Shown one piece after another: positions 1 through 64,000 of a stretch of DNA of 64,000 nt. The notes beneath the pieces are model-generated. The model was given only the letters and a program-made list of their open reading frames with translations, was not told the DNA's origin and made no database searches. The translations under genes and the position numbers were made by a program. How positions within the stretch are numbered: position 1 is the stretch's first letter; every line of letters begins with the position of its first letter. The stretch is from Tubulanus polymorphus (taxonomy: Eukaryota; Animalia; Nemertea), in the NCBI RefSeq assembly GCF_964204645.1, contig NC_134032.1:15984275-16048274 (forward strand), given 5' to 3'.

Positions 1-130
1 ATTTACTAGGTTTAAGTCATCATTTGGACAAGTCGTCACATTACTGAAGTCATCTCTATTTTTGAGTCTCAATTTTCCATTTCTAATTCAGTTTATTAAG
101 TGTAAGTCGTCATTTAGGATAAGTCAACAT
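1..130. repeat. Dispersed repeat shared, in opposite orientation, with ~51340-51480
   Basis: The reverse complement of 1-70 (GAGACTCAAAAATAGAGATGACTTCAGTAATGTGACGACTTGTCCAAATGATGACTTA) matches 51418-51475. Confidence 0.75.
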
Positions 131-293
131 AATGATAATTGCAACGACTTAAGCAACGAGTTTTAGACTGCTGTATATTAAGTTGGATAGTGCAATTAAT
201 AAAATTAAGTGTAAAATATATGTCGCCCTTTAATTGGGGAAAATGAGTGTAAATCATGTAATAGAACCAGATTCTATGTAGTCTGAATACCAG

Positions 294-422
294 GGCCCAG
301 TTTCACGAAAAAGTTTAACTCAAATTTTTGGTGTAATTGCCATTGGTTACTTCATGTTTTCAATGAGGACAACAATTCAAACTAAACCATTTTAGGCTTA
401 AACTTTTTCGTGAAACTCGGCC
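294..422. mobile_element. MITE family A (PIF/Harbinger-like); second copy at ~1859-2004 in opposite orientation
   Basis: TIR GGCCCAGTTTCACGAAAAAGTTTAA / TTAAACTTTTTCGTGAAACTCGGCC, flanked by CAG on both sides. Confidence 0.75.
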
Positions 423-425
423 CAG

Positions 426-552
426 GGGTCGATTGCTCAAAAGTTGGTTAGAGTTAACCAGTGGATAGTTGATATGGTGACAGTTGAAATTTCATTGTTA
501 CTATGGTATTTAACGGCCGGTTATCTTTAACCAACTTTTCAGCAACTGGCCC
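426..552. mobile_element. MITE family B; other copies at ~11914-12045, 33948-34068, 35870-36000, 50470-50600, partial 39860-39890
   Basis: TIR GGGTCGATTGCTCAAAAGTTGGTTA / TAACCAACTTTTCAGCAACTGGCCC, CAG flanks, shared core CATTGTTACTATGGTA. Confidence 0.75.
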
Positions 553-1261
553 CAGACCTTGTTACGGTCCGTTGTTTGAGGAATAACGGCTGGATACTAG
601 CCTAGATTCTATATTATGTTTGGATGAGTTATTAATTTGAAAACCTCATATTTATTTCCCCAATTTCTGCTGAAAAATAAAATCTCCATTCTTTGTGCTA
701 TAATTATTTATTTATTTATTTATAAATCACCTTTTATTGTCTCTATTGATGGTGGTACTCGTCGTATCCGTATTGTAGTTTTTGATAGGTTGATATTTTT
801 GCGTAACTTTATTATATTCGTAGGCACAATATTTTTGTTATTTTATCAGTTATAATGGATCTTTGGGTTCGAATAAATACACATTCAATATAGGTACATA
901 CTTGGATTTCATTTCTGGCTGGGTTTCATCAGAAGTGCGCGAATTTGTTGATTTTTGCAATAGGATGGATGAGGATGAAATTGTTCGTGGTCATCCTTAT
1001 GGACCCATTCCCTTTTCCTCTATGTATTTCATTCCTATAGCTCTTTATACTGAATCTACTTGTTTTGTTTTTAACATTCTCCGTTCATTTCGGCAACTTA
1101 TGAAAGAAAATCTGTGATAAACATTTATAAAATCTGATGTGCACTTTAAACAGATGAGTTTGATTTCATGTCCAAAACGAGAGACACGAAATTTGGACAT
1201 TTTGACTCGATGATTACCCTATACACTCGTTGCGTGTAATGTCAAATAGATTTGGTGCCCA

Positions 1262-1476
1262 GGCCAAAAAAATTGATACCTTGTTTCTCCGCTCTGCTGA
1301 GCTTAAACTCGACCCGGCCAGCCGCCTATCTACCCGTACATTACTTTTTTAAATCGTGATCAATTTTACCATAACAGACCCGGCCGCTATAGAAATGAAC
1401 TGTTTACAAATTTTATCATATTTTACAAAAATGACCCGGCCGCTGCGGAGAAACAAGCTATCATTTTTGTTTAGCC
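1262..1476. mobile_element. MITE-like element
   Basis: Inverted termini GGCCAAAAAAATTGATACCTTGTTTCTCCGC / GCGGAGAAACAAGCTATCATTTTTGTTTAGCC, with internal GACCCGGCC repeats. Confidence 0.6.
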
Positions 1477-2499
1477 CCACACGAGTCTCATCAGAGATCA
1501 GAGATAGCTGAAACTTTCTCAGCCTCCATTAGTTATCACGTTCTCCATCTGAAGTTTTAGTCCCACCAACTATGTCTCTACAGTAGATGTCACCAGCAGG
1601 GTTTGGTGTAAAGGGGATTTTCAAATCGAAGAAATTGGTTTTGTCTGGCCGATAAAGGTCGAGCCAAAATACATGTGGAGCCGGTTGACATTAGGACTGC
1701 AGGACTCTCTACTCTAAAAGCCAGCAATGTGATGTAAAGCGCTTGTTATGCTCTTTATGGGAACGATTTTGCAGCTGTTAGATTTTGGTAAACTGTTTAG
1801 TCAGTGATCTGATCACCTCTCAGGCCCTTCCACTCCGTCTCGCTTGTTTAATTATCAGAGCCCGGTTTCACGAAAAAGTTTAAACCTAAAACGGTTAAGT
1901 TTGAATTGTTGTCCTCATTGAAAACATAAAGTTACCATTGGCAATTACACCAAAAATTAAACTTCTCAAAGTTTTAAAATAAAACTTTTTTGTGTAACTG
2001 GGGCCAGGGCTATTCTAAAGCTTGTCTATTTTTGGATTTCGAAATTGTGAGAAACCAAGCTTTTTCTGGCATAGTTTGGTGAGCATAATCGAGGCCATAA
2101 ATTCGACTTTTTGATTATAAGGGTTTTTATGGCATTTACCATTTTATTTCTTAAACGTTGAACCATCAGTAGGTCTGTTCAAACAACCTATATGTAATAA
2201 ATTTACAAAATGCCCACACAATGCAATAAATATTTGGTGATACGGAAATCTAATCTGGTCATTCGATGATAAATGATGACATAAAACTAGTATATTAACT
2301 TCTGGAAATATCGTCGCTGATATTCGAATCCATCGGTTTCGTTAGACGACGATTCTAGTTCGACTGCAGATTGTCTGTTGTTCCTATTGGTATCAAGTAA
2401 GTAAAACTCCAGAATATCGGTTTAGAATGAAGCTTGATTATTTGTGTTTTAGAAATTTCGAAAGGTGTCTAATTCCAACAGGAATTCAACAGGTTCTAA

Positions 2500-2724
2500 T
2501 AGCCGATTTCGGGTGCCATGAAAACATAGGAAATAGTGAAAGTTGATTCATTAAAATGATAGTCTCTTTTTTCTTATACAACTAGACTAGAATTAAAATC
2601 TTTACAATTTTTCAGAAAATAATGTGGTATATGGTCATTTCATAATATAGTCAATTCAATACCAAAAATCACGTAGCTTATGTGCTATCCTAAAAAACAG
2701 TTATGGCACCCGAATACGGTGGTA
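2500..2724. mobile_element. MITE-like element
   Basis: Inverted termini around TTCGGGTGCCAT (~2507-2519) and ATGGCACCCGAA (~2703-2714). Confidence 0.45.
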
Positions 2725-3173
2725 AAAATGAAATCGCGTCACACTTAACGTACACGTTCGCCATCGCATTGAACTTTCGAACAACTTCAACTCCTGCGCT
2801 CTGTTTCAAAGATGTGATAGAAAACTAGTTCCTGGGAATATTTTGAAATTCGTCATCAGTTATAACCACGGTTTCTCATTGTCACTACCAGGTTCAGATT
2901 GAGGATTTATCCCTAGGGGTAACTTTGATACCCAGTCTATGAAACCGGGCCTGGATTTTATGAATAACTGAAGAAGTTTATTGAGAAATTTATTCTTAAA
3001 TGAACATATTCTGAAAATGGATTCGTTTAAATTGGTTTTGACCGTGACAAATCCCAATACGCGTGAATTCATCGTAATTTAGGAAGCTTATTCGAATAAG
3101 ATGAAAATAAAACGATGCTATGATATTTTCAACCCCCTTATTTAACGAAAGGTGTTTACTGGGAAAAAGAAAA

Positions 3174-4674
3174 ATGGTCGCCAGGTCGCTAAGCGTCGTA
3201 GCTATTGTTCTGTTGTCGGTAATCTGGGTCAATGCCAAGGCCGTTGACGAGCAGCAGGTGAGTCTCGACTGTTCGATACATATTCCATAGGTATTGTTGC
3301 CGTTTTGTAAAATTCACAAAAAAAGATTAATCAATTAAAAGTTCTTTGTTTGATTCGAGTTGTGAAACTAATCATTGTGTATTATTTTTTTTTCCAGTTT
3401 GAAAGCGAGGCGCATTCGCTTACTGATTTAGAAGGGTTAACAGCGGCAGGTCAGCGAGGTAAGCAAAGTGAAAGGGCTCGGAACAAACAAGATCGTTAGG
3501 ACGGAAGAAAATACACACCCGCAATTGTAAACATAAACTAAGAGAGTAGTGACGTTTTGACTCGATTCTATGAGACATTTTCAGAAACTAAGACACTAGT
3601 GACGTTTTGACTCCCTTAGGTTCTGAAAATGTCTCATAGAATTGAGTCTAAACGTCACTACTCTCTTAGTTTCTAAAAATGTCTCATAGAATTGAGTCTA
3701 AACGTCACTACCCTCTTAGTTTCTGAAAATGTCTCATAGAATCGAGTCTTAACGTCACTACTCTCTTAGTTTCTGAAAATGTCTCATAGAATCGAGTCTA
3801 AACGTCACTACTCTCTTAGTTTCTGAAAATGTCTCATAGAATCGAGTCTAAACGTCAATACTCTCTTAGTTTCTGAAAATGTCTCATAGAATTGAGTCTA
3901 AACGTCAATACTCTCTTAGTTTCTGAAAATGTCTCATAGAATTGAGTCTAAACGTCAATACTCTCTTAGTTTCTGAAAATGTCTCATAGAATTGAGTCTA
4001 AACGTCAATACTCTCTTAGTTTCGGAAAATGTCTCATAGAATTGAGTCTAAACGTCACTACCCTCTCTTAGTCTCGCTTCAAAATGTGGTGTTTTCCTTC
4101 AAGTGAATTATGCACAGTCACTGTGGTCTATGGAAACCAATAGTAGTTAGGACTTACGCTTAAGACCTTCATTCTCGAACACCGCGAATCAACAACTTTA
4201 GATTTTTATAGTTTATATTTTTTTCTACCAGAAGTCAGACACGATCGGGAACCCTCAAATTTCGAGAAAAAGCATGTAGTGATGATAAACGACGTCATAA
4301 CTCTCAAACTAAATGACCCTAGCAAATGGCAGAAAGACATGACGTCGCGGCTATCAAAAAGTCCCGCGAATCATAGGTTCAACAATTCATTGATTGTAGT
4401 CAAAGATAGGCACCAGCGCAATCAACTAATGGCGGAAAGGTCAGCACTAACGCCGTACGACAACTTCACCACGACGAAAAGGTATTGCGTGGTTGAATTT
4501 CAGATTCAAAAAACCGGTAATGTAGTACAAGTCCTCCGAATTACCGTGCTCGGCGACGTGAAAGTAGAGTTGGGTCTTGATAAAAAAGGCCTGATTAATC
4601 ATTTCAATAAAATCGTTCATCCTGGAAACGGAACCTGCAAGGTGTTAAAAGATAATCGTATTCGCACAAAGTAA
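3174..4674 (+). CDS. Orphan secreted prepro-protein, 195 aa, 3 exons (3174-3257, 3398-3458, 4232-4674)
   Basis: Exon 1 is MVARSLSVVAIVLLSVIWVNAKAVDEQQ (signal peptide), ending cag|GTGAGT. Exon 2 follows ttttccAG, reads FESEAHSLTDLEGLTAAGQR and ends g|GTAAGC. Exon 3 follows ttctaccAG and joins in phase 1 to the frame of ORF 4279-4674. REVR lies at the pro/mature junction. AATAAA at 4707-4712. Confidence 0.8.
3536..4072. repeat. 50-bp tandem array (~9 copies, 3620-4072) preceded by ~1.5 inverted copies (3536-3613), in intron 2 of the orphan secreted gene
   Basis: Unit CTCTCTTAGTTTCTGAAAATGTCTCATAGAATCGAGTCTAAACGTCACTA; its reverse complement is at 3537-3613. Confidence 0.9.
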
Positions 4675-4897
4675 TGAATGAAAGCAAAGCATTGTTCAAT
4701 TCAATGAATAAAGTCAAGTGAAAAAATCGAAACTTAAGACTTAGTCTATCTGTTTATTCTAATGAGGATCATTTCGACTGCGGCCGTAAGAAAATGGTTT
4801 TGCTTATCATGGTGTATATTTTTAGGAAACGTCGGCGACACCGAAACATTTTCGGTCAATTTTAAGGATAAAACTGACTTCAATTGATATATCGCAG

Positions 4898-5007
4898 TCA
4901 ATCAATCAACAAATCAATCAATCAACAAATCAATCAATCAACAAATCAATCAATCAACAAATCAATCAACAAATCAATCAATCAACAAATCAATCAATCA
5001 ATCAACA

Positions 5008-5040
<33 letters not shown>
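4898..5040. repeat. (AATC)n microsatellite
   Basis: Seen directly; lies in the GH31 3' region. Confidence 0.95.
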
Positions 5041-5081
5041 GTAGTCTCTAGCTGTTTCTCTGCTTTATCCCAGTATAAAGG

Positions 5082-14100
<9,019 letters not shown>

Positions 14101-15686
14101 CTTACCCTCGCGTCCTTAAAATCCTTTATGATCTTATATAAGGCGTTTCAAAATTACTACCGCTTTGTATGCTATGCTATCTATATAGGGTGTTTAGAAG
14201 ATTGAATTCTGTATCGATTGGGTCACGCGACTAGCGGTGCTGATCTAATCACTAAAAATATTACTGAATATATCAATCAACCCAGTAAAATTCTAATGTC
14301 ATTTCTTAAACTGTCAACCAGAATGAGCTTGATAAGACTTGTTAAGGTGTCGTTTGATAAAAAATGATAAAGTCATTTATCTGGCGGATTCTCACATGAC
14401 ACAAGTTGAATACGCTTGAAGTCTTTGGGGTCAGAAAATTTTTCAAATTAAAGATAATTTTCCGAAAGGTTTATACATATTTCAGACGGTAGCAGATCGG
14501 GCGAGGTGAATATTCGGACAATTCTGAGCGGTCGGTCAGTCGAAGTTCAGTCCAGATTATTCAGCATCAATATTCACCCAGGACCTCATGAATATATGAA
14601 TGATACACGTCACGTGTTTATATGACAATATTGTAATGATGTGAGAATTCTATGTAATGCATGAAATCATCCTTAACTTGCACTAAATCTTCGGGTATTC
14701 GGATCAGGGCGGGGGTGTAAACTTCGGAGGGTTCTGGAACACCGTCGAGCACTGTCCGGGCACCTCGGAGATGCCCCTCAATACATGGGTATTATAGGTT
14801 CTCGGTGAACCCACTCCCCTCACAGCTGTAGCGGGAGGTAGAACAGACACAATAGGTTCTCTGTGAACCCATTCCTCTCACAGCGGCGTTTGGAGAGCAG
14901 TCAGTCAGTCACATAAGATATGGTAGGCATTGACAGGAGGCCTCTGCTCAAAGTTCGAATAAACGGTTATTGGAAAAGAAGCGACTGTTTAAAGTTATAT
15001 GAATCATTCATTCATTTTATTCGTGGAAAATATACGAACATATAAATACAAATTGTAATAGCAAGTTCACCTCAGAATTTCGGGGGGGGGGGGGCAGGAG
15101 GGGGAAGGTTACATGTCTATCTTATCAATTTGAATACTTAACGCATTGTAAATATACCGCATCAATGTCCAACATTTTCCAACGGAACAAACTATTGCCA
15201 ACGACGACAACAACGACAATTTACAAAATTAGTTTATAGATTATTATCAACTCGTACAAAATGAATCGTTAAAAAACAACAACATGCATTTAAAATGTGC
15301 TGTCGATTATAGAAATATCGTGCATATCATATCATATAATACATTTACTGGAAGCTTTTATGTAAGACTGTGTAATGACAACGTAGCCGCCGCCTTGAAA
15401 AACGGCCGTGTTAGCTCGATCCGATTCGGCCCCCTGTAAAAAAAAACTGGTTCGTATCCGATTTCGATTTTCGTAGGTCAGACACGAATTTATAGAGCAC
15501 TTGCATACATTAGATATTACACTGTTAACTGTTTCAGTTGCTAGGTCAAGCTTTACTCCATTAAACGGCTTTACTTCCTTTTTAGATTTGAATTTCAAAT
15601 CCAACCGACAAATTCTCAGTCTCACAACAAGCAACCATATCAAGCACCGGTTATATAAAAATGCTAAGTATTCTTTGGTAATTACG

Positions 15687-17796
<2,110 letters not shown>

Positions 17797-19950
17797 GTCT
17801 GTGTGTGTGTCTGTGTGTGTGTCAGGGGGTGCTCAGCGATCTCTGTCACACAGTGGTTCACATACTCTGTTGTGCGCGCGCTCTCTCATTCACAAATCAT
17901 CGATATCTCAAACTTATGTATCATAAGTTTCCATGACAACATGATAAATCATCCCCGTAACGGTGCGGGGCTTCAGCAGGGAGTGAGAGAGAGTGAGAGA
18001 GATTGGATACATCGGTCGATGCGGCATTGCACGTGTGTCGGAGCGAACGTCAAGCAATTCCACAATCTCTGCCGATAGGCGTCTCTACCGGTCCGCCCGC
18101 GCGTCCAGGGGCGAGTTTATTGCCTGTTTGCGTAACTGACTTGACGTTGGGGAAGTGTTGAAAAATTCTTTAGACTTGTGTTAAGAAAACGTTGTAAAAT
18201 GTAACTATCTACAGTCTGGCCCAGGAGGAGAGGTAAACCCTACAGTTATATACAAGTGGGCATTCTATCCCTGGCAATCGAGGAACCACTAGGGGCGCCA
18301 GTGATAACTCGCCCTTGAGACACCATGAAAATGAATCAGAAACTGCCGAATACCCGTTATTGCTGCTTTGCTGCTATATTTATTAATACATGTAGTTTAT
18401 TAAACTATGGGCGGTTGATAACATGTATATTAACAATGAGTCAAGCACTATAAAATAAGCTAGGGAAACTTTTGCTGCTAACAAATCCGTTATCCGTTTT
18501 CAGTCCAGTGTGTGACATGAGAAACCAAGTCGCCATCTACCGGCTAATGAAGTCACAATACAGGACAAGAATTGATAATACCACAAAACTTCGCCCGAAC
18601 TATTGCAACAGTCGACATCACTGGCAAGTGTTGGCTGATTCCAATAACACCAGATACAAGTTGTTTCAGTGACAACTATTAGCGTGAAGCAGACAGAATA
18701 ATCAGTCAGCTTACTGTGGCAAGTGCGGATCCGACAGGTGTGCTAGTAGTTCGCAGTGGATCATGCGTCCGTGTAACAATATGAGCCGTTCTGAATTTTG
18801 TAATTCAATTAAAAGGTGATTAGCGTGTTGATTAAGATGCTCGGCTGTGGACGAGGAGCTGCTGCTGCTGCGGCTGCTGCTGCTGCTGATGCCGAAGTAT
18901 ATGGATATCACTATAAAGCGGTGTGTGGACCCCAGGTGTTTCGTCAATTAAATACAAACCCGTGTGGTACAATTAAACGTTAATTAACGCTAAAACACGG
19001 ATATTTACTACGCATCTACGGGCCGTTACAATACGTCCTTACAATACAATAACATTTTTATTCTGATAAACTCGATTATTCCATCCCGTGAAATCTACAG
19101 GGGAATCACGGAATAACACGGGGGCCAGACCAGTTTCATGCCATTTCAGCTCTATGGCCAATCTTAAAACTTAAGACCAGTTTTAAGATTTAAGACCGCT
19201 TTTAGTCTAAGGTCTCAAGTATGGAACCGGCCCAGTCAACAGTTGTACAATTTCCTGACTTATATAAAACCAACTTGTCATAGCCGATTTGGGCTTCGAT
19301 CTTGAGAGTTTTAATCTTGTTTATCGCTACAAAACGACGAAACTATGTAGCCTCCATCTTAGATAGAAAAAACATAATCATCTCACTTCTCCCACACGTG
19401 GTGCAGCGTGTTGCAGACGTCAATTTTCGGGCTGTTGTTTCTTTCTGCGCGCGACTTTTTTACTAAATGAAACTGGTGTGCGCGGCAGTGTGCCGTGGTG
19501 TGCCGCGGTGTGCGAGTCGTGTGAGAAAGGTGTGAAGATGTTTAAGTGTTTTTTGTTGTCTACGCGCACTGCTGGGATTCTACGCACGCGCTCAAACCGG
19601 TAATTGATTTCGGTTCGGAGTGTGATATCTCGGCAGACGATCGCGCGAATTTATCTATCAACCCGCGCGCGTGACGTCACGCACGCCGAGTAACGATACT
19701 CGACGCTGATTGGTCCGCGCGTCGTGCGCCAGGTGTGAGCGAACAAGATCGGCGGGTAACTCCTTGAGGATGGATGATAATGATTACTATTGACGCGATC
19801 AGCTCCAGTAGTTTACTAGAAGCCACATTTTCTGTAAATCGCGCGCAAAAACCAACCGGCGGTAACGGTTACCACGTCAATCGTAACGACAGTGATTGTT
19901 ATAGAATTTGAACGTTTCGAATTGAATTACTCTTTGTTGTTCTGCGAACG

Positions 19951-43001
<23,051 letters not shown>

Positions 43002-43028
<27 letters not shown>

Positions 43029-43238
43029 CGGAAATGGCCGAAGTGAATCTGTGACGGAAATGGCCGAATTGCATCTGTGACAAAAATGATCGAAGTGAAC
43101 TTTTGACAGAAATGACCGAAGTGAACAAGTGACGGAAATGACCGAAGTGAACTTGTGACGGAAATGTCCGAAGTGAATCTATGACGGAAATGACCGAAGT
43201 GAATCTGTGACGGAAATGACCGAGGTGAATCTGTGACA
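43002..43238 (+). repeat. 26-bp tandem array starting in the last GPCR codons and repeating the stop codon
   Basis: Unit ACGGAAATGGCCGAAGTGAATCTGTG, ~9 copies; the gene's TGA is at 43026-43028. Confidence 0.92.
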
Positions 43239-43808
43239 TAAATGGTTCAACATTATCGTATCATAGCAACGACCTCAACTAAAGAAATATTATGGGAAGT
43301 GCTTAAATAGTGTATTGATAATTCAGGCTAGTTAATAATTCAGGGTTAGAGTAAGACAGACGCTCCTGAGAGGTATAAACCGGATCGGTCGCATGAGAGA
43401 CTTTTGTAATGACGTGGTAGAAAGAACCATTATAATTATAGGTGGATTATTGTTGAAAAATAATGTAATAACAAATATATATATATTCATACTATATGTA
43501 TATATACATATACTTGTGTTTAATGATTTTATTTTCTATTTGCCGAAGATCAAGATGTGAGCATATGATGGTGTAGCTGTGGGTCGTTCTCTTGCGAGGC
43601 GTCCCTCTCTTCCGGGTCATCCCCGTCTCTATATGCTGTGGTATCCCTTCTCGGGTATCCCTCTCTTCCAGACAATGCCACTTTCGCGAGGTATCCCTCT
43701 CTTGTGGGGTATCCCTTTCCTTCTATGCTGCAGTATCCCTTTCTTCTGGGATATCCCTCGCTTACGGGCTATCTCTCTCTTCCGGGATATTGAACACGGG
43801 ACATCCGT

Positions 43809-44185
43809 GTACATCCTCTATTCAGCACAGGGACCACTCTGAATCAGTATCAGTAATTACTGGTTTCGAACCCGGGACACTCCTGTACATCCTCTATTCA
43901 GCACCAGGACCACTCTGAATCAGTATCAGTAATTACTGGTTTCGAACCCGGGACACTCCTGTACATCATCTATTCAGCATCAGGACCACTCTGAATCAGT
44001 ATCAGTAATTACTGGTTTCGAACCCGGGACACTCCTGTACATCATCTATTCAGCATCAGGACCACTCTGAACCAGTATTATCACTGGGTTTGAACCCGGG
44101 ACACCCCTGTACACCCTCTATTCAGCATCAGTACCACTCCGAATCAGTGTCAGTAATTACTGGGTTCGAACTCGGGATATCCGCT
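43809..44185. repeat. 76-bp tandem array (~5 copies) containing B-box-like TTCGAACCC; further partial unit at 44481-44530
   Basis: Unit GTACATCCTCTATTCAGCACCAGGACCACTCTGAATCAGTATCAGTAATTACTGGTTTCGAACCCGGGACACTCCT. Confidence 0.88.
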
Positions 44186-44205
44186 AAGTTTAATAATAAT
44201 GCTCT

Positions 44206-44439
44206 GATCGCCATCTATTGGATTTTGGATGAACTCAATAGATAGCTCTTATTTGTCTCACTGAGTCGTCTTTAATTCGTTAAAATCACACTCGCCATCT
44301 GGTGGACTCTATTCTACTACAGTCTAATGATAGTTATTTCCACCAGATGGCGAGTGCGATTTTAACGGATTAAAGAAGAGTCAGTGAGACAAGTAAGAGA
44401 TATCGAGTCAGTTCAGCCAAATTCCAATAGATGGCGATC
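44206..44439. mobile_element. Palindromic (foldback) element with ~100-bp imperfect arms
   Basis: GATCGCCATCTATTGG...CGCCATCTGGTGG is mirrored by CCACCAGATGGCG...CCAATAGATGGCGATC. Confidence 0.8.
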
Positions 44440-44819
44440 TCGTTGGAAATCTCGATATCCACTCCCCGTCGGGCATCAAAGTACATCCTCTATTCAGCAC
44501 CAGGACCACTCTGAATCACTAAATTACTGAGTTTGACGTGCAAAAACCCGTTATTGCTGTTATTGCTGCAGATTCATTAGTTTTATTAGTTTTATTGAGT
44601 TGTTATCACGATGAAGCGCTGAGAGATGATGGCGATGATTTTCTAAATAGAGATAAAATATAAACCAAGGCAGTAAAATTATAATAATCAAAACGCAAAG
44701 ATTTTCAATTAGTAAATTTATCAAATCAATACATTAGGTTCTCACGTTTATTAGATTTACGAAATTAATCTCGGAACTTGTTTATCCAAAGATCACAGAA
44801 GTGGGCTACATTTTTAGCC

Positions 44820-45185
44820 GCAGCCTCGAACCTGCACCCCTTCACACAATCTGTAGCCTGGAACCTACAACCTTTCAGACAATCCGCAGCCTGGACCCGG
44901 AACTCTTCAGAAAATCTGTAGCCTGTAACCTGCAGCTCTTTAGACAATCTGCAGCCTGTAACCTGCACCCCTTCGGACAATCTGTAGCCTGTAACCTGCA
45001 GCTCTTCAGACAATCTGCAGCCTGTAACCTGCAGCTCTTCAGACAATCTGCAGCCTGTAACCTGCGGCCCGCAGACAATCTGCAGCCTGTTACCTGCAGC
45101 CCGCAGACAATCTGCAGCCTGCTACCTGCAGCCCTTCAGACAATCTACAGCCTGTAACCTGCACCTCTTCTGATCTGCAGTCTGA
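44820..45185. repeat. 33-bp tandem array; related array in opposite orientation at ~58270-58845
   Basis: Unit CAGACAATCTGCAGCCTGTAACCTGCAGCTCTT, compared with the reverse complement of the 58-kb unit, CAGACAATCTGCTGTCTGGACACTGTACCCCCT. Confidence 0.85.
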
Positions 45186-45526
45186 ATTTAGACCTAGCTC
45201 AGCTAGCCCTGCAGATATTATCCAGATATAAAGTTTATAAGTTTTCTATAGTTGTAATCATGCTGCAGCGCTGAGCGATGTTGACGGAGGAGACAATGAA
45301 ACTTATCATTATCTAAATAGAGATAAAACAAGGCAATAATTTCATTATAATCATAAACACACAGTTTGAAGATAGAAACAAGGAAATAAAATCATAGTAT
45401 AAAATCTGCAACGCAGTTTTCTTGTACTCATAAAGTTGATCATATCGGTCTGTGTGAAAAGGCGCAGTTTTTTGGTTGTAGATCACAGTTAGTTGTTTAG
45501 TATTTATCGCGGGTGTCTGTTTGAAT

Positions 45527-51218
<5,692 letters not shown>

Positions 51219-51659
51219 TGTGTGAATGAAAGTCCCTGCATGAAATATCCATATCTCCAGAGACTATCTATACTAGCCAAAACCACCATCATTGATGATG
51301 ACGCACTATCCAACTGGCATTATAAACTCACATATGGAATATGTGATGACTTCAGTTTTATGACGACTTATCCAAATGGTGACTTAAACTTAGTAAATAA
51401 GATTAGAAATACAAATTGAGACTCAAAAATAGAAATGACTTCAGTAATGTGACGACTTATCCAAATGATGACTTACACTAAGTGATCCCTGAATTCATTT
51501 CAAATACCTGCGATGATTTATGTGTTTGGGTATATTTTTTTTTTCTAGTTACGAATATAGAAATAATACCTCGACCTCATATTAGCATCACTAGGGGGCA
51601 GCACTCATCAAGAACTGCTCCGCGAGAAATGTATTAAACTCCAGTCGAGTAAACCGACG

Positions 51660-51808
51660 GTGACCTCTACAACGGCGACCTCTACAACGGCGACCTCTAC
51701 AACGGCGACCTCTACAACGGCGACCTCTACAACGGCGACCTCTACAACGGCGACCTCTACAACGGCGACCTCTACAACGGCGACCTCTACAACGGCGACC
51801 TCTACGAC
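51660..51808. repeat. 15-bp tandem array (~10 copies)
   Basis: Unit GACCTCTACAACGGC. Confidence 0.92.
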
Positions 51809-52245
51809 CTGTTAATTCATTACAATATATTTCTACACGATTAGGGACCGAGACCGGAGAAATATAAAACAAATATAAACTCCAAAAAGATCACAGGACG
51901 GCCATCTTGTGTCCGATCGACCCAATTTTTCTGATATTATGCTAATGGAGCATGGAGGTGGGGGGGGGGGGTAAATGAACATACGTGAAAGATCAAGAAA
52001 ATAGGTTAAAAAAATGGTGAACAACCAAATATAAAGACAATCCAGGCAGAAGTGTCTTCAAAACTTCCCAAAATAACTGAATTTCGTTTACGGACGGATG
52101 GACGGAGGAAAAGTGTGAATGCAGCAGCCCACTGGAAATAAAGTCCCAAGTGGACTAATTAGGTTACAAAATTCATTTATTCAATGAACGAATTCAAAAT
52201 AAACCGAATAATTTTAAATCAACAATCGACGCCGTTCACTGGTCT

Positions 52246-55200
52246 TTATTTGTTGCTGACGTCAACCACGTTCGATAACTTCCGGCTTGTAGTGTCGACG
52301 CCTTTCCTGTTGAATAGAATTGAAAAGTTTTCATGGTGTTTAAAACGAATTCGGGAAAAGGGTGCTGCGGTGAGGGAGGAGGGCGAATGCCCGGGGTGGG
52401 GGCGGACGGAGGTTTTTTGAGACGGTGTTTCATGGTTGTACTCACTTGCCGAAATTTTCACCGTCTGCGATCGATTCAGGAAGTTTATAATGAAGTGTTT
52501 CCGGAAGCAGTAGTGTCAGAATCCCAGCCGTTAACGACATACCTCCGAAAAATATAAACGGCAACGGCGTCCATACTTTATTCTGAAATTTATACCAGAA
52601 CTAAAGAATTTCACACCGGCGTGAACTCCTCCATGCAAGTTTAATTCGAAATAAAAATGAAAATGCTCTCTTGAGTCAATCCGTAACATTTTGTAAGTTA
52701 ACTATAATTGTGAAAAGATTTATTGTCAGAGATATTTGGAAATATAGCAACCTGTACGATTCACAGGGCACCTGTTAATTGGCCAGTGGCCGTTGACCTG
52801 TGCAGAATATCAGGTGCCCTTCTAAAATCCGTAATACAGTGGAAAATGTGCTGGATCGGCCCCTGATTCAGGACGGAGGTCATATTGGAGACTTGGGCAA
52901 ACTTGGACTTTGTGAATCAAAATCAAATAAGACAGTCTTTAATAGGTGAAATTCGTTGAAATATGTGGATAGTGGGTGATGTTGTAAAAAAATCCATACC
53001 AAATCAGTAATGAACGGAGCAAGGAGGCCTCCGATACGTGCGCACATCGAACCGGAGCCAACCCCTACGTTGCGGACTACTGTCGGGAACAGTTCGGCAG
53101 AGAAGACGTAGACAATTGCGAACGAAGCGGAGATGGCGAATTTTCCGCTCATCGCCAGCGCTGTTTTAACCGTGTAATAATCTAAAAATAGAAACCAATC
53201 AAAAAGTGTGTTATTGGAGTGCAGAGACGTCCTACTGCGGCAATCGAGGATCTCGCCGGCTTGTGGCAAGCGAGAATCCACCAGGTGTCGCTAGTACGTG
53301 TTCGGACAACGATACCGAATTTCATTTCGGTTTCAATTGAAACATTGCAGAAACCCGTCATTGCTGCTTTTCAGCTATTTTCATTATTATTGGATATTTT
53401 TCTCCTTTCTGGACATTTTGCACAAATGTGCATAATTCTTGACGTTACCAATCCTTCCGAAAAAATCATCAGATCATCCTCGGGATCACTTTTCTACAAA
53501 TACTCATCGGGTTCCAATAGATGGCGCAATTTTTGTTATTTTTTTCGAATTCTACGAATGAAAAATAATATAAATGGCGCCATATATTGCAACCCTATGA
53601 GTATTTGTAGAAAAGTGATCCCGAGGATAGTATGGTGATTTTTTTCGGAAGGTTTGGTAACGTTAAGAATTATGCACTTTTGTTAAAATGTCCAGAAAAG
53701 AGAAACATATCCAATGATTGTTAAATATAGCTGCAAAGCAGCAATAACAGGTTTTCTGCAATATCTGGTTACTCTTGTTTGGAAACAATGAATCCTTATT
53801 TCATTTCTTCAGTCCCGTCTTATGCTTAATTAAGGAAATAAATCACCGCGATTGAACCGATGGTGCCACCTACCGCGAGGAAGAGGAGTTATTGCTAGAC
53901 AAACGACGCCACCTAGTATGAGACAGCCGGCTAACGGCCACCGCCGCCCGACTTTGTTAACGATGGCGATTGCCAGGAAATAAGCCGGAATTTCTACTGC
54001 TGCCGATATGAAAGTGTTCAGATATAAACTGCCGGCCAATTGCGAACCAAGCATCGATAAACCATAATAAGCAAGACTATTCACAAACCTGGAATACGAT
54101 GAAATAATCTAAAGTCAAATAATAAATCAGCAAACAATTATTCAGCAGTAGTTAAATGATTAAAAATGTAATTATTAAGTGTGAAATCCAGGTTCCGGTA
54201 TCCACATCCAGATCACAGTTCCACAGTTGTGAATCCACATCCACACTTTTCGGGTCTTGCTCTACGGAATTGAACGATTCCACAGTTCTGGAACCAGCTT
54301 CACAGTAGTATTGGACCTATTTCCACAATATACAGAACTCGGGTACAGAAGGCGCACACATTTTCGTCTTACCAATTAAACCAGATATTGATTGTTTTTC
54401 TGCGCATGTTCGGGGTTCGAACCAGATCCACTACAGTGTACTTTGCTCGTATAGAGGGCGCTAACGACGCATCGTTCGCGTCTAAGTTTCCAGAGACCTG
54501 TCAATTAAGATATAATTACAAATTCGTTTTCACTATTTGTCATCACAACTCGCAAACCGGATCTTTTCTACAATAATTCAGAAATTCGTTTTTTTTGTTG
54601 AGACCTCGTAATTTATGACGTCATTCTGAGTATGTTCGTTTTTCACACAGACTAACTCCTCGCCTGCCGCTGGTAGTTGTCGCGGCGTGTATTGAACTCC
54701 GTTGATTTTCGCAACTTTGCGAATGATTTTCTCGGCTTCCGCGTCGCGACCTTCAGATATCAACCAGCGAGGTGATTCCGGAACTACCCTACCGTCAAAA
54801 TCATTTACAGTCATAAATACTTACATTTCTGAATACACCTATTTCATCAAGGCGACCATTTTGGATCACGTGCGATTTTAGTCAGTTCTCGCGAGACTTG
54901 CGCTAAATGGTTCCCTTTAAGAAACATAAAAGCTGTGCCTACGTCTTGGGATCCATATCTGTGATCCAAGATGGCCGATAAATTAATATTATTTTTTTTG
55001 CAAGCGCACACCATTTCGGTAAAGTCTAGCATGGGCGAACTTCGGTTATCGGAGTTAGTCGACTAAGTCGCACTAAACGAAACCGAATGTCCGTTAGTCG
55101 GAACTATGGTCCGGAAATGGTCGAACACGGGATAGAGCGCGGTCGCTGTAGTTCGGGACCAGTTCCAAGATGGCCGACACTGTGAAACACGTTACGACCG

Positions 55201-58200
55201 AACTATAGTGCGTTCTGTTATTAGTCGACTAGCTACGAAAACCGAAGTTGGCCATGGCAGCCGACAAAATCCAAGATGGCCGCTCCGATATGAAGTACAG
55301 GCAAAACGTCCTAAAATATTTAGATATTTCACACAGATTTCACAGATCAATACTTACCAATAATAGCAGATGAATAGAACGTTAGGTATAGTTGAAACCA
55401 ACAGTAGATAATCATAGTCTCTGATAAAATAGGCGATTCCTGGTAATAACATGAAACCCATAGCGAACCATCCTTGAAAGAATATACCAGTTCCAGTACG
55501 AGCAGTAGTGCCTATCATCTCCATAGCTAAATCAAAAATCAATACAAATTAAAAGTTTTATTCATAAAACCATGAACTCATAGTTTGTGATTCAGTGTCG
55601 AAGTTCTGGAGCCAGTTCCACAGTCTGGACTCAGTTCTGCAGTTCTAGAGGCAGTTTCACAGTTCTGGACCACTTCCCAAGTTCTGGAGTGCTAGTTCCA
55701 CAGTTCTAGCCCCAGTTCCACAGTTCTGAACCCGTGAGCTCTACGGTAGATAGTTAGATAACTTACACATAACGAAAGCAGTTGTGAACGCCCCGGCGGC
55801 GCTGGCTCCTGTTAACAATCTCAATAGTACGAAGCTCCAATATTCGGGCGCGAAAGCAGCGACCGCTCCTGTCAATGTCATCGATAATAAACATCCCAAC
55901 AGCGTCTTTATTCGACCGAATCTAAAAACGAAATTGTTTTAGGAAAACTGATTTTTTTCGTCGTCAGATATCAAAATTTACTTCCTTTCTTGGAGTCGTC
56001 ACAGTTCCATCCATAGTCGCGGCTGAGACTTCAAGACCAGTCCAAGCTCGTTTCAATTCTATAGAAAATCGAACAACTTAAGGATGGTCTAAACTCATTT
56101 TGGTTCTATAACCAATCTAACAACTTAAGACCAGTCTAAGCTCATTTTGGTTCTATAACCAATCTAACAACTTAAAACCAGTCTAAGCTCATTTTGGTTC
56201 TATAATCAATCTAACAACTTAAGACCAGTCTAAGCTCATTTTAGTTCTATAACCAATCTAACAACTTAAGACCAGTCTAAACTCATTCTGGTTCTATAAC
56301 CAATCTAACAACTTAAGACCAGTCTAAACTCATTTTAGTTCTATAGGCCACATAGCCACTGAATATCTGTTTTAAGATTTCCACTTTAGGGCGTAAGTCT
56401 CGACTTAGTAAGGGAGTCTGATCTATGGTGTATGGCTATCTATCTATTGATTTCAATCAATAATGTGCATCTATAAAACCGTTTTACCGTTTTACCTGTC
56501 AGATATGCCTCCAAATATGATAGCGCCCAACATGTAACCAATCATATAGATCGTCTGCGACATCGGAAGCAGCCATTGTTTACTGCAGACGAGATTCCAC
56601 TGAAAACAACAACAGTAGTGTATTTTTAACTGTGGAAAAATGATTGCCCTTTATAGAATTGAGAAATGTCCACGCTGATAGTCACAACACCAGACTGGTC
56701 ACAAGTCACTACGTCTGATTGGACACTAGTCACCACCACACCTGACTGGTCACCAGTCCTAGTCTAGTCTCCACAATGACCAGACTAACTTACAAACTTT
56801 ATCGTTCGCTACTGGTCTATGGCCTAGTGGTTGGCATGCTCGCCTGACATACCGGAGATCCCAGATTCGAGGCTGGGGTTAGGGTTATAAGGTAGTTAGT
56901 ATTATCGATATCAGTAGGGCATTGCCATAGTCTGATTGGTTTTTTTGCTGAATAATAAAGGCACTTTTTATTGATTCAAAAAAATTGAATTCATCTTATG
57001 AATTCATCTTCATCTTATTCATCGGGAATTAATGGGTGTTTCATTTATTACTGTGCATATGGAACTGCCTGGGACACCCTGCACAGGTGTGATATCAAGC
57101 CGTCACGCTCAAAATTCGCCTGTGAGTGCTCAAAACAATATGTTTAATGGGTCTTGAAATAGTTAACGCGTAAAATTCTGCGTAACGCAACTGAATATAT
57201 CCGGTTATGTAAATACGACAGGCTTCTAAAAACGGGTAAAGGGGCCACAACTCATTCACAGTAATGTACACATGTCATAAGGATTTGAGAATAAATACAC
57301 AATTCGGAAAAATTGTGTCAAATACATCTCGTCCAAAATGATGTAGGTTTAAGCTGTTTCGTTTAATGCGTCGCGACCTAAAGTTACGATTCTGTGGCCT
57401 GAAACTGGTTTTTTTAGTGAGTTAGGGCCAGCAATACTTATATTAACTATATACTTTGAAAGGTACAGACGAAACCCGATCCAACTATAGACTAGAAAAA
57501 AAAACGAATCCTATAGTCCAATTCAATTAACTAAAGTTTGATCTCACTTTTTTCAGTGGTCAACTTAAGACCAGTCTAAACTCATTTTAGTTCTATAACC
57601 AATCTAACAACTTAAGACCAGTCTAAACTCATTTTGGTTCTATAATCAATCTAACAACTTACGACCAGTGTAAATTCATTTTGGTTATATGACCAATCTA
57701 ACAACTTAAGACCAGTCTAAGCTCATTTTGGTTCTATAACCAATCTAACAACCTAAGACCAGTCTAAACTCATTTTGGTTCTCTAACCAATCTAACAACT
57801 AAAGAAGATCAGATAGGCCCTATACGGCAACAATTTGATTGTGGAACTCTCTGGTTTCTGGTGTTTTGGAGGATACGGATAGTGTTTTACGACACGACGG
57901 TTATTATGTGTATTCCGGTAAATGACGGGAATTGTTGCGCACACTACTGATAAACGCGACGTTAATAAAAACAACGACACGAGTTCAGTGGTGAAAATCA
58001 CAATGAAATAGAGTGCGGCGCTGTAATTAACTCGCTGTAATTAGGGGTGTATTTATTTACGCGTTTGCTGTGAAACTGGGTCACATTGACCTGCATTTTT
58101 AAAGCCACACTAAAAATTGCTACTTTTCGTGTATTTCTGTGAGAGCCAAAGTGTGAAAAACAGAAATCGAGGCGTGAGAGTTCTACATTAGATTTGGCGG

Positions 58201-59298
58201 CGCAGTCCTTTTACGAAAACTGATCATCATAACTTCACCCAGGACCCGGTTCCACAGTTTTAACAGTCTTTTGGGGGTACAGGGTCCAGACAGCTGGAGG
58301 GGTACAGGGTACAGACAGCTGAGGGGAACAGGGTCAAGACAGCAGATTGTCTGAGGGGGTACAGGGTCCACACAGCTGAAGGGGTACAGGGTACAGACAG
58401 CTGAGGGGGTACAGGGTCAAGACAGCAGATTGTCTGAGGGGGTACAGTGTCCAGACAGCAGATTGTCTGAGGGGGTACAGGGTCAAGACAGCTGAGGGGG
58501 TGCAGGGTACAGACAGCTGAGGGGGTACAGTGTCCAGACAGCTGAAGGGGTACAGTGTCAAGAAAGCAGATTTTCTGAGGGGGTACAGTGTCCAGACAGC
58601 AGATTGTCTGAGGGGGTACAGTGTCCAGACAGCAGATTGTCTGACGGGGTTAAGTGTCCAGACAGCAGATTGTCTGACGGGGTACAGGGTACAGACAGCA
58701 GATTGTCTGAGGGGGTACACAGGGTAAACAGCAGATTGTCTGAGGGGGTACAGTGTCCAGACAGCAGATTGTCTGACGGGGTTAAGTGTCCAGACAGCAG
58801 ATTGTCTGACGGGGTACAGGGTACAGACAGCGGATTGTCTGAGGAGGTGATGGATGGTGGGAAGGCAGGGGGCGCTGCGATACATACCTCGGATCCTATA
58901 GTTGATGATATAACGCTTGTATCGTGTTCCCAGCCGTTACTACACCAGCCCTGCGCCAACAACGTCTCATTAACAGCGATACTGCTATTAAAATCTGTAA
59001 TGGCGCTATAATTTCTGAAATACTGTTTACACCGACTGTATCGCTCTACGCCTTGTTTGGTCTCTTTCGGGATGCTCTGTCTGAGGCGGTCTTCGAGACT
59101 GACGGTTGACGAATTCAAATGGTCGAACTCGGGTATGTAACACCAATGGTCGAGATCGGCCGCCAGGAAGACGACGGCTAGATTCTGTAGGCCGACAGGT
59201 ATGCCGACAAGTCCGACGAGCACGTAGAATAACTTTTGGTACAGTCCGAACCCCCCGATTTCAACCAAAACCTGATCGAAATCGATGACGGTTTTCAT
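52246..59298 (-). CDS. SLC22-family organic cation transporter (MFS)
   Basis: Exons: 59298-58888 ([16 protein letters not shown]...HWC...WEHD...TIGSE), 56599-56496 (WNLVC; 104 bp), 55921-55767 (155 bp), 55526-55358 (169 bp), ~54788-54650 (PESPRWL; donor uncertain), ~54497-54372 ([10 protein letters not shown]), ~54088-53872, ~53181-52999 (AELFPTVVR), 52582-52446 (LLLPET), 52306-52246. PolyA signal on the minus strand near 52176. Confidence 0.93.
53344..53763. mobile_element. ~420-bp imperfect palindrome (foldback element) in an SLC22 intron
   Basis: ATTGCAGAAA...CCTCGGGATCACTTTTCTACAAATACTCAT is mirrored by ATGAGTATTTGTAGAAAAGTGATCCCGAGG...TTTCTGCAAT. Confidence 0.85.
58270..58845. repeat. 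33-bp (and shorter) tandem array at the start of SLC22 intron 1
   Basis: Unit GGGTACAGTGTCCAGACAGCAGATTGTCTGAGG. Confidence 0.92.
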
Positions 59299-60754
59299 GT
59301 TAGCGATCGACGAGTTCGTGAACCGAACAAATCACCTAGATGTTTAAATACCGAATTATTTCTATAATGATAACCTTTTGCAATGGAAGCTCCGGTAACA
59401 ACGAATTCATCACCGGAACCAGAGAAAATATGTTAGTAATACCCAGTTGAATAAAATTGAACTGGGTTTTTACTTGAGACCAAATGCTATATTTGTAACG
59501 AATAAGAAATATTTCCTTTGATCTGATATTTTTGAATCTAGTCACACATGGAGATGGAAAGCTCGAGGAAAAATTTCGAAATTTTTTTTTGTTATTATAT
59601 AATTTTAGATTTTCATACCATCCTTACTACGACGGGCCTCTATATTTCGCTGTATTGAGAAAATGTCGGATCTGATTGAGAAAAAAAATAAAATTTCGTA
59701 GCCTACCTGAATTCGTTTGCGGACTGAACCACAATGAGTTCGAATAGAACAGTGTCACATCAATGGCCAAGGGCCCACGTGACTAACAGTTACAGCATTT
59801 TGGTTGGAACGAAACCAGAGCAAATACTGATTGAATAGTCCACAACCTGCAGTCAGTGCTAAGTAAAAACCCTTCAAGGTAGATGCGCATTCAGACACAA
59901 GTATTGTTTCTTTGAATTAACGAACTTTCTTTCTCGATTCCGTGAGCGCCGAACGCGCAAAAATATTCGTTACCCGATGCCGTTAATCAATCATGCTCCA
60001 GGTTTACGTTCCGGTTCTAATTCTGACTCAACTATGTTTTCCTTTTTTTCTGCGAGAAAAGTTACGTCGTCAAGATCCAACAAATACAAACAAACGTTGG
60101 AAAATGCAACCGGTTTATGATGAATGTCAGTGGAACAGCAGCCGCAGCAGTCTGTTGACCTATAAATAAATATCAGTGCCAAGTCCTTGGAAGAAAGCCA
60201 GGAGGAACAGGATCTTTGAACGTGTCCGTTTTTAACGTTCGGCTTTGTTGTTACAACGAAACAGGGATATTCCAAAAAAGGCTTAACTTTAAAAAAGAAA
60301 ACCGGTATCTGAATTGAGTTAAGTAATGATTTTATAATCGTTCTATTCAAATGATGAATAATATCATATTCGACCCGGCGTTGGCCCGCCTCGTAATCTT
60401 AGACCGGCTGGTAATGCCACCTACAAACGTTTCGTTCTAGAATTTTAACCCTAGATTGTTGCTCTTCGATTTAGGTCGAAGTGGCTTACAAGGTTGCTGT
60501 AATGCCTGACGCTAATCATCGCTTAGTTTAGAATGAGAGGTCGCGAGGTCATCTGGTAACTTATTGAGCACGTTCACGCTGCCTTGTAGACGATGGTATT
60601 GAAAACCCTAATTCATATGTCATGAATTGTTGATGATAAGGATTTAAGTTTTTAGATAGTAAAATATGTATCAAGGATGTAATTTAGAACATAATGATTG
60701 AACATTGCTCTGAAATGCATTTTAAAGTTATTTTATTGTACGCGAAAACGGTAT

Positions 60755-60875
60755 AGGCGCGGCGCGTTGTACTCCGTGCCACACTACAACTTCTACATAA
60801 CAACCCGGAAATAATAACGTAACATCCACTTCATCGATTCAAAGCCGGATAATACTTCTAAATACTGATCTATGT
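60755..60875 (+). promoter_or_regulatory. Probable POLR2K promoter and non-coding first exon
   Basis: CG-rich GGCGCGGCGCG and ETS-like CCGGAAAT near 60804, followed by donor GTAAGT at 60874. Acceptor ttttcAG at 61103 precedes the ATG exon. Confidence 0.5.
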
Positions 60876-61137
60876 AAGTAAAATTATTCAAAATATATTC
60901 AATTCGATCCGTTTTTCATGTCAAGCGTCGATCATTTTGTAGTTTTCTAGTTTAAAGCCGAATCTTACGATATGAATTGCTTGAATGGACCTAAAGTCGT
61001 ACTAATTACTGAACGAAACACTATCGAATCTATGATGCACGTTTAGAATTTCTAAACGCTCCCAAAGTACTGATTCCGTGATTTTCTTTTTGAAAATTTT
61101 CAGATATTCTTTGTCAGACTCGTAGTGAAAAAGGACC

Positions 61138-62489
61138 ATGGACACTCCAACTAGAGACCCACCTGTAAAACAAGCTCCTATGATATACATCTGCGGAGGT
61201 ATGGATGAACTATCATTCCATTGGGATGATAGTCAGTAATCTGTCTGTGGTTTTAGTTTCATGATCGGATATTTTCACAAACCACATAAGTAAAATAAGC
61301 CCATCCGATTATAAAAGCTTACCACCAACGAGTAGGTTACTGCAGTCGTTTCAAAAAGAAAATGAAACTGAACGACCTCTTTTAGAGAACACCAGTCGAT
61401 CCAGGGACAATATTAGTTCACATCTGCGATGAGAAGCTAACCAACCCGTACACCCCTAGCTTCACCAGGACCTCTAATTGCATACCCCTGCTGGTCTACG
61501 TAGCAGGATCTGAACTTATCACATTCCAAAGGCACTTTGATGTCCCCTAAGACTGGATCCTGCTAAGACCGGTAAGACTGGACTCAGCAGAGACCGGTAA
61601 GACTGGACTCTGCTGAGACCGGTAAGACTTGATCATCCTGAGACCGGTAAGACCGGACTCTGCTGAGATCGGTAAGACTGGACTCTGCTGAGACCGGTAA
61701 GACCGGACTCTGCTGAGACCGGTAAGACCGGACTCTGCTGAGATCGGTAAGACTGGACTCTGCTGAGACCGGTAAGACTGGACTCTGCTGAGACCGGTAA
61801 GACTTGATCATCCTGAGACCGGTAAGACCGGACTCTGCTGAGACTGGTAAGACCGGACTCTGCTGAGATCTGGTTGATAGATTGTTTTTAATGATTGTAT
61901 TTTTATTTTCTACAGAATGTCATAAAGAGAATGAGATTAAGGCGAGAGATCCGATTCGATGTCGAGAATGTGGTTATAGAATCATGTACAAAAAACGTAC
62001 GCGTAGAAGTATCCTTTTAGAAATAACCCTCCCTCCCCGCCCCCACCCCGCATGTCTTCAGAACAGATTCCCAGGTTCCCTTAAAATCCTTCTGAAAATA
62101 TCCCCGGGATGCCTTGCATGAATTCTTTTAAGAAGATGCCCCCTTCCATCATCAGAGCAGATGCCCTGGGGCTGGTTCCTTGGTTGAGATTTAAGTCCAA
62201 GAATGGTCTTAGATTTTAAGACTGGTCTTAAGTTGTTAGATTGGTTATAGAACTGAGATGGTCTTAGATTGGTCTTAAGTCGAAGCCATGACTATGGAAC
62301 TGGTCCCTAGTACCCTGAAGTTTGTTTTAACAAGGTTTGCACTGAAGCCTTCTAGAAGTGCCCCATCTCCTAAATATCGTTGACAATGTTACAATGATCA
62401 GTTGTTTTTAATCTATGACCTCTACAAAATTCAGCTAATTTTTTTATCTTAACTACAATAAAACAGTGGTGGTGTTTGACGCGCGGTGA
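61138..62489 (+). CDS. POLR2K: RNA polymerases I/II/III shared subunit RPABC4 (RPB12), 58 aa; coding exons 61138-61198, 61916-62008, 62467-62489
   Basis: [20 protein letters not shown]|[31 protein letters not shown]|MVVFDAR* is the recognisable zinc-ribbon RPB12 sequence. AATAAA at 62513-62518. Probable non-coding first exon ending at donor 60874. Confidence 0.97.
61545..61870 (+). repeat. 25-bp tandem array (~12 copies) in a POLR2K intron
   Basis: Unit GAGACCGGTAAGACTGGACTCTGCT, period 25. Confidence 0.92.
62009..62466 (+). other. U12-type (minor spliceosome) GT-AG intron of POLR2K
   Basis: 5' site GTATCCTTTT. Branch-like TATCTTAAC at 62445-62453, about 14 nt from the AG. No polypyrimidine tract between branch and AG. 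Confidence 0.88.
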
Positions 62490-63541
62490 GACCAACTTCA
62501 CGCCAGAAACTGAATAAACTCTACATTGCATTTTTCCTACGAATGTTTTTATTTGTAAAAAAAAATCGAAATAAAACCAAAGCAGAAAATAATTAAAATT
62601 TGAATAACGTTTTTGTTTACTCAAAACGAGAGGATTGTTTCTTGTTGTTAAGTCATGTTACCTCGCAGAGTTGAGACCGGTTCGTTCGAGTAACCTGACG
62701 ATACACACGCGCACACAAACACACTGACCGGTATCAAGAGTCCCACATTTTTGCGAAGTCCCCATTATGGAAACTTCAATGCCAACGACCTAGAGCTTAC
62801 GACTAATCAATTTGAACAGAAGGGGGTGGTGTACGCAGCAACAATGTAACTTGTAATCCGTTTTTGAAATCTTCAGTAAAATATCGACCTAAATCTTAAC
62901 CTTTGAATTCTTTGACGCATGGTTCGTGATTGGAGGTATATTAAGAGGACCAAAATAAATTCACAAACAGTTACAGTGCCAGTTATACGGAAATCCACAC
63001 GCACACACGCGCGTGGTCAACGTTTTGAAAATGTAAGTTTACGAAGCTATAAACGATTGAATTGAACAAAAATTGATAAAAAAGGCTAAAAGCAGTTGCG
63101 AAGATACTCGACATCCACCGCGTACCGGAGTAATCGCTCAATAGTTCAAAGATACGAAGTTGTTGAGTAAAGTAACCGAAAATTTGCTCAAAATATATAA
63201 AACCTTTAATTTAATCAACAACTTTACACTGAGTTATTGCGGGGTTTTTCTGAGTAAAGGCGTCTTTATAAATATCATTGGAAGTTTTCTTTGTTGCTTT
63301 CGTTATTTTCTTGTGTCACATGCGTGGAAAAATTGTTAATGTTGCAGAAATAATTTTGTAAATTTATTGTGGCTGTTCGTATGCGGCGTTTCAGCTTGAA
63401 AATGAAAAAATTGGGGATTTAGTTTGTTTGAAAGGGAAGATGTTTCCGGTAGTGCCCGTTTTAATGTGTATTCCCAAGAATTTCGATGATAAACTAGGAA
63501 TGCGTGATTATAATCAATATGATTTTTGTTTTAAAATCAGG

Positions 63542-64000
63542 ATGAAAGTTTCCATCACCATTGCTGTGATAAGTTTGACAGTTGTGTTCACCACTTCTTG
63601 GGCCACAGGTAAATTAGTTTATTATTCGGATCGTCTTTCGCGTGTTTACAACATGAATTCCTTGTTGATTGTTTTTATTTGATTTTATTCTCAGCCCCGG
63701 AAGAAACGACAGATGAGTTGAAAATGAAGCAGGCTGCGGCTGCTTGGTTGGATTTGACGAGACGCATTTCTGTCACCGTGCCGGCGGAAAACCGGCGTCT
63801 CGAAGCCTTGGAGGACCTGACGAGACGCGCCTCTGGTGAACCGCCGGAAGAAAATAGTCTCGAAGCCTTGGAGGACCTGGCGAGACACGCCTCTGGTGAA
63901 CCGCCGGAGGAAAATAGTCTCGAAGCCTTGGAGGACCTGACCAGACGCGCCTCTGGTCAACCGCCGGAGGAAAATAGTCTCGAAGCCTTGGAAGACCTGA
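63542..64000 (+). CDS. Secreted repetitive peptide precursor, 5' part only (exons 63542-63608 and 63695 to beyond 64000)
   Basis: Signal peptide MKVSITIAVISLTVVFTTSWAT, phase-1 intron 63609-63694, then an open frame APEETTDELKMKQAAAAWLDLTRRISVTVPAENRRLEALEDLTRRASGEPPEENSLEALEDLARHASGEPPEENSLEALEDLTRRASGQPPEENSLEALEDL running off the window. Confidence 0.8.

Follow-up and report, generated by a model that had tools for sequence, protein, structure and literature searches.

A candidate two-exon gene in the nemertean Tubulanus polymorphus and its predicted product, a repeat-built precursor of acidic, non-amidated peptides

At the 3′ end of a 64,000-nt stretch of the Tubulanus polymorphus genome (G000:C8:15984275-16048274, in a 268-Mb assembly of 77 contigs; the whole of this stretch is called the window here), a signal-peptide-like N-terminus is followed by 60-bp repeats that are punctuated by pairs of basic residues and run off the end of the available sequence. 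This raises the question of whether the repeats belong to a gene at all and, if they do, whether the encoded protein is a precursor cut into many small peptides, an acidic protein that acts intact, or a pro-region in front of a single active product. We analysed the locus in the window together with the 10 kb adjoining its 3′ end (L004, in which a position is the window position minus 63399).

Gene model and repeat array

The gene that we propose has two exons (Table 1) and is apparently unlisted in any database searched. Its start codon has an A at −3, and the translation of exon 1 has a lysine as second residue, an uncharged hydrophobic core of 14 residues and then an S-W-A small-residue motif. 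Judged by eye, such an N-terminus is signal-peptide-like, with a predicted cleavage after approximately residue 21 that fits the −3/−1 rule. The intron has a CAG/GTAAAT donor, a branch-point-like TTGAT approximately 25 nt 5′ of the acceptor, and an acceptor that consists of a pyrimidine (T-rich) tract and CAG. The original prediction had spliced the sequence between positions 63608 and 63695 to obtain a signal peptide and in-frame repeats; both are indeed present in the sequence, the sites are consensus GT-AG sites, and the junction completes a split alanine codon and keeps the reading frame into the repeats. If the transcript were left unspliced, the exon 1 frame would meet a stop codon within the intron. 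In addition, the upstream sequence and the intron have GC contents of 32% and 29%, against 58% for exon 2 and 42% for the DNA downstream, and the composition steps coincide with both of the proposed splice sites. We also observed a good splice-acceptor-like site (T-rich tract and CAG) just 5′ of the ATG and a second in-frame ATG approximately 100 nt further 5′, so that an untranslated upstream exon is possible.

The early stop or frameshift just past the window, to which the original prediction had considered its own model vulnerable, does not occur: the frame stays open through the whole array as far as a TAG, which is followed by an AATAAA. Because these two signals follow directly, a downstream exon is not needed, and the complete coding sequence (67 + 563 nt) specifies a protein of approximately 209 residues.

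Table 1. Coordinates of the candidate gene and of neighbouring features in the window and in the adjoining 10 kb (L004)
Feature	Window position	L004 position	Strand	Details
Second in-frame ATG	63440		+	5′ of the precursor ATG
Splice-acceptor-like site	63520-63541		+	T-rich tract and CAG
Exon 1	63542-63608		+	ATG at 63542; 67 nt; 22 codons and first base of split Ala codon
Intron	63609-63694		+	86 nt; phase 1; GT-AG; donor at 63609, last base of acceptor 63694
Exon 2	63695-64000, on to window-equivalent 64257	296-858	+	186 residues and stop
Two degenerate leading units	63697-63828		+	approx. 23 and 21 residues
60-bp tandem array	63797-64000, on to window-equivalent 64163	398-764	+	found by TRF
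Stop codon		856-858	+	TAG; 257 nt past window end
AATAAA		930-935	+	72 nt 3′ of stop
Trefoil-domain ORF	12644-13294		−	exon-sized; two trefoil (P-type) domains, Pfam E = 1.4e-21
Receptor-like open frame	41536-42198		+	rhodopsin-family GPCR match (7tm_1, E = 1.2e-22); approx. 21 kb upstream of precursor gene
607-aa ORF	48472-50295			spurious; no Pfam match
CT-rich low-complexity tract	48909-50259			1.35 kb; CCTCTC-type; GC skew −0.4
Arrays of 47-bp unit	56028-56345 and 57561-57805			two separate arrays
33-bp minisatellite	58319-58848			open in several frames
ORF entering 33-bp minisatellite	58558-59298		−	ATG-initiated; weak chance Pfam match only
T-arm-box stretches		1540-1615 and 2290-2375		tRNA-like; GGTTCGAATCC and GGTTCGAGTC types
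Degenerate TTAGGG-like repeats		approx. 2200-2285		between the two T-arm-box stretches
52-bp satellite		2608-6545 (G000:C8:16050281-16054218)		1.75 kb downstream; 76 copies; 96% identity; 207-bp higher-order period
Further C/T-rich tracts		6791-6903 and 8443-9028		similar to the tract at 48909-50259

TRF found the predicted 60-bp units within the window (3.4 copies, score 366), and on the extended locus it reported 6.1 copies with 95% matches and a score of 664. At the protein level the whole pro-protein resolves into two degenerate leading units, five full units of 20 residues and one divergent final unit, and all differences in length between units are multiples of 3. Both leading units end in L-(D/E)-D-L-T-R-R, and the second of them, with its extra internal RR, is the 21-aa degenerate unit that the original prediction had placed ahead of the repeats; to this we can add that the stretch in front of it is itself another degenerate unit with the same L-D-L-T-R-R end. 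These older units have kept their RR, whereas the remainder has diverged. The single unit said to carry RH instead of RR is also found, and this variant arose from RR through a CpG transition. The final unit departs from the repeat after its eleventh residue and continues as a more hydrophobic stretch, beyond which the C-terminal end consists of KRRK, four residues, KR, five residues and the TAG, so that the last unit and the tail together comprise 42 residues. The complete ORF thus holds seven RR, one RH, one KRRK and one KR, and all 18 of its arginines and three of its five lysines lie within dibasic or tetrabasic motifs; as the units are approximately 95% identical in DNA, however, the repeated RR sites amount to approximately four independent observations and not to ten.

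Gene or minisatellite

The window is rich in minisatellites, with more than a dozen arrays (periods of 15, 25, 26, 33, 47, 76 and 141 bp) in the 23 kb between positions 40000 and 63000, and a 60-bp array is therefore unremarkable in itself. The locus could accordingly be non-functional, a GC-rich minisatellite that happens to be open behind a signal-like ORF and at most a very young proto-gene. Besides the many arrays of the window and the 76-copy satellite downstream, this explanation can draw on the similarity of the units, which at 95% implies a recent array, on the three of six frames (two of them on the minus strand) that are open through it, and on the searches described below, in which no homologue was found and the product was missing from the protein collection. 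The pattern of substitution fits it as well, since synonymous change is not in excess: the five full units differ at seven sites, three synonymous and four residue-changing (RR to RH included), numbers too small to reveal selection in either direction. Purifying selection is therefore not demonstrable among these units, a point that also counts against the reading as a peptide precursor.

Several features of the locus argue that it is nonetheless a gene. An ATG, a signal-like peptide, a consensus donor and a phase-matched acceptor at the very start of the ORF are together improbable in a minisatellite, and to these are added the composition steps, the degenerate flanking units that stay in frame, and a stop followed by AATAAA. 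The approximately 75 codons beside the near-identical units (44 leading and approximately 31 trailing) contain no stop, for which the estimated chance, given the base composition, is approximately 0.01, and by a rough estimate the full combination of features would arise by chance with a probability of at most 1e-3. Furthermore, neither of the two open minus-strand frames has an ATG. On this evidence we regard a non-functional or nascent ORF as improbable.

A distinct possibility, that the 60-bp unit occurs as a dispersed non-coding repeat, had been put forward in the original prediction as an argument against itself. All six matches to the 21-nt core of the repeat in the 268-Mb genome fall in this locus (the reversed control gave 0), and with the core confined to one locus the unit is not a dispersed element.

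The open frames on the opposite strand also allow the array to be read as an exon of a minus-strand gene, and one of the two extends for approximately 240 codons across the array. However, neither has a signal or a domain any more than it has a start codon, and the start, the intron, the stop and the poly(A) signal are all on the plus strand. A real sense frame commonly brings with it an open frame on the antisense strand, and we consider coding by the minus strand to be extremely unlikely.

It is also conceivable, although we think it rather doubtful, that a 60-bp minisatellite has expanded in frame behind a signal-peptide exon and that we see a peptide-precursor gene early in its origin. The product of such a gene would be a multi-copy secreted acidic peptide, perhaps a hormone, a pheromone or a defence peptide, that belongs to one lineage and has no ancestor elsewhere.

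The surrounding DNA has features of its own (Table 1). The trefoil and rhodopsin-type GPCR exons mark the DNA as metazoan. The trefoil domains on the minus strand are followed by residues that may be the start of a GH31 alpha-glucosidase, and the N-terminus of the ORF that runs into the 33-bp minisatellite resembles the start of an SLC22-type transporter. The 607-aa ORF is created by the CT-rich tract that it spans. In the downstream flank ARAGORN called no tRNA, and the two stretches with T-arm boxes may be remnants of tRNA-derived SINEs.

Relatives and known peptide systems

The products of exon 1 and exon 2 were used as separate queries in the search for relatives. Searches of the 268-Mb genome with the protein of either exon, the DNA and the 21-nt core found no paralogue and matched this locus alone; weak matches elsewhere in the genome were to other repeats full of stops. 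The exon 2 product has no Pfam family above the gathering threshold, and the one sub-threshold candidate, PF20512, which scored 17 bits where 23.4 is required, was dismissed as a chance match. With the exon 2 product as query, a word-index search of proteins gave 103 candidates, none at E ≤ 0.01. HMMER, run against 1.84 billion representative proteins, returned 54 matches at E ≤ 1e-3, and the five that we inspected were unrelated periodic-repeat proteins. Four of these (479-1,216 aa) were bacterial or phage-like proteins with A-S-G-x-L-D-A-L-A-D-F repeats and a leucine-rich repeat protein, and the fifth was a 212-aa protein with a different 19-residue repeat; all five were rejected as periodic or compositional matches. 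The other 49, which are long proteins with an identity of at most 43%, were taken to be likewise unrelated.

An orthologue was found in none of the collections searched: the ESM Atlas gave no usable match, and a scan of JGI metagenomes gave 222 pattern matches, none of which was confirmed. In addition, neither the product itself nor a fragment of it is in the 15-billion-protein collection, as judged by the word index and by HMMER on the 1.84 billion representatives, and the protein is therefore apparently unannotated and not recovered from public read assemblies. This absence says little about expression because a 60-bp repeat is expected to break short-read assemblers. The peptide strings of the product were also absent from the full-text literature searched. 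In the searched part of the supplementary catalogue of PMC8557429 (72 types, approximately 1,300 precursors), eight of nine motif strings did not occur, and the ninth, of five letters, occurred in a single record that is repeated in three supplementary files.

The precursor design itself is ordinary and marks a well-known kind of gene. Among the closest in design are the ND peptides (Thiel et al. 2021, PMC8557429), whose precursors, like the present gene, combine a signal peptide with many tandem acidic, non-amidated copies separated by dibasic sites, and which, again like it, are confined to some of the nemerteans and lack relatives outside them. However, the ND peptides have 4-6 residues of the H-G-D-D type and are cut at KR, whereas the units here have 18 residues, are predicted to be helical and are bounded by RR, and there is no sequence similarity between the two. 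The ND peptides were reported from heteronemerteans and not from Tubulanus (PMC8557429). Other lineage-specific families described there, namely AxxxDF, DMF and GxGH, are also unlike this product. In Lineus, mass spectrometry has confirmed that nemertean precursors are cut at dibasic sites, among them precursors that are non-amidated and lineage-specific (PMC8557429).

Precursors of the pedal peptide/orcokinin type also contain multiple copies of non-amidated, acidic peptides, of 13-20 residues with dibasic flanks. In their conserved pattern, an aromatic/Leu-Asp element lies close to the N-terminal end and Gly-Phe close to the C-terminal one. This pattern is absent from our product, and neither HMMER nor the word search matched the product to such precursors. 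The type is present in nemerteans, and its cleavage there has been confirmed by mass spectrometry (PMC8557429).

Outside these families, the granins (chromogranins, secretogranins, 7B2 and proSAAS) are also secretory, acidic (pI approximately 4.5), hydrophilic, largely unstructured and studded with dibasic sites, at which granins are cut to yield peptides. The resemblance is one of composition and site pattern only, as Pfam is blank and there is no homology; the genome's own 7B2 is at another locus, and, unlike the granins, this protein consists almost wholly of one recent 20-residue repeat. The nemertean toxins (nemertides, neurotoxin B, cytotoxin A-III and parborlysins) are secreted as well and derive from small ribbon-worm precursors, but they are cysteine-rich or cationic and lytic, whereas the product of this gene carries a strong negative charge and only one cysteine.

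Predicted fate of the product

The reading that we favour, with a probability of roughly 0.45, is that the locus is a real single-copy gene of two exons whose product we predict to be a lineage-restricted precursor of acidic, non-amidated peptides in multiple copies. The combination of signal peptide, repeated units and dibasic sites on which the original prediction was built is present, and the complete ORF continues the pattern. That prediction had left two alternatives, and the first of them, a multi-copy acidic precursor, is still the best reading; the second, in which an acidic pro-region would precede a mature toxin encoded past the window, has failed, since the complete ORF contains no cysteine-rich toxin domain and ends 257 nt further on in a tail that has neither a cysteine framework nor a recognisable domain.

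On the favoured reading, the signal peptide would be removed after approximately residue 21, and convertases of the PC1/3 or PC2 type would cut after the paired basic residues (the seven RR, KRRK and KR) in the regulated secretory pathway, after which a carboxypeptidase would trim the basic residues left by the cut. The products would then be an 18-residue acidic, non-amidated peptide in four to five identical or variant forms, one 38-residue double unit at the RH site, shorter products from the degenerate leading units (the predicted peptides ranging from 8 to 38 residues), a distinct 28-residue C-terminal variant and, from the tail, two very small peptides. Within each 18-mer a short amphipathic helix is predicted to follow a Pro-Pro cap, and the canonical 18-mer would carry a net charge of −5 to −6. 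We infer transcription, secretion and cleavage, as well as any signalling role that the products may have as hormone, neuropeptide or pheromone.

The genome contains genes for the processing enzymes that such a scheme would call for, with at least eight P_proprotein (convertase P-domain) matches over the cut-off and a 7B2 gene. The exons of the latter are approximately 95% and 76% identical to the published 7B2 of Tubulanus polymorphus and clearly less so to that of the hoplonemertean Paranemertes, which points to a tubulanid host that is not identical to the animal behind the published transcriptome. A back-translated corazonin motif was not found in the genome, possibly because an intron interrupts it or the sequence has diverged. 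Single-sequence AlphaFold2 modelling of the product (pLDDT 65.5, pTM 0.21) gave no compact or tertiary fold, only helices of approximately 15 residues that are broken at each S-G-E-P-P, and this is more in keeping with a precursor than with a folded domain.

Other observations speak against a precursor. There is no glycine before a basic pair anywhere in the complete ORF, and hence no amidation signal, nor is there a cysteine pair (the ORF has one cysteine, which belongs to a variant repeat unit and not to the tail) or any other of the usual neuropeptide hallmarks. Peptides as acidic as these are usually spacers in known precursors. In addition, RR sites are reportedly used less reliably than KR sites.

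The main alternative is a secreted acidic repeat protein that acts intact, such as a granin-like granule matrix protein, a phosphoprotein that binds calcium, or part of the mucus or of the worm's tube, and we consider this unlikely but far from negligible. In such a protein the RR pairs would simply lie on the charged side of the short amphipathic helices. With a pI of 4.43, a GRAVY of −0.99 and 24% Asp + Glu, the exon 2 product (186 aa) is hydrophilic, and this composition, together with the lack of a predicted tertiary fold and of amidation signals or other peptide hallmarks, would suit an intact acidic protein. The helical hydrophobic moment, moreover, reaches its peak in the Leu-rich half of the unit and on the stretch that includes the RR, which places the arginines inside the predicted helix. 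Each unit also has an S-x-E/D motif that is invariant and another that varies; on inspection, these resemble the motif of the Golgi casein kinase Fam20C. However, a structural protein would need neither the restriction of arginine to paired-basic motifs nor the extra KRRK...KR cluster in the non-repeat tail. Serine and threonine are too low for a mucin and N-glycosylation sequons are absent from the product, and neither granins, 7B2 nor other Pfam families were matched.

A further alternative, which we judge to be very unlikely, is that the repeats are an amplified acidic pro-region and that activity resides solely in the unique C-terminal part. It is true that the last unit diverges into a distinct and more hydrophobic helix, which has the highest AlphaFold2 confidence (block pLDDT 83-86) and is followed by the KRRK and KR sites. 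Nevertheless, the protein has neither a cysteine framework nor a mature domain of cationic or toxin-like kind, Pfam gave no match, the tail peptides after KRRK would have just 3-5 residues, and no motif match was found in the nemertean toxin transcript tables (PMC9415933).

A multi-copy precursor of acidic peptides is the interpretation that we consider most likely. Peptide genes that have two exons and are rich in repeats can escape automatic annotation and short-read assembly, and a gene without relatives is out of reach of homology-based catalogues. Should the present gene be expressed and its product processed, an unannotated and taxonomically restricted peptide family would join the signalling or secretion repertoire of nemerteans, and the locus would show that the expansion of a tandem repeat can build a multi-copy precursor.
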